NCBI GenBank assembly: GCA_963815215.1
Contig: CAWFFU010000003.1
Location: 1,120,001 to 1,184,000 of the forward strand
Direction of reading: 5' to 3'
Source of the DNA: an uncultured Trueperaceae bacterium
GTDB lineage: Bacteria; Deinococcota; Deinococci; Deinococcales; Trueperaceae
DNA: 64,000 nucleotides
Under the pieces are notes generated by a model, which was not told the origin of the DNA, did no database searches, and worked only from the letters and a program-made list of their open reading frames with translations. Positions within the stretch are counted from its first letter, which is position 1, and each line of letters starts with the position of its first letter. A program made the position numbers and the translations under genes. Positions 1 through 64,000 of the stretch are shown here, in pieces.

Positions 1-5
1 TGGAC

Positions 6-1328
6 ATGAAGATCGGTCCCGGCCTGGCCACGAGCTGGGAATGGACCGACGCCAGCAACACCCGGCTGCGCTTCCACCTGCGCAAGGGCGTGACCTTCCA
101 GGACGGCGAGCCGTTCAACGCCGCCGCCGTGAAGTTCACCTTCGATCGGCTGCTGGGGCCTGAGGGCGCCAAGGGGCCGCAGCAGGCCAACTACACCAGC
201 ATCGACCACGTCGAGGTCGTCGACGACTACACCGTGGACTTCGTGATGAAGTCGCCCGACCCGGTGATCATCACCAAGCTCGCCGGCTACGGGGCCATGA
301 TCGTGCCGCCCAAGTACGTCACGGACAATTCCCCCGAGACCTTCAACAAGATGCCGATCGGCACCGGTCCGTTCAAGGTGACCGAGTACGTGCCGGACGA
401 CCACCTCACGCTGGTGGCGAACCCCGACTACTGGGGCGGCGCGCCCAAGGTCGCCAAAGTGATCTTCCGCTTCATCCCCGAGCCGTCCACGCGCGTGGCC
501 GAGCTCCAGGCGGGACGCGCCGACATCGTCCAGGGCGTCCCCATCAGCCTGGCCGATACCGTGAGCAAGACGGCGGGCGTGAAGCTCGACCCGGTGGGCA
601 GCCCCACCGTGAACGCCCTTCGCTTCAACTTCTGCAAAGCGCCCACCGACCAGCTCAAGGTCCGTGAGGCCATCGCCCACGCGGTGGATTCACAGGGGAT
701 CATCGACAGCATCCTGCAGGGCTACGGCATCCCGATCGCCAGCTTCCAGTCGTCGATGTCGCTGGGCTACGACCCGAACCTCAAGTCCTACAGCTACGAC
801 CCCGAGCTCTCCAAGAAGCTGCTCAAGGAAGCCGGCATCGCCGCCGGCACGCCCATCGGGATCGACTTCATCGGCACCGACGCGACCTTCCGCGAGGTAG
901 CGCAGGCGGTGGCCTCCGAGCTCCAGGCGGTCGGCCTCAAGCCCACGCTGGCGACCCACGAGACCAACACCTACTACAACGACCTGGTCCCCAAGAACAC
1001 GGTCGGCAACCTCTACTACAGTGGTTGGGGCGGCTGGACGCTCGATTTCGACAACACGGCGTACCTGCTGTACCACACCAAGCAGTTCTGGAACCCCTGC
1101 TACAGCAACCCCAAGCTCGACGCGTTGCTCGAGCAGGAGCGGGGCACCTACGACCAGAGCAAGCGCGCGGGCATCCTGCAGCAGGTCGCGCAGATCGAGC
1201 ACGACGACCTGATCGACCTGCCGCTCTACCAGTCCAAGAACCTGTGGGGCGTCGCCGACCGCGTCCAGGGCTTCGTCGCCCCGGCCGACGACCGGCTCGA
1301 TCTCACCACCGTGTCGGTCGGCAACTAG
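6..1328 (+). CDS. ABC transporter substrate-binding protein, peptide/nickel family 5 (5' end lies outside the window)
   Basis: Family-5 motifs FHLRKGVTFQDGEPFNAAAVKFTFDR, PIGTGPFKV and NPDYWG; no signal peptide, so the N-terminus is probably upstream of the window. Confidence 0.95.
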   Translation: MKIGPGLATSWEWTDASNTRLRFHLRKGVTFQDGEPFNAAAVKFTFDRLLGPEGAKGPQQANYTSIDHVEVVDDYTVDFVMKSPDPVIITKLAGYGAMIVPPKYVTDNSPETFNKMPIGTGPFKVTEYVPDDHLTLVANPDYWGGAPKVAKVIFRFIPEPSTRVAELQAGRADIVQGVPISLADTVSKTAGVKLDPVGSPTVNALRFNFCKAPTDQLKVREAIAHAVDSQGIIDSILQGYGIPIASFQSSMSLGYDPNLKSYSYDPELSKKLLKEAGIAAGTPIGIDFIGTDATFREVAQAVASELQAVGLKPTLATHETNTYYNDLVPKNTVGNLYYSGWGGWTLDFDNTAYLLYHTKQFWNPCYSNPKLDALLEQERGTYDQSKRAGILQQVAQIEHDDLIDLPLYQSKNLWGVADRVQGFVAPADDRLDLTTVSVGN

Positions 1329-1354
1329 CCGACTGAAGAAGGAGGCGAACAGGC

Positions 1355-2278
1355 TTGCTGCGCTACCTCATCCGTCGCCTGTTCCAGTCGATCTTCGTCC
1401 TGATCGGCATCACCCTGTTCGTCTCCTTCACCATCCGCCTGAGCGGCGACCCCGCGGTGGCGATGTTCCAGGGCGCCAGCGCCCCCACCGCCGAGCAGCT
1501 CGCCACCATCCGCCAGGCGCTGGGCACCGACAAACCGTTCCTGGCGCAGTACACCTCGTTCCTGGGCGGGCTGCTGCACGGAGACCTGGGGACCTCGTTC
1601 CGCAGCGGTCAGCCGGTCGCCGAAGAGGTCGCCCGCCGCTTCCCCGCCACCCTGTCGCTGGCGCTCGCGGCGCTGGCGATCTCGCTGATCCTGGCCGTGC
1701 CCCTGGGGGTGCTGGCCGCCCGCCGACACGGCAGCACCAGCGACCTCGCCATCCGCGTGTTCAGCCTCCTCGGCCTATCTTTTCCCAACTTCTGGTTAGG
1801 GATCATGCTGATCCTCATCTTCGCCGTGCGCCTGCGCTGGCTCCCGCCCTCCGGCTACGCTGGGCCGGAGAGCCTGGTGCTCCCCAGCCTGACGCTCGGC
1901 CTGATCCTGGCAAGCACCACCACCCGGCTCGTGCGGAGCTCGCTCCTGGACGTGCTGGGCGAGCAATATGTCACCACCGCGCGCGCCAAGGGCATCACCG
2001 AACAGCGCGTGCTCTATCGCCACGCGCTGAGGACCGCGCTGATCCCGGTCATCACCTTCGTCGGCCTGCAGTTCGGCGCCCTGCTCGGCGGCGTCGTCAT
2101 CGTCGAGCAGGTCTTCGCCTGGCCGGGCCTGGGATCGCTGGCGCTCAACGCCATCTCCTTCCGGGACTATCCCATGCTGCAGGGCACCATCACGGTGCTC
2201 GCCATCTTCATCGCCGCCATCAACCTCCTCGTCGACCTGAGCTACGCGTTGCTCGATCCCAGGATCCGGTACTCATGA
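1355..2278 (+). CDS. Peptide ABC transporter permease (DppB/OppB type)
   Basis: MLRYLIRRL start, GDLGTSF, EAA loop YVTTARAKG; GAAGGAGG RBS before the TTG start. Confidence 0.95.
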   Translation: MLRYLIRRLFQSIFVLIGITLFVSFTIRLSGDPAVAMFQGASAPTAEQLATIRQALGTDKPFLAQYTSFLGGLLHGDLGTSFRSGQPVAEEVARRFPATLSLALAALAISLILAVPLGVLAARRHGSTSDLAIRVFSLLGLSFPNFWLGIMLILIFAVRLRWLPPSGYAGPESLVLPSLTLGLILASTTTRLVRSSLLDVLGEQYVTTARAKGITEQRVLYRHALRTALIPVITFVGLQFGALLGGVVIVEQVFAWPGLGSLALNAISFRDYPMLQGTITVLAIFIAAINLLVDLSYALLDPRIRYS

Positions 2279-3096
2279 AGAAAGCGCTGACCGACCCAAG
2301 CTTCCTACTGGGCGCGGCGATCGTGCTGGCCATCCTGGCCAGCGCGGTGTTCGCGCCCATGCTGGCTCCCCACAACCCCACCGTCGCCGACTTGCGGGCA
2401 CGGCTCGCCACCCCCTTCCAACCTCACTATCTCCTCGGCGCCGACGCCATCGGCCGTGACATCCTGTCGCGCATCATCTACGGCGCCCGCATCTCGCTGA
2501 TCGTGGGGGTCACGTCGGTCGCGGCGGCATCGATCGTCGGCACCATCGTCGGCCTGCTCGCCGGCTACTTCGGCGGCCTGCTGGACACCGTGCTGATGCG
2601 CTTGGCCGACATCCAGCTCGCCTTCCCCTTCATCCTGCTCGCCATCACCGTCATCGCCGTCATCGGGCCCGGCCTGTGGAAGCTGGTGCTGGTGATGGCG
2701 TTCGCGCAGTGGGTCCAGTACGCGCGCATCGTGCGCGGTCAGGTGCTGTCGATCCGCGAGACCGACTACGTGCAGGCGGCCACCAGTCTGGGCGCCGGGC
2801 ACGGGCGCATCCTGGTGCGCCACGTGCTGCTCAACGCCCTCACGCCCGTGACCGTGCTGGCGACACTCGGTATCGCCAACAACATCCTGCTGGAGGCCGG
2901 CCTGACCTTCCTCGGGCTGGGGGTCGACCCCACCATCCCGTCGTGGGGCGGCATGCTGGCCGACGGCCGCAACTACATCGAGCGGGCCTGGTGGGTGTCG
3001 ACCTTCCCGGGACTGGCGATCACCCTGACCGTGCTCGGCTTCAACCTGCTGGGCGACTGGCTCCGCGACACCCTGGATCCCAGGATGCAGGGGTGA
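2275..3096 (+). CDS. Peptide ABC transporter permease (DppC/OppC type)
   Basis: LLGADAIGRDILSRIIYGARISL and PSWGGMLADGR; ATGA overlap with the previous gene. Confidence 0.95.
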   Translation: MKKALTDPSFLLGAAIVLAILASAVFAPMLAPHNPTVADLRARLATPFQPHYLLGADAIGRDILSRIIYGARISLIVGVTSVAAASIVGTIVGLLAGYFGGLLDTVLMRLADIQLAFPFILLAITVIAVIGPGLWKLVLVMAFAQWVQYARIVRGQVLSIRETDYVQAATSLGAGHGRILVRHVLLNALTPVTVLATLGIANNILLEAGLTFLGLGVDPTIPSWGGMLADGRNYIERAWWVSTFPGLAITLTVLGFNLLGDWLRDTLDPRMQG

Positions 3097-6000
3097 GCGG
3101 CGCTCTCGACGGACCCTCTGCGCTCCTCGCCGATCTCGATGGGGACGGTTTCGCCGACGCATTGGCCGGTGACGCCTGGATCGGCACGGCGGACGTCGAC
3201 GCTGCGGTCGACGCGGCCGCCGACCTCCTCGGGGCGCTGGCCGCCCGCGCCCTGCGCCTGCACCTGACACCGCGTACGTGGACCACGCCGCAGCCGGCGT
3301 TGTTCTTCGGCTCGAGGCCGCCCGACGCACTCCCCACCGCCACGGCCGGCATCGCTGCCGGCGTGGCAGCGGCTCTGCCCGATGGCGCGCGTGCGGTCCT
3401 GTCCGAGGCCGGCCTGCTGCTGACGGCCGCCGACGGTCCGTCGCTACAGGCCGCGGCAAGGGTGCTGGCGGCTGGCTGGGCGCCCATGCACGGCGATCGA
3501 CCGCCAGCTACCGGGACGACCGCCGACACCGATACCGACGCCGACGCGACCGGCCCCCTGTCGCTGGGCCGGGCACTCGCAGGCGGTGGGCTCTACTCCG
3601 GCGCACCGGAGCTGCCGGAACGCTTCGTCGGCGGCTTCCACTCCCGGGCGGGCATCCCGGAGGCGCTGGAGGTGGCCGCACGGCTGGCTATCGTGGGGCT
3701 CGAGCCCGCCGTTCCCGTGAGCGCCGACGCGGCCAGCGCGCGCGTGCGTGTCGACCTCGATCCCGCCCTCGAGGCGGGGCACTGGGAGATCCGCCTGACG
3801 ACCCGCGAGGGTATCGACGGGCTGGAGATCGTGGGAACCGACGCCGCGGCCACCCGCTCGGCCTGCCGCTACCTGGCACGCGGCTTCCCGCGCCTGCCCG
3901 ACGGCTCCTCGCTCGACGAGATCGAGCGCGATCTGGGGCGCTTCCTGCGATTGGAGAGCGGCGCCGGCCGCCTCGCGGCCGCCGCGACCGTCGCGCGGAC
4001 CGGGCCCGTGCGGTCGTACGCGCTCCCCTACCCGGGCCACGCCGCTGCCCTGCAGCTCGGCGGCCCCGTGCGCAACAGCGCGCGCGACGGCAACGTGCGG
4101 CGCTGGAGCCACCGTGCCCCCTGGGAGGGCGAGCGTCTCACCGAGGCGGCGGCCGCGTTGGCGCTGCCGGACGGCGCCTTCGAGCTCGAGGTCTACGCCT
4201 CGGAGACGCTGCTGCTGCGCCGACGCCTGGCGGAGCGGCTGCGCGCCGAGCTGGCGGCGGCGGGGCGAGAACCCGAGCGGGTGCGCGTGCGCCACGCCTA
4301 CAAGCCCGCTCTGCACTGGCTGGTGGAGGAGGTCGAGCCGTCGCTTCCGGCGGCCGTCGCAGTGCTGGAGGTGCACGTCGGCCGGCAGCACGAACGCCAC
4401 GGCGCCGCCGAGCGCTGGCTGCGCGAGCTGTACCCGGCTGCGGAGCTGCTCGAGCGCGCCCGACCCGGGCTCCTGACACGGTTGACGCTCGACGACGAGT
4501 CGGGGGCCCCCCGCTACCGGGTACGCGCCCTCGACGCAGCCGGACGCGTCCTGCTCGAGACCGAGCTGGCACCGCCGGTCGCTCCCTCGCCACGCGTCCA
4601 GGGCGAGCCGGCGCTCACCACCACGGCCGCCGTCCGAGCGATCGTCGACGGACGGGTTCACGCCGAACGCATCGTGCCTACCGACCGCGAAGAGGCCTGG
4701 TCGTTCCTGGCCCGCGAGGTGTTCCCGGTGCTGGCGAAGGACGCGCAGGGGCGCGAGGCGCCCTTCGTACACGAGATCGCCGTGGTGGTGCGCGCCAGCG
4801 AGCCCGACGACCGCCTCGACCTCGATCACGAGACCGACAGCGTGCTGGAAGGCCTTCACGAGGACATCTACTTCGGACTCCTGGAGGCCTACACCGCCGC
4901 CGGTCCCGCCGCCGGTCCCGCCGCCGGTCCCGCCCACGGCCCGCGCCAGCAGGCACCGGCGCGGATCCTGCCGTTCTGCCGGGCGGCGCCGGGCGAGGCG
5001 ACCCAGGTTCAGGTCACGGTGCACGCAGCGGGAAGCAGCGAGGTAGCTGCGGTGGCACCGGGCGGACGGCGCCACCGGGCCCGGCCGCTGGGCGCCGAGG
5101 TCCGGGCGACCACGCTCGCGGGAAGGGAGGGCGAGCCGCTCGCCGTCGTCTTCGAGCTGCGCAACCCCGGCACCGACACCGACACCGGCACAGACGCCGC
5201 CCTCGCCCGCCTCGCCTGGGCCTGCGAACGCGGTCTCGCGCCCGTTCCCTCCGGCCTGGCGCTGACCTTCCGGGCCGGCGACCAGGTGCGGCACCTCTCC
5301 GCCACACCCGGCGCCGGAGGCACGACGGACGTGATGCCGCTTCCGGCGCGCCCGCTCCATCCCCACGAGGTCGTGCACTGGGCGCGCGACCTTGCCGCAC
5401 GGCACGCCGCCGTGCATCTGCGGATCGCCCACGAGAGCATCCTGGGCCAGCCCCTGGTGGCGCTCGAGACGGGCCTCCCGGCCGGGCCCGAGGTGTCGCG
5501 TGCGCGACGCGCGCGCTGGAAGCCGAGCGTGCTGATCTCAGCGCGTCAGCACGCGAACGAGCCGACGAGCACCCAGGCGGTGCTGGCGCTGCTGACCGCC
5601 GAGCTCGAGCGACCGCGGTCCACGCGCGCCGTCAACCTCGTGGTACACCCGCTCGAGAACCCCGACGGCGCGAGGCTGCACGCCGCGCTGTGCAGCCTCG
5701 CGCCCAACCACATGCACCACGCCGCACGCTACACGGCCTTCGGTGCGGACCTGCAGGCCGACCCCGAGCTCGACGGACGGCTCATCGGGGAGAGCGCTCA
5801 ACGGCGCGACGCCTGGCGCCGCTGGCGACCGCTGGTGCATCTCAACAACCACGGCTACCCCGCACACGAGTGGGTGCGGCCCCAGACCGGCTATCTTCCG
5901 GCGGGCTTCGCCAACTGGTCGCTGCCCGTGGGACACCTGACCATCCTGACGCTCCGCCACCCGGCGGGCCCGACGGCGGAGGCGATCTTGGAGGGTGTTC

Positions 6001-6422
6001 GCCGGCGCGTGGCCGACGCACTCGCCGACGAGCCCACCATCGCGGACCTCACGCACAGCCAGGTGAAGCGCTCCGGCCGCTACCGCGCCGCAGCGACCAC
6101 GCCCTTCCGCTTCGAGCTCGGGCTCCCCTTCTGGGAGACCATCTCACCGCCACAGCCGGCGGCCGGCGACGCCTTCGCCCCTGCACTGACCGTGATCACG
6201 GAGGTGCCGGACGAGACCGTGGACGGCGATCGCTGGCACGCCTGCGTGCTCGCCCACCGACGCATCGACGAGACGGTCCTGGCCGCACTGGAGCAGGCAC
6301 TCACCGCTCCCGCCGGGAGCCCCGAAAGCGGGGCCCACGTCACCCTCTCACCGCTCCAGGATTGGCTGCAACAGAGCGAGGCCGTGCGGGTCGACATCGT
6401 CGATCCGGCCACCGGCGGGTAG
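3093..6422 (+). CDS. Large M14-family zinc metallopeptidase (~1109 aa, catalytic domain C-terminal)
   Basis: GTGA overlap with the permease stop; SARQHANE (HxxE), PLENPDG, NNHGYP and distal ITEVPDE. Confidence 0.85.
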   Translation: MSGALDGPSALLADLDGDGFADALAGDAWIGTADVDAAVDAAADLLGALAARALRLHLTPRTWTTPQPALFFGSRPPDALPTATAGIAAGVAAALPDGARAVLSEAGLLLTAADGPSLQAAARVLAAGWAPMHGDRPPATGTTADTDTDADATGPLSLGRALAGGGLYSGAPELPERFVGGFHSRAGIPEALEVAARLAIVGLEPAVPVSADAASARVRVDLDPALEAGHWEIRLTTREGIDGLEIVGTDAAATRSACRYLARGFPRLPDGSSLDEIERDLGRFLRLESGAGRLAAAATVARTGPVRSYALPYPGHAAALQLGGPVRNSARDGNVRRWSHRAPWEGERLTEAAAALALPDGAFELEVYASETLLLRRRLAERLRAELAAAGREPERVRVRHAYKPALHWLVEEVEPSLPAAVAVLEVHVGRQHERHGAAERWLRELYPAAELLERARPGLLTRLTLDDESGAPRYRVRALDAAGRVLLETELAPPVAPSPRVQGEPALTTTAAVRAIVDGRVHAERIVPTDREEAWSFLAREVFPVLAKDAQGREAPFVHEIAVVVRASEPDDRLDLDHETDSVLEGLHEDIYFGLLEAYTAAGPAAGPAAGPAHGPRQQAPARILPFCRAAPGEATQVQVTVHAAGSSEVAAVAPGGRRHRARPLGAEVRATTLAGREGEPLAVVFELRNPGTDTDTGTDAALARLAWACERGLAPVPSGLALTFRAGDQVRHLSATPGAGGTTDVMPLPARPLHPHEVVHWARDLAARHAAVHLRIAHESILGQPLVALETGLPAGPEVSRARRARWKPSVLISARQHANEPTSTQAVLALLTAELERPRSTRAVNLVVHPLENPDGARLHAALCSLAPNHMHHAARYTAFGADLQADPELDGRLIGESAQRRDAWRRWRPLVHLNNHGYPAHEWVRPQTGYLPAGFANWSLPVGHLTILTLRHPAGPTAEAILEGVRRRVADALADEPTIADLTHSQVKRSGRYRAAATTPFRFELGLPFWETISPPQPAAGDAFAPALTVITEVPDETVDGDRWHACVLAHRRIDETVLAALEQALTAPAGSPESGAHVTLSPLQDWLQQSEAVRVDIVDPATGG

Positions 6423-6466
6423 CGCGGGACCGCGGACGGGGCGCGGCGCACGCCCCTCGACCGCCG

Positions 6467-7021
6467 CTATACGCCGGCCAGCATGCGCTCCTGCTGCAGC
6501 TCCGCGCCGATGCTGCGCGCCCAGCCGGCCACCGCGTCGAGATCGCGGAAATCGCCGATGGGTGCCTTCACGTTCCTGACGATGAACGCGTCGAACGGGT
6601 TGAGGCGGCGCTTGTCGAGCGCGCCGTGGAACACGGCGATATCGCGCGGGCCGATACGGTCGGCGACCCCCTGGAGGGCGCTGGGGAAGCGCCACCCCTT
6701 CAGCAGCTCCTCGGCCTCGCCCTCGCCGGTCGGGCCGCTCGAGAACAGCCACACCGGGACCCCGGTCAGGTGTGCCTCGCCCTGCCGCAGCAGATCGGCC
6801 GCCTCGCGACGCCACCGCCCCACGTAGACGGCGCTCCCGATCACGACCGCGGTGTAGGGGGCGAGGTCCTTGACGTCCTTGCAGTGCGCTACCTCCACCG
6901 TCAGGCCCTCTTCGCCCAGCGAGCGAGCGATGGCCTCGGCGATCGCCTCCGTGGAGCCGTACTTGCTGGCATACGCCACGAGCACGCGGTGCTGCGCACT
7001 GGGTCGCGTCGTGTGATCCAT
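6467..7021 (-). CDS. Flavodoxin domain protein (HemG-like)
   Basis: VLVAYASKYGSTEAIA FMN loop, IGSAVYVGRW, WLFSSGP, GDFRD; AGGAGG RBS before ATG at 7021. Confidence 0.9.
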   Translation of the reverse strand: MDHTTRPSAQHRVLVAYASKYGSTEAIAEAIARSLGEEGLTVEVAHCKDVKDLAPYTAVVIGSAVYVGRWRREAADLLRQGEAHLTGVPVWLFSSGPTGEGEAEELLKGWRFPSALQGVADRIGPRDIAVFHGALDKRRLNPFDAFIVRNVKAPIGDFRDLDAVAGWARSIGAELQQERMLAGV

Positions 7022-7042
7022 CGTCCCCCTCCTTCTGCTGCC

Positions 7043-7151
7043 ACTGTGGGGGCTGCGGGTCGGCCTGCCAAGAGGCAAACGCCCCCGGCGTCCCCACGAA
7101 CGGCGACCGAGACCTTTGCCCCTGGGAAAAGCTGTTCCGAAGTGAAACGCT
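7043..7151. promoter_or_regulatory. Back-to-back promoters, each with a DosR/NarL-like 14-bp box abutting -35
   Basis: Minus strand GGGGCGTTTGCCTC-TTGGCA-17-CACAGT (7085 to 7043); plus strand GAGACCTTTGCCCC-TGGGAA-17-AACGCT (7109 to 7151), 7 nt before ATG 7159. Confidence 0.6.
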
Positions 7152-7158
7152 GGCCTCG

Positions 7159-9198
7159 ATGGAACCCTCCCCCCCACGGCAGCGCCCCGGATCTGTGCCG
7201 CCCCTGTCGGCCGCTGGCGCTACCCCTGCACCAAGTCCTTCGCTGCGGCCGCGTATGGCCGGCTCCGGTCCGAGAGCCGCCTTCGCCACCGATCTCGTCC
7301 TGGTCCACGCGCCGTCCATCTTCGATTTCCGAACGAAGTCGCTCTTGCAGGGCCCCTTCGCGGACGTGGTGCCTTCGACGGGCCAGTTCGAGATGTACCC
7401 CGTGGGCCTCACCAGCATCGCGGCATACCTCGAGCGAAACCACTACAACGTTCGCATCGTCAACCTCGCCTACCGCATGCTCCGCGATCCCGACTTCGAC
7501 CCCGAGGACCGCTTGCGGCGCCTACGGGCCCCGGTCTACGGCATCGACCTGCACTGGCTGCCCCACGCCCACGGCGCCTTGGCGGTCGCGGAGTTGATCA
7601 AACGCCTCCACCCGGACGCGGCCGTGCTGATCGGGGGCCTCTCGGCCAGCTACTTCCACCGTGAGCTCGCCGAGAACCCTGCCGTCGACTTCGTACTGCG
7701 CGGGGACTCGACCGAGGAACCCGCCCGCCAGCTCCTCGCCGCGCTGCGCGAGGGCACGTCGCTGGAGGCGGTGGAGAACCTGACGTATCGGGATGCCGAC
7801 GGTCAGGTCCGCGTGAACCCACTCACCTTCGTGCCGGCCGATCTCGACGGCATCGCTGTCCCCGCCTACGACTACGTCCTGCGCTCGGTCCTCAAGTACC
7901 GCGACCTGGCCGACGTGGTGCCCTACCTCGAATGGATCCAGCACCCCACCACCATGGTGCTCAACTCGCGGGGCTGCACGTTGGATTGCGCCATCTGCGG
8001 CGGCTCGCGCAGTGCCTACGCCATCACCTCCAACCGGCGCCGGCCCGCCTACCGTTCGCCGGAGCGACTGGTCGAGGACATGCGCACCATCAGCACCTTC
8101 TCACGATCCCCGATCTTCATGGTCCACGACCCGCGCATCGGCGGGGCCCCCCGCGCCCGCCGCCTGCTCGAACTGCTGGCCGCCGCCAAGCTCCCCAACG
8201 AGATCGTGTTCGAGCTGTTCTTCCCGGCCGGAGACGAGTTCTTCGATCTCGTCGAAGACTCGGCCGCGGCCTGGAGCCTGGAGATCACGGTCGAGTCCGC
8301 GGACGAGGAGATCCGGCGCGTCAACGGAAAGTTCGCCTATCCCAACGCGGCGCTGGAGTCGACCATCGCCAAGGCGCTCGAGCACGGCTGTCGCAAGCTC
8401 GATCTGTTCTTCATGGTGGGGATCCCGCACCAGACGCCGGAGAACGCGTTGGAGACGGTGGCGTTCTGCGACCGTCTGGCCGAGCGCTTCGGCAACGACC
8501 GGCGGCTGCAGTTCTACGTCGCGCCGCTCGCTCCCTTCCTCGATCCGGGGAGCCGCGCCTTCGAGGACCCTTCCCTGGGGTACCGCGTGCGCTACTCCAC
8601 CCTCGAGGAGTACCGGCAGGCGCTGCTCGAGCCGACCTGGGCCGACACCCTCTCGTTCGAGACCGAGGCGATGACGCGCGACGACATCGCCACGACCACT
8701 TACCGCGTGGCCCAGGGACTGAACGAGCTCAAGCACGAACGCAGCCTCATCGACGAGGCCACCTACCGCACCGTCCGAGACCACCTGACGGCCGCCTCCA
8801 CGGCGCTCGACGAACTCCGCAGCGCCGCCCTTCGTGGCGGCGGCTCGGCGCCCGACGCCGACCGCGGCCGTTCCCCCATCACCAAGGCCGACACCACCTC
8901 GCTGTGCGGCAGCGACGAGCTCCGCTGGGCGGGTGCCGAGGGGCTGCGCGTCACGCGCACCGCGGTAACCCACCTGGCACGGGCGTTCTTCGAGGAGGTG
9001 CGCAGGGGTGTCGCGAGGAGCCGCGGGCGCTACGACACCGACCTGTGGCAACCCGAACGGTGCCCACTCGAGGTGGAAGGACGGCCCCTGCGGGGCCCCG
9101 TGCACGCCGGCAGGCCGCATCCGGCCGACGGCGCCGGAGCACCTGCCCGCGCCATCCGCCCCGTCCTCATGAGCGTTCTCGAGGACGGCGCCGACTGA
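7159..9198 (+). CDS. B12-binding domain / radical SAM protein (TIGR04190, Ta0216-like)
   Basis: DLVLVHAPSIFDFR, FEMYPVG, GIDLHWLPHAHG, RGCTLDCAICGGS (CxxxCxxC), APFLDPGS; alternative start ATG 7255. Confidence 0.88.
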   Translation: MEPSPPRQRPGSVPPLSAAGATPAPSPSLRPRMAGSGPRAAFATDLVLVHAPSIFDFRTKSLLQGPFADVVPSTGQFEMYPVGLTSIAAYLERNHYNVRIVNLAYRMLRDPDFDPEDRLRRLRAPVYGIDLHWLPHAHGALAVAELIKRLHPDAAVLIGGLSASYFHRELAENPAVDFVLRGDSTEEPARQLLAALREGTSLEAVENLTYRDADGQVRVNPLTFVPADLDGIAVPAYDYVLRSVLKYRDLADVVPYLEWIQHPTTMVLNSRGCTLDCAICGGSRSAYAITSNRRRPAYRSPERLVEDMRTISTFSRSPIFMVHDPRIGGAPRARRLLELLAAAKLPNEIVFELFFPAGDEFFDLVEDSAAAWSLEITVESADEEIRRVNGKFAYPNAALESTIAKALEHGCRKLDLFFMVGIPHQTPENALETVAFCDRLAERFGNDRRLQFYVAPLAPFLDPGSRAFEDPSLGYRVRYSTLEEYRQALLEPTWADTLSFETEAMTRDDIATTTYRVAQGLNELKHERSLIDEATYRTVRDHLTAASTALDELRSAALRGGGSAPDADRGRSPITKADTTSLCGSDELRWAGAEGLRVTRTAVTHLARAFFEEVRRGVARSRGRYDTDLWQPERCPLEVEGRPLRGPVHAGRPHPADGAGAPARAIRPVLMSVLEDGAD

Positions 9199-9244
9199 CC
9201 CCACGACCGCGGCGCTGTGGCGGGCGACCGCCTCTCGGGTAGGC

Positions 9245-10501
9245 TTGGTCGTCATGCGCCTCCCGACCCAGCGACGCGCCGCAGCGCGCATCACGACCAC
9301 CCTGTTCACGGCACAGGCGCTCGGCTCTGCGGGCGTCCTCGCCGCGGCGACGATCGCCTCGATCGCCGGCGCCGAGATCGGCGGCCACACCTCGCTGGCC
9401 GGCGTGCCCGCCGGCGTCTTCCAGCTCGGGGCGGCCGTGGCGGCGCTCGGCTGGTCGATCGCGAGCGACCGTCTGGGCCGGCGCAATGGGCTCGCGCTCG
9501 GGCTGCTGGCGGGGGCGATCGGTGCGGGCGGCGCCACCCTGGCGGTGAGCGTACGCAGCTTCCCGTTGCTGGTGGTGGCGATCGCCGTCATGGGCTCGGG
9601 CTCGGCGGCGGTGCGCCTGGGCCGCTTCGCCGCAGCCGAAGCGCACCCGCCCGCGCGGCGCGGCCGCGCCGTGGCGTGGGTCGTCCTGGGCGGCACCGTC
9701 GGCTCGGTGCTGGGCCCGTCGCTGGTGGCGCCGGCCGGGTCGATCGGTCACCGCCTGACGGGGTCCACGCTGGCGGGACCCTACGCCGTCACCTTGCTCG
9801 TCTACGCGCTCGCCGCCGCGACGCTGTTCGCCTTCCTGCGGCCCGACCCCAAGGCGCTGGGCGAGGCGATCGAGCGCGACCACCCGCACCCCGCCGGCGC
9901 GGGACCGGCGCGCCCCTGGCGGTCGCTGCTGCGCGATCCGGGCATCGTCCTGGCGGTGGCCTCGGTCGTGGTGGCGCACGCCGTGATGGTGATGATGATG
10001 GGCCTCACCTCGCTGCACATGAAGCTCGCAGGGATCGGGCTGGGCGGGATCTCCCTGGTGTTCAGCGTCCACAGCTTCGGCATGTACGCGCCTTCGATCG
10101 CCAGCGGCTGGCTGGCCGACCGCTTCGGCCGGCGAGCCACGGTGACGGCCGGCGCCGTGACGCTGGCCGCCGCCTGCGCCCTCGCCCCCATCTCCGAGCG
10201 TGTGCCGCTCCTGGTCCTGGCGCTGTTCCTCCTGGGTCTGGGCTGGAACCTCTGCTTCGTGGCGGGCTCGGCCCTCCTCGCCGACCGTCTCGCTCCGGCG
10301 GAGAAGGGGCGCATGCAGGGGCTCAACGACCTGCTCATGAGCTCGATGGCGGCCGTGGCCAGCCTGGCGGGCGGGCTGCTGTTCGCGGCCGAGGGCTACG
10401 CGATCATGGGCCTCGTCGGCGTGCTCGCCTCGGTCCTGCTGCTGGCGCTGGTGATGGGCCTGGGACGGGCGGCCCGCACCGGGCCCGTCGGCGCCGATTA
10501 G
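9245..10501 (+). CDS. MFS transporter
   Basis: About 12 hydrophobic segments; motif A SDRLGRR and GWLADRFGRR; start may be ATG 9254. Confidence 0.92.
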   Translation: MVVMRLPTQRRAAARITTTLFTAQALGSAGVLAAATIASIAGAEIGGHTSLAGVPAGVFQLGAAVAALGWSIASDRLGRRNGLALGLLAGAIGAGGATLAVSVRSFPLLVVAIAVMGSGSAAVRLGRFAAAEAHPPARRGRAVAWVVLGGTVGSVLGPSLVAPAGSIGHRLTGSTLAGPYAVTLLVYALAAATLFAFLRPDPKALGEAIERDHPHPAGAGPARPWRSLLRDPGIVLAVASVVVAHAVMVMMMGLTSLHMKLAGIGLGGISLVFSVHSFGMYAPSIASGWLADRFGRRATVTAGAVTLAAACALAPISERVPLLVLALFLLGLGWNLCFVAGSALLADRLAPAEKGRMQGLNDLLMSSMAAVASLAGGLLFAAEGYAIMGLVGVLASVLLLALVMGLGRAARTGPVGAD

Positions 10502-10510
10502 CGCGGCGCT

Positions 10511-11182
10511 CTAGCCGACCAGCAGGACGACCAGCGTTCGCGGCCCGTGCACGCCCTCGACGCGCTCCAGCTCGATATCGGAGGTCGCGGAGGGTCCGGA
10601 TACCCAGGTGATCGGCGCCCCCTTGCGGGCGGCCGCGAGGCTCTCGGCCACCGCCTGTGGAACGGTCTGCACGATCTGCTCCTGCGCCACCACGCACACG
10701 TGGAGATCGGGCAGCAGCGTCAACAGCCGCCGGCCCTGGAGCGCGCCGGCGTCGAACACGATCGTCCCGGTCTCCGCGATCGCCAGCGCGCATCCCGTCA
10801 CCACCGCATCGCATCCGTCTAGCGTCCCCGTGTCCAGCAGCACGCCATCGCGCCCATCGGCCTCCCAGCGCACGCCGGGGACGCGCCACGCCTCGGGCAG
10901 ATCCGCGGGCGCCGCCGCCGCGCGGCTGCCGCGGGCCGTCAACTCCGCCGCGATCGCCTCCGGCACGCCGTCCGCGGCAACCCGCCGGACCGTGACCCGA
11001 TACTCGCCGGCGCGCTCGGCGAAGAGATCGGCCCGTGCCGCCGGGCCGAGATCGCCGCTCCTGGAATAGGCTGCGGCACCGTCGACGGCGGCCTCGCCGC
11101 GCGCGACCTCATCGGCCTCGGGTGCCCCTTCTCGACCGAGCGCCTGACGCACGCGCCGGAGCACGACCTCCCGGCTGCTCAC
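10511..11182 (-). CDS. lutC: Lactate utilization protein C (LUD domain)
   Basis: AIAETGT, GRRLLTLLP, SGPSATSDIE, GVHGP; last gene of a lutABC order. Confidence 0.93.
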   Translation of the reverse strand: MSSREVVLRRVRQALGREGAPEADEVARGEAAVDGAAAYSRSGDLGPAARADLFAERAGEYRVTVRRVAADGVPEAIAAELTARGSRAAAAPADLPEAWRVPGVRWEADGRDGVLLDTGTLDGCDAVVTGCALAIAETGTIVFDAGALQGRRLLTLLPDLHVCVVAQEQIVQTVPQAVAESLAAARKGAPITWVSGPSATSDIELERVEGVHGPRTLVVLLVG

Positions 11183-12621
11183 CCGTCGTCACCGCCTTCC
11201 AGCCACCACTCGCGGAAGGTCGTGCCGGCCACCGCCGGCAGGTCGCGCGTGCGGGTCCAACCGCCCAGGTAGCCCGGCAACTGTTCGACATAGCCGTCCT
11301 TGACGAAGGGACGCTGCACCAGCCGAGCCCAGCGTTGCACCCAGCGGTAGCGGTGCGGCTGCGCGAAGACGCCCGCCGCCAAGCGCATGGCGCCGTCCTC
11401 GCTATCGAGCGCGGCCAACCGTCCGCGGCGCAGCCGTCGGCGCTCCACAGCGCGGTGCCGCAGATCGAGAAGGACGCTGGGGATGTCGATCTTGACCGGG
11501 CACACCTCGTAGCAGGCGCCGCACAGGGTGGAAGCGAAGGGAAGCGTGTCGGCCTCCGGCGTGTCGACGAGCTGCGGCGTGAGGATGGCGCCGATCGGAC
11601 CCGGATAGTGCGACCCGTAGGCGTGACCCCCCACCCTCGCGTACACCGGGCAGGTGTTGAGGCAGGCGCTGCAGCGGATGCAGTACAGCGTCTGGCGCCG
11701 GTCCTCCGAGGCCAGCACGTCGCTGCGGCCGTTATCGAGCAACACCAGGTGGAACGCCTGCGGCCCGTCGCCGCGGCGCACACCGGTCCAGAACGAGGTA
11801 TACGGGTTCATCCGCTCGGCCGTGCTGGAGCGCGGCAGGAGCTGAAGGAACACCTCCATGGCGCGCCAGCTCGGCACCACCTTCTCGATCCCCATCACCG
11901 TGATCAACGTCTGAGGGAGCGTGGTGCACATGCGCCCATTGCCCTCCGACTCCACCACGCACACAGCTCCGGTATCGGCTACGGCGAAGTTCGCGCCGCT
12001 GATCCCGACCGTGGCGCTGAGGAACTTGCCGCGCAGGAAACGCCGGGCGGCCGCCGCCAGGTCGCTCGGCGCGTCGGAGAGCTCGCTCGCCTTCAGGCCC
12101 ATCGAGCGGAGGAACAGCTCGCGGATCTCCGACCGGTTCTTGTGGATAGCGGGCACCAGGATGTGCGACGAGGGTTCGTGCGCGAGCTGGACGATCAGCT
12201 CGGCGAGATCGGTCTCGAGCGCGTGAACGCCGATCGATGCCAGGGCGTCGTTGAGGCCGATCTCGTCGGTGGTGAGCGACTTGACCTTGATGGCCTCGCG
12301 CGCGCCCGTCGCGGCCACTAGCTCCTGGACGATGGTGTTGGCCTCGGCCGCGTCGCGGGCCCAGTGCACCTGGCCTCCGCGGGCGAGAACGCTCTGCTCG
12401 AGCCGCATCAGGTAGTGATCGAGGTGTGCGAGGGTGTGCGCCTTGATCGCGCGGCCGGCCTCGCGGAGCTCCTGCCAGTCGGGCAGCTCTTCGGTGGCGA
12501 GGGCGCGCTTCTCCCGGATGGCCGAGGTCGCCTTCGCCAGGTTGCGCCGCAACTGGACGTCCTGCAGGGCCTCGTGCGCGGCCCGTTCGAACGGCCGGGC
12601 TCGGGGTATGCCGCCGCTCAC
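11179..12621 (-). CDS. lutB: L-lactate oxidation iron-sulfur protein LutB/LldF
   Basis: GTG at 12621 overlaps the lutA stop; ETDLAE, PSSHILVPAIH, ESEGNGR, CIRCSACLNTCP, CGACYEVCPVKI. Confidence 0.95.
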   Translation of the reverse strand: MSGGIPRARPFERAAHEALQDVQLRRNLAKATSAIREKRALATEELPDWQELREAGRAIKAHTLAHLDHYLMRLEQSVLARGGQVHWARDAAEANTIVQELVAATGAREAIKVKSLTTDEIGLNDALASIGVHALETDLAELIVQLAHEPSSHILVPAIHKNRSEIRELFLRSMGLKASELSDAPSDLAAAARRFLRGKFLSATVGISGANFAVADTGAVCVVESEGNGRMCTTLPQTLITVMGIEKVVPSWRAMEVFLQLLPRSSTAERMNPYTSFWTGVRRGDGPQAFHLVLLDNGRSDVLASEDRRQTLYCIRCSACLNTCPVYARVGGHAYGSHYPGPIGAILTPQLVDTPEADTLPFASTLCGACYEVCPVKIDIPSVLLDLRHRAVERRRLRRGRLAALDSEDGAMRLAAGVFAQPHRYRWVQRWARLVQRPFVKDGYVEQLPGYLGGWTRTRDLPAVAGTTFREWWLEGGDDG

Positions 12622-13367
12622 GCCTGCCTCCAGGGCCGCGCCTCGGTCGAGGCCAGGATCTCGGCCACGTGCAGGGTGCGCACGCCGGTCCGCTGACGGT
12701 GCAACGCTCCGCCGATATGCATGAGGCAGGAGTTGTCGGCCGCAGCGCACACCTCCGCGCCGGTCTCGAGCACGCGCGCCACCTTCGAGGCCAGCATCGC
12801 GCTGGAGGTGTCGGCGTTCTTCACGGAGAAGGTACCCCCGAAGCCGCAGCACTCGTTCGCATCGGGCAGCGGGACCAGCTCGATGCCGCGCACCCGCCCC
12901 AGCAACCGCTGGGGGCTGTCGCCGATGTGCAACACGCGCTGCGAGTGACAGGTGGGATGGAACGTCACGCGGTGTGGGAAGTATGCACCGACGTCCTCCA
13001 CGCCGAGCTCCTCGACCAGGAAGGAGGTCAGCTCGTGGACGCGCGGCACGAGCGCATCGACCGCCTCGACCAGAGCCGGATCGCGCGCCAGACGGGCCAG
13101 ACGCGGGTAGATCTCGCGGACCTCCCCGACGCAGCTCGCCGACGGCGCCACCACCCGGTCGTGGGCGCCGAAGGCGCGCACGAAGTTGCGCACCAACGGG
13201 ATGGCTTCTTGCTGGTAGCCGGTGTTGACGTGCATCTGCCCGCAACACGTCTGCTCCGCCGGGTAGTGGAGTTCGTGACCCAGACGTCGAAGCACCCGCA
13301 CCGTCGCCTGCCCGGCCTGCGGGAACAGGGTGTCGACATAGCAGGGGATGAACAGGGCGAGCCGCAT
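12618..13367 (-). CDS. lutA: Fe-S binding CCG-domain protein LutA
   Basis: MRLALFIPCYVD, QTCCGQ, HPTCH, CCGFGGTF, SCLMHI. Confidence 0.95.
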   Translation of the reverse strand: MRLALFIPCYVDTLFPQAGQATVRVLRRLGHELHYPAEQTCCGQMHVNTGYQQEAIPLVRNFVRAFGAHDRVVAPSASCVGEVREIYPRLARLARDPALVEAVDALVPRVHELTSFLVEELGVEDVGAYFPHRVTFHPTCHSQRVLHIGDSPQRLLGRVRGIELVPLPDANECCGFGGTFSVKNADTSSAMLASKVARVLETGAEVCAAADNSCLMHIGGALHRQRTGVRTLHVAEILASTEARPWRQA

Positions 13368-13521
13368 CAGTAGTTCGCCCCGCGCGGCGCGCCGATGCGC
13401 CCGTCCTCGCTCGGGGTCGGACGGGCACGTGGTCCTGGCATGGCGCCATTGTAGGCCGAGCCCGGCGGCGACCACAGCACAACGCTCGGCTCCCGGACAG
13501 CCACCTCCGAGCCCGCGGTCG

Positions 13522-14103
13522 TCATCCTTCGCTCAGCGTGGTCTCGATCCGGCGATCGGGAACCAGCCAGACCAGCGCCACCAGCACGTAGAGGACGTCG
13601 GCGAGCCAGCGCGCGCCCGCGAGCGCCGCGACGATGGCCACGGCGTACAGGACCGGCGACAGCCGGCCCTTGAGGTCGGCGCCCACGGCCCGGCGCAGGC
13701 TCGATCCCGGACCGTTGGCGACGATGAGCCTCTGCTGCAACAGGGAGTACGCCACCGCGGCCAACAGCAGCACCACGCCGTAGGCGGTGGTCGGCGCCGA
13801 CGCGAAGTGGTTCTGCCCCATCCAGGCGGTCACGAAGGGGATCAGCGAGAGCCAGAACAGCAGGTGCATGTTGGCCCATAGCACCGTGCCGTCGATACGC
13901 TGCACCGCCTGCAGCATGTGGTGGTGGTTGTTCCAGTAGATCCCCAGGTACACGAAGCTGAGCAGGTAGGTCAACAGCGACGGCACAACGCCCCTCAGCG
14001 CCCCCCAGGTGGGCTCGTGCGGCACGTTCAGCTCGAGCACCATGACGGTGATGACGATCGCGATGACGCCGTCGCTGAACGCCTCCATCCTCGACTTCGT
14101 CAT
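13522..14103 (-). CDS. TMEM175 family (DUF1211) potassium channel
   Basis: RMEAFSDGVIAIVITVMVLE signature; YWNNHHH. Confidence 0.93.
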   Translation of the reverse strand: MTKSRMEAFSDGVIAIVITVMVLELNVPHEPTWGALRGVVPSLLTYLLSFVYLGIYWNNHHHMLQAVQRIDGTVLWANMHLLFWLSLIPFVTAWMGQNHFASAPTTAYGVVLLLAAVAYSLLQQRLIVANGPGSSLRRAVGADLKGRLSPVLYAVAIVAALAGARWLADVLYVLVALVWLVPDRRIETTLSEG

Positions 14104-14219
14104 AGGCCTCCCCGATCCTCCACGATGGCTCCAGGATAGCGGCGCACGACGGCGCGTGGGCCGCGAGCGACCGGACCTGCAGCGCGCAGAGCTCCGACGA
14201 CGGCAGCAGCCCCACCGGG

Positions 14220-14323
14220 CCTCGATCGCCTCGAACGAGCGCAGCTACCAAGGCGGCCTCGAGCACGTCCGAACGCTACGGCACTTCCTGGAAGCGCCCG
14301 AGGCGTACTTGCCTCACCTGTGA
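14220..14323 (+). pseudogene. Possible C-terminal remnant of a predicted AAA ATPase
   Basis: LEHVRTLRHFLEAPEAYLPHL-stop resembles the conserved tail of COG3910-type ATPases; no Walker A region upstream. Confidence 0.35.
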
Positions 14324-14365
14324 CACCGGGACGGCGCGAAGGACCGCGCCGCTCACCGTCGACGC

Positions 14366-14815
14366 CTAGCGCCGCTCGGGAGCCGCCGGCGAGGTCGTAC
14401 GCGTGATTCCGAGGAACAGGAGGGCGACGAGCAGCACGGCCTGCGCCACCTTGAGCGACAATCCCCAGACCTCGTATGGCGGAACGCGCTGCGGCGCGAC
14501 GTTGAAGTACGCCGCGATGGCGAAGGCCTGGAAGGCAGCGCCGACCATCCACAGAACGCGGCGATCGAATCGCATCAACAGCACCGCGCCGAGAAGGAAG
14601 GCTCCGCCGGCCAGAACGCCGAACACGATCAACCCCGGGCGCAGGCCCGGAGCGCCGTTCACCACGCTCAGGACACCGGCCCCGATGAGGGCGTACACGA
14701 CGGCATTGGCCAACGCGAGGATGGCGGCCGCCCAGCGCACCTGGGTCCTCACGCGCCCACCGGCGCCGGAACCACTCGCCTCCCCGGGCCGGCCAACGTG
14801 CAGATTCGCCTTCAT
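14366..14815 (-). CDS. Hypothetical 4-TM membrane protein
   Basis: Four hydrophobic helices; GGAGGGAG RBS before ATG 14815; boxed promoter at 14900-14942. Confidence 0.75.
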   Translation of the reverse strand: MKANLHVGRPGEASGSGAGGRVRTQVRWAAAILALANAVVYALIGAGVLSVVNGAPGLRPGLIVFGVLAGGAFLLGAVLLMRFDRRVLWMVGAAFQAFAIAAYFNVAPQRVPPYEVWGLSLKVAQAVLLVALLFLGITRTTSPAAPERR

Positions 14816-14899
14816 GCCCGCTCCCTCCCCGGCGTGTGGGGAGCGCGGCGGGTCCGACGGAACGCCGCCGCCACGCGTGCTCCCGCGCGCCGTCACCGC

Positions 14900-14942
14900 A
14901 CTCTGCACAGCGGGCGGGTCACAGGCAAGGGACAGGCGCCCT
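14900..14942 (-). promoter_or_regulatory. Promoter with DosR/NarL-like box
   Basis: Minus strand AGGGCGCCTGTCCC-TTGCCT-17-CAGAGT. Confidence 0.6.
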
Positions 14943-15032
14943 CGGTTCCGTCCCCCGTCGCACCGGAGTCCCGCCGCCGAGCAGGACGAAAGCCCGGCGC
15001 CGGGGTGCCGGGCGCCGCGATAGACTCGCGGC

Positions 15033-15281
15033 GTGGTGCGCGTCGTAGGTGCACAGCCCGGTCTGTTCGACCCGACCCGGACCGTGGAGCGTCGGCTCGC
15101 TTCGGGCGCTACCGTACGCGTGACACTCGAACCGCTCGACGACCGGCGCGTCCGGGTGGTGGCGTACCTGCGCCGGACCCACGACGGCGCACGCTGGGAA
15201 CGTCGTGCGGGCGAAGAGGGGCGTACCTATCCGATCGACGCGCTGGGCCTGGGGCTGCCCTTCGAAGAGATCTTCGCCTGA
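15033..15281 (+). CDS. Small hypothetical protein (82 aa), probably leaderless
   Basis: TAGACT at 15021-15026, 6 nt before GTG; protein-like composition. Confidence 0.6.
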   Translation: MVRVVGAQPGLFDPTRTVERRLASGATVRVTLEPLDDRRVRVVAYLRRTHDGARWERRAGEEGRTYPIDALGLGLPFEEIFA

Positions 15282-15556
15282 GGTCGGCGCCACCGATGTC
15301 CCCATCGCCGTCGGGCTCATCCTAATGATGGTCCCCCGCTGGCCAGTGTGCGCTACGAGCGTCTCCCCGCCATCTTCGGCATCCAATCCGCCATACCGTT
15401 CAACGCCGGCACCCCACCGTCCGGGGCGGCCCCGGAGGGCTCTCCCCTCGGCCGGGGCGGCCGTTCGGGAGGTCTTCGGATCACACCTGGCTCGGGCGCT
15501 GCCCGAACGCTAACGTGAAGCCACGAGACCCCGCTATGGACGCATGCCTCCGCGCA

Positions 15557-16996
15557 CTATCGAGCAACGCGCCAGATGTCCAGGACACCGTTCGTTCGAT
15601 GCTGATTGGCGTTGCCTTCGGGGAGTGCGATGCGCCCGTCGATCGCGATCGGGCTGTTCCAGTGGCCGGGTCCGCTCGCCAGGTCGGCGAGGAGCCGGCC
15701 AGTTTCGGGCTGATACACCCGAAGCCCACCCCCGGGATCGTAGACGTAGAGAAGTCCGCCGGCCAGCACAGGGCTGGTGCCAGCATGGGCGTTGTGCCAC
15801 ACCGCTTGCAGATTCCCGTTCGACAACCGCCACGCTTCCGTTCCACCGTTGTCGGCCGCGATCAGCCACGTCTCGCCGCCGTGGTGCCACACCGCCGGAG
15901 CCGTGAAGAGGTCGCCACCCGATGGGGTGGACACCATCTGCGCCTCTCCGCCCAGGTGCGCGACCTGCCCGCGCATGGCGCTCCAGTCGAGCAATCGGAT
16001 GTGGCCGTCCTTGCCACCCTGCGCCACTAGACCGTCTCCCAGCAGCACCGGCGCGGTGGAGCCGAGGTCCAGATCGCGCGCGTTGAGCTGATCGGTGTTA
16101 CTTGGCGTGAAGTTGCCCAACAACGTCCCCGCGTCTGGCGAGAGCTCGAGCACGGCGTCACCCCAGAACGTATGACCGTCCCACAGAGCGTTCCCCGTCG
16201 CAACGAACAGGTCGCCGCTCGACGGATCGACGACCGCTCCGGCCCGACCCCATATGGCGGCGCCGCTCTGCGAGCACGACGATGGCGCGAGCATTACGGA
16301 GCGGTCGCTACACAGCGCGTTCCAGACGTGCTCGATGTGGCCGCCTTGGCTATCCAGAACAGCGACGTGCCCCTGGTAAGGGGGCGAGTCGCCGATGTAG
16401 CCGCCCGTGGTCACGATCACCCGACCATGTGCGAAGTTGAGCGGGGACGCGATCTTCTCACGCGTAGGCAACTCCGTCACGGAGGTGGCCCACTGCACGC
16501 TTCCGTCAGCCACCGCGAGTTTGCGCACGACACCATCGGGCGATGCGGCATAGAGGTACCGACGGTCCGGGTCGGCCACCGGAGTCGCGGTCGTGATGCG
16601 GTAGGACCCGGCCCAGCCCGCGTATCCCGACGGGGTGAACCGCCACAGGACCGTCCCACGGTCCGCATCGATCGCTAGTGTCTCGCCGTAGATGGTCGTC
16701 ACGAAGAAGGCATCGTGCACGGCACCCTCGATCTGCACGCCGTGCAGGTAGATGGGCGAGCCGTCTACGGTCCCTCCGAGCTGCACCTTCTGCAGCTTCA
16801 ACGCGCCCAGGTCGCCCACCGTGATCCCGGAATCGATCGGTCCGCCATTCGTGCGCGCCGCGTCCCATCCGAAGCGGGTCCAGTCCTGCCCTGGCTGCGC
16901 GCTCTGCTGGCAGGAAGCGGTCCCAACGACCAGAAGAAAGAACGCGAAGACTGCGCTCAGCGACCGTGCCAAGGCCTTGATCTTCGTCTTCTGCAT
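15557..16996 (-). CDS. PQQ-binding-like beta-propeller lipoprotein
   Basis: Signal peptide ending TASC; WTRFGWDAART; repeated Trp-docking motifs (GTVLWRF, GSVQWAT); GAAIWGRAG, DLDLGS. Confidence 0.85.
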   Translation of the reverse strand: MQKTKIKALARSLSAVFAFFLLVVGTASCQQSAQPGQDWTRFGWDAARTNGGPIDSGITVGDLGALKLQKVQLGGTVDGSPIYLHGVQIEGAVHDAFFVTTIYGETLAIDADRGTVLWRFTPSGYAGWAGSYRITTATPVADPDRRYLYAASPDGVVRKLAVADGSVQWATSVTELPTREKIASPLNFAHGRVIVTTGGYIGDSPPYQGHVAVLDSQGGHIEHVWNALCSDRSVMLAPSSCSQSGAAIWGRAGAVVDPSSGDLFVATGNALWDGHTFWGDAVLELSPDAGTLLGNFTPSNTDQLNARDLDLGSTAPVLLGDGLVAQGGKDGHIRLLDWSAMRGQVAHLGGEAQMVSTPSGGDLFTAPAVWHHGGETWLIAADNGGTEAWRLSNGNLQAVWHNAHAGTSPVLAGGLLYVYDPGGGLRVYQPETGRLLADLASGPGHWNSPIAIDGRIALPEGNANQHRTNGVLDIWRVAR

Positions 16997-17283
16997 CGCG
17001 ATTCGCCCCTTCCATCGCAGGCGCCTACCCTCACAGGCGCTCTCGAACCTGGCACGACGGTAGTCCGCCGCGACGCTCCCGGGCGTCCCCGAGGCGACAG
17101 CACCGGTCGGGCCGGAGCCGCGACAGCGAAGTCACGCGGTGGCCTCGTACGCGCCACCGCGTCCGAGTGGCGAGCGGCCGAGGGTTCGCGACCCCTACCC
17201 CCGGGCGGTGGATGGGTAACACCTCACGTCCCAGCTCTGTTCCATGTCGCCACGACGCTGTCCTGCACGGAACCGGTCCGGCC

Positions 17284-17327
17284 GGGATATTTGCCCCTGG
17301 GACCTCTTTCGGCGACAGACATACCCT
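17284..17327 (+). promoter_or_regulatory. Candidate boxed promoter upstream of citrate synthase
   Basis: GGGATATTTGCCCC-TGGGAC-18-TACCCT. Confidence 0.4.
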
Positions 17328-17566
17328 GGATGGGTAGTGACACCGATCAGCCCGGCGTGACCGGATAGACGGTCCCGAGCGCGACGGATCCCGGGTGCAC
17401 CTTCCCTGGAACCTCCGCCCGCGAAGGCCAGCGCCGGAACAGGCGGACCGATCGGCGTTCGACCGCGGCCCCGCGCGAACCAACCACGAGCGCCCCGCCG
17501 GACGGGCCGAACGAGCACGAGGTGGGCGATGGACGCGCCTCGGGCAGAAAGGACGGGCGAGCAACC

Positions 17567-18874
17567 ATGGACGCACCCAAGAAGGACGGGTTCCTGAAGG
17601 TCACCGACACGCGGACGGAACGCAGCTACGAGATCCCGATCAGCGATGGAGCCGTCCCCGCGACGGCGCTGCGTCAGATCAAGACGTCGGACGACGACTT
17701 CGGGTTGCTCTCCTACGACCCTGCCTTCCTGAACACGGCCAGTTGCCGCAGCTCGATCACCTACATCGACGGCGCCAAGGGCATCCTCCGCTACCGCGGT
17801 TACCCCATCGAGGAGCTCGCGGTGGAGAGCTCGTTCCTGGAGGTCGCCTACCTGCTGCTCAACGGGGAGCTCCCGGGCAAGGCCGAGCTCGAGGGCTGGA
17901 CCCACGACATCACGCACCACACCTTCATCCACGAGAACGTCAAGAAGTTCATCGACGGCTTCCACCACGACGCCCACCCGATGGGCATGCTGGTGAGCAC
18001 GCTCGGCGCGCTGTCCACCTTCTACCCGGACGCCAAGGACCTGTTCGACGCCGAGCAGCGACGCACGCAGATCGTCCGGCTCATCGCCAAGATGCCGACG
18101 CTGGCGGCCTTCGCCTACCGCCATGCGGTGGGCATGCCGATCGCCTACCCCGACAACGACCTGACCTACCCCGGCAACTTCCTCAACATGATGTGGAAGG
18201 CCACCGAGCTGAAGTACAAGCCCAACCCGGTGTTCGAGCACGCCCTGGACGTCCTGTTCATCCTCCATGCCGACCACGAGCAGAACTGCTCGGCCAGCAC
18301 CATGCGCGTCGTGGGAAGCGCGCAGGCCGATCCCTACTCGGCCGCCGCTGCGGCCTCGGCCGCTCTGTACGGGCCGCTCCACGGCGGAGCCAACGAGCAG
18401 GTCCTGAGGATGCTGAACGAGATCGGCTCGGTCGAGAACGTGCCCGCCTACATCGAGCGCGTGAAGCAGGGCGAGTTCCGACTGATGGGGTTCGGGCACC
18501 GTGTCTACAAGAACTTCGACCCGCGCGCCAAGATCATCAAGAGCGTCGCCGACGAGGTCTTCGAGGTGACCGGTCGCAACCCGCTGCTCGACGTGGCGCT
18601 GGAGCTCGAACGCATCGCCCTCGAGGACGAGTACTTCGTCTCGCACAAGCTCTACCCCAACGTCGACTTCTACTCCGGCATCATCTACCAGACGATGGGC
18701 TTCCCGGTGGAGATGTTCCCCGTCCTGTTCGCCATCGGGCGCATGCCCGGCTGGCTGGCCCAGTGGCAGGAAGGCCTGCTCGACAGCGAGCAGCGCATCT
18801 CGCGCCCGCGTCAGCTCTACGTCGGCGAAGGGGAGCGGCACGTGGAGGTCGGTCGGGCGTCGTCCTTCGACTGA
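17567..18874 (+). CDS. gltA: Citrate synthase
   Basis: GILRYRGYPIE, LHADHEQNCS, GPLHGGANE, MGFGHRVYK, YPNVDFYSG. Confidence 0.97.
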   Translation: MDAPKKDGFLKVTDTRTERSYEIPISDGAVPATALRQIKTSDDDFGLLSYDPAFLNTASCRSSITYIDGAKGILRYRGYPIEELAVESSFLEVAYLLLNGELPGKAELEGWTHDITHHTFIHENVKKFIDGFHHDAHPMGMLVSTLGALSTFYPDAKDLFDAEQRRTQIVRLIAKMPTLAAFAYRHAVGMPIAYPDNDLTYPGNFLNMMWKATELKYKPNPVFEHALDVLFILHADHEQNCSASTMRVVGSAQADPYSAAAAASAALYGPLHGGANEQVLRMLNEIGSVENVPAYIERVKQGEFRLMGFGHRVYKNFDPRAKIIKSVADEVFEVTGRNPLLDVALELERIALEDEYFVSHKLYPNVDFYSGIIYQTMGFPVEMFPVLFAIGRMPGWLAQWQEGLLDSEQRISRPRQLYVGEGERHVEVGRASSFD

Positions 18875-18907
18875 GGCCCGCGCACCGCAATCCCAAGACC
18901 ACAACGC

Positions 18908-18947
18908 CACGGCCACGGCGACCGGAGTTCCGGTCGCCGTGGCCGTG
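18908..18947 (+). terminator. Perfect long hairpin after gltA
   Basis: CACGGCCACGGCGACCGG-AGTT-CCGGTCGCCGTGGCCGTG, 18-bp stem, no U-tract. Confidence 0.6.
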
Positions 18948-19129
18948 CCCTATCGTGGCGCTGCACCGACCGCCCCCGTGCAGACGGCTGCCCGAACACT
19001 TGCGAAGCGTCGCCGACGCTATCCTCGAGCCAGCCCGCGGGGCGGCGCATCACGTCGCAGGGCCCGAACGCTGTCACGGGCATCCGGAGCGGCGGGGGAC
19101 CGAACCGATGCAACGGGAAGAGGTGAGCC

Positions 19130-20050
19130 ATGGCGCACGCTGTCCGCTTCAACGAATACGGAGGGATCGACGTCTTGCAGGTGGTGGAGGTGGAGCGCCG
19201 GCCGCCGCCCCCAGGCAGGGTGCTGGTACGTGTGAGGGCGGCTGGCATCAACCCCGGTGAGGCCGCCATCCGCCAGGGCCGCATGGCGCACCGTTTCCCA
19301 GCGACCTTCCCGTCCGGCGAGGGCAGCGACCTCGCAGGCGTCGTCGAGGAGGTCGGCGAGGGTGTCGACGCCTTCGCGGTGGGGGACGAGGTTCTCGGCT
19401 TCAGCCACGATCGCTCGAGCCACGCCGAGTTGGTGGCCGCCGAGGCCGAGAAGCTCGTGCCCAAACCGCCCGAGGTGTCCTGGGAGGCCGCCGGGGCGCT
19501 CTTCGTGGCGGGCACGACCGCCTACGCGGCCGTCCGCGCCGTGGACCTGCACCCCGGCGACACCGTTGTCGTATCGGCCGCCGCCGGCGGGGTCGGCACG
19601 CTCGCCGTCCAACTCGCACGCCAGGCCGGCGCGAAGGTGATCGCGCTGGCCAGCCCGCCCCATCACGCATGGCTGGCCGAGCACGGCGCGCTGCCGGTGA
19701 CCTACGGCGACGGCGTGGCGAACCGCATCCGTGAGGCGGCCGGCGGCCGGGTCGATGCCTTCATCGACGCCTACGGGGCGGACTACGTGGACCTCGCCCT
19801 CGAACTCGGCGTGGCGCCGGAACGCATCGACACCATCGCCAACTTCGCGGCCGGGGAGAAGTACGGCGTCAAGACCGAGGGCACGGCGCGCGCCGCCAGC
19901 GCCGAGGTGCTCGGTGAGCTGGCCGCCATGATCGCCGCGGGCGACCTCGAGGTGCCGATCGCGCGGGTCTACCCCCTCGACGAGGTCCGCGACGCCTACC
20001 GCGAGCTGGAGCACCGTCACACGCTGGGCAAGATCGTCCTGCGGCCCTGA
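19130..20050 (+). CDS. NADP-dependent oxidoreductase (MDR / quinone reductase-like)
   Basis: AAGINPGE, GSDLAGVV, AAAGGVG, GKIVL. Confidence 0.92.
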   Translation: MAHAVRFNEYGGIDVLQVVEVERRPPPPGRVLVRVRAAGINPGEAAIRQGRMAHRFPATFPSGEGSDLAGVVEEVGEGVDAFAVGDEVLGFSHDRSSHAELVAAEAEKLVPKPPEVSWEAAGALFVAGTTAYAAVRAVDLHPGDTVVVSAAAGGVGTLAVQLARQAGAKVIALASPPHHAWLAEHGALPVTYGDGVANRIREAAGGRVDAFIDAYGADYVDLALELGVAPERIDTIANFAAGEKYGVKTEGTARAASAEVLGELAAMIAAGDLEVPIARVYPLDEVRDAYRELEHRHTLGKIVLRP

Positions 20051-20099
20051 AGCCGGGCACACCCGGGCGGGCCTGCGCGATCGAGTGCGCGCGCCGGCC

Positions 20100-20417
20100 T
20101 CAGCGCCGCCGCCGCCGCGATCCCGCGAAGATGCCGCCCGTGAACCCACCGATGCCGAGCATGAATCCGAAGTCGTACCAGCGGCCGACGTTCGGGTAGG
20201 CGTAGATGCGCACGCCGTCTACGAACAGGCTCACCACGAAGGTGATCGGCGCGATGATGCCCTGCCACAACCCCAGCCAGAAGCCGGGCATTCCGGGGCC
20301 AACCGCAGGCGCAGGCTGCGAGGCGGCGCACCCCGCCAGGACCAGCGCCAGCAGCACCGGCGCCACGAGCAGCAGCGCTCTTCGCGTCACCCGGACCCTG
20401 CCGATTCCATCGTGCAT
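20100..20417 (-). CDS. Small conserved membrane lipoprotein
   Basis: LAGC lipobox, GFWLGLWQGIIAP, YDFGFMLG; alternative GTG start at 20390. Confidence 0.8.
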   Translation of the reverse strand: MHDGIGRVRVTRRALLLVAPVLLALVLAGCAASQPAPAVGPGMPGFWLGLWQGIIAPITFVVSLFVDGVRIYAYPNVGRWYDFGFMLGIGGFTGGIFAGSRRRRR

Positions 20418-20483
20418 CGTTCCCGCCCCTCTGGGCCCGTCGCCAGGGTCTCGTTGCTGCCGCTCGCGGACGGGCCCGGACCG

Positions 20484-20526
20484 ATGCTAGGGAGTGACCG
20501 GCGCCCAGGCAAGAGCAGAAGGTCCC
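20484..20526 (-). promoter_or_regulatory. Promoter with DosR/NarL-like box
   Basis: Minus strand GGGACCTTCTGCTC-TTGCCT-17-TAGCAT. Confidence 0.65.
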
Positions 20527-20623
20527 CCGCAGGCTCAGGACGACGTATCAGGCGACGTCTCGGGCGACCGCAGGCCCTGCCGCTCCTCGCCGGGGGCCGG
20601 CTGTGAGGAGCCGGCGCCCGGCG

Positions 20624-21883
20624 TCACAACGCGAGCCCGACGCTCACCACCCCGAAGGCCGTGGTGAGCAGCAGCACGGCGGCGACGGTCAACGCCGGGA
20701 TCCCGCGCAAGCGGTGCTCCGCCGGCAGGGCGCGGCGCGCCAGCAGGAACAGGAAGCCCAGCACGACCGGCAGCAGCATGGCGTTCATGACCTGGACGCC
20801 GATGCTGAGTCGCACCAGGTTCACGCCGGACAGCACCACGGCGGCGCTGCCGACGATGGCGACCAGGTAGATGCCATAGAACCAGGGCGCCTCGCCGGCG
20901 GAGTGCGCCAGCGAGTGACGGTAGCCGGCGACCTCGCCCAGTCCCCAGGCGACGGCCAGCGACACCACCAGCGCGGCCACCAGCGACGCGCCGAGCATGC
21001 CGAGCGCGAACAGCGCCGCGCCGTAGGTCGGACCGAGCAGCGGCGTCAGCGCGCTGGCGATCTCCGGCACGGTCCCCAGGGCCGATCCCGCCGCGGCGCC
21101 GCCCGCGTGGAGGGTGGCGGCGGTACTCACCAGCACCGCAGCCATGATGACCTGCGTGAGCACAGCCCCGACGGCGGTGTCGATGCGGGCCGCAGGCAGG
21201 TCCTTCGCGGTGAGCCCCTTCTCCACGACCGCCGACTGCTGATAGAAGATCATCCAGGGCATGATGACGGCGCCGATATTGGCGGCGATGAGGTAGAGGT
21301 AGGGGCCGTGGCTCCACGGCAGATGCTGCAGATCGCTCAGGAACAGGCTCGGCGACGGGTGCGCGTGCCAGGCCACCACCACGTACAGGAACTCCAGGCT
21401 GCCGACGGCGCCGGCGACGAGCTCGACCCGCCGGTAACCGCCGCGCGCCGCGATGATCGCCAACCCGGCCACGGCGGTGCCGACGCTGAGGTAGGGGGGA
21501 ACGCCGAACACCTCGCCGGCGCCGGCCACGCCCACGAACTCGGTGCACAGAGCGCCCACGCCGGCGAGGGCCAGCGTCCCGACCGAGAACCACGCCCAGC
21601 GCTTGCCGAAGTAGCGGCGGATTAGCTCGCCGTGCCCCTGGCCGGTGACGGCGCCTAGACGCACCGTCAGCTCCTGGACGACGAACAGGATGGGCACGAG
21701 GGCGACCTGCAGCCACAACAGGTCGTACCCCCAGGCCGCGCCGGACTGCGCTGCGGTCACGATGCTGCCCGCATCGGTGTCCGCCAGCATGACCACCAGC
21801 CCGGGACCCATGACGGCCAGCACCAACGCCAGGCGTCCCGGCCGGGCGCGGCGGCGCCCGGCCGGCGGCGGTGTCAGCGCCAC
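20624..21883 (-). CDS. NRAMP-related divalent metal transporter
   Basis: GPGLVVMLADTDAGS, QELTVRLGAVTG, IGAVIMPWMIFYQQS; start uncertain (GTG 21883). Confidence 0.88.
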   Translation of the reverse strand: MALTPPPAGRRRARPGRLALVLAVMGPGLVVMLADTDAGSIVTAAQSGAAWGYDLLWLQVALVPILFVVQELTVRLGAVTGQGHGELIRRYFGKRWAWFSVGTLALAGVGALCTEFVGVAGAGEVFGVPPYLSVGTAVAGLAIIAARGGYRRVELVAGAVGSLEFLYVVVAWHAHPSPSLFLSDLQHLPWSHGPYLYLIAANIGAVIMPWMIFYQQSAVVEKGLTAKDLPAARIDTAVGAVLTQVIMAAVLVSTAATLHAGGAAAGSALGTVPEIASALTPLLGPTYGAALFALGMLGASLVAALVVSLAVAWGLGEVAGYRHSLAHSAGEAPWFYGIYLVAIVGSAAVVLSGVNLVRLSIGVQVMNAMLLPVVLGFLFLLARRALPAEHRLRGIPALTVAAVLLLTTAFGVVSVGLAL

Positions 21884-21896
21884 GACGGGCCCCCGA

Positions 21897-21944
21897 TGCA
21901 GCCCCCACTGCGATCCCCACTGCGATCCACGCTGCGATCCAGGC
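21897..21944. repeat. 12-bp degenerate tandem repeat x4
   Basis: tgcagcccccac / tgcgatccccac / tgcgatccacgc / tgcgatccaggc. Confidence 0.85.
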
Positions 21945-22067
21945 TGTGGCCTGCGCGGTCGGCCCGCCGCGTGCGGCGCGGGGAATTCAATCCCGACCGC
22001 GAGGCTCGGATATCCACGGCCCGAGCACACCACGCCTGTCCTGGCCGCCGCAGAGTCGAATGTCCCG

Positions 22068-24344
22068 CTAGTGTCCCGCGGCGGCGGAGCCGGTGCTCGC
22101 CGGAACCGTGGACGCCGAACCAGCACTCGTCGGGACCGAGGACGCCGACGCGGCTCCGGCCGGGAAGAGCTGTCCGACGTTCTTCGGATCGACCGAGATC
22201 ACCCGGATCCGGTCGGGCGGCGTGGCCGCGGTGGCACGAAGTCCGGTAGAGGTGTCGATGGCGACACGCAACCCACCACCGCCCAGCAGTGAACGACCCT
22301 TCAGTACCGAGCCGGCCTCGAACGCGGCCTTGGTGCCCGCCGGATCCGGAGCGCCCGTCTTCAGGTCGATCCGGTGGAAGACGATGCCCGCCGGCACCGG
22401 GAAGCCGTTCGGATCCGTGGAGTGCCCCTGCAGCGCCCCCTGCACGAACCGGTTGAAGGCGTAGATGGGCTGCTGCGAGCTGGTCACCAGATGCTGGCTG
22501 CCGTCGGCGTACACCATGTGCCTGGGCATAGGCGCGTTGTCATCGTTGCCGATCCATACCGCCGTGACCAGGCCGGGCGTGAGACCGACGAACCAGATGT
22601 CGCGCTCGCTGTCCGTGGTGCCGGTCTTGCCCGCGATCCAGCGCCCCGACGCCTGCGCGCGCCACGACAGGGCCCAGTACGGCCGCCTGTCCTTGACGGT
22701 GCCGTGCATCATGTCGAGCACGATGTAGGCCGTTTGCGGGCTCCACACCCGTGTACGACGCGGGTGAGCCTGATAGAGAACGTCGCCGCGCGCGTCGACC
22801 ACCTTCCGCACGAAGTACGGCACGGTGTACACGCCACCGTTGGCGAAGGCGGCGATCGCCGCGGCATGCTGCATGGGCGTGACCACGAAGCTGCCGAGCG
22901 CCATGCCCAGGTAGGGCTTGACGTCGTAGCCCAGCAGCCGCGCCTTGGCCGCCACGGCCTGCGGGGAGGCTTCCTGAAGCGCCTTCACCGCCGGGATGTT
23001 GCGGCTGCGGTCGAGCGCCAGCCGCGCGGTCTCGTACCCTTCGTAAGCGTTGTCCCACTCCTTGGGCCGGTAGTCGGGCTTGCCGTTGACCTTGAAGGTG
23101 GTGGGATCGTCGACCAGGATGCTCGCTTCGTTCAGGGCGCCCTCCTGGATGCCGGTGGCGTAGACGATGGGCTTGAACGACGAGCCGGGCTGACGGTAGG
23201 CCTGGAGGGCGCGGTTGAAGTCCTGCGGCCTGCGATCGCCGCCCAGCTTCTGCCCCACCATCGCCAGCACCCCGCCGCTCTTGGGGTCGATGCCCACGAT
23301 GGCCATCTGCGCTCCCTTGGGCACCTGAGTATCACGGCTGGCCGCCATCGCCGCCTTCTGAGCCTGGACGTCGATGGTGGTGTAGACACTCAATCCCCCG
23401 CTGCCGAACACCACGCTGTCGCCGTAGCGCTTCACCAGCCAGTTGCGGACCGCCAGCATGACGCCGCGGGACAGACTGGTGTCGATACTCGAGGCCACCT
23501 GTACGGCGGACCCGGTGCGCGTCGCCTTCACGATGTTGCCGTGGCCGTCGTAGGTGACGGCCCATCCCCGGGGCTCGAGCCGGTAGTTCCACGCCTGTCG
23601 CGCGTCCGCCGCCGAGATCGATCCCCGGCGCACCATCTTGTCGAGCACCACCCTCATCCCGTGCCGGGCTGCGGCGAAGTCGCCGTGCATGGCGTTGGGC
23701 GCGGGCACCAGCACCGCCAGGTAGAGCCCCTGCGCCAGATTGAGCTGGATCGGGTCGAGCCCGAAGTAGGCCTGCGACGCCGCCCGGATGCCGTAGACGT
23801 TGCCGCCCCAGAACACCACGTTGACGTAGCGCTGCAGGATCTCCTTCTTGGTCAGGCGTTGCTCCAGCTCGATCGCCAGCAGGAACTCCTTCACCTTGCG
23901 GTTCAGCGAGCGCTCGTCGGCGATGTCGCGAAGCACGGTGTTCTTGACCAGCTCGGTGGTGATGGTCGAGCCGCCACGTCGTGACCGGCCGACGAGCACC
24001 TGGTAGACGGCCTTGGCGATGCCCGAAGGGCTGAAACCGTACTCGCGGAAGAACTGATCGTCCTCGGAAGCCACCAGCGCCTCCAGCGCCGCGGGGGACA
24101 CCTGGCTCAGGGTCACGGGGATACGGTTGGTGGGCTCCTTGTTCTTGCCGATCGCGGGCACCAGCGTGCCGATCGAGGTGCCGTCACGGGCGTACACGGT
24201 GGAGTCCGAGGTGTACTGGAGTGCCTCCACCGGCGCCAGCGACGGCAGGTTCTGCGCCCAGTGCAGCGCCGACGACCCCAACAGGGCCGCCAGGGACAGC
24301 ACCGCCGTGAGCGCGAGCAGCAGCAGGCCCTGCACGATCTTCAC
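22068..24344 (-). CDS. Class A penicillin-binding protein (transglycosylase/transpeptidase)
   Basis: SEDDQF, GGSTITTELVKN, RKVKE; SSFK, SRN, KTGT; TAGCAT -10 lies 7 nt before GTG 24344 (alternative ATG 24353). Confidence 0.95.
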   Translation of the reverse strand: MKIVQGLLLLALTAVLSLAALLGSSALHWAQNLPSLAPVEALQYTSDSTVYARDGTSIGTLVPAIGKNKEPTNRIPVTLSQVSPAALEALVASEDDQFFREYGFSPSGIAKAVYQVLVGRSRRGGSTITTELVKNTVLRDIADERSLNRKVKEFLLAIELEQRLTKKEILQRYVNVVFWGGNVYGIRAASQAYFGLDPIQLNLAQGLYLAVLVPAPNAMHGDFAAARHGMRVVLDKMVRRGSISAADARQAWNYRLEPRGWAVTYDGHGNIVKATRTGSAVQVASSIDTSLSRGVMLAVRNWLVKRYGDSVVFGSGGLSVYTTIDVQAQKAAMAASRDTQVPKGAQMAIVGIDPKSGGVLAMVGQKLGGDRRPQDFNRALQAYRQPGSSFKPIVYATGIQEGALNEASILVDDPTTFKVNGKPDYRPKEWDNAYEGYETARLALDRSRNIPAVKALQEASPQAVAAKARLLGYDVKPYLGMALGSFVVTPMQHAAAIAAFANGGVYTVPYFVRKVVDARGDVLYQAHPRRTRVWSPQTAYIVLDMMHGTVKDRRPYWALSWRAQASGRWIAGKTGTTDSERDIWFVGLTPGLVTAVWIGNDDNAPMPRHMVYADGSQHLVTSSQQPIYAFNRFVQGALQGHSTDPNGFPVPAGIVFHRIDLKTGAPDPAGTKAAFEAGSVLKGRSLLGGGGLRVAIDTSTGLRATAATPPDRIRVISVDPKNVGQLFPAGAASASSVPTSAGSASTVPASTGSAAAGH

Positions 24345-24652
24345 GGGCACCATGCTAAGGGAAGGGGATGAGCCGGGATTAGGAAGATCGCGATGATCGA
24401 CCCGTGTCTGCGCGTCGAGGGCGGTCGCGCAAGCGGTCTGTCACGGCCCCGACGGCGCTTCCGTGCTGTACTGGTGTCACGACGTGCGCGGCGTCCGCTT
24501 CGGTACCGGGTCTCCCCATCCTCCCCAACACTGTTGACCGAGCCCGGTTGAACCGACCCGACGTCCGAGAGGAACGGGGGCATGGCGCGCCAGCGATGCG
24601 CAGGGATCGATCGATCGGCTGACCGGGTCGGATCCGAGACCGGGCCAGCACC

Positions 24653-27600
24653 GTGAGTACCGACGCGGTGCGCGTTAGCACACGCGCCATCGAGCGCTTC
24701 TTCCAGCTGTCGGGGGACCTCTTCGCAATCGTCGACTTCGCTGGGGTGGTGCGCTACGCGAACCCGGCTTGGACGCAGATACTGGGCTATCCTCCGGAGG
24801 AGGTCGTCGACCGGCACCTCGGGTCGTTCCTCGACCGAGAGGATTGGACGCGCACCGAAGAAGCGTCCCGTACGGCGATCGACGCGGGCGCCCTGCACGG
24901 GTTCGAGAACCGCTTCCGCCACCGCGACGGCAGCACCCGTTGGATCCAGTGGAACATCCAGGTCGACAACGACGAGCGGCTGGCGTACGGCATCGGCCGG
25001 GACACCACCTCCCGCAAGGCCACCGAAGCCGCCCTCGCCGAGTCCGAGGCGACCTATCGCGCCCTGTTCGACTCGAGCCTCGACGGCATCATGCTCGCCG
25101 ATCCCGACGGCCACGCACGGATGGCCAACCCCGCCATGCGCGCCATGATCGGCTGGCCCCTCGACGCCAACGAGCTGTGGCACCGCCACGACGTCGTCGA
25201 TCCCGACGACCCCAAGGTGGCGGCCTTCCTCTCGGAACGCGCCCGGACCGGGCACGTGATCCGCGAGCTGCTCCTCAAGCGCCGTGACGGCAGCCGCTTC
25301 GCCGCCGAGATCTCCGCCTCGACCTACATCGACGCTTCGGGGCGCGAGCGCACCAGCATCGTGGTCCGCGACGTCAGCGAGCACCACCGCTTGAAGGGTG
25401 CGCTGGGAGCGGCCGCCGAGCGCGTGACGCTGCAGGGGGCCGCCATGGAAGCAGCGGCCAACGCCATCGTGATCACCGATCGTTCCGGCACCATCGAGTG
25501 GGTCAACTCGGCCTTCACGGCCATCACCGGCTATACGAGCTCCGAAGCCGTAGGCCAGAATCCCCGGCTGCTCCGGTCGGGAAAGCACCCGCCGGGGTAC
25601 TACCGGGACCTGTGGGACACCATCTCGGCGGGTCACGTTTGGCGCGGGGAACTGGTGAACCGGCGCAAGGACGGCACCCTCTATCCCGAGGAGCAGACGA
25701 TCACGCCCGTCCTGGAGGACGGCGCTATCCACCACTTCATCGCCGTCAAGCAGGACGTCAGCGAGCGCCGACGCGCCGAGCGGGAGCTGCGCGAGAGCGA
25801 AGCCACCTTCCGGCAGCTGTTCCATGCCAATCCACTGCCGATGTTCGTGTGTGACGTCGACTCCTTCGCCTTCCTGGCGGTCAATGAAACGGCCTTGCGG
25901 CACTACGGCTATGCCGAGGACGAGTTCCTGGCGATGACCCTCCGCGATCTGCTCGCAGCAGACAATCCCGCAGCAGACGATCCCGCAGCGGACGATCCGG
26001 CAGGGTCCGGCCCCGGACCGGGTGGGGCCGACGGGCCGATCGCCTCCACGGGGACCTGGCGCCACGTCCGGAAGGACGGCAGCCTCATCGACGTCGAGCT
26101 GGCGGGCCACCCCCTGCCGTACGGCGACCGCCGCGCCGTGCTGGTGGTGGTCCAGGACGTCACCCGCCAACTGCAGGCCCAGGACGCGCTGAGAGCAGCG
26201 AGGAGCACTACCGCATGCTGGCGGAGAACGCGACGGACGTCGTGAGCCGGGTCAGGCTGCGTCCGAGTCTGAGCTTCGAGTACATCAGCCCGTCGGTCGT
26301 GGACCTCATCGGCTACACCCCCGAGGAGCACTACACGAACCCCGACATCTTCTTCACCACCATGCATCCCGACGACCGGGGTTTCCTCGATGCGATGAAC
26401 AGCGACCCCGGCCCGACGCTTTCGATCGTCCGCTTGTTCCACAAGGACGGGCATCTCGTGTATGTCGAGCAACACAGCCGACCCATCTTCTCCCGCGACG
26501 GCGCCCTGGAGGCCGTCGAGGGTATCCTGCGGGACGTCACCGATCGCGTGAAGGCCGACCAGCGGGCCACCGATCTCTACAATCCGGCTCGAGCGGCAAC
26601 TGAGCCGCGCCAAGGCGATCCACCGTGTCGACGCCGCCATCCTCTACGACTCAACCCTCGCCAGCATCCTCGCCGCCGCCCTCGACGAGATGACCGAGGC
26701 GCTGGACATCGACGCCGCGGCCGTGTTCCGCTTCGACCCCTCCCGCCGCGCCCTGCACATGCTGGCGGGCCGTGGCATGCCGGAGCACACCGCCGTCATC
26801 CCCCTCGGCCGCGGGCTGGCCGGGAGGGCGGCCCGAACGCGCGCCGCGGCATCCGTCCTCGACGCCGACGCGCCCGGAGCCAAGGGCGTGCAGTACGTCA
26901 AGCGCTTCGGGTTCCGTGGCTGCTTCGCCGTTCCGCTCATCAGCGCGGGTAGGCTCGAAGGTGCGATCGAGCTGTTCACGCGTGCTCCCCTGCACCTCGA
27001 CGATGACGCCCACGTGTTCACCGAGGCGCTGTCCAACCAGATCGCGCTCGCCATCCAACGCGACGACCTCATGAGCGACCTCTACGACGCCAACGCCGAG
27101 CTGGAGGACGCCTACGACCGGACGATCGAAGGCTGGGCGTTGGCGCTCGACCTCCGGGACGAGGACACCGCCGGCCACAGCCAGCGCGTGACGGCGATGG
27201 CGCTGGACCTGGCCGCCAGACTGGGCGTACCGGAAGCCGACCGGCCGCACCTGCGGCGCGGAGCGCTGCTCCACGACATCGGCAAGATGGCGGTGCCCGA
27301 CGCCATCCTCCTCAAGCCCGGCCGGCTCACGCCGGAGGAGTTCGCGGTCGTGAAGCTGCATCCCGGAAACGCCTACGACATGCTCAAGGGCATCCACTAC
27401 CTGCAACCGGCGCTCGCCATCCCCCGCTATCACCACGAGCGCTGGGACGGCGGCGGCTACCCCGAGGGGCTCTCCGGCGAAGCCATCCCGCTGGAAGCAA
27501 GGATCTTCGCGGTCGTCGACGTCTACGACGCACTCACCAGCGACCGGCCCTATCGCGCGGCCTGGAGCCCGATGGCGGCGCTCGCCCACATCGAGGAGGG

Positions 27601-27670
27601 TGCGGGCGCGCATTTCGACCCGCAGGTCGTCCGGGCGTTCGTAGCCATGGTTATGGGGCGCGAGACCTAG
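24653..27670 (+). pseudogene. PAS x5 - GAF - HD-GYP cyclic-dinucleotide phosphodiesterase with two frameshifts (pseudogene or sequence error)
   Basis: Three ORFs (24653-26245, 26215-26952, 26690-27670) join into one protein if a base is added near 26196 and removed near 26584; LLHDIGK and HHERWDGGGYP are intact. Confidence 0.8.
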
Positions 27671-28572
27671 CGCACACGGAACAGCGGACGGTACACGCCG
27701 ACGGCGATCGCCAGCCCAACAGCCGCGAACAGACCGAAGGCCACCACGTTCCCGATCGCCGCCTCGGGGTCTCCGGTCACTTGCATCACGATCGCCATGC
27801 CGGCGACGGCAGAGCCGAGGCAGGCGATCCAGCTCACGACGGCGACCATCGCCTTGTGCGCCCAGCCCCGCTCCTGAAGCAGCCCGACGGCGACCGCCAC
27901 GAGCACCGGGACGACCACGCCCAGGTCCATGAACTTCACCAGCCAGAACACCGCAGGGTCCGCCAGACTCGCGGTCCCCGGCGGCTGCGCCCCGAACGAA
28001 GCGATGAGTCCGGGCAGATGCAGACCGATGGCCAGGAACGCGGCGATCACCAGCACGAAGCCCGCCACGAAGCGCGTGAAGCGGTGCGAGAGGGGCGGCA
28101 GCCGTGCGCCGTCGAGGCCCGTCCAGGCGCGCACCAGGAGCGCCCCGGCGAGCACGAACAAGGCGAGGAACAGCAGGAAGAAGCGCTCACTGTTGCCCGG
28201 GTAGCGCACGAAGTCCCCGCCCAGAGCGAGTTGGACTTCCGTGTACAGGACGTAAGCGGACGGCCCGAGCGCCAGCACCGGCCCCGCCGGGTTCCGCCGC
28301 AGCACCAGCACACCCGCGACGATCGCCGCCGGGGCCACGAGCAGCAGTCCTGCAACATCGCCGCCCAGGATCTGATTCACCGCCCCCTCCGACGCGTGAT
28401 AACGGATCGCACCCAGTCCCAGCGGTCCCAGCAGCGTCACCATTGCCGTGCCCAGTCCCAGGACGATCGCGCCGACCCCGAACGCGGATCCGCCGCCGCT
28501 GTCCGCTCTCGGGCGCCCACCCCCGCGGCCCCTCGCATCCGTCCGGTCTGTGTCCGTCCTCGTCGTCTCCAT
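27667..28572 (-). CDS. Hypothetical multi-pass membrane protein
   Basis: About 8 TM segments; ATG 28572 after GGAAGG; boxed promoter upstream. Confidence 0.8.
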   Translation of the reverse strand: METTRTDTDRTDARGRGGGRPRADSGGGSAFGVGAIVLGLGTAMVTLLGPLGLGAIRYHASEGAVNQILGGDVAGLLLVAPAAIVAGVLVLRRNPAGPVLALGPSAYVLYTEVQLALGGDFVRYPGNSERFFLLFLALFVLAGALLVRAWTGLDGARLPPLSHRFTRFVAGFVLVIAAFLAIGLHLPGLIASFGAQPPGTASLADPAVFWLVKFMDLGVVVPVLVAVAVGLLQERGWAHKAMVAVVSWIACLGSAVAGMAIVMQVTGDPEAAIGNVVAFGLFAAVGLAIAVGVYRPLFRVR

Positions 28573-28605
28573 CGGTACGTCCCACCTTCCAGTGGCTTCG
28601 CTGGC

Positions 28606-28648
28606 AGTGTGGGGGTGCACGCGAACCGTCCCAAGGGCCGAACGTCCC
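28606..28648 (-). promoter_or_regulatory. Promoter with DosR/NarL-like box
   Basis: Minus strand GGGACGTTCGGCCC-TTGGGA-17-CACACT. Confidence 0.65.
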
Positions 28649-28751
28649 GCGCCCCTGTTGGACGTGCCGCTACCGCTCACCGCCAACGACGTCCTCACCG
28701 GACGTGACGTGCTCGCGGCCTGGTTGCGGAACCTGGAGCCCTAGGCCGGCG

Positions 28752-29699
28752 TCACGTGGCCGCTGCCGACGCGCGCCCCGCGAGTGCGGCGAAGGCGTCC
28801 CGCAGCGCCTGGGGGCCGTGCACGCGCAACGGGCACCCGAGGCCGAGCAGCATCGCCGCGAACGGCTCGAGCTCGTCGCGCGTGCACCGGAGCAGCGTGC
28901 CTCCGTCGGCGGCCTCCAGCGACACCCTCCAGGGCTCCAGCCGCCGGACAGCGGCCTCGGGCGAGAGACCGAGCCATACCTCGACGTCGTGCGGCTCCTT
29001 CACGAACGGCAGCGACGCGACGAGGAACTGGCGCGCGTCGAACGCGGCGGGGCGCTCGAATGCGCCGTCGGCCTCGACCACGTCCGTCACGCGATCCAGT
29101 CGAAACGTGCGCAGGGCGCGGCGCATCTGGCAGTGGCCCACCAGGTACCAGCGACCGTCCAGATGCACCAGGCCGTACGGCTCCACCGACCGTTCGCTCG
29201 CCACCCCGTCGTGCGTCGTGTAGCGGAACCTCACCGTGCGCCTAGCGCGGATGGACGCGGCGACCGTGAGCACCGTCGCGGGGTCGATGGCCACCGTCCA
29301 CCGGCCCGCCTCGAGCGTCACCGCCTCTTCGACGTCCCCGACGCGCTCCCGCACCGCATCCGGCAGCACGCGCGTCAGCTTCGCCGACGCCCCCTCCGCC
29401 GCCGGGGCGAACGCTTCCAGACCGACATGCCGGAGGGCCCGCAGCCCGAGCGCTAGCGCGAACGCCTCCTCGTCGGTGAACATCAGGGGCGGGAGCCGGA
29501 AACCGGGGCGCAGCCGGTAGGCTCCACCCACCCCGGGCGTGCCCTCCACCGGGATCCCGAGGTCCTGGAGCCGCGCCACATAGCGCTGGACCGTGCGGCG
29601 GCTCACCTCCATCCTCCGGGCGAGCTCGGGTCCCGTGACACGCTCGCGCGCCTGCAGGATCTCCAGCACCGTCAACACCCGCATCACCGGGTCGTACAT
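28752..29699 (-). CDS. YafY-family HTH-WYL-WCX transcriptional regulator
   Basis: ELARRMEVSRRTVQRY HTH, PPLMFTDEEA, RWYLVG, RTFRLDRV; leaderless (TATCCT 6 nt before ATG). Confidence 0.95.
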   Translation of the reverse strand: MYDPVMRVLTVLEILQARERVTGPELARRMEVSRRTVQRYVARLQDLGIPVEGTPGVGGAYRLRPGFRLPPLMFTDEEAFALALGLRALRHVGLEAFAPAAEGASAKLTRVLPDAVRERVGDVEEAVTLEAGRWTVAIDPATVLTVAASIRARRTVRFRYTTHDGVASERSVEPYGLVHLDGRWYLVGHCQMRRALRTFRLDRVTDVVEADGAFERPAAFDARQFLVASLPFVKEPHDVEVWLGLSPEAAVRRLEPWRVSLEAADGGTLLRCTRDELEPFAAMLLGLGCPLRVHGPQALRDAFAALAGRASAAAT

Positions 29700-29733
29700 G
29701 CCGCGAGGATAGCGGATCTCCGCGCGCCGGAAT

Positions 29734-29768
29734 CGGCGTCATGTCCTGTCGCTGATCCGCGCTAGGGT
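29734..29768 (+). promoter_or_regulatory. WYL operator / PafBC-like promoter
   Basis: Inverted repeat CGGCGTCA-N5-TGTCGCTG; TGTCGC-N10-TAGGGT. Confidence 0.65.
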
Positions 29769-29835
29769 GCTCGTAGCGGACTCGGCCGCCGGAACCGGCC
29801 CGGCGCGACCGTCTCCCCCCACGAGGAGCCCGACC

Positions 29836-30351
29836 ATGACGAACCTCTCTCCCACCGCCCTCACCACCGACATGCTGCTCGAGCACTGGCAGGGCCACCG
29901 CCGCCTGACCCGGCGCGTCCTCCAGGCCTTCCCCGAAGACGAGCTGTTCACCTTCAGCGCCGGAGGTATGCGCACCTTCGGTGCGCTCGCCACCGAGATG
30001 CTGCAGATGATCGCGCCGACCATGAAGGGTGTGCTCGAGGACGACTGGACGTCCGGCGGCTACGGCGACCCCGGACCCGACACCAAGGACGACCTTCTCG
30101 ACGCCTGGGACGCCGCCGACCGCGTCCTCGCCGAGAGCTGGCCGAAGATCCCGGCCGAACGCTTCGGCGAGACCGCCAACGCCTTCGGGTTGTGGACGGC
30201 GCCCGTCGTCACCACGCTGATGTACCTCATCGACAACGAGGTCCATCACCGCGGCCAGGGCTACGTCTACCTCCGCATGCTCGGCATCGACCCGCCCCTG
30301 TTCTACCAGCGCAGCCCGGCCCTCGCCGAGCCCGATGACGAAGGGGCGTGA
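29836..30351 (+). CDS. DinB family protein
   Basis: EHWQGHRRLTRR, MRTFGAL, DNEVHHRGQGYVYLR; GAGGAG RBS. Confidence 0.92.
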   Translation: MTNLSPTALTTDMLLEHWQGHRRLTRRVLQAFPEDELFTFSAGGMRTFGALATEMLQMIAPTMKGVLEDDWTSGGYGDPGPDTKDDLLDAWDAADRVLAESWPKIPAERFGETANAFGLWTAPVVTTLMYLIDNEVHHRGQGYVYLRMLGIDPPLFYQRSPALAEPDDEGA

Positions 30352-31409
30352 CCGACTCCGAGAGCATCGCCGCCTGGCGCCTCGCCTCCCAGCTGCTCGA
30401 GCCCCGCGCGCCCCTCGACCCGGCGGCCGTGGTCGCGCGCCTGTGCGGCGTCCAGGCCCAGGATCCGCGTAAGGCTCCCTGGGCCGTCGGCGTGCGCGCG
30501 CCCGGGGTCACGCTCGAGCGGGTCGACGAAGCGCTGCGCGACGGGCGGGTGATACGCACCTGGATGTTCCGGGGCACCCTCCACTACGTGGCGGCCGAAG
30601 ACCTCGCCTGGCTCCGCGAGCTGCTGGCCCCGGGTGTGGTGGCCAGGGCGGCGAGGCGATACCGCGAGCTAGAGCTCGACGAGGCCACGTTCGACCGCAG
30701 CCGCGGGATCCTACAGACCGTGCTCGATGGGAAGGGCGCCGTCGGCCGGGCGGAGCTCGCCCGCCGGCTCGAGGACCACGGTATCGACACCGCCGGGCAA
30801 CGGCTCCCCCACCTGCTGCAACGTGCAGCGCTCGACGGCGTGCTGGTGTGCGGGCCGTCGCGCGCGCCGGGCGCGGACTACAAAGCGGCGCCCCCCACCC
30901 CCGCGGAGCTCGTTCAGGGGTCCGAGGCGCTCGCACGGCTGGCGCGGCGCTACCTCGAAGGACACGCCCCCGCGACCGTCCACGACTTCGCGTGGTGGTC
31001 CGGGCTCTCCGTGCGAGACGCGCGCCGCGCGCTGCAGGGCTCCGGGGGCGAGGAGCTGCGCTTCGGTCCACGTACCCTCTGGACGATCGGCTCCGCTCCG
31101 GAACCGCCACCTCGGGGCGGCGTCCGGTTGCTCCCACCCTTCGACGAGTATCTCGTCGGCTACGAGGATCGGACGGCCGCTCTCGCCCCCGAGCACGCCA
31201 GGCGCGTGAACGCCGGCGGCGGCATGCTGGCGCCCACCGTGATCGTCGGCGGAGCTGTGATCGGCACCTGGCGCTACGACGCGGCCGCCGGCGCCGCCAC
31301 GGTAGACCCCTTCCGTGCGCTGAGCGTCGACGAGCGCGACGGGATCGACGTTGCAGCGGCCGAGGTCGCCGCGTTCCACCAAGCGGCGCGGGGCGCGCGA
31401 CCGGTGTGA
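30348..31409 (+). CDS. AlkZ-like HTH_42 DNA glycosylase
   Basis: LCGVQAQDP (QxQ motif), RTWMFRGTLH, DFAWWSGL, LLPPFDEYLVGY; GTGA overlap with dinB. Confidence 0.9.
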   Translation: MTDSESIAAWRLASQLLEPRAPLDPAAVVARLCGVQAQDPRKAPWAVGVRAPGVTLERVDEALRDGRVIRTWMFRGTLHYVAAEDLAWLRELLAPGVVARAARRYRELELDEATFDRSRGILQTVLDGKGAVGRAELARRLEDHGIDTAGQRLPHLLQRAALDGVLVCGPSRAPGADYKAAPPTPAELVQGSEALARLARRYLEGHAPATVHDFAWWSGLSVRDARRALQGSGGEELRFGPRTLWTIGSAPEPPPRGGVRLLPPFDEYLVGYEDRTAALAPEHARRVNAGGGMLAPTVIVGGAVIGTWRYDAAAGAATVDPFRALSVDERDGIDVAAAEVAAFHQAARGARPV

Positions 31410-31508
31410 GCGCGACCGGTGCGAGCGCGACCCCTGCCGGCGCCGCCAACGCCACCGTGGCCCGGTCGTCAGGGATCTCTGTCGGGAGCGGGCCCCGCCG
31501 CTCAGGGG

Positions 31509-31537
31509 TTGACGCCGGGGCCTCATGGTCCTATATT
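31509..31537 (+). promoter_or_regulatory. Sigma70-type promoter of marR
   Basis: TTGACG-17-TATATT, 7 nt before GTG 31545. Confidence 0.8.
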
Positions 31538-31544
31538 TAACGTC

Positions 31545-32096
31545 GTGCGAACTATCAACGCGGCACAAACGAATGACACCGAGGCGAAGGACCGCCTGAT
31601 CGCGGAAGTCGTCGACGCCTTCACGGCCATGCGCGAGCGTGGCATGCGCGGCCTCCACCGGATCCGCCGCGACGTCGCCAGCATGGGGCACCTCCAGGTG
31701 CTGGTGCGCTTGCAGGCCGACGGTCCCCTCCCCGCCGGTGCCGTGGCACGCTCGTTGGGCATGTCCGCCGCCAGCGCCACGGGCATGCTCCGGCGGATGG
31801 CCGAACGCGGCCTGGTGCGGCGCGTCCGCGACGAGAAGGACCGGCGTGTGGTGCGCATCGAGCTGGCGCCCGCCGGCACGTCTCTCCTGGAGAAGCTGAG
31901 CCGCAGCCGTTCCGGCCTCCACCGGAGCCTGGCGCGTCTCGACGAGGACGAACTGAGGCAGCTCCGCAACGGCCTCAACGCGCTCAATCGGGCCACGCAT
32001 GAGCTGGCCGAGGACGAAGACACCGAGCCGGGCGATGAGGAACGCCGCCCCAACCGACACCGGGAGAGGCCCCATGCTTCTGAGGATCCTGAATAG
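31545..32096 (+). CDS. MarR family transcriptional regulator
   Basis: ATGMLRRMAERGLVRR and DEKDRRVVRIELAPAG wing motif. Confidence 0.9.
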   Translation: MRTINAAQTNDTEAKDRLIAEVVDAFTAMRERGMRGLHRIRRDVASMGHLQVLVRLQADGPLPAGAVARSLGMSAASATGMLRRMAERGLVRRVRDEKDRRVVRIELAPAGTSLLEKLSRSRSGLHRSLARLDEDELRQLRNGLNALNRATHELAEDEDTEPGDEERRPNRHRERPHASEDPE

Positions 32097-33801
32097 CTTC
32101 ACCCGCCCCTACCGGGGCTCGATGGCCATTATCGTCGCGCTTCAGCTCGTGGGCACGCTGGCGTCCCTCACGCTGCCGAGCATCAACGCGGCCATCATCG
32201 ACAACGGCGTCATCCGCGGCGACACCGGCTACATCGTGCGCGAGGGCGGCTGGATGCTGGCGGTCTCGCTGCTGCAGATCGTGTGCACCATCGGTGCCGT
32301 CTACCTCGGCGCGCGCACAGCGATGGCGTTCGGCCGCGACCTGCGCTCGGGCATCTTCCGCCACGTCGGCGCGTTCTCCAGCCGCGAGCTGGCGCACTTC
32401 GGCGCGCCCTCGCTCCTCACCCGCAGCACCAACGACGTGCAGCAGGTCCAGATGATGTTGATGATGGCGTTCACCATGCTGATGGTGGCGCCCATCATGA
32501 TGATCGGCGGCGTGATCATGGCGCTGCGCCAGGACGTCGGGCTCGCCTGGCTGGTGGCCGTCGCCGTGCCCGTGCTGGCCGGGCTGGTGGGCATCGTCAT
32601 CTCGCGCATGGTGCCCGGCTTCCGGCGCATGCAGAAGCGCATCGACCGGATCAACGAGGTCCTGCGCGAGCAGATCGGCGGCATCCGCGTCATCCGCGCC
32701 TTCGTGCGCGAGCCGTTCGAACGCACGCGCTTCGGTCGCGCCAACGCCGAACTCACCGACGTGACGCTCTACGTCGGCCGCTGGATGGCCCTGATGTTCC
32801 CCCTGGTGATGCTCGTGACCAACGTCTCGAGCGTCGCGGTGCTGTGGTTCGGGGGCCTGCGCGTCGCCTCCGGCGCCATGGAGATCGGCTCGATGACGGC
32901 CTTCCTGAGCTACCTCATGCAGATCCTCATGGCCGTCATGATGTCGACGTTCATGTTGGTGATCCTGCCGCGTGCCGCCGTGTCGGCCGATCGCATCGGC
33001 GAGGCGCTCGACACCGAGCCCACGGTGGTGCCGCCCGCGCACGGCGCCACCCTGGCGCCCGAGCGCGGCCACCTCGAGCTCCGCGGAGTCGGCTTCAGCT
33101 ACCCGGGAGCCAGCCATCCGGTCCTCGAGGACGTCGATCTCGCCGCCCCTGCCGGCCAGACGGTGGCCATCATCGGCTCCACCGGGGCGGGAAAGACCAC
33201 CCTGCTCAACCTCATCCCCCGCCTCTTCGACGCCACCGAGGGCAGCGTTCTCATCGACGGTATCGACGTCCGCGACTTCGAGCCCGAGGCTCTGTGGGCG
33301 CGCATCGGGCTGGTGCCCCAGAGGGCCTACCTGTTCACCGGCACGATCGCCAGCAACCTCCGCTACGGCAAGCCGGACGCCAGCGCGGACGAGATGTGGC
33401 GCGCCCTCGAGATCGCGCAGGCTCGCGACTTCGTCGAAGCCATGGAGGGCGGCCTCGACGCGCCCATCGCGCAGGGCGGTACCAACGTGTCCGGCGGCCA
33501 ACGGCAACGGATCGCCATCGCCCGCGCCCTCATCCGAGACCCCGAGGTCTACCTCTTCGACGACTCCTTCTCGGCACTCGACGTTGCGACCGACGCCAGA
33601 TTGCGGCGTGCGCTGGCGCCGGTGACGCGTCACGCCACGGTGGTGATCGTTGCCCAACGGGTGGCGACCATCATGGACGCCGATCAGATCGTCGTGCTCG
33701 AGGACGGCCGCGTGGTGGGCCGGGGGAGCCACGACGAGCTGCTCGCTTCGTCCGTGACCTACCGCGAGATCGTCGAGTCGCAACGGCAGGCCGCGGCATG
33801 A
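32074..33801 (+). CDS. ABC exporter, fused TMD/NBD subunit 1
   Basis: GSTGAGKT, VSGGQRQR, degenerate Walker B FDDSFSALD. Confidence 0.95.
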   Translation: MLLRILNSFTRPYRGSMAIIVALQLVGTLASLTLPSINAAIIDNGVIRGDTGYIVREGGWMLAVSLLQIVCTIGAVYLGARTAMAFGRDLRSGIFRHVGAFSSRELAHFGAPSLLTRSTNDVQQVQMMLMMAFTMLMVAPIMMIGGVIMALRQDVGLAWLVAVAVPVLAGLVGIVISRMVPGFRRMQKRIDRINEVLREQIGGIRVIRAFVREPFERTRFGRANAELTDVTLYVGRWMALMFPLVMLVTNVSSVAVLWFGGLRVASGAMEIGSMTAFLSYLMQILMAVMMSTFMLVILPRAAVSADRIGEALDTEPTVVPPAHGATLAPERGHLELRGVGFSYPGASHPVLEDVDLAAPAGQTVAIIGSTGAGKTTLLNLIPRLFDATEGSVLIDGIDVRDFEPEALWARIGLVPQRAYLFTGTIASNLRYGKPDASADEMWRALEIAQARDFVEAMEGGLDAPIAQGGTNVSGGQRQRIAIARALIRDPEVYLFDDSFSALDVATDARLRRALAPVTRHATVVIVAQRVATIMDADQIVVLEDGRVVGRGSHDELLASSVTYREIVESQRQAAA

Positions 33802-35822
33802 GTCGGCCCGGCGGCACGGGGCGTCCACCCGACTCCCACCCCACGCCGACGCAACCCGGCAACGCGCCCAAGGTCATGCAGTCCACCGAACGGGTGCGCG
33901 TCGGAGGGGGCCCCGGCCACGGCCCTCCCGGCATGGTCGGCCAGAAGGCCCAGAGCTTCGGGCCGTCGCTCCGCCGGCTGGCCGCGAGACTGCGCCCGGA
34001 ACGACTCAAGGTGACGCTGGTCGTGCTGGCCGCGGTGGTCTCGGTGGCGCTGACCGCCGTCGGCCCCCGCGTGCTGGGCCACGCCACCGACCTGCTCTTC
34101 GCCGGCGTGATCGGCCAGCGCCTGCCCGCCGGCATGACCAAGGCGCAGGCCATCGCGGCCGCCCGTGCCGCCGGGCAGGGCAAGATGGCCGACCTGCTGT
34201 CGGGCATCAACCTGGTGCCCGGGCAGGGCGTCGACTTCACCGCTATCGGGCACGTGCTGCTGCTGGTCCTGGCCATCTACCTCGGCTCGGTGGCGCTGCA
34301 GTACCTGCAGGGGTACCTGCTGAACGACGTTGTCCAGGGCACGGTCTACCGCATGCGAGAGCAGGTGGAGGACAAGCTCAACCTGCTGCCGCTCACCTAC
34401 TTCGACCGCCAACCCCGCGGCGAGCTGCTGAGTCGCGTCACCAACGATATCGACAACGTGTCGCAGAGTCTGCAGCAGACGATGAGTCAGCTCCTGACCT
34501 CGTTGCTCACCATCGTCTTCGTGGTCACGATGATGATCTCCATCTCCCCGTTGCTGGCGCTGGTGGCACTGGTCACCATCCCGCTCACCATGGCGATGGC
34601 CGGATTCATCATGAGTCGCTCCGGCAAGCAGTTCATCGCGCAGTGGCGGCGCACCGGCACGCTCAACGCGCAGGTCGAGGAGGCCTACACCGGGCACGCC
34701 CTGGTGAAGGTCTTCGGGCGCCAGGCGGACGTTCAGAAGGCTTTCGAGGTCGAGAACGAGGCGCTCTACCAGGCGAGCTTCCGGGCTCAGTTCCTGTCCG
34801 GCCTGATCATGCCGGTCACGATGTTCGTCGGCAATCTGAACTACGCCGCCATCGCGGTGCTGGGCGGCCTCAAGGTCGCCAGCGGGACCATCAGCCTGGG
34901 CGACGTCCAGGCGTTCATCCAGTACACCCGCCGCTTCACGCAACCCGTGACACAGGTGGCGTCGATGGTGAACCTGCTGCAGTCCGGCGTCGCTTCGGCC
35001 GAGCGGGTGTTCGAGCTGCTCGACGCCGTGGAGCAGCAGCCCGAGGTCGCCGACGCGACGCTCCCGGCCGTGCCGCGGGGAAAGGTGCGCTTCGAGCGCG
35101 TCGCGTTCCGCTACGAGCCCGATCGACCGCTCATCGAGGACCTGTCGTTGACTGCGGAGCCGGGGCAGACCGTGGCGATCGTGGGACCCACCGGGGCCGG
35201 CAAGACCACGCTGGTGAACCTCCTGATGCGCTTCTACGAGCTCGACTCGGGCCGCATCACCGTCGACGACATCGACATCACCCGGGTGCGGCGCGACGAC
35301 CTGCGCTCCCGCATCGGGATGGTCCTGCAGGACACCTGGCTGTTCCGTGGCACCATCCGCGAGAACATCGCCTACGGCCGACCCGACGCCAGCGAGGAAG
35401 CGATCCTGACCGCGGCCCGCTCGGCATTCGTCGACCGCTTCACGCACAGCCTGCCCGAGGGCTACGACACCATCATCGACGACGAGGGGGGAACCGTCAG
35501 CGCCGGTGAGAAGCAGCTCATCACCATCGCGCGCGCGTTCCTGGCCGACCCCCCGCTACTGGTGCTCGACGAGGCCACCAGCTCCGTCGACACCCGCACG
35601 GAGCTGCTGGTCCAGGAGGCCATGACCGCGCTGCGCGGCAACCGCACCAGCTTCGTGATCGCCCACCGGCTTTCCACGATCCGCAACGCCGACGTCATTC
35701 TGGTGATGGAGGACGGCACGATCGTGGAGCAGGGCACGCACGACGAACTCATCGCCGCGGGCGGAGCCTACGCGACCCTGTACCAGGCGCAGTTCCAGGG
35801 GCCGGAGGAACGGGCGGCCTGA
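33798..35822 (+). CDS. ABC exporter, fused TMD/NBD subunit 2
   Basis: GPTGAGKT, SAGEKQ, LDEATSSVD, AHRLST; ATGA overlap. Confidence 0.95.
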   Translation: MSRPGGTGRPPDSHPTPTQPGNAPKVMQSTERVRVGGGPGHGPPGMVGQKAQSFGPSLRRLAARLRPERLKVTLVVLAAVVSVALTAVGPRVLGHATDLLFAGVIGQRLPAGMTKAQAIAAARAAGQGKMADLLSGINLVPGQGVDFTAIGHVLLLVLAIYLGSVALQYLQGYLLNDVVQGTVYRMREQVEDKLNLLPLTYFDRQPRGELLSRVTNDIDNVSQSLQQTMSQLLTSLLTIVFVVTMMISISPLLALVALVTIPLTMAMAGFIMSRSGKQFIAQWRRTGTLNAQVEEAYTGHALVKVFGRQADVQKAFEVENEALYQASFRAQFLSGLIMPVTMFVGNLNYAAIAVLGGLKVASGTISLGDVQAFIQYTRRFTQPVTQVASMVNLLQSGVASAERVFELLDAVEQQPEVADATLPAVPRGKVRFERVAFRYEPDRPLIEDLSLTAEPGQTVAIVGPTGAGKTTLVNLLMRFYELDSGRITVDDIDITRVRRDDLRSRIGMVLQDTWLFRGTIRENIAYGRPDASEEAILTAARSAFVDRFTHSLPEGYDTIIDDEGGTVSAGEKQLITIARAFLADPPLLVLDEATSSVDTRTELLVQEAMTALRGNRTSFVIAHRLSTIRNADVILVMEDGTIVEQGTHDELIAAGGAYATLYQAQFQGPEERAA

Positions 35823-35837
35823 GGCGACCGCGGGCGC

Positions 35838-36218
35838 TCACGCCAGCCGGGGCATGTCCCGGCTGGCCACCACGTCGACCCCCGTGCCCAGCGCATCGGC
35901 CAGCACCACAGCCCCCAGCGCCACCGGCGCCGTGAGGGTCAGGGCGTGCAGGGCGCGGCACAGGGCCAGCACCTCGGCCTTGGGGACCGCCTCTCGCGTC
36001 CGCACCGGCAGGCGCGCCCACCGGCCCCCTTCGATCCGTACCGTGGTGGCCACCATGCGGCGCGGGTCGCTGTGCTCCTGGTGAGCGAACTCCAGACCGC
36101 GCTTGCAGGAGTTGCCGCGCACCTCCACCCCGCCCGTCGCGTCCTCCTCCACCTCGAGCCGGCACCCCAGCGGACATCCGATGCAGAGGTACTCGCTCCG
36201 ATCGCCGCGCGCGCTCAT
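35838..36218 (-). CDS. DUF1667 CxxC small subunit
   Basis: [24 protein letters not shown]. Confidence 0.9.
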
Positions 36219-37492
36219 GCCGTCCCCTCCTCGCGGGGCACCACGTCGACGCGCAGGGTGTCGCCGTGGAAGGCCTCCAGGAAACGCGGGCGCACCTTGA
36301 GCGTGACGGTCTCGCCCGGGACCACGTAGCGCAGCGGGCGTTCATAGACGTCGCCCAGCCGCAACGTGCAGGGCTTGAGCGAGCGGCTCACCCGCAGGTA
36401 CACCACATGCTCGCGATCGGTGGTGATGGTGTGCGGCACGCACGAGTGCACGTTCTCGCCCGGGACCAGGCGCACGTTGTCGGAAGCCGCCGGCGTTCCC
36501 AGCGCGAAGGCCCCGGCGCTGCGGCCCGCCAGTAGCGACTCCTCGGTCACGTAGTCGACCAGATCGTGGATGTGCACCACGTTTCCGCACGCGAACACCC
36601 CGTCGCGCGAGGTCTCCATGCCGCTCGTCACCACCGGACCGGTCGTCACCGGGTCGAGGCGTAGCCGCAGGCGACGCGACAACTCGTTCTCAGGGATCAG
36701 CCCGATGGACAGCAGCAGCGTGTCGCACGGCACCTCCCAGCCGCGCTCCGGCAGCGGCCGGAAGGCCTCGTCGACGGGCGCCACGCTCACGCGCTCGACG
36801 CGCTCCCGGCCGTGGATGCGGGTGACGGTGGTGGACAGGTGGAGCGGGATGTCGAAGTCCTGCAGGCATTGCACCACGTTCCTTGACAGGCCGTTGACGT
36901 GCGGCAGGATCTCGAAGACCCCCAGCACCTCCGCCCCCTCGAGCACCAGCCGGCGCGCCATGATCAGGCCGATGTCACCCGAGCCCAGCACCACCACCCG
37001 ACGGCCCGGCAGGTACCCCGCCTGGTTGACGAGCTTCTGGGCGAACCCGGCCGTCATCACGCCGGCAGGGCGCTGACCGGGGATGCGTACCGCGCCTCGG
37101 GTGCGCTCCCGCGCCCCCATGGCGAGCACCACGGCTCTCGCCGCGACCTCGCGGACACCGTGCTCGGGCGACATCAGCGCGGTGCGACGGTCGCTGTCGA
37201 TGTCGAGCACGTAGGCGTCGGTGAGGACATCGACATCGTGTTCGACGACCTGCTCGAGGAAGCGCTGAGCGTACTCGGGGCCGCTGAGCTCCTCCTTGAA
37301 GTGGTGCAGACCGAAGCCGTTGTGGATGCACTGGTTGAGGATGCCGCCGGTCTCCGGCTCGCGGTCGACCATCAGCACGCGCTCCGCACCCGCCTCACGC
37401 GCCCCCAGCGCGGCGGCCATGCCCGCGGGACCGGCCCCTACCACCAGCACGTCGTAACTCGAGCGGAGCTGGAGCGGACGGGCGCTAACCAT
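36215..37492 (-). CDS. FAD/NAD(P)-binding oxidoreductase subunit
   Basis: [43 protein letters not shown]. Confidence 0.92.
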
Positions 37493-38936
37493 GGCCCACC
37501 TCGGGAGCCAAGCGCTCTTTGCGCTCGCATGCGATCCAGGACCCGTCTCCGCGCTTGGTGAGGGCGGGAACCGGCGTGCCGGTAGCCTCCGACAGCAGGG
37601 ACAGACAGCGCCACGTGCAGAAGCCGCCCTGGCACCGGCCCATCCCCGCCCGGGTGCGGAACTTCAGGCCGTCGAGGGTGCGGGCGCCGCGCGCCACCGC
37701 CTCCAGGACCTCGCCCTCGGTGACGTTCTCGCAACGGCAGGCGATGCGGGCGTAGCGCGGGTCGCTCGCCGCCAGCTCCGCCAGCGCCTCGCGATCGAGC
37801 CCCGCGACCTGAATCGGAGGGTCCAGCGTGCCCACGAAGGCGTCGTCGGGCTCCAACACCAGCCCCTCGGCGGCCAGCAACTCCGCCACCTGCTCGGCGA
37901 TGGCCGGGGCCGCCGTCAGGCCCGGAGATTGGATGCCGGCCACGTTCACGAAGCCGCGCGCGCGGGTCGGACCGATGAGGAAGTCCTCGTCGTCCAGTAC
38001 GGCGCGCAAGCCGGCGAACTCCGCGATGCAGTCGCGCTCGCTGATGCCGGGGACCAGCCTGCGCGCGCCGGCGAACGCCTCCTCGGCGCCCTCGGCCGTG
38101 GTGGACAGGTCGTCCTTGGCCGCCATATGCGCGGTAGGCCCCACCATCAACGTGCCGTCGAAGGTGGGGATCACCAGGATCCCCTTCGAGTGCGGCGTCG
38201 GGCAGGGGAAGATGAGCCGGTTCACCATGCCGGCGAGCCGCTTGTCGAGCAGGTACTCCTCACCCTTGCGCGCCCGCACCGTGAAGGGCTCGACACCCGC
38301 CAGCTCCGCGACACGGTCGGCATGGAGGCCGGCGGCGTTGATCACGAAGCGGCTGCGCACGGTGCGTTCTGGGGTGAGGAGGTACCATCCGTCCGGATCC
38401 CGGTCGATGGCCTTCACCGACTCTCCGCACGCCAGCTCGACACCGTTTCGCACCGCGCTCTCAGCCAGCGCGAAGCACGCCTCGTAGGGATTGACGACGG
38501 CGGCGGTCGGGGCGTGCAACGCCTCCGTGATCTCATCGGAGAGGTTCGGCTCCTCGCGGCGCACGCGTTCGGCAGGCCACAGTTCGAGTCCGGGCACGCC
38601 TTTGCCACGTCCCTGCTCCTGCAACACGCGGAGGGTGCGACGGTCCTCCTCGTCGAACGCCACGGTGAGCTCGCCGATGCGGCGGAAGCCGAATCCCAGC
38701 GCCTCGGCCAGGGCCGGCCAGCGTTGGTTCCCCTCCCACTCCAACCGGCCCTTGAGCGTGGTCGACGCGCTGTGGTGCCCGGCGTGGATGATGCCGCTGT
38801 TGGCCTTGCTGGTGCCGAATCCGACCTCGGCAGCGCGCTCCAGCACGAGCACACGGAGGCGGTAGCGGCTGAGCTCGCGCGCGATGGCGCAACCTATGAC
38901 GCCGCCTCCGATGATGGTCACGTCGACCGAGAGCAT
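37485..38936 (-). CDS. FAD-dependent oxidoreductase with BFD-like [2Fe-2S] tail (glycerol-3-phosphate dehydrogenase / LhgO-like)
   Basis: [44 protein letters not shown]. Confidence 0.9.
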
Positions 38937-38981
38937 GGCGACCCTTCCGTTACGGACAGGGTTCGGGTGAACGCCAACGTC

Positions 38982-39023
38982 ATCATGGCACGTGAACGTC
39001 CGGCCGTCAGGGACGGCCGTCCC
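38982..39023 (-). promoter_or_regulatory. Perfect GGGAC-N4-GTCCC palindrome with -10 CATGAT
   Basis: GGGACGGCCGTCCC at 39010-39023; minus-strand CATGAT at 38987-38982, one nt closer than in the other boxed promoters. Confidence 0.5.
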
Positions 39024-39056
39024 CAGTTATCGCGATGCCGGCTCCGGCAGCGGAGC

Positions 39057-39230
39057 GAAGTCGGGCGCATTTCACGGCGGGCTCAGGCCGGACCGACTAA
39101 CCTCGAACCGTAGTCGACGGGCACCGCCGCCGCGAACTCCTGCCGGCAGGGGAACACGGCGTCGGGTCAACCCTCCATCAGGACTTCAGGCCGAACGAAC
39201 CCGCTCCCGTGAGGGCGGGTTCGGCCTGTT
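39057..39230 (+). ncRNA. Unclassified structured RNA candidate followed by a strong hairpin
   Basis: Nested complementary segments (see findings) in an intergenic gap with no convincing ORF; strand uncertain. Confidence 0.35.
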
Positions 39231-39336
39231 CTGCGGCTGCGATCGCTCCCCCGCACGCGGTTCCACCGCGGACAACGCCCCGGCCACGGCGCGCCCGACC
39301 CACTTGCGCGTACGCTGGATCCGTGGAGGTACGGTG

Positions 39337-40215
39337 ATGACCCGCCAACGCCCGGCCACCCCGCGAACGCTCGCCATCGTTGCCGACAGCACCTGCGATC
39401 TCACGGCCGACGAGGCCAGCGACCTCGGTGTCGACATCATGCCGCTGCACGTGGAGTTCCGAGGTAAGACCTATCTCGACGGCGTCGACATCACGACCGC
39501 CGACATCCTGGCCGGGATCGCCGCCGGGGCCGACCTGCCCAGCACCAGCCAGGTCACGCCGGACGCCTTCCTGGGCGCCTTCCAGAGGGCGGCCGACGCG
39601 GGGGCGGAGCAGGTACTCTGCATCACCCTGAGCTCCGAGCTCTCCGGGACCTACGCGTCGGCCTGCCACGCGGTCGAAGGAGCGCCGCTCCCGGTCACCG
39701 TCTTCGACACCCGTGCAACAACCGCAGGCCATGGCGACGTGGTCCGCAAGGCCGCGGAGCTTCGCAACCAGGGGGCGGAGCTGGCCACCATCCTCACCAG
39801 GATCGAGCCGATCCGGGACACGCTCAAGCCCCTGTTCGCCGTCACCAACCTCGAACACCTTCGCCGCGGCGGCCGCATCGGCCGGGCCAGCGCCCTGCTG
39901 GGCAGCCTGCTGCGGATGACGCCGATCCTCACGCACGAAGGATCCGGCGCCGTGCCGGTGACGACCGTGCGCGGCACGGCCGCCGCCATCCGCGAGATCG
40001 TGCGACACGTCCGGGCCTTCGTGAGCGAGCACGCCGGAACCCTCACGTTGACCTTCATGCACGTTCAGAACGCGGCGAGCGCCGAGCGCCTGGCGCAGGC
40101 GCTGCGCGACAGCGGGCTGACGTTCGCCGGCGGGGCCATCCGCGCGATCGGTACGTCCGTCGCCACCCACGTGGGGCCGGGAACGTTCGGTGTCTACATG
40201 CACACCGAGCCCTGA
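39337..40215 (+). CDS. DegV family fatty-acid-binding protein
   Basis: IVADSTCDL, PSTSQ, LSSELSGT, LRRGGRIG, THVGPG; GGAGGT RBS. Confidence 0.95.
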   Translation: MTRQRPATPRTLAIVADSTCDLTADEASDLGVDIMPLHVEFRGKTYLDGVDITTADILAGIAAGADLPSTSQVTPDAFLGAFQRAADAGAEQVLCITLSSELSGTYASACHAVEGAPLPVTVFDTRATTAGHGDVVRKAAELRNQGAELATILTRIEPIRDTLKPLFAVTNLEHLRRGGRIGRASALLGSLLRMTPILTHEGSGAVPVTTVRGTAAAIREIVRHVRAFVSEHAGTLTLTFMHVQNAASAERLAQALRDSGLTFAGGAIRAIGTSVATHVGPGTFGVYMHTEP

Positions 40216-40292
40216 AGGCGGAAGCTGCCCGCGGGCCCGCGTTGCGAGACGCCGCTCCGGGATTCCGGCGCGGCGGCCGACGAGGAGGAAGC

Positions 40293-40727
40293 ATGAACAT
40301 CAGCGACTTCGTCACGCTCGACCACGTTCGCGAAGCCTGCCACGATCTCGGGATCGGCGACTGGACCGAACGTGTCGACACACGCGTCGAGGCCGACGAG
40401 GCCGAGGCGATCCGCCAGGCGGTCGGCGCCGAAGCCCTGGAGGTCTCCCTCGAAGCCTTCCGACAGGGTCTCGAGGTCGAGCTGGAGCACGGCCTGCAGT
40501 TCCCCGACGCCAACGTCACCAACAACCACCCCATCCTCACCGGTCGGGTCGTGCTCGCCCACCTCAAGGAGATGCTCGACTACTACGCACGCCTCGAGGT
40601 CGCCGAGCTCGAGGGCGACCTGCTCAAGGCGTCGAGGGCGGGCGACGCCGCGCGGCTCGCACGGCTCTACCCGCGCTGGATCGAGGCCCGCGCGAAGCTC
40701 AGCGCCTCGGAGACCTCCGAGGCGTAG
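40293..40727 (+). CDS. DUF5661-like protein
   Basis: FRQGLEVELEHG, NVTNNHP, AHLKEMLDYY; GAGGAGG RBS. Confidence 0.8.
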   Translation: MNISDFVTLDHVREACHDLGIGDWTERVDTRVEADEAEAIRQAVGAEALEVSLEAFRQGLEVELEHGLQFPDANVTNNHPILTGRVVLAHLKEMLDYYARLEVAELEGDLLKASRAGDAARLARLYPRWIEARAKLSASETSEA

Positions 40728-40818
40728 GGACCGTCGACAGGCAACGGCCCCACCGGCGCCAGCCTCTCACTCCCGGGTCGCCGCCCCCAGACCTCGTCCG
40801 CCGGCATGGCGCAAGGAC

Positions 40819-42477
40819 TCAGGCTCGCTGCGCCTCCCGGTGGCGGTAGACCGGTGCGTCGCTCGGCGGGAGCGGCGTGTCTCCGCGGATCAGATCGGCC
40901 GCCTTCTCGGCGATCATCATCACCGGCGCGTAGATGTTGCCGTTGGTGATGATCGGCATGACGGAGGCGTCCACCACCCGCAGGCCCTCGAGGCCGTGGA
41001 CCTTCATGGACGAGGGGTCCACGACCGCCATCGCGTCGGTCCCCATCCTGGCGGTGCTGCAGGGGTGCAGCGCCGTCTCCGCGTCGCGGGCGACCCACGC
41101 GAGGATCTCCTCGTCGGTCTCGACCGACGGTCCCGGCGATAGCTCGCCGCCGTTGTAAGGCTCGAACGCCGGCTGCGTGAGGATGTGGCGGGCCGTGCGC
41201 ACCGCCTCCAGCCACTCGCGCCGATCGTTCGGCGTGGACAGGTAGTTGAAGCGCAGCGACGGCTTGACGCGCGGGTCGGTCGACACGATCTTCAGCTCGC
41301 CACGCACGTCGGAGAACATAGGGCCGACATGCACCTGGTAGCCGTGGCCGGACGCGGGCGAACTGCCGTCATAGCGGATGGCGAGCGGCAGGAAGTGGAA
41401 CATCAGGTTGGGCCAGGCCACCTCGTCGTTCGAGCGCACGAAGCCGCCTCCCTCGAAGTGATTGCTGGCACCCGCACCACTCCGGAAGAACAGCCACTGG
41501 AACCCCACCCACGGCCGCCGCCACCACTTCAACCAGGGTGCGACCGAGACAGGCTGCTTGGAGGCGTACTGGATGTAGACCTCGAGATGGTCCTGCAGGT
41601 TCTGCCCCACGCCAGACAAGTCGGCCACCGGCGCGATCCCCAGAGAGCGCAGGTGCTCCGCCGGACCGACCCCGGAGAGCTGCAGCAACTGCGGCGTGTT
41701 GATGGACCCGCCGCTGAGGATCACCTCGCCCGCGTCGACGCGCCGGAGCTGACCGCCGTGCTCGTACTCAACGCCGGTGGCGCGCGCGCCGTCGAAGAGG
41801 ACGCGGGTGACGAAGGCGCGGGTGCGAACGGTGAGGTTCGGCCGGCGGCGGACCGGGTCGAGGTACGCCTTCGAGGCCGACCAGCGCCTGCCGCGGTGGA
41901 TGTTCCGGTCGAACGGCGCGAAGCCTTCCTGTCGGTAGCCGTTGACGTCGTCGGTGAGGGAGTACCCCGCTTGCCGCACGGCCTCGAAGAACGCGCCGAA
42001 GAGTGGATTGGTGGCCGGGCCCCGCTCGAGGATGAGCGGACCGTCCCCCCCACGCCAGGCATCGGCGCCCGCCAGGCAGGTCTCCATCCGCTTGAAGTAC
42101 GGAAGGCAGTGAGCGTAGTCCCATGCTTCCATGCCCGGCGCCTGTGCCCAGCGGTCGTAGTCCATCGGGTTGCCGCGTTGGAAGATCATGCCGTTGATGC
42201 TCGAGGAGCCGCCGAGCACCTTGCCGCGCGCATGGTAGATCCGGCGCCCATCCATGTGGGGTTCCGGTTCGGTCTCGTAGCGCCAGTCGTAGCGCGGGTT
42301 CCCGATCGGGAACGGCAACGCCGCCGGCATGTGGATGAACACGTCCCAGGGCCAATCCGCACGCCCCGCCTCGAGGACCAGCACGCTCGCGGAAGCGTCC
42401 GTGCTCAAACGGTTCGCGATCGCCGAGCCGGCCGAGCCTCCACCCACGACCACCACGTCGTGTCGCTCGCTCTCCAT
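40819..42477 (-). CDS. betA: Choline dehydrogenase (GMC oxidoreductase)
   Basis: [47 protein letters not shown]. Confidence 0.9.
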
Positions 42478-42693
42478 GGCTCGCTCCTTCCCGCGGTGGT
42501 CCTGGTCGGAGCCGTCCCGACCGTGCCGCCGCGTGCCCACCCGGCTCGCCCGGACCCCATCGACCCCGCCGGACGGGGCCTGACCGACCCTGGACGCTAC
42601 CGATGGTACCAGGCGTCCTCCCGGGCCCATCGTCCCGGCCGTGCCCCGCGTCGGCCGACGCATCGCAAGGAGGGCCCAACGGCGTCCCCCGCA

Positions 42694-42745
42694 TTGACGA
42701 AGGGCCGGCCCAGGTTGTATGTTGTCAGACAACCGACGTCTGATA
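42694..42745 (+). promoter_or_regulatory. Promoter with FadR-type operator
   Basis: TTGACG-18-TATGTT; perfect palindrome GTTGTC-A-GACAAC at 42721-42733 overlapping -10/+1. Confidence 0.75.
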
Positions 42746-42780
42746 AGAGTAGGCCCGCCCTGCTCGCTACCTGGAGTCCC

Positions 42781-43515
42781 ATGCTCGAGGTCATCCCCAC
42801 ATCGAGGCTGCACGGAGTCATCCAAGACCGGCTCCGACGGTTCATCCTCGACAGTCAGCTCCGGCCCGGTGACAAGCTCCCCACCGAGAAGGAGCTGTCT
42901 GGCCGGCTGGGAGCGAGCCGGAGCGCCGTCCGCGAGGCGCTGCGCTCGCTCGAGGCGCTGGGCATGATCGAGGTCAAGCACGGCAAGGGTCGCTTCCTGC
43001 GGGCGTTCGACGTGGCCTCCATCGCGAGCAACCTGGCCTACTCGTTGACCTTCGACGCGGCCAGCATCCGCGACCTGCTGGAGGTTCGGCGCACGCTCGA
43101 GACGTCCTTCATCGCTCAGGCCACGCGGAAGCTCGAGGCCTCACGCATCGATAGGCTCTACGCCATCGTGGAACAGATGGCCCTCAGCGCGGACGCCGGG
43201 CGAGCGTTCATCGAGGAAGACATGGCCTTCCACAAGGTCCTGTTCGGCGCCCTCCACAACGAGGTCCTGAAGAAGATCCTCGATGTGTTCTGGGGGCTCT
43301 TCCAGCACCTTCACGCTCGGAACGTGCTGCCCCCGGGCGAAGCCGCCGCCACGGTGGCGTACCACCGCCAGATCGTGGACGCCATGGCGGCGAAGGACGT
43401 GACGAGCGCGCGCGAAGCGCTCGACGAGCACTTCCGCGACGTGGAACGACGCCTCGAGTCCGCGATCGAGGCCACGGGTGAGGAGGTGTCCCTGCCTACC
43501 GAGTTCGTTTCCTGA
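42781..43515 (+). CDS. FadR/GntR family transcriptional regulator
   Basis: [27 protein letters not shown] domain DMAFH and HN. Confidence 0.95.
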
Positions 43516-43577
43516 GGATCCGGACCCACGCCCGTCGTGCGCCCGGAACAGACCCGTCGACCGGACAAGGAGACATC

Positions 43578-44840
43578 GTGACACCAGCATCACGCTTCAA
43601 ACGCGTCGTTCTGATGACCCTCGGCGCCCTGCTACTGGGCACCGTACTGCCCATCTCACAGGCGTTCGCGCAAGGGAACAAGACGGTCGTCAACTACTGG
43701 CTGTGGCTGGACGACTCCACGGACCCGGTGTGGCCGGACCTCGTCAAGGAGTTCAACCAGACCCACCCCAACATCGAGGTGAAGTACCAGACCATCCCGC
43801 TGAGCCAGTACCACGACCGGCTCCTGACGGCGATCGGTTCCGGCAGCGCGCCCGACGCCGCACGCTTCAAGGACTGGTGGCTGGGCGAGTTCGTCTCCAA
43901 CGACCTGTTGCAGCCGCTCACCTCCTACATCCAGCAGTGGCCGGGCTCCAGTGACGTCATCCAGAACCTGTGGTCGACCGGCAAGACCTCGGCGGACAGC
44001 CCTGTCTACATGCTGCCTGCCCAGTACATCACCTTCTACCTGTACTACCGGGCGGACCGCCTGAAGGCGGCCGGGCTCGAGCCTCCCAAGACCTTCGCCG
44101 AGTTCGTGCAGGAAGCCAAGACGCTCACCGATCCGGCGAAGAAGCAGTACGGCTTCGCCCTCCGCGGCGGTGCCGGCGGCCAGGACCAGTGGTACGCCTT
44201 CATGCTGGCCCTCGGGTGCCACCTCGTGGACGGCAGTGGCGCCGTGGTGGCCGACAGCCAGGCCTGCGTCGACGCCAACCAGAAGTACATCGACCTGTTC
44301 CGGGTCGACAAGGTCACGCCACCGACCGCCCCCTCGGACGGCTTCGCCCAGATCATCGGCGGCTTCGAGTCGGGCATCACGACCTTCGCCGCGCACCACG
44401 TCGGTAGCTCGAAATCCCTGACGGAGAAGCTCGGCAGCGACCTGGGCGTCACCAACGTCCCGCCGGCCGATCCCAACAAGCCGGCGACGATGATGGCGAT
44501 GAGCGGGAACGTCGTGTTCGGGAGCTCCAAGGAGAAGCAGGCCGCCTTCACGTTCATCTCGTGGCTCGACACCCAGGGCCCGATGGACAAGATGAGCCGC
44601 TCGGCGAACGGGCAGCTCCCGGTCCTGACGTCCGTCGCCTCCGAGCCCTACTACCAGAACAACCCGTTCTTCAAGCTCTCGCTCGATCAGGCCAACTACG
44701 CGGTCGCCTGGCCGCCCCTCCCGGGCGTCGGGTACGTAGCGTCGCAGCTCTGGCAGGCGAGCATGCAGCAGGCCTTGCTCGGACAGATCACCAGCCAGCA
44801 GATGATGACGCAGATCGCCACCGCCCTGAAGCAGAAGTAG
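43578..44840 (+). CDS. Carbohydrate ABC transporter substrate-binding protein
   Basis: Signal peptide ending AFA; EFNQTHPNIEV, APD, LYYRAD, PPKT. Confidence 0.92.
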   Translation: MTPASRFKRVVLMTLGALLLGTVLPISQAFAQGNKTVVNYWLWLDDSTDPVWPDLVKEFNQTHPNIEVKYQTIPLSQYHDRLLTAIGSGSAPDAARFKDWWLGEFVSNDLLQPLTSYIQQWPGSSDVIQNLWSTGKTSADSPVYMLPAQYITFYLYYRADRLKAAGLEPPKTFAEFVQEAKTLTDPAKKQYGFALRGGAGGQDQWYAFMLALGCHLVDGSGAVVADSQACVDANQKYIDLFRVDKVTPPTAPSDGFAQIIGGFESGITTFAAHHVGSSKSLTEKLGSDLGVTNVPPADPNKPATMMAMSGNVVFGSSKEKQAAFTFISWLDTQGPMDKMSRSANGQLPVLTSVASEPYYQNNPFFKLSLDQANYAVAWPPLPGVGYVASQLWQASMQQALLGQITSQQMMTQIATALKQK

Positions 44841-44850
44841 AGGTCGCTCC

Positions 44851-45768
44851 ATGGTCCGCACCAGCGCACCACGCAACAGGTGGTTGAACCCGCGGCTCCG
44901 CCGACGCCTTGTCCCGGCACTGCTGCTGGCGCCGGCGGCACTGCTCCTGGTGTTCGTGATCGGCTACCCGCTGGTGCGGGCCATCCTCTTGACCTTCCAG
45001 AACTTCAACATGCTGCAGCCCTCCCGAACCACCTGGGTCGGGCTGCAGAACTTCGTCCAGGTCTTCCACAATCCGGTCTTCTGGATCGCCATGCGCAACA
45101 CCCTGGTGTGGGTGGCGAGCGCGGTGTCGCTGCAGCTCGTCTTCGGCTTCATCGGGGCACTCCTGCTCAACCAGTCGTTCTTCGGCCGCGACGTCGTCAG
45201 GGGCGTGCTCCTCATCCCATGGGCGACCCCCAGCGTGCTGGTTGCGTTGATGTGGATGTGGATGCTCGACGGGAACTACGGCATCGTCAACGAGATCCTC
45301 GTGCGCGTCGGGATCCTGAAGACCTTCTTCCCCTTCCTTTCCTCGCCCCACACGGCGCTACCCACCCTCATCATGATCGACGTGTGGCAGGGGATCCCGT
45401 TCTTCGCAGTCATGCTCCTCGCCGCCCTGCAGGCCATCCCGTTGGAGCTCGAGCAGGCGGCGCGGGTCGACGGAGCCAACCCGGCGCAAGTGTTGTGGCA
45501 CGTGAAGGTCCCCCTGCTCCTCCCGACCATCCTGATCACGACCATCCTGCGGCTCATCTGGACCGCCAACTACATGGACCTGATGTTCGTCATGACGAAC
45601 GGCGGGCCGGGCTACGCCACCACCACCATGCCGTTCTTCGCCTATACGGAGGCCTACCGGCGCATCCACTTCAGTACCGGCGCCACCGCGGCGTTCGTCC
45701 AGGCGCTCCTGCTGGGCCTGGTCATCATCGTGTACATCCGTATCCTTCGCCGACAGCAGGTGGTGTGA
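44851..45768 (+). CDS. Carbohydrate ABC transporter permease
   Basis: WVGLQNF, EQAARVDGA, MTNGGPG. Confidence 0.95.
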   Translation: MVRTSAPRNRWLNPRLRRRLVPALLLAPAALLLVFVIGYPLVRAILLTFQNFNMLQPSRTTWVGLQNFVQVFHNPVFWIAMRNTLVWVASAVSLQLVFGFIGALLLNQSFFGRDVVRGVLLIPWATPSVLVALMWMWMLDGNYGIVNEILVRVGILKTFFPFLSSPHTALPTLIMIDVWQGIPFFAVMLLAALQAIPLELEQAARVDGANPAQVLWHVKVPLLLPTILITTILRLIWTANYMDLMFVMTNGGPGYATTTMPFFAYTEAYRRIHFSTGATAAFVQALLLGLVIIVYIRILRRQQVV

Positions 45769-45769
45769 C

Positions 45770-46654
45770 ATGACAGGCACCTCGCACCGATCGACCGGCC
45801 TCGGCCGGACCCGTCCCCGGCCGCGCTTCCGCTGGCGCTGGGGTCGAGCGGGTCTGGGCATCGCCATCCTCGGGTGGTTGACGTTCGCCCTCGGGCCCTA
45901 CGTCTGGATGTTCCTGACATCGCTCAAGCCCAAGAGCGAGCTGTACACATCGCCCGTCCAGGTGCTGCCCCACTCCGTTACCTTCCTCGGCTACAAGCTG
46001 CTGGTCACCACGACGCCGTTCCTGCGCTACTTCCTGAACAGCGCCATCGTCTCGGCGGGCACCGTGGCGCTGGCCACGGTCGCGGCGGTGCTGGCGGCGT
46101 ATGCGCTCTCACGCTTCCGGATCCCCGGGAAGACCTACATCCTGATCGGCCTGCTGGTCACGCAGCTCATCCCCTCGGTCCTGATGGTGATGCCACTCTT
46201 CCTCACGCTGAGGACGATCGGCCTGCTGAACACCTGGTGGGGCCTCATCCTCGTGGACACCGCCTTCGCCCTGCCGTTCACGACCTATCTTCTGACGGGC
46301 TTCATGGACGCCGTACCCAAAGAGCTCGACGAGGCCGCCATGATCGACGGCTGCAACGAGATCACGGCCTTCCGCTGGGTGCTGGCGCCGCTGCTGGTAC
46401 CCGGTATCGCGGCGTCATCGACGTACGTGTTCATCTACTCCTGGAACGAGTTCATCTACGCCTTGACGTTCACCTCGACCACGGTGTCGCGCACGCTGCC
46501 CGTGGGCCTGCGAACGTTCATCGGCGAGTATCTGATCCGCTGGGACCTGCTGACCGCCGGCGGCGTCATCTCGGTGATCCCGACCATCCTGTTCTTCATG
46601 CTCGTGCAACGTAATCTCATCGCCGGCCTGACCGCCGGTGCCGTCAAAGGCTAG
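45770..46654 (+). CDS. Carbohydrate ABC transporter permease
   Basis: ELDEAAMIDG, WNEFIYA, GLTAGAVKG. Confidence 0.95.
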   Translation: MTGTSHRSTGLGRTRPRPRFRWRWGRAGLGIAILGWLTFALGPYVWMFLTSLKPKSELYTSPVQVLPHSVTFLGYKLLVTTTPFLRYFLNSAIVSAGTVALATVAAVLAAYALSRFRIPGKTYILIGLLVTQLIPSVLMVMPLFLTLRTIGLLNTWWGLILVDTAFALPFTTYLLTGFMDAVPKELDEAAMIDGCNEITAFRWVLAPLLVPGIAASSTYVFIYSWNEFIYALTFTSTTVSRTLPVGLRTFIGEYLIRWDLLTAGGVISVIPTILFFMLVQRNLIAGLTAGAVKG

Positions 46655-46697
46655 TCACCCATCCCTGGCAGCAATCCCGGAACCGAGGAGCTGGCAC

Positions 46698-47585
46698 ATG
46701 CAGACCGTCGCCGAACAACCCCACGACCTCGTCGCGCTGGAGGGCCTCGCCCGACAGATCCGGCGCGACAGCATCCGCATGATCGCCGGCACGGGCTCGG
46801 GCCATCCCGGCGGCGCGCTCGGTGCGGCCGAGCTGATCGCGGCGCTCTACGGCGCGGTCCTGCGGCACGACCCGCGGCGGCCCGACGACCCCGACCGGGA
46901 CCGCTTCGTGCTGAGCAACGGACACATCTGCGCAGCGTTCTACTCGGCGCTGTGCCGTACCGGCTACCTGGAACCCGCTGAGCTCGCCACCTTCCGGAAG
47001 CTCGACAGCCGCCTGCAGGGGCATCCCGCCCGGGTGGATCTCCCGGACCTCGTCGAGACCTCCTCGGGCCCGCTGGGCCAGGGGCTGTCGGTGGCCAACG
47101 GCCTGGCGCTGGCGGCGCGTCTCGACGGCAGGGACTCCCGCGTGTACTGTCTCGTCGGCGACGGCGAACTCCAGGAGGGCCAGATCTGGGAGGCCCTGAT
47201 GGCGGCCGCCCATCACCGGCTCGGCAACCTCACCCTGCTGATCAGCGACAACGGTCTGCAGATCGACGGCGAGGTGGAGCACGTCAAGCACATCTCACCG
47301 CTCCCCGACAAGCTCCGCGCCTTCGGCTGGCATGTCGACGAGATCGACGGGCACGACCTGCAGGCGATCCTCGAGGTCCTCGCGGGCGCGCCTCGCGCTG
47401 TGGCGGCCGACCGGCCGCACGCGGTCATCGCACGCACCGTCATGGGCAAGGGCGTGCCCTTCATGGAGAATCTCGCCAAGTGGCACGGAACCGTGCCGTC
47501 GCTCGACGAAGCCCGTCGGGCCCTGGAGGCCATCGGCCCGTCCGACGGCTACCTGGACTTCCCCCTTCAGGAGGTCGAGCTGTGA
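46698..47585 (+). CDS. Transketolase, N-terminal subunit
   Basis: SGHPGG, RDRFVLSNGH, LQGHP, GPLGQG, ThDP motif GDGELQEG. Confidence 0.95.
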   Translation: MQTVAEQPHDLVALEGLARQIRRDSIRMIAGTGSGHPGGALGAAELIAALYGAVLRHDPRRPDDPDRDRFVLSNGHICAAFYSALCRTGYLEPAELATFRKLDSRLQGHPARVDLPDLVETSSGPLGQGLSVANGLALAARLDGRDSRVYCLVGDGELQEGQIWEALMAAAHHRLGNLTLLISDNGLQIDGEVEHVKHISPLPDKLRAFGWHVDEIDGHDLQAILEVLAGAPRAVAADRPHAVIARTVMGKGVPFMENLAKWHGTVPSLDEARRALEAIGPSDGYLDFPLQEVEL

Positions 47586-48547
47586 ACCTCAACGACCCCA
47601 TGCCCATCCGGGAGGCCTTCGGCAAGGCGCTCGTCGAGCTCGGCGCCACCGAGCCCGACCTCGTCGTGCTCACGGCCGATCTGGCCGAGGCGATCAAGGT
47701 GCACTGGTTCGCGGAGGCCTACCCCGAGCGCTTCTTCCAGATGGGCATCTCCGAGAGCGACATGATCGGCACCGCGGCGGGCCTGGCGCTCGCCGGGAAG
47801 ATCCCGTTCGCGACGACCTTCGCCGTGTTCGCCACCTCGCTGGCGAACCAGGCGGTGCGGCTGTCCGTCGCCTACAACCGCACCAACGTCAAGATCGCCG
47901 CCAGCCACGGTGGGCTCCAGGTCGGCGAGGACGGGGCGACCCACCAGGCCATCGAGGACCTCGCGCTCATGCGCGTGCTCCCGGGCATGACCGTGATCGC
48001 GCCCTGCGACGCGCGCGAGGCCGTGAAGGCGACCGTGGCGGCCGCACGCCATGACGGCCCGGTATACCTGCGGCTGGGACGCATCCCCACCCCCATCGTC
48101 ACCGCCGAGGACACCCCCTTCGAGATCGGCAAGGCCGTCACGCTCCGCGAGGGGGGCGACGTCGCACTCCTCAGCATCGGGACCATGATCGGTCCGGCGC
48201 TGGAAGCGGCCCAAACGCTCTCCTCGGCAGGCATCGAGGCCGCCGTCGTCAACGTCCACACGCTCAAACCGCTGGACGAACAGGCCGTGCTCGAGCACGC
48301 ACGCGCCTGCGGAGCCCTGGTCACCATCGAGGAGCACACGATCCTCGGCGGCCTCGGCGGCGCGGTAGCCGAGACCCTGGCCGGAGCGAGGCCGACGCCG
48401 CTCGAGAGGGTCGGGATCCGCGACACGTTCGGCGAGTCCGGACCACCGGCGGCGCTGTTCGAGAAGTACGGACTCACCGCCAAGGACATCGTGGCGGCCG
48501 CGTTACGGGCCGTAGGGCGGAAACGGGACCTGGCGGTGAGCCTATGA
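47582..48547 (+). CDS. Transketolase, C-terminal subunit
   Basis: MGISESDMIG, GEDGATHQ, GPVYLRLGR, EEHTILGGLG; GTGA overlap. Confidence 0.95.
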   Translation: MNLNDPMPIREAFGKALVELGATEPDLVVLTADLAEAIKVHWFAEAYPERFFQMGISESDMIGTAAGLALAGKIPFATTFAVFATSLANQAVRLSVAYNRTNVKIAASHGGLQVGEDGATHQAIEDLALMRVLPGMTVIAPCDAREAVKATVAAARHDGPVYLRLGRIPTPIVTAEDTPFEIGKAVTLREGGDVALLSIGTMIGPALEAAQTLSSAGIEAAVVNVHTLKPLDEQAVLEHARACGALVTIEEHTILGGLGGAVAETLAGARPTPLERVGIRDTFGESGPPAALFEKYGLTAKDIVAAALRAVGRKRDLAVSL

Positions 48548-49347
48548 CGGGCGGCCCAGCCGGCCGACGGCCCTGGCATGTGCGCGAACCGCGCGAGGAG
48601 GGCCGCCGGACCTTGATCGAGCGTGGCGAGGGTGGCGCCCGCGAGCTGGAGCTCCAGCGCCTGCGGCTCGGCGAAGGGAAGCGCCAGGAGCTTCACTTCC
48701 CGGGATGCGAGGCTGTCGTGGTGCTGCTGGACGGCACGGTGGAGTTCGCCGCCGACAAGACCGTTCACGGCGCGAGCCGCTCCGACCCGTTCTCGGGTCC
48801 TGCCAGCGCTCTCTACCTGCCCCCCGATGCGACGGCGACGGTCCGAGCGATCTCGAACGATTGCGAGCTCCTGGCGGTCACCACACCGTGCCACACGCCG
48901 GGCTCGATCCGCTTCGTGGCCCCCGACGAGGTCGAAGTCGTGGACCGCGGCGTCGACGGCTACCGGCGCGAGGTCCACAACATCCTCGTCGACGACGACG
49001 TGGCACAGCGGCTGTTGGTCGGTGAGACTTTCAACCCGCCCGGGGGCTGGTCGAGCTTCCCTCCGCACAAGCACGACGGCGAGAACGGCGAGCCCTACCT
49101 CGAGGAGGTCTACTACTACCGGACCGATCCCCGGCGCGGCTTCGGCTTCCAGGGCCTGTACGCCAACGACGGCACGCTCGACGAGGCGACACGCGTGCTG
49201 GACGGGGACGCGGCCCTTCTTCAGCGCGGTTACCATCCCGTGGCCGCGGCCCCCGGCTACCGCCTGTACTACTTCTGGGCGCTCGCCGGAGAACAGCGCA
49301 AGCTGGTGGTGTTCGAGGACGAGGCGCACGCCTGGATCGGCCGCTAG
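48544..49347 (+). CDS. iolB: 5-deoxy-glucuronate isomerase (IolB/KduI family)
   Basis: GGWSSFPPHKHD, LEEVYYY, GFGFQ, RGYHPVAAAPGYRLYY. Confidence 0.9.
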   Translation: MTGGPAGRRPWHVREPREEGRRTLIERGEGGARELELQRLRLGEGKRQELHFPGCEAVVVLLDGTVEFAADKTVHGASRSDPFSGPASALYLPPDATATVRAISNDCELLAVTTPCHTPGSIRFVAPDEVEVVDRGVDGYRREVHNILVDDDVAQRLLVGETFNPPGGWSSFPPHKHDGENGEPYLEEVYYYRTDPRRGFGFQGLYANDGTLDEATRVLDGDAALLQRGYHPVAAAPGYRLYYFWALAGEQRKLVVFEDEAHAWIGR

Positions 49348-49529
49348 GCGCTCCGACCGGCCCCCGACGGCGCCGATCCCGGCGCCTCGGGCCGCACGCA
49401 CAACCGTTCAAGACAAGCAGGGCGCTCTCCGCCTAGGATCCCCCTCGATGCGCGTAGCCCTCGAGGGGGACGCCCGGGCTCCCGCCCGTATGCACGGCGG
49501 CCTCCCTCGGAGCGGAAGGTGAGGCCGTC

Positions 49530-50402
49530 ATGCCCATCGGATTCATCGGTCTCGGCGTCATGGGGTTGCCCATGGCCCTGCGACTCGCTGGAGCAAACGT
49601 CGAGCTCGTCGTCTGGAACCGCTCGCCGGAGAGGTCCGAACGACTCCGCGCGGCCGGAGCAACGGTAGCGCCCAGCCCGGCCGGAGTCTTCGCGCGGGCG
49701 CGCACGGTGATCCTCATGCTGGCCGACGCAGACGCGACCGACGCCACCTTGGGCCGCGGCACCCCCGCGTTCGCCGCCAACGTGGCAGGACGAACGATCG
49801 TGCCCATGGGCACGACCACGCCCGGCTACTCGCACCGGCTCGAAGCCGACGTCCTCGCTGCCGGCGGTCGGTTCGTCGAAGCCCCGGTCTCCGGGTCGCG
49901 GGGACCCGCCGAGGATGGCACCCTGGTCGCGATGCTGGCCGGCGAGCCCGCCAGTATCGAGCGGGTCCGACCGCTCCTCGATCCGATGTGCCGGGACTCC
50001 GTCGTGTGCGGACCGGTCCCCACGGCGCTGCTCATGAAGCTATCTGTCAACGTCTTCCTGATCGGGATGGTCACGAGCCTGGCGGAGTCCGTGCACTTCG
50101 CCGAACGCCACGGGCTGGACTTGAGCCTGCTCCGGACCGTGATCGACGCCGGACCGATGGCGAGCGTCGTGTCACGGGCCAAGATGGCCAAGCTCGTCGA
50201 ACGAGACTTCACTGTGCAGGCCGCGATCCCGGACGTGCTCAAGAACGCACGGCTCATCACCGACGAGGCGCGCGCGGCCTCCCTGGCCTCGCCCTTGCTG
50301 GACGTCTGCCACGCCCTGTATGCCGAGGCCCTGACGCTGGGCTTCGGCCGGTCCGACATGGCTGCCGTGCTCCACGCGATCGAGGGTCGTACCGACGCGT
50401 GA
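49530..50402 (+). CDS. NAD(P)-dependent oxidoreductase, beta-hydroxyacid dehydrogenase family
   Basis: [21 protein letters not shown], catalytic MKLSVN. Confidence 0.92.
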
Positions 50403-50475
50403 TCCGCGTGATCCCATCGGCGTGATCCCATCTGCGTGATCCGATCCCGGCCGTGCTGACCCCACGGATCGACCG

Positions 50476-51372
50476 CTATCCCGGCGCGGAGCTCCCCGCG
50501 GCCCGCCCCCGCACCGCGGCGGCCCATGCCGCGGGCGTCAGACCGTAGGTCCGTTTGAACGACCGAGACATGTGGCTCTGGTCGGTGAACCCGGACTCCA
50601 GGGCCACGGCAGACAGCGGCATGCCCGCAAGCATCATGCGGCGCGCCCGGTCCAGTCGCCGCATCGTGCAGAAACGGCTCGGGCTGGTGCCGAAGGCCTG
50701 CCGGAACCGCCGCGCGAGCGTCCACCGGTCCAGACCCGAGATCCGCTCGAGCGCCTCGACCCGGTGCCGTACCGTCGGATCCTCAACGATGATCTCCCTC
50801 ACGCGCAAGAGCTGGGCCCACGGCAGCGGAGACGGGCGGGGCGCCGACGCGCCGGCGTGCCGCTGCAACGAGGCGGCGACGGCCACCGCGACGTCCACGC
50901 GCTCGACCTCCCCGAGAGGCTCATCGATCCGCCGCAGGTATGCGCCCAGCGTCGGATCCATCTGCGCGCGCCCGATGACCGGATCGGCCACGAACGGGAG
51001 CGCCCGCCCCCCCAGCGCTTCCTGCACGAGTGCGGGGTCGATGTAGAGGATCGCATAAGCGAACCCGTCCTCCGTGCCGGCGCCACCGTCGTGCACCTCA
51101 TCCGGGTGGAGGACATGTCCTTCCCCCGGCAGGCACACGCGCCGTCGACCGCGGTATCGGAACGTCTGCACACCCGCCAGCGTCACCCCGATGGCGTACG
51201 TGTCGTGCCGATGCGGCGCGTATGCCAGGCCCCGGAGGCGCACCGCGACACGCTCGACGCCCTCGGCTCCGGCACCGAGCTTCAGCCACAATCCGCTCGC
51301 TCCGCGTTCGCCGACAGGCTCGGACAGCCCGCGCAAAGGGGCGTCGGCATCCGTATCCAGGCTCACTCTCAC
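50476..51372 (-). CDS. AraC family transcriptional regulator
   Basis: PHRHDTY cupin, PDEVHDG, GFTDQSHMSRSFKRTYGLTP; TAGCTT -10 lies 7 nt before GTG 51372. Confidence 0.9.
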   Translation of the reverse strand: MRVSLDTDADAPLRGLSEPVGERGASGLWLKLGAGAEGVERVAVRLRGLAYAPHRHDTYAIGVTLAGVQTFRYRGRRRVCLPGEGHVLHPDEVHDGGAGTEDGFAYAILYIDPALVQEALGGRALPFVADPVIGRAQMDPTLGAYLRRIDEPLGEVERVDVAVAVAASLQRHAGASAPRPSPLPWAQLLRVREIIVEDPTVRHRVEALERISGLDRWTLARRFRQAFGTSPSRFCTMRRLDRARRMMLAGMPLSAVALESGFTDQSHMSRSFKRTYGLTPAAWAAAVRGRAAGSSAPG

Positions 51373-51552
51373 CGCACTCAAGCTACACCAGGGCGGACCC
51401 CGGCGGGCCCGCCGGAAGGCCGCACCATGACGGGCGCTCGGCCGCTCGACACGGCCCGGCCACAGGGGAGGAACCACGCAGCCAACGGGACAATCGCACC
51501 TCTCGACCACGCGCGAAGCGGACCTACCCTGAGCCGACGGCTGCGAGGTCCC

Positions 51553-52539
51553 GTGCACATCCCTGACGGCTTCATCTCCCTTCCCACTTCGCTCGCTGCC
51601 GCCGCGGCGGCAGCGGCGGGCGTGGGCGTGGCCTTGCGACGGAGCGACGCCGCCCTGGAACGGAGGGCCGTCCCCCTCGCCGGGCTCCTCGCTGCGTTCA
51701 TCTTCGCCGCCCAGATGCTCAACGTCCCCATCGCGGCCGGCACCAGCGGCCACCTCCTGGGCGCAGGCCTGGCGGCCGTCCTGCTGGGGCCGTGGCTCGC
51801 CACGGTCAGCTTGACGGCCGTCGTGCTCGTGCAGGCCTTGCTGTTCGCGGACGGCGGGATCGTGGCCCTCGGCCTCAACGTGCTCAACATGGCGGTGGTG
51901 GCGCCCTGGCTGGCCTGGGGCGCGTTCCGCCTCGCCCAGGCGACCCTGCCGCGCAACTCAGCGTCCGACGCGACCGCCACGTTCCTCGCGGGCGCGCTCG
52001 GAGTCGTGGGTGCGGCCGGCGCCTTCGGCCTCGAATACGCGCTGGGCGGCGTGGGTGGCGTCCCCGTGTTGCTGGTGGCAGGCACCATGCTCGGCGTCCA
52101 CGCCGTCATCGGGGTGGGGGAGGGACTGATCACGGCCGCCGCGGTCGGCACGATCCGCTCGCTCCGTCCCGATCTCGTCGCGAGCGCCGGCCCCAGGTCC
52201 GCGCGTGCCGCGCACGGAGCGCGCCGCCGACGCCTGGCGGGCGCCGCCGCGGTCCTGGCCGCCCTGGCACTGGCCGCTGCCGCGGGCCCACTGGCTAGTA
52301 CCTTGCCGGACGGCCTCGAGCACGTGGCGTCGACGCTCGGATTCGCGGGCCACGAGCGCCTCAGTCCGGTCGCCGCCGGACCGCTGGCGGGCTACTCCAT
52401 GCCCGGCATGGCCGCCGCCGTGGCGGGAACGTCGCTGGCCGGGGTGTTGGGCGTGCTCGCCGTACTTGCCGTGACCGCGGCCGTGCGGGGCCTGCGGAGC
52501 CTCCACGCCCGCGGAACCGAGGAGCGCGACCCGACGTGA
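51553..52539 (+). CDS. cbiM: ECF Co/Ni transporter S component CbiM fused to a PDGLE domain
   Basis: MHIPDGF N-terminus, AAQMLN, GTSGHLLG, FADGG, PDGLE. Confidence 0.92.
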   Translation: MHIPDGFISLPTSLAAAAAAAAGVGVALRRSDAALERRAVPLAGLLAAFIFAAQMLNVPIAAGTSGHLLGAGLAAVLLGPWLATVSLTAVVLVQALLFADGGIVALGLNVLNMAVVAPWLAWGAFRLAQATLPRNSASDATATFLAGALGVVGAAGAFGLEYALGGVGGVPVLLVAGTMLGVHAVIGVGEGLITAAAVGTIRSLRPDLVASAGPRSARAAHGARRRRLAGAAAVLAALALAAAAGPLASTLPDGLEHVASTLGFAGHERLSPVAAGPLAGYSMPGMAAAVAGTSLAGVLGVLAVLAVTAAVRGLRSLHARGTEERDPT

Positions 52540-53393
52540 GGCCCGTTCGCGTGAGGCCCGTTCGCGTGAGGCCCCGTCGCGCAGCGCCCGAAGCGGGCCA
52601 TGCCTCGGCCGCGACCCACACCGCGACCCAGACCGCGACCCAGGCCGCGACGATACCGGGAGCGGTCCCTCCGGGCTGGACCCGTCTCGCCCCGCAGGCC
52701 AAGCTCGCCTCCATGCTGGCGACGGCGGTCGCCGTGGTGGCCCTGCCGGTCACGGCCTACGCCGCCTTCGTGGCCATCGCGGCCGTCCTCGCGGGATTGC
52801 TCGTCTCAGCCCGTATCCGGCCGCGTTGGCTGCTCCGGCGCATCTGGATCGGTACCCCTGTCGCGCTCTACGCGCTCCTCCTGCCCTTCACGCACGCGCA
52901 CCCCACCTCCACCCTGGTGGGCTTGCCGTGGTCGCCCGTCGGCGCCCAGGCGGGCGCCGCCCTGTTCATCAAGGCTGTCCTGTCGCTGCTGGCAGCGTCG
53001 CTGGTCGCTGCCACGACACCGAGCGCGGACCTGCTCGTAGGAGCGCAGCGCCTCGGTTTCCCGCCTCGGCTCATCGAGGTGGCCGGCTTCATGTTGCGTT
53101 ATCTCGATCTCGTGACGGCCGACCTTCAGCGGACCCGCACGTCGATGGCGGCCCGCGGCTTCCGCGGCCGGGGCGCCGCAGCCGCCCGCCTGCTGGCTCC
53201 TCTTCTGGGACACCTCTTCGTGCGCACGTTCGAGCGAGGCGAGCGCGTCTACCAGGCGATGCACGCACGCGGATACGACGGCCGCGTGCCCGACCTGGGG
53301 CGTCGGTCCGTGAGCGTCGACGCGTGGTTGACGGCCGGTCTCGTCCCGGCGTTCGCGTGGGGGTGCTACGCGTGGGCGCACCTCGCCCGCTAG
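52536..53393 (+). CDS. cbiQ: ECF transporter T component CbiQ
   Basis: FMLRY, SMAARG, RTFERGERVYQAMHARGY. Confidence 0.9.
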   Translation: MRPVRVRPVRVRPRRAAPEAGHASAATHTATQTATQAATIPGAVPPGWTRLAPQAKLASMLATAVAVVALPVTAYAAFVAIAAVLAGLLVSARIRPRWLLRRIWIGTPVALYALLLPFTHAHPTSTLVGLPWSPVGAQAGAALFIKAVLSLLAASLVAATTPSADLLVGAQRLGFPPRLIEVAGFMLRYLDLVTADLQRTRTSMAARGFRGRGAAAARLLAPLLGHLFVRTFERGERVYQAMHARGYDGRVPDLGRRSVSVDAWLTAGLVPAFAWGCYAWAHLAR

Positions 53394-53400
53394 GCCCGCC

Positions 53401-54234
53401 GTGACCCGGGACCGTCGCCACGCCGCCGGTATCACCGCTGCGGGCGCCTCGCCCGCCGACCCCGGCGGCGAAACGGCGCCGACTCGCGAAGGCCGGGAGC
53501 TGCTCGCCGTCGACGACCTCTGGTACGACTATCCCGACGGCACGGCCGCCCTGAGCGGCGCCTCGCTCCGGCTCCGGAGCGACGAGCGGCTGGCGCTGCT
53601 CGGGCCGAACGGCTCCGGCAAGACCACGCTCGTGCTGCACTTGCTCGGCGTCCTTCGCGCCGCCAGCGGCAGCATCCGCGTCCTGGGAAGGCCGCTCGAC
53701 TCCTCCGGCATCGACGCCGCGGGCGGCCGGCTAGGGGTCCTGTTCCAGGAGCCGCGCGACCAGCTCTTCATGGCGCGGGTGTGGGACGACGTGGCGTTCG
53801 GCCCCGCCAACCAGGGGCTGAGCGGCGACCCCCTCGACCGTCGTGTCGAGGAAGCGCTGTGCACCGTCGGCCTCGCGGGCGCCGGCGAACGCTCGCCGGC
53901 CCATCTGAGCGTCGGGGAGCAGCGCCGCGCCGCACTGGCAGCCGTGCTCGCCATGCGGCCCGAGGTCCTGGTGCTCGACGAGCCCACGGCGAACCTCGAC
54001 CCTTCCGGACGCCGCGATCTGGCGCGCCTGCTCATCGACCTGCAGATCCCGCTGCTGTTGGTGACGCACGACCTGCCGTTCGCCCTCGAGCTGTGTCCGA
54101 ACGCGCTCGTCATGGACGGCGGACACATCGTCGCCGGCGGCCCCACGGCGACACTCCTGGGCCAACGCGAGACCATGCGACGGCACCGTCTCGAGTTGCC
54201 CTACGGCTTCGACCCTGGGGCCGGTCGGGGGTAG
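53401..54234 (+). CDS. cbiO: ECF transporter ATPase CbiO
   Basis: GPNGSGKT, LFQEPRDQLF, DVAFGPAN, LSVGE, LDEPT. Confidence 0.92.
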   Translation: MTRDRRHAAGITAAGASPADPGGETAPTREGRELLAVDDLWYDYPDGTAALSGASLRLRSDERLALLGPNGSGKTTLVLHLLGVLRAASGSIRVLGRPLDSSGIDAAGGRLGVLFQEPRDQLFMARVWDDVAFGPANQGLSGDPLDRRVEEALCTVGLAGAGERSPAHLSVGEQRRAALAAVLAMRPEVLVLDEPTANLDPSGRRDLARLLIDLQIPLLLVTHDLPFALELCPNALVMDGGHIVAGGPTATLLGQRETMRRHRLELPYGFDPGAGRG

Positions 54235-54308
54235 CACGGGGACACGCTAGGCCGCGGGGCGCGGCCGAGGTCCGGAAGCCCCCACCAGCGGTCCCGCCCG
54301 AGCCGTCG

Positions 54309-54324
54309 CGTCAAGCGTTTGACG
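54309..54324. promoter_or_regulatory. Palindromic operator GTCAA-N4-TTGAC (copy 1)
   Basis: CGTCAAGCGTTTGACG; near-identical copy at 59401-59414. Confidence 0.5.
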
Positions 54325-54406
54325 GTGCGCCGCGGCCGAGCGCTGCACGATGGTCATCGCTGACCCCCTCCCCCATCCTCATCGGCGGACCCAGCAGGAG
54401 GAGACC

Positions 54407-55798
54407 ATGAGCGAACCCTACGACGTCATCGTGATCGGAGCCGGCCAGGGCGGTGGCCCACTCGCCGGCAAACTCGCCAAGGCCGGGCAGCGCGTCGCCC
54501 TCGTCGAGCGCCAGCACGCCGGCGGTACCTGCGTCAACGAGGGCTGCACCCCGACCAAGACCATGATCGCCAGCGCCCGCGTTGCCCACGTCGCACGCCG
54601 CGCCGCCGAATACGGCGTTCACACCGGCGACGGTGGCGTCACCATCGACCTGGAACGCGTGCGCCAACGCAAACGCGACATCGTCGAATCGTTCCGTGAC
54701 GGCTCCGAGGCCAGCCTCCGGAAGATCGAGCCGCTCGACCTCCTCATGGGCACCGCCCGCTTCACCGCACCCCACGAGATCCACGTGGACCTCAACGACG
54801 GCGGGCACCGCGCCCTGACCGCCCCAACCATCGTCATCGACGTCGGCACGCGGCCGACCGTCCCACCCATCGACGGCCTCGACAGCGTCGACTTCCACAC
54901 CAACGCCAGCATCATGGAGCTCGCCGAGGTCCCCGAGCATCTCATCATCATCGGAGGCGGCTACGTCGGCGTCGAGTTCGGCCAGATGTTCCGCCGCTTC
55001 GGGAGCCGCGTCACCCTCGTCGACCGCGGCCCTCAACTCCTCGCCCACGAGGACGCCGACGTCGCTGACGCCCTCACGGGCATCCTCCGCGACGAAGGCA
55101 TCGATGTCTGGCTGAACGCCGAAACGCGGTCGGTGGGCACCGTCGACGGCGGACTGTACCTCACGGCCACCGTCGACGGTGAGCGCCGCAGCGTCCGCGG
55201 GAGCCATCTGCTCGTCGCCACCGGGCGCCGCCCGAACACCGACGGCCTTGGGATCGAGCACGCCGGCATCACGCCCACCGAGCACGGTCACATCCGCGTG
55301 GACGATCGCCTCCGCACCGGCGTCGAAGGCATCTATGCCCTCGGTGACGTCACCGGTGGACCCGCCTTCACCCACACCTCGTACGACGACTACCGCATCC
55401 TCGCCTCCGACCTCCTCGGCGACGGCGGGTACCGCGGCCGTAGCGAACGGCTGCTCGCCTACACCGTCTATAGCGACCCCCAGCTCGGGCGCGTCGGTCT
55501 CACCGAACGACAGGCGCGCGCCACCGGACGCGACGTGTGGGTAGCCACCCTCCCCATGAGCCACGTGGCCCGCGCCCTCGAGACCGACGAGACGCGCGGA
55601 TTCATGAAGGCCATCGTCGACGCCGGCTCGGCCCGCATCCTCGGCGCGGCCGTCCTCGGATCGGAAGGCGGCGAGCTCGCGGCCGCCCTGCAGATCGCCA
55701 TGCTCGGCGACCTTCCCTACACCGCGCTGCGGGATGCGCCCCTCGCCCACCCCACCTACGCCGAGTCCCTGAACAACCTCTTCGCCCGCGTCCCGTGA
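54407..55798 (+). CDS. Class I pyridine nucleotide-disulfide oxidoreductase (mercuric-reductase-like / RclA-like)
   Basis: GGTCVNEGCTPTK, GGGYVG, HPTYAE; no C-terminal CC pair. Confidence 0.9.
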   Translation: MSEPYDVIVIGAGQGGGPLAGKLAKAGQRVALVERQHAGGTCVNEGCTPTKTMIASARVAHVARRAAEYGVHTGDGGVTIDLERVRQRKRDIVESFRDGSEASLRKIEPLDLLMGTARFTAPHEIHVDLNDGGHRALTAPTIVIDVGTRPTVPPIDGLDSVDFHTNASIMELAEVPEHLIIIGGGYVGVEFGQMFRRFGSRVTLVDRGPQLLAHEDADVADALTGILRDEGIDVWLNAETRSVGTVDGGLYLTATVDGERRSVRGSHLLVATGRRPNTDGLGIEHAGITPTEHGHIRVDDRLRTGVEGIYALGDVTGGPAFTHTSYDDYRILASDLLGDGGYRGRSERLLAYTVYSDPQLGRVGLTERQARATGRDVWVATLPMSHVARALETDETRGFMKAIVDAGSARILGAAVLGSEGGELAAALQIAMLGDLPYTALRDAPLAHPTYAESLNNLFARVP

Positions 55799-55815
55799 AG
55801 GGGGAAGCGCCACGA

Positions 55816-56016
55816 TTGTGGCCCGAGGGAACCCGCACACCGCGTTCGTGGCTGGCGTCGGCAGGGCTGTCGATCGCCGTCGTAGCGGTGATGGTGGTCG
55901 CGAGCGTCTTCCTGAATCCGCTTCTAGGCCGCGTCGTCCACTGGCGCCGCATCGACATCGGTGCGCCCATCGCCACACTCGTCTTCGCACTGGCGTTCCG
56001 ACGCCGCTGGCTCTGA
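55816..56016 (+). CDS. Small 2-TM hypothetical protein
   Basis: TTG start after GGGGGAAG; two hydrophobic helices; fills the gap between two co-oriented genes. Confidence 0.55.
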   Translation: MWPEGTRTPRSWLASAGLSIAVVAVMVVASVFLNPLLGRVVHWRRIDIGAPIATLVFALAFRRRWL

Positions 56017-56056
56017 GGGAACGCGGATGCGCTCGCCCCGTTCGGGAAGGTCGTCC

Positions 56057-56413
56057 ATGAACAAGATCGCCGTCCTCATCCTCGCCGACACCGAGACCCA
56101 CGGCGATCTCGGAAGGGCCGTCAACGCCCTGGAAGTCGCTAAGGAGTTCAAGGAAGCCGGGGACCAGGTCGCCATCGTCTTCGACGGGGCCGGCACCCGC
56201 TGGATCGCCGAGCTGTCGAATCCCGAGCACAAGCGGCACGCGCTCTTCGAATCGCTGCGAGATGTCATCCTCGGCGCCTGCGCCTTCTGCTCCGCCGCCT
56301 TCGGGGTGAAGGACGCCGTCGTCGCGGCGAACGTCAGCCTGTTGAGCGCGTTCGAGCAGCACCCCAGCATCCGCTCGCTCGTCAACGAGGGTTACCAGGT
56401 CATCACCTTCTGA
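56057..56413 (+). CDS. DsrE-like protein
   Basis: GRAVNAL, IVFDGAG, GACAFCS (CxxC), GYQVITF. Confidence 0.85.
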   Translation: MNKIAVLILADTETHGDLGRAVNALEVAKEFKEAGDQVAIVFDGAGTRWIAELSNPEHKRHALFESLRDVILGACAFCSAAFGVKDAVVAANVSLLSAFEQHPSIRSLVNEGYQVITF

Positions 56414-56477
56414 TCGCCTGGGCCGGTGGCAGGGCGCCACGAAGCTCCATGCCACAGCCCACGGAAGGAGCTGTCGA

Positions 56478-56600
56478 GTGCCGGATACCGCTGTCACCTT
56501 CGAGAACCGGCGGGGCGAGCGCCTGAGCGCCCGCCTCGCGCTGCCCGTCGATCGAGCGCCGGCAGCGTACGCGCTGTTCGCGCGCTGCTTCACCTGCTCA
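56478..56600 (+). pseudogene. N-terminal remnant of an alpha/beta hydrolase-OsmC fusion
   Basis: AAGGAG RBS; VTFENRRGERLSARLALP and AYALFARCFTCS match the AHCFTC family start; similarity ends at the crp stop codon. Confidence 0.7.
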
Positions 56601-57293
56601 GCCGTCGGCCAGCGAGTCCGCCAGCGACGCCAGCGCGGCAGCGTGCACCCGGTAGGTCCCCCGGCTCCCCTCCACCAGGCCGCGCTCACGCAGCTCCCCC
56701 ATGGCCATCGTCACGGACACCCGCGTCGCCGACACCATCGAGGCGATCTCCTCGTGCTTCAGGCTCGATGCCACCGTGACCCAGCCTTCGTCGTCCGCTT
56801 CGCCGAACCGCTCGGCCAGGCCCAGCAGCGCCTTCGCCACCCGCACCATCACCGGGTCGAAGCCGCTCGCGAGTTGCGCACGGCAATCGAACAGGTGCCC
56901 GGACAGGATCTCGCACACCCCCAGCACGAAGCCCGGCGCCTTCAACGACATCTGCAAGAACTGATCGCGGGAGATCGGACAGGTCACGACGTCCGTGAGC
57001 GCCACCGCCTCCGCGCGATACGCCGCTCCCTCCGCCACGAAGGCGTCGCCGATGAAGTCGTCGGGCCCGCACAGGGCCAGGATCCGCTCCTCCCCCTCCG
57101 GCGTCGCCACCGATACCTTCACGCGTCCCCTGGCGATCACGTGCATCTCGCTCGCCGGGTCCCCCGCCCGGAACACCGCGTCCCCCCGGCCGTACGGGCG
57201 CTCCGGACACACCCGCATGAACACGTCCATGTCCTGACGGGCGATGACTTCCGAGAACCGGGTATTGCGAACGACGAACGGACGATCACTCAT
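56598..57293 (-). CDS. Crp/Fnr family transcriptional regulator
   Basis: VFRAGDP, GRVKVS, DFIGD; HTH HEEIASMVSATRVSVT. Confidence 0.93.
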   Translation of the reverse strand: MSDRPFVVRNTRFSEVIARQDMDVFMRVCPERPYGRGDAVFRAGDPASEMHVIARGRVKVSVATPEGEERILALCGPDDFIGDAFVAEGAAYRAEAVALTDVVTCPISRDQFLQMSLKAPGFVLGVCEILSGHLFDCRAQLASGFDPVMVRVAKALLGLAERFGEADDEGWVTVASSLKHEEIASMVSATRVSVTMAMGELRERGLVEGSRGTYRVHAAALASLADSLADG

Positions 57294-57506
57294 GGTGGCC
57301 CGATCATAGCGTCCGGCACATCTCCCGGCCGGATTCCGGACGTACGCGACCTGCGGCGCCCCGGCCCGCGGCTACGCCTGTTCACGAGGAGCTCACGAGG
57401 AGCTGGGAGCGGCGGCCGACCGGACCCGCACCCCGTGCACGCGGTCAACTGCCGAACAGACGCGCTCGGCGGATGCGCCTACGATCAAAGCGAACCCGGA
57501 GGCGAC

Positions 57507-57938
57507 ATGGCATCGAGAGGCCTGCTATTCACGTTCCTGATCAGCGCCCTGGCGCTCGCGCCCATCGCCGCCGCCGGCACGCCCAGGAGCGGCACGCCCA
57601 GGAGTACCGTCGGCGAGAACGTTCCGGCGCCGCCGCTGCCCTTCCCCAGCCACAACGACCCCTCGCTGTGCGGCATCCCCCAACCGATGGGCAAGGGCGT
57701 CACAGGGGTGCTCGACGGGCGCTACCGCGGCGCGCTGGTCGAGCCGACCGTCTACCTCTACGACAGCCACCTGCGCAAGGCCGTCACCGGCGAGGCGCCG
57801 AGCGGAACGCCCGTCCGCGTGCTCTACTACCAGAGCAATCCCACGCTGGACTACTACATGGTTCGCGTGAAGACCTCGACTGGTAGCTTCGAAGGGTGGG
57901 TGCCCGCGCCGTTCCTGCGGGGCGTGACAACCCCCTGA
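57507..57938 (+). CDS. Secreted hypothetical protein, possibly SH3b-like
   Basis: GGAGG RBS, signal peptide, C-terminal YMVRV and EGWVPAPFL. Confidence 0.7.
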   Translation: MASRGLLFTFLISALALAPIAAAGTPRSGTPRSTVGENVPAPPLPFPSHNDPSLCGIPQPMGKGVTGVLDGRYRGALVEPTVYLYDSHLRKAVTGEAPSGTPVRVLYYQSNPTLDYYMVRVKTSTGSFEGWVPAPFLRGVTTP

Positions 57939-58095
57939 GCAGGCTTCGGCGCTGCGCAGCGCGCTCGGGCCAGCAGCCCTCACACGTGGCGCCGCGAACG
58001 ATCGAGGGCTCCGCCCCGGCGCCGCCGATCCGCTGTCGAGATCGGCGGCGCAACATCCCATGGCCGGCTCCCGCGGAGCCGAACCCGGGAGACGC

Positions 58096-58806
58096 TCAAT
58101 CGTCGCCCGGCACGGGCAGCAGCGGCACCCCCAGACCCCGCGCACGGCGCACGCCCAGGAACAACACCGTCCCGAACAGGATATGCGCAAGGTACACCGT
58201 GACCGCGAACTTCGCGCCCAGCGCCGCCCCGAAGAACCCCGCCCCCAACGCCTTCGGCACCGGACTCATCAGGAACCCCGTGCCCACCAGCAGCGCGTAC
58301 GGGAACGCCAGCCACGGCTGCCTCCGCCCGAACACCAGCATGTAGATCAGCACGAATGCCACGCCGTTGTACACGTGATCGGCCCACCCCAGCAGGTTCG
58401 ACGCCAGGTCCGGGCCGACCATGATCCGGTTCGTCAACAACACCCCCATCAGCATCGGCATCGACCCCGGCATGGCGTGGAACGCCCGGAACCCTACGAT
58501 GCGCACCAGCTCCAGGCCCGCCGTCGCCACGATCCCCACGCCGACACCCACCAGCAACGTGCGCCACAACCCGTTCCACTTCACCGCCGCCGCCACGACA
58601 CCGATCACGAAGAGCACGCCGATGGCGGGGAGCGTCACCTCCACCGCCAGGCGCGAGAGCGAGGCGTACCCCGCCTCGCTCACCGCGAACAGCACCGCGC
58701 CCGACAACCCGGCCGCGACGACGGCCACGACCCTCACGGCACGCTCCACGACCAGGCTGCCCGACCGACGATGGGAAGACGTCAGAGTACGACCTGCACG
58801 GTCCAT
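58096..58806 (-). CDS. Hypothetical multi-pass membrane protein
   Basis: About 6-7 TM segments with intramembrane His motifs GWADHVYNG and LAHILFG; GGAGGGA RBS. Confidence 0.8.
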   Translation of the reverse strand: MDRAGRTLTSSHRRSGSLVVERAVRVVAVVAAGLSGAVLFAVSEAGYASLSRLAVEVTLPAIGVLFVIGVVAAAVKWNGLWRTLLVGVGVGIVATAGLELVRIVGFRAFHAMPGSMPMLMGVLLTNRIMVGPDLASNLLGWADHVYNGVAFVLIYMLVFGRRQPWLAFPYALLVGTGFLMSPVPKALGAGFFGAALGAKFAVTVYLAHILFGTVLFLGVRRARGLGVPLLPVPGDD

Positions 58807-58831
58807 GGCCGTCCCTCCCTCGTCCCCGACC

Positions 58832-59302
58832 TCACTGCGTCGCCTGCGACAGGATCTTCGCGAACACCCCGTCCATCATCGCGCCCGCCTTCGCCAACTC
58901 CGGTGACACTCCCGCGAACAGTTCTGACGGCTTGAAGTACCCGATCTCCGTCTTGCCGGCCGCGTCCACCCAGACGTACATGCGCAGCGGGATCACGGCG
59001 CCCGCCGCGGCGTCCATCTCGAACAGCTTCTTGCCCGCGACGGGGTTGCCGATGAAGAACGACTCCGCCCCCTGCAGGTTCAGACCCGTCGTCGACAACG
59101 CACCCTTCTGGTTCAGATTGCCCAGCACCATCATCCCGTTCGACGCCACCGCCTTCTTCAAGCTCGACACGGTCGCATCGAACGACGCACGCGAGGACGC
59201 ATGCAAGAACTCGGGACTCCCCTGCGCCGCCGCCGTCCCCAGGACCGCCATCACCACGAGAACCAGCGCCACACCACGAAGCGAACTCAACCATCCACGC
59301 AT
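58832..59302 (-). CDS. DUF302 domain protein with signal peptide
   Basis: SFDATVSSL, IGNP, GAVIPLRMYVW, IGYFKPS; AAGGAG RBS. Confidence 0.85.
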   Translation of the reverse strand: MRGWLSSLRGVALVLVVMAVLGTAAAQGSPEFLHASSRASFDATVSSLKKAVASNGMMVLGNLNQKGALSTTGLNLQGAESFFIGNPVAGKKLFEMDAAAGAVIPLRMYVWVDAAGKTEIGYFKPSELFAGVSPELAKAGAMMDGVFAKILSQATQ

Positions 59303-59400
59303 CGGACACTCCTTCGATCGATGAGATCGGCCGGGAAGCCCGGCCCGCCGGCGCCGTTGCACCGACCCGACCACCTTGAGGCATCCGTGCGAACCGTTCG

Positions 59401-59414
59401 GTCAAACGTTTGAC
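59401..59414. promoter_or_regulatory. Palindromic operator GTCAAACGTTTGAC (copy 2)
   Basis: Perfect 14-bp palindrome upstream of the DUF302 gene. Confidence 0.55.
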
Positions 59415-59515
59415 GCGGGATCATGGGCGGATCGTCATCACGGTCTGATGCGGGGCAGGGGCTCTCGGGCAGACGCCGCTTCCGCGGTCGCCCGCCCGTT
59501 GAGGCTGCCGCGGGC

Positions 59516-60220
59516 TCAGGCTCCCGCGAGCGCCTCCTCGACCGCGGCCTCGGCATGGAGCGTGGTGGTATCGAACAGCGGCACGGTGCTGTCCTCGGCA
59601 CCCACCAGCAGCATGATCTCGGTGCAGCCGAGGATGATCCCCTCCGCTCCGCGGTCGACCAGACGAGCGATCACTTCGCGGTAGGCCGCGCGGGAGACGG
59701 GCTCCACCCGCCCCTGCACGAGCTCGTCGTAGATGATGCGGTGGACCGTGGCTCGATCGTCGGCGTCGGGAACGAGCACCTCGAGGCCGAAGCGCGCCTC
59801 AAGCCTGCCGCGGTAGAAGGGCTGCTCCATGGTGAAGGCCGTGCCGAGCAAGCCCACGCGTCGGATGCCCGACGCCCGGATCCGCTCGCCCGTCGGATCG
59901 GCGATGTGGAGAAGGGGGACCTCGACGGCGGCTTCGATCTCCTCGGCCATCAGGTGCATGGTGTTGGTACAGATGACCAGCAGATCCGCTCCCGCCGCCT
60001 CGAGGCGGCGGGCGGCATCGACCATCAGGGCCGTCGCGTCGTCCCACCGACCTTCGTGCTGGAGGGTCTCGATCTCCGCGAAGTCGAACGACCACAGTAG
60101 ACAGCGAGCGGACGCCGCTCGCCCCAACCGCTCCTGGACACGCTGGTTGACGATCCGGTAGTACTCCGCCGAGCTCTCCCAGCTCATCCCGCCGAGCATG
60201 CCGATGACCTTCTGCCGCAT
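59516..60220 (-). CDS. Aspartate/glutamate racemase family protein (YgeA/RacX-like)
   Basis: GMLGGMSWESS, ICTNTMH, ILGCTEI. Confidence 0.95.
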   Translation of the reverse strand: MRQKVIGMLGGMSWESSAEYYRIVNQRVQERLGRAASARCLLWSFDFAEIETLQHEGRWDDATALMVDAARRLEAAGADLLVICTNTMHLMAEEIEAAVEVPLLHIADPTGERIRASGIRRVGLLGTAFTMEQPFYRGRLEARFGLEVLVPDADDRATVHRIIYDELVQGRVEPVSRAAYREVIARLVDRGAEGIILGCTEIMLLVGAEDSTVPLFDTTTLHAEAAVEEALAGA

Positions 60221-60445
60221 GGATCCTCCTCGATCGGCCGTGCCTCGTCGGGCGAGCCGACGACCCTTCCAGCATGCGACCGTCGGCGCCGCCGCGCAAG
60301 GCCGTGCCACGCCTCGGACCACGGCCGGCAGGGTGCTCGACGCCGGCTCTCGCTACGACCCCCGCCTGTTGGCGGCGTGCCAGGATCCGCCGCCGGCTTC
60401 ATCGACCGTCGATATCGCCCCCCAGTTCACACATTGGACAGACCC

Positions 60446-60504
60446 TTGACAAACTCTCCGTATCTCTGTACACTCTATTCAAACCTTGGACGAAGTGTCC
60501 GAGG
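60446..60504 (+). promoter_or_regulatory. Near-consensus sigma70 promoter with downstream operator
   Basis: TTGACA-17-TACACT; CCTTGGAC-N5-GTCCGAGG at 60484-60504. Confidence 0.8.
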
Positions 60505-60527
60505 CGTTACCGTGAGGAGGAAACGCC

Positions 60528-60764
60528 ATGCGTACTATCAAGATGATCTCGCTGGTGCTCGTGATCGTAGGCGCGCTCAACTGGATGCTCGTCGGGCTCT
60601 TCGGGTTCGACCTGGTCGCAACCCTGACAGGCGACTCGTTCGGCCAGACCAACGTCCTCTCGTCGATCGTCTACGTGCTCGTCGGGATCGCCGGCATCGT
60701 GCTCGTGCCGAACGTCTTCGGACGTGACCCGGCGCACGCCGCGGCGGCGCCGCGAGCCCGCTAG
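60528..60764 (+). CDS. DUF378 domain protein
   Basis: LVIVGALNWMLVGLFGFDLVA and IVYVLVGIAG. Confidence 0.92.
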   Translation: MRTIKMISLVLVIVGALNWMLVGLFGFDLVATLTGDSFGQTNVLSSIVYVLVGIAGIVLVPNVFGRDPAHAAAAPRAR

Positions 60765-60885
60765 CCGACGCCACCGCGCCCGTTTGAGGGCGTCCCCCGA
60801 CCGCTGCGCGCGGCCGGCCGAGACCATCGGCCGGCCGCGCGCTCCCTTACCGGCCCTCGCGCAACGCTGTGGGCGGGACGCGCGC

Positions 60886-62676
60886 CTAGCCGAGACGCTC
60901 GGCCAGGAACGCCTCCAGTTCGCGGTAGAAGTCCGCGACGGTCTCCGCGGTCGACCAGCCGTGGCCCTCGTCCTCGTAGACCGTGTAGCTGTGCTGGATG
61001 CCATGGCGTTCCAGCTCCCTCACCAGGGCATCGGCGTCGGTCCTGGCCACCACCGCGTCCTTGCCGCCCTGGAACAGGTGGAGCGGATCGCGGATGGCGG
61101 CGGCGAGCGTCACCGGGGAGCGCTGACGATAGGCGGGAAGGGCCTCCGGCAACGGGCCGACCAGCCCGTCCAGGTAGCGGCGCTCGAGCTTGTGGGTCCG
61201 ACGGGCGAGCCCCAACAGGTCGGCGACCCCGAAGAGCGAGACCCCGGCGCCGAACCGGCCGGGCCGCGTCGCCAGGGCCATCAGCGTGGTGTATCCGCCG
61301 GCGCTTCCCCCCATGATCGCCACCGTCCGTTCGGCCGCGAGGCCTTCGCGCACCAGCCAATCGGCGGCAGCGCTGGCATCCTCGACGTCGGCGATGCCCC
61401 ATTGGCCGTCGAGCGCTTCACGGTACAGCCGGCCGTAGCCGGTCGAGCCCCGATGGTTCAGCAGCAGCACCGAGTAGCCCCGCGTGGAGAGGAATTGCGC
61501 CTGCGCGTCGTACGCCAACCCACGCATGGACGTGGGACCGCCGTGGACGCTGATCACGGTCTTCGGCCGGGACGCCTCGCCGCCGACCGCGGGGTAGAGC
61601 ACGCCGTAGAGCGCGCGCCCATCGTCGGTGGGGATGGTGACGTGGGCGGGTTCGGAGAGCGCTTCACGGTAGCGTTCCGCCGAAGCGTAGCGCAACACCC
61701 TCCACTCGGCTCCCTGCCAGGCCACCACGCGCGGCGCACGCACCGGGCTCTCGGCCACGGCCACCAGCCGCTCGGCGTCACCGGTGGGCTGGCGCAACCA
61801 GCGGTACCCCGCCAGCGGCAGCCGCTCACTCCGTCCGTCGGGCTCCACCCGCACGAGGGCCGCCTCGCCCTCGCGGACCACCTTCACGTAGAGCGCGCCG
61901 TCCGGGCCCAGGGTCATGGACCGCAGGCCCTGGGCGAACCCCGGCTCCATGACGGCCCCCCGCAGCAGCACCTCGCGCGCGCCGCTGCTCAGCTCGAGCC
62001 GCACCAGGCGGTCGGTCTCGCCCTCGTTGTCGACATAGAGGAGCGCACCGCCGTCGGGAGAGAACAGCGGCTGGTACACCCCGACGCCGGGCGTCCCGGC
62101 CACCTGCTCCACGGACGTCAGCCGTCCGTCGGCGTGGCGCCCGATCATCACGCGCGACGAGGTCCAGGCCATGGCGGGGAAGTCCCATTCCACCCACGCC
62201 AGCCGGTCACCGGAGGGCGACCACACGGGCTGCGCGTAGAAGTCGGCGCCCTGAGCCGCGATGGCCGGCCACGCGCGGCCCGACGCGTCGACGATGGCGA
62301 GCCGGTCCGTGTCGTCCTCGCGGTGGACGTAGGCGACCCAGCGACCGTCCGGCGAGATGGTGGGCGAGGCCACCTTGCCGAAGCTCGGGGTGAGGCGCTC
62401 GGCGGGTCCGGCGGCCAGCGGCTGACGCCAGAGCGCGTCGCCGCTGACGAACACGACCCACTCGGCGGAGACATCGAAGTCACCGCCGCCGTACCCCAGG
62501 CTCGAGCCCACGTCCATACCGACGGTGAGGTCCTGGGGCGTCCCACGCCAGCGCACCAGCACGCCGCGGCCGCCGCGCCGCTCGAGCCATACGACCTGGC
62601 CCGCCACAGCGCGCACGTCCCGTAGCTCGACCGCGTCGGTGAGGGCCTCGATGGGCAGCGGCGTCGACGTCGTCAT
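60886..62676 (-). CDS. S9 (prolyl oligopeptidase family) peptidase
   Basis: Beta-propeller SPDG repeats; HGGP, RGSTGYG, GGSAGG, DAVV, EGHG. Confidence 0.93.
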   Translation of the reverse strand: MTTSTPLPIEALTDAVELRDVRAVAGQVVWLERRGGRGVLVRWRGTPQDLTVGMDVGSSLGYGGGDFDVSAEWVVFVSGDALWRQPLAAGPAERLTPSFGKVASPTISPDGRWVAYVHREDDTDRLAIVDASGRAWPAIAAQGADFYAQPVWSPSGDRLAWVEWDFPAMAWTSSRVMIGRHADGRLTSVEQVAGTPGVGVYQPLFSPDGGALLYVDNEGETDRLVRLELSSGAREVLLRGAVMEPGFAQGLRSMTLGPDGALYVKVVREGEAALVRVEPDGRSERLPLAGYRWLRQPTGDAERLVAVAESPVRAPRVVAWQGAEWRVLRYASAERYREALSEPAHVTIPTDDGRALYGVLYPAVGGEASRPKTVISVHGGPTSMRGLAYDAQAQFLSTRGYSVLLLNHRGSTGYGRLYREALDGQWGIADVEDASAAADWLVREGLAAERTVAIMGGSAGGYTTLMALATRPGRFGAGVSLFGVADLLGLARRTHKLERRYLDGLVGPLPEALPAYRQRSPVTLAAAIRDPLHLFQGGKDAVVARTDADALVRELERHGIQHSYTVYEDEGHGWSTAETVADFYRELEAFLAERLG

Positions 62677-62967
62677 GCGATCCTCGCTTCCGGGGCAGGC
62701 CCGCGTCGAGCGCGGCACACCCTGAGGAACGGTAGCCCCGGGCCCCCGAACCGTCAAGCGCTCGTCGTGGCCTGCGGGCGTTCCCGTGGAACGGGCGCCT
62801 CCTGGCGCCCCGTGGGATCCAGGCGGGTCACCCGGCGCAGGCGCTCGCGCACGCAGGTGACGGCACCGCGAGTGTGCCGTACCCTGAGGCTCGAGCAGCG
62901 GCCGGAGCCGTTCCCCGAGCGTCCGGAACCTGGACCCGGGCGGCGCCCCAGCCACGGGAGGAGCAGC

Positions 62968-63945
62968 ATGGACGAAGTTCGATTGGGACGTTCCGGCCTG
63001 AAGGTCTCCAGGATCGTGCTGGGTTGCATGAGCTTCGGCAGGCCGGACGCGGGCGGCCACCCGTGGTCGGTCGACCTCGACGAGGCGCGGCCGCTCATCC
63101 GCAAGGCCTGGGAGGCAGGCATCACCACCTTCGACACCGCCAACGTCTACTCGCAAGGGACCAGCGAGGAGATCACCGGCAAGGTGCTCGGCGAGATCGC
63201 CCGCCGCGACGAGGTCGTCATCGCCACCAAGGTCCACGGCCGCATGGGGCCGGGACCCAAGGGCGGCGGGCTGTCGCGCGCGGCCATCTTCGCGCAGGTC
63301 GACGCCAGCCTGAAGCGGCTGGGAACCGACTATATCGACCTCTACCAGATCCACCGCTACGACCCCGAAACGCCCATCGAAGAGACGCTGCAGGCACTCG
63401 ACGACCTCATCCGTTCGGGCCGGGTGCGCTACATCGGCGCCTCCTCGATGGACACCTGGAAGTTCGTCCAGGCGCAGTACCTCGCCGACCTGCACCGCTG
63501 GGCCCGCTTCACCTCGATGCAGGACCAGTACAGCCTGCTCATGCGCGAGGAGGAACGCGAGATGCTGCCCTTCTGCCATGACCAGGGGGTCGGGGTACTG
63601 CCGTGGAGCCCGCTGGCGCGCGGACGGCTCGCCCGCCCCTGGGCGACCACGACGACGCGCAGCGAACAGGACGCCTTCGGCCAACGCCTCTACCGCCAGG
63701 CAGAGAACGCCAGCCAAGCCATCGTGGACGCCGTCGGGCAAGTCGCCGAAGAACGAGACGTCACGAGGCCGCAGGTCGCGCTCGCCTGGCTACTCCACCA
63801 GCCCGCCATCACCGCACCCATCGTGGGCGTGACCCAGGCCTCCCACATCGACGACGCCGTGGCCGCGGTCGACCTCCGACTCAGCGACGAAGAGCGCCAT
63901 CGGCTCGAAATGCCCTACGTTCCGCAACGGCCCGAGGGGTACTGA
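62968..63945 (+). CDS. Aldo/keto reductase
   Basis: LGRSGLKVS, FDTANVY, DYIDLYQIHR, WSPLARG. Confidence 0.95.
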   Translation: MDEVRLGRSGLKVSRIVLGCMSFGRPDAGGHPWSVDLDEARPLIRKAWEAGITTFDTANVYSQGTSEEITGKVLGEIARRDEVVIATKVHGRMGPGPKGGGLSRAAIFAQVDASLKRLGTDYIDLYQIHRYDPETPIEETLQALDDLIRSGRVRYIGASSMDTWKFVQAQYLADLHRWARFTSMQDQYSLLMREEEREMLPFCHDQGVGVLPWSPLARGRLARPWATTTTRSEQDAFGQRLYRQAENASQAIVDAVGQVAEERDVTRPQVALAWLLHQPAITAPIVGVTQASHIDDAVAAVDLRLSDEERHRLEMPYVPQRPEGY

Positions 63946-64000
63946 AGCGTCCGATCGAACCACGCCCACGCGTGGGTGGGCTCCTTTCACGCTCGGGCAG

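Follow-up and report, generated by a model that had tools for sequence, protein, structure and literature searches.

A kinase-free operon in an uncultured Trueperaceae bacterium encodes a remodelled split transketolase and a divergent IolB paralogue: a possible isomerase–transketolase route for a carboxylate sugar

Dedicated transketolases and IolB-like isomerases are known from several sugar pathways. The D-apiose transketolase pathway uses the split transketolase AptA/AptB together with an FGGY kinase, a SorC regulator and a CUT2 importer, and the kinase is needed. In the myo-inositol pathway, canonical IolB is followed by the kinase IolC and the aldolase IolJ, and the UxaE-type hexuronate isomerase pathway comprises UxaC, UxaE and UxuB. 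To our knowledge, kinase-free, transketolase-dependent sugar breakdown has been documented so far for sulfoquinovose only. This sulfo-TK pathway is given for Clostridium sp. MSTE9 and Faecalicatena as SqvD, SqwGH, SqwI and SqwF (PMC9594981). As set out in that source, a split transketolase acts on an unphosphorylated sugar with glyceraldehyde-3-phosphate as acceptor, alongside aldose–ketose isomerases and a terminal aldehyde reductase.

We analysed a 64,000-nucleotide window of the genome of an uncultured Trueperaceae bacterium, which contains the following features.

42694..42733, + strand: promoter-like site (TTGACG at 42694, 18-nt spacer, TATGTT) with the palindrome GTTGTCAGACAAC at 42721-42733
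42781..43515, + strand: GntR-family regulator with an FCD domain, FadR subfamily (PF00392, PF07729)
43578..44840, + strand: CUT1-type solute-binding protein with a signal peptide (PF01547, PF13416)
44851-45768 and 45770-46654, + strand: two BPD_transp_1 ABC permeases (PF00528), MalF/MalG- and UgpA/UgpE-like
46698..47585, + strand: transketolase N (ThDP-binding) subunit, TK-N (Pfam/NCBIfam), with Ser183 and the L118 insertion
47582..48547, + strand: transketolase Pyr+C subunit, TK-C, Leu87 subfamily
48544..49347, + strand: cupin isomerase of the KduI/IolB family, IolB2 clade (PF04962; TIGR04378)
49530..50402, + strand: beta-hydroxyacid dehydrogenase (reductase), assigned at the level of its Pfam family
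40819 to ~42480, − strand: divergent upstream choline dehydrogenase BetA (TIGR01810: 853 bits, cut-off 732)

The initial annotation had described a FadR regulator with a palindrome, a binding protein, two permeases, coupled transketolase subunits, an iolB-family gene and a dehydrogenase 182 nt further on. Pfam and NCBIfam scans confirmed all of these genes at the coordinates listed. The perfect palindrome GTTGTCAGACAAC occurs as a single exact copy across the 64-kb window, overlaps the −10 box of the TTGACG/TATGTT site and fits what we take to be the FadR-subfamily consensus, TnGTnnnACnA; this site, at 42694, is the one sigma-70-like promoter match within 42400-50700. The operon genes are co-directional and closely packed. 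The GTG start of TK-C overlaps the TGA stop of TK-N (GTGA), and the IolB2 start overlaps the TK-C stop by ATGA, an arrangement of open reading frames that indicates translational coupling. A gap of 182 nt containing GC-rich hairpins (z = −2.1) separates IolB2 from the reductase gene, and we regard the placement of the reductase on the IolB2 transcript as putative. Profile scans of the operon genes also bore out the claimed absence of a kinase, an aldolase and iolC/D/E/G. The claimed ABC importer held for its binding protein and two permeases; the operon lacks an ABC ATPase gene. BetA is an unrelated, divergently transcribed gene outside the pathway.

The closest solved structure to TK-C is the Carboxydothermus hydrogenoformans split transketolase (6yaj, E 9e-103, ~50% identity; also 6yak), with which the window enzyme shares its catalytic residues and an alpha2-beta2 split architecture. 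TK-C retains R10, H109, D117, H121 and R167, where H109, D117 and H121 correspond to E. coli H461, D469 and H473, and TK-N has the GDGE...N metal motif. The two enzymes differ in the substrate pocket, which is generic in C. hydrogenoformans (Ser, Thr, Gly-Arg) and carries Ala, Ile and Ser-Leu here. The TK-C substitutions of the window clade are A37, S59, S86, L87, Q90 and A91. We compared the pocket with the head-group motif of phosphosugar transketolases, R-S-F-H-R (positions R358, S385, H461 and R520), and with the Gly-Arg that follows a Phe pair and is invariant in split transketolases; Ala37 and Leu87 depart from both. Position 37, equivalent to the phosphate-pocket Ser S385 of E. coli, is Ala in the window clade (4 sequences), whereas 98% of the 115 split transketolases outside this clade have Ser; position 87 is Leu in the same four sequences and Arg in all 115 others. 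TK-N likewise has Ser at position 183, where all 79 other split transketolases compared have Asp, and bears a one-residue insertion (L118). We infer a pocket role for position 87 because it lies on the helix that follows the conserved Phe pair.

The operon's transketolase is a specialised one. R358, S385, D469 and R520 are reported to determine the substrate preference of E. coli transketolase (PMC7661550), and transketolase is reported to convert unphosphorylated 5-keto-D-gluconate to tartaric semialdehyde, a cleavage improved by the phosphate-pocket changes R358I/H461S/R520Q (PMC12016104). The Leu87 signature was present in 113 of the 120 best database homologues (59-96% identity), while the best Bacillota matches (30 of 30) and all 80 metagenome loci were generic transketolases. 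Judged by sequence, the window transketolase is part of a distinct, broad subfamily and differs from the standard phosphosugar enzymes. The initial annotation had named a transketolase restricted to standard phosphosugars as grounds for giving up its proposal; the Ala at the S385-equivalent position and the replacement of an invariant Arg by Leu speak against such a restriction. Since R10, H109, D117, H121 and R167 are kept, a phosphorylated acceptor would still be served, and the retention of R10, H109 and R167 makes a phosphorylated donor compatible with the sequence as well. The comparison with AptAB made in the initial annotation suits a different cluster of this genome, 28 kb away (L040), where a second, apiose-type split transketolase is surrounded by an FGGY kinase, a SorC regulator and a CUT2 importer; its TK-C is 41% identical to that of the window and has other pocket changes (His to Ser, GED to GAL). 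None of these three neighbours accompanies the window transketolase, which resembles AptA/AptB in being a dedicated split enzyme within a sugar-utilisation operon.

The sulfo-TK pathway matches the proposed route in logic. Neither system has a kinase; in the sulfo-TK pathway, and by our proposal here too, a split transketolase works on a sugar that carries no phosphate and has glyceraldehyde-3-phosphate as its acceptor, and the isomerase and terminal aldehyde reductase roles that we predict have counterparts there (PMC9594981). The transketolases also have a Ser-to-Ala change in common: the sulfofructose transketolase is reported to carry RAFDR in place of the generic RSFHR (PMC11659671). These parallels, and the recovery of the DNA from runs labelled sediment, soil and salt-marsh metagenomes, where sulfolipid would presumably be plentiful, could suggest a sulfo-TK variant for sulfoquinovose, in which the YihU-family dehydrogenase would reduce the end product, either sulfoacetaldehyde or a C4 sulfonate. 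However, of the two SqwH changes (S383A and H466D; PMC11659671), the second is absent from all four clade members and all 120 database homologues; His109 is kept, and TK-C has an additional Arg-to-Leu change relative to SqwH. The parts differ as well. The sulfo-TK pathway's isomerases are the FucI-like SqvD and the RpiB-like SqwI and its reductase is an Fe-ADH, whereas the window encodes a KduI/IolB cupin and a beta-hydroxyacid dehydrogenase. By the cluster composition in PMC9594981, which includes the YihQ sulfoquinovosidase and SqvB (DUF4867), the operon has no sulfoquinovosidase, SqvB, SqvD, SqwI or sulfonate exporter; DUF4867 gave no match in the four genomes that carry the operon, in a search whose control was likewise silent. 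The reductase scores 90 bits against the sulfolactaldehyde reductase equivalog, with a cut-off of 348. The sulfosugar option raised in the initial annotation is thus unlikely, and we consider sulfoquinovose itself quite improbable as the substrate.

We next turn to the isomerase. The gene described as a lone IolB proved to be a second, divergent paralogue: contig C11 of the same genome holds a complete canonical iol cluster (IolD, E, G, B, R, A, C and J), and IolB2 is only 34% identical to the IolB encoded there. In a phylogenetic tree, IolB2 fell into a sister clade separated by a deep split (99% support) from all 35 iol-context sequences, and the genome's own iol-cluster IolB grouped inside the canonical clade. 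IolB2 was also considered as a KduI and rejected, as E. coli KduI structures match at just E ~6e-3; the KduI NCBIfam model gave no match at 1e-5. Relatives provide a context for this clade. In Truepera sp. (L005) the IolB2 gene leads an operon that also contains UxaE, two SDRs and LarA and adjoins TRAP and UxaC genes. In G252 (L006) the genes after it encode UxaE, a D-mannonate oxidoreductase (NF006132: 381 bits, cut-off 281) and a hexonate epimerase of the LarA type. These neighbours tie the IolB2 clade to hexuronate chemistry. KduI-family enzymes isomerise uronate-type aldehydes, as we propose for IolB2. In the window genome the UxaE-type hexuronate genes lie on a separate contig, C14, and the operon lacks the reductase, dehydratase, kinase and aldolase sequence of the hexuronate pathway, in place of which it has a transketolase.

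IolB2 belongs to the same Pfam family as canonical IolB and is proposed to carry out the same type of reaction (uronate aldehyde to hydroxymethyl ketone). It could be a true 5-deoxy-glucuronate isomerase in an inositol branch, where the transketolase would cleave 2-deoxy-5-keto-gluconate and bypass IolC/IolJ, as seems to happen in Thermaceae clusters, for an imported inositol derivative or 5-deoxy-glucuronate. IolB2 marginally passes the TIGR04378 equivalog (205.5 bits, cut-off 205), and 2-deoxy-5-keto-D-gluconate has, by our Fischer-projection working, the D-threo configuration required of a transketolase donor. There is also genomic precedent: the iol clusters of Thermaceae and of G363 hold a split transketolase and lack IolC and IolJ, with an IolC orthologue in none of five such Thermaceae genomes. 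However, those Thermaceae transketolases differ in the pocket (His to Tyr, GED to GYT) and keep Arg87. With IolC, IolJ and IolA, the canonical route is already complete in the window genome. IolB2 forms a separate deep clade, and the genes near it include neither IolG, E, D, C, J nor A but a transketolase, in the place where kinase and aldolase would act; none of the four operons described below has IolG, IolE or IolD in or near it. The operon also carries its own transporter and regulator. We therefore regard an inositol branch as improbable.

Orthologous operons were found in four of 364 Deinococcota genomes (G000, G334, G252 and G301), and the GntR–ABC–TK order was conserved across these four genomes and three genera. 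The core common to all four is GntR–SBP–permease–permease–TKN–TKC only. The accessory genes vary: IolB2 with HIBADH; IolB2 with UxaE, UxuB and LarA; or a Zn-ADH with a divergent GFO/IDH/MocA gene. A kinase or a full iol set in orthologous clusters had been named as evidence against the proposal, and we found a kinase or iolC/D/E/G in none of the four. The kinase-free part of the proposed isomerase–transketolase route thus stood in all four operons, but its isomerase part did not, as the operon of G301 continues from the GntR–ABC–TK core to a Zn-ADH and has no IolB2; the sole IolB of this genome is canonical-like (41% identity) and lies elsewhere. IolB2 is therefore not an obligatory partner. 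Among the best 120 TK-C and the best 120 IolB2 matches, only two clear pairs came from a shared contig (4601 and 2913 nt), with one further possible pair (2028 nt), as judged by eye from contig sizes. Our reading is that the operon is accessory and catabolic and that it probably arrived by transfer. Our literature search found no paper describing the operon or the route.

The same data bear on whether there is a shared pathway at all. Split transketolases are frequently housekeeping enzymes, and this one keeps all the catalytic residues checked, so it might be an ordinary pentose-phosphate enzyme placed by chance beside a transporter and unrelated enzymes. We consider this highly improbable: the genes are joined by translational coupling, their order is kept between genera, the substitutions hit positions that are invariant elsewhere, and the genome encodes a separate full-length transketolase (C3:335744-337759).

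The regulator is a FadR-subfamily GntR protein (PF00392 at 5.5e-18 and PF07729 at 8.9e-25), and its best NCBIfam matches, all under their cut-offs, are NanR, LldR, PdhR, GlcC and UxuR. All five are known as carboxylate sensors. The importer parts are of CUT1 type, an SBP_bac_1 binding protein with MalF/MalG-type permeases, and we assume that a shared ATPase supplies them in trans. The binding protein has no NCBIfam match, and its best solved relatives reach just E ~1e-24 (Lin1841, 5ci5 and GacH); it has a weak resemblance to proteins that bind polyols or neutral di- and oligosaccharides. No glycosidase is present. This resemblance leaves room for a neutral substrate, either a polyol or a ketose: the transketolase would cleave an unphosphorylated neutral ketose, for instance erythrulose or some rare hexulose, that is imported or made by a dehydrogenase; importer and transketolase would then be the conserved unit, and IolB2 and the reductase would be lineage-specific enzymes handling the aldehyde product. 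The common core with differing accessory genes fits such an arrangement, and a pocket that has lost Ser and Arg would also suit an uncharged tail. However, the nearest regulators respond to carboxylates, the reductase family acts on hydroxy-acids and IolB2 has hexuronate enzymes as neighbours in relatives. We give a neutral substrate a low but appreciable probability.

The reductase is nearest to gamma-hydroxybutyrate, glyoxylate and succinic-semialdehyde reductases, with 3pef (E 5e-41), 3pdu (3.5e-37) and 3doj as best solved relatives. It falls far below the equivalog cut-offs for tartronate-semialdehyde reductase (143 bits, cut-off 341), L-threonate dehydrogenase (118, cut-off 350) and 3-hydroxyisobutyrate dehydrogenase (113, cut-off 292). 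Orthologues occur in two of ten genomes of the genus, exactly the operon carriers G000 and G334; as these are ~93% identical at the DNA level over the operon region, the co-occurrence counts as one event. Malate synthase was absent from all four operon genomes (control genomes gave matches), as was glyoxylate carboligase above its cut-off, and DUF1537 tetronate kinases were absent from the five genomes searched (the four operon genomes and G320). These absences make a reductive sink for a small aldehyde-acid plausible. The suggestion that a leftover aldehyde is reduced by the downstream enzyme thus agrees with its nearest relatives and its co-occurrence within the genus, although this association is confined to two genomes of one genus.

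We tentatively favour, with somewhat less than even confidence, an isomerase–transketolase route for a carboxylate sugar that follows sulfo-TK logic and is encoded by a repressed accessory operon. The FadR-type regulator would repress its own operon at the single operator over the promoter. The CUT1 importer, with its ATPase in trans, would take up an unphosphorylated sugar, for which a carboxylate sugar, hexuronate or keto-hexonate in type, is the likeliest candidate. IolB2 would isomerise its uronate form, an aldehyde, to a hydroxymethyl ketone, and the split transketolase, with its remodelled head-group pocket, would move the C1–C2 ketol unit to glyceraldehyde-3-phosphate, yielding xylulose-5-phosphate and a C4 aldehyde-acid. 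No kinase would be needed because phosphate enters with the acceptor. The Thermaceae iol clusters, where a split transketolase takes the position of IolC and IolJ, are a genomic precedent for such a route, and the reported cleavage of 5-keto-D-gluconate is a chemical one. The C4 remainder might be isomerised and cleaved again, to glyoxylate, or be directly reduced. Our observations cover the distribution of the operon, its gene content, coupled genes and operator, the substitutions particular to the subfamily and the IolB paralogy; the substrate class, its anionic nature included, is inferred, and so are the acceptor, the sequence of the steps and the repetition of the cycle. A bolder version, to which we assign a low probability, would make the Leu87 split transketolases of Deinococcota, Spirochaetota and Bacteroidota a natural and widespread group of specialists for unphosphorylated keto-uronates that, with IolB2, run an ATP-free, iterative ‘uronate-TK’ pathway (hexuronate + 2 glyceraldehyde-3-phosphate → 2 xylulose-5-phosphate + glyoxylate). 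The GLYR-like dehydrogenase would then turn glyoxylate into glycolate, since the genomes are without malate synthase and glyoxylate carboligase.

The operon points to a second use of sulfo-TK logic. It also draws attention to a transketolase subfamily that is large and uncharacterised, and in which the pocket has changed naturally at, or next to, sites that are altered in enzyme engineering to gain acceptance of acidic and non-phosphorylated substrates. Should the sugar prove to be a uronate or a keto-aldonate, this would be a new route of acid-sugar catabolism, and the sister clade of IolB, at present mislabelled in databases as 5-deoxy-glucuronate isomerase, would be assigned a function. It would also offer a ready biocatalyst for C–C chemistry on sugar acids, for example towards tartaric semialdehyde. 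The ‘uronate-TK’ pathway, if true, would be the carboxylate counterpart of sulfo-TK and a third hexuronate route beside the isomerase and oxidative ones.

Pfam and NCBIfam scans, together with direct reading of the sequence, bore out the gene order and positions of the initial annotation:

Features of the operon and its flanks
40819-42480, minus strand: choline dehydrogenase BetA, divergent from the GntR gene
42694-42723: promoter-like site, 5' of the GntR gene
42721-42733: perfect 13-nt palindrome (operator), with the promoter-like site
42781-43515: GntR/FCD regulator (Pfam/NCBIfam)
43578-44840: CUT1 binding protein (Pfam/NCBIfam)
44851-46654: two permeases (Pfam/NCBIfam)
46698-47585: transketolase N subunit, TK-N (Pfam/NCBIfam)
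47582-48547: transketolase Pyr/C subunit, TK-C (GTGA overlap)
48544-49347: KduI/IolB-family protein, IolB2 (ATGA overlap)
49348-49529: spacer of 182 nt between the IolB2 and dehydrogenase genes
49530-50402: beta-hydroxyacid dehydrogenase, after the spacer
Downstream of the dehydrogenase: AraC gene, convergent

The ABC importer of that annotation stood as regards its binding protein and two permeases, but an ABC ATPase gene is not encoded in the operon. We observed that the binding protein weakly resembles neutral-sugar binders, which we counted against an acid-sugar pathway. The upstream GMC oxidoreductase was rejected as a pathway enzyme; it is BetA, and it is kept in genus members that have no operon. 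Because the operator lies ~240 nt from the BetA start, shared regulation of BetA and GntR is not expected. A scan of 42400-50700 found no intrinsic terminator-like site; it requires a T-run, a feature that this 70% GC genome may not use.

The four window-clade transketolases were aligned with further TK-C (115) and TK-N (79) sequences of Deinococcota, metagenomes and the iol clusters of Thermaceae; positions that hardly vary elsewhere carry clade-specific residues:

Residues of the window clade and of other transketolases
TK-C position 37: A37 in the window clade; S in 98% of others
TK-C position 59: S59; Q in 94%
TK-C position 86: S86; G in 73%
TK-C position 87: L87; R in 100%
TK-C position 90: Q90; E in 80%
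TK-C position 91: A91; Q in 83%
TK-N position 183: S183; D in 100%
TK-N one-residue insertion (L118): in the window clade; others without it

Position 37, which is Ser in the aligned Carboxydothermus enzyme, corresponds to S385 of E. coli transketolase, which PMC7661550 lists among four positions that govern specificity. In its head-group residues the window enzyme does not match a generic transketolase. It nevertheless retains R10, H109, D117, H121 and R167 in TK-C, and we counted the retention of three phosphate ligands against the pathway proposed below. Leu87 was present in 113 of the 120 best TK-C homologues (59–96% identity) in a collection of 5.8 billion proteins; the named sources among these homologues were Spirochaetes, Sphaerochaetaceae, Treponemataceae, Bacteroidetes and Trueperaceae. 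Split transketolases of the generic kind (47–60% identity to the window TK-C) carry Arg87. Judged by its sequence, the window transketolase belongs to a distinct subfamily.

Broader searches returned generic enzymes. The 80 metagenome loci listed for TK-C (47–59% identity) all had Arg87, with position 37 variable; none was a new operon copy, the panel of window-operon and canonical iol genes was absent from them, and nine had a weak class-II aldolase match (24–32% identity). TK-C matched 210 of 401 genomes in a Bacillota sample, and the best 30 of these were all generic Arg87 enzymes (Ser at position 37 in 29, Gly in one). There were no TK-C matches at E 1e-112 in 401 Bacteroidota genomes, and nothing above 54% identity in a plasmid collection. 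A Protein Atlas look-up of a transketolase homologue gave 'transketolase' clusters only.

A TK-C scan of 364 Deinococcota genomes found close orthologues (72–97% identity) in just three genomes besides the source genome G000 (3.3 Mb, GC ~70%; window at C3:1120001-1184000; closest named relatives, Truepera and Trueperaceae MAGs). One of the three, G334, is of the same genus. The operons read as follows:

Gene order of the four orthologous operons
G000 and G334: GntR, binding protein, permease, permease, TK-N, TK-C, IolB2, then the dehydrogenase
G252: GntR, binding protein, permease, permease, TK-N, TK-C, IolB2, UxaE, D-mannonate oxidoreductase, LarA-type hexonate epimerase
G301: divergent GFO/IDH/MocA gene, then GntR, binding protein, permease, permease, TK-N, TK-C, Zn-ADH; without IolB2

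A kinase and iolC/D/E/G are missing from all four; on the opposite strand of G252, ~1.5 kb past LarA, there is a ROK-family gene. The variation in accessory genes and the missing IolB2 of G301 count against an IolB2–transketolase pathway. Within the genus, a block of ~11.9 kb (window 42497-54377) with the operon, the reductase, the AraC regulator and a CbiMNQO-type Ni/Co ECF transporter was found in two of ten genomes, G000 and G334; BetA and Pyr_redox, which flank the block, are kept in other genomes of the genus but on different contigs. The dehydrogenase orthologue had the same distribution (two of ten), and from both restrictions we conclude that the operon is accessory and patchy.

The description of IolB as a lone gene did not survive genome-wide inspection. 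A canonical iol cluster with its full gene set (IolD, E, G, B, R, A, C, J) lies on contig C11 of G000, and the IolB encoded there is only 34% identical to IolB2. A quick maximum-likelihood tree of 80 IolB sequences, midpoint-rooted and with several long branches flagged (that of G363, a genome from another Deinococcota family, included), separated two groups at 99% SH-aLRT. The canonical group (35 rows) contains the C11 and Thermaceae copies, and its genome-derived members all adjoin iol genes. The second (45 rows) contains the window protein, those of loci L004, L005 (Truepera sp.) and L006 (G252), and 40 rows taken as every third of 120 database matches. In this phylogeny the window isomerase clade is placed as the sister clade of IolB, and a canonical IolB step agrees with neither the clade nor the gene context of IolB2.

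IolB2 at ≥62% identity (at least that value) occurred in four Deinococcota genomes. Three have it in the transketolase operon; the Truepera sp. genome has it as the first gene of an operon that also encodes UxaE, SDRs and LarA, next to TRAP transporter and UxaC genes. IolB2 is thus tied to hexuronate genes at least as much as to transketolase, and this association points to a uronate-type aldehyde as substrate. Shared contigs were rare among the 120 best TK-C and 120 best IolB2 database matches (two clear and one possible, paired by size), which counts against pairing the two proteins. In G000 the genes for UxaE, mannonate oxidoreductase, LarA and UxaC lie apart from the operon, on contig C14. 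There, G000:C14:12000-31999 reads LacI, UxaE, a D-mannonate oxidoreductase-like SDR, a LarA-type epimerase and UxaC, with TRAP transporter genes divergent; this cluster points to a route from fructuronate via mannonate to gluconate that employs a nickel-pincer epimerase.

For the window operon, we infer a pathway in which the sugar would be imported, IolB2 would make its ketose form, and transketolase would move C1–C2 onto glyceraldehyde-3-P, giving xylulose-5-P; the C4 aldehyde-acid would be isomerised and cleaved a second time, or reduced. Every step is modelled by analogy on the sulfo-TK pathway (PMC9594981). Unphosphorylated keto-hexonates have a precedent: transketolase cleaves 5-keto-D-gluconate to tartaric semialdehyde, a reaction improved by R358I/H461S/R520Q (PMC12016104). 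The substrate is most likely a hexuronate or keto-hexonate; further candidates are 5-deoxy-glucuronate, sulfoquinovose, a neutral ketose and a 4-deoxy-hexosulose uronate of the kind that lyases release. Transketolase donors require a D-threo C3–C4 arrangement. By our own stereochemical working, this would be present in 2-deoxy-5-keto-gluconate, in the D-fructuronate that glucuronate or mannuronate gives, and in the 5-keto-D-gluconate that derives from L-iduronate, L-guluronate or L-idonate. Only in the 5-keto-gluconate series would the ketose for the second round have the normal configuration at C3.

The window system would work like sulfo-TK, but it differs in both motif and cluster genes. 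A Faecalicatena study gives RAFDR for sulfofructose transketolase and RSFHR for phosphosugar enzymes (PMC11659671); the window enzyme has R-A-H-R at the four alignable positions, sharing the Ala with sulfofructose transketolase but not the Asp. A DUF4867 search had no match, and its controls were likewise matchless. GH31 genes were present in all four operon genomes, far from the operon.

Loss of the aldehyde-acid by reduction would fall to the dehydrogenase. It passed none of the NCBIfam equivalog cut-offs, and its best solved relatives were 3pef and 3pdu, which we take to be Geobacter gamma-hydroxybutyrate/succinic-semialdehyde reductases, and 3doj, presumably Arabidopsis glyoxylate reductase 1. 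Neither malate synthase (controls positive) nor glyoxylate carboligase above cut-off was found in the four operon genomes, and DUF1537 tetronate kinases (acid-sugar kinases) were found in none of five, these four and G320 (controls positive). The lack of malate synthase is unusual, as Thermus and Deinococcus controls have it. Given these three absences, a small aldehyde-acid product would need a reductive sink, and a C4 tetronate, were it the product, would lack any known onward route in the operon genomes. The reductase–operon link is confined to one genus, which we counted against pathway membership. The spacer, 98% conserved in the sister genome, contains two GC-rich hairpins, one with a 9-bp CCCCCTCGA/TCGAGGGGG stem, that also count against linking the reductase to the operon; they may be a T-less terminator, an attenuator or a repeat element.

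G000 also encodes a full-length transketolase and a second split one, ~28 kb downstream of the operon and outside the window (G000:C3:1186000-1205999). The latter lies with an FGGY kinase, a SorC regulator, DUF2291, a CUT2 ABC importer, a xylose-isomerase-like TIM barrel and an aldo-keto reductase, a composition that we take to match a D-apiose transketolase island. The window operon, having no kinase, does not fit the apiose pathway. We found no description of an IolB–transketolase operon or of the Leu87 subfamily in a literature search that most subscription journals lay outside.

Transketolase genes also occur in inositol clusters elsewhere. Thermaceae clusters without IolC and IolJ (loci L008, L009, L013, L015, L016, L017 and L074; for example, L015:3328-10756) are ordered ABC importer, IolD, IolE, tartrate dehydrogenase, TK-N, TK-C, IolG, IolB, IolR. 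The tartrate dehydrogenase scored 499 bits against TIGR02089 (cut-off 470), TK-C has Tyr as its H461 equivalent and GYT replacing GED, and no IolC orthologue was found in the five genomes with such clusters. In G363, TK-C (51% identical) adjoins IolD and IolE (L072, G363:C100, 413-4064), and the IolB (43% identical) forms a long basal branch on the IolB2 side of the tree. The Thermaceae clusters seem to represent a form of myo-inositol catabolism, not yet described, that uses transketolase and perhaps proceeds via D-malate semialdehyde and D-malate. They are among the grounds suggesting that transketolase replacing kinase and aldolase is a recurring, unstudied theme.
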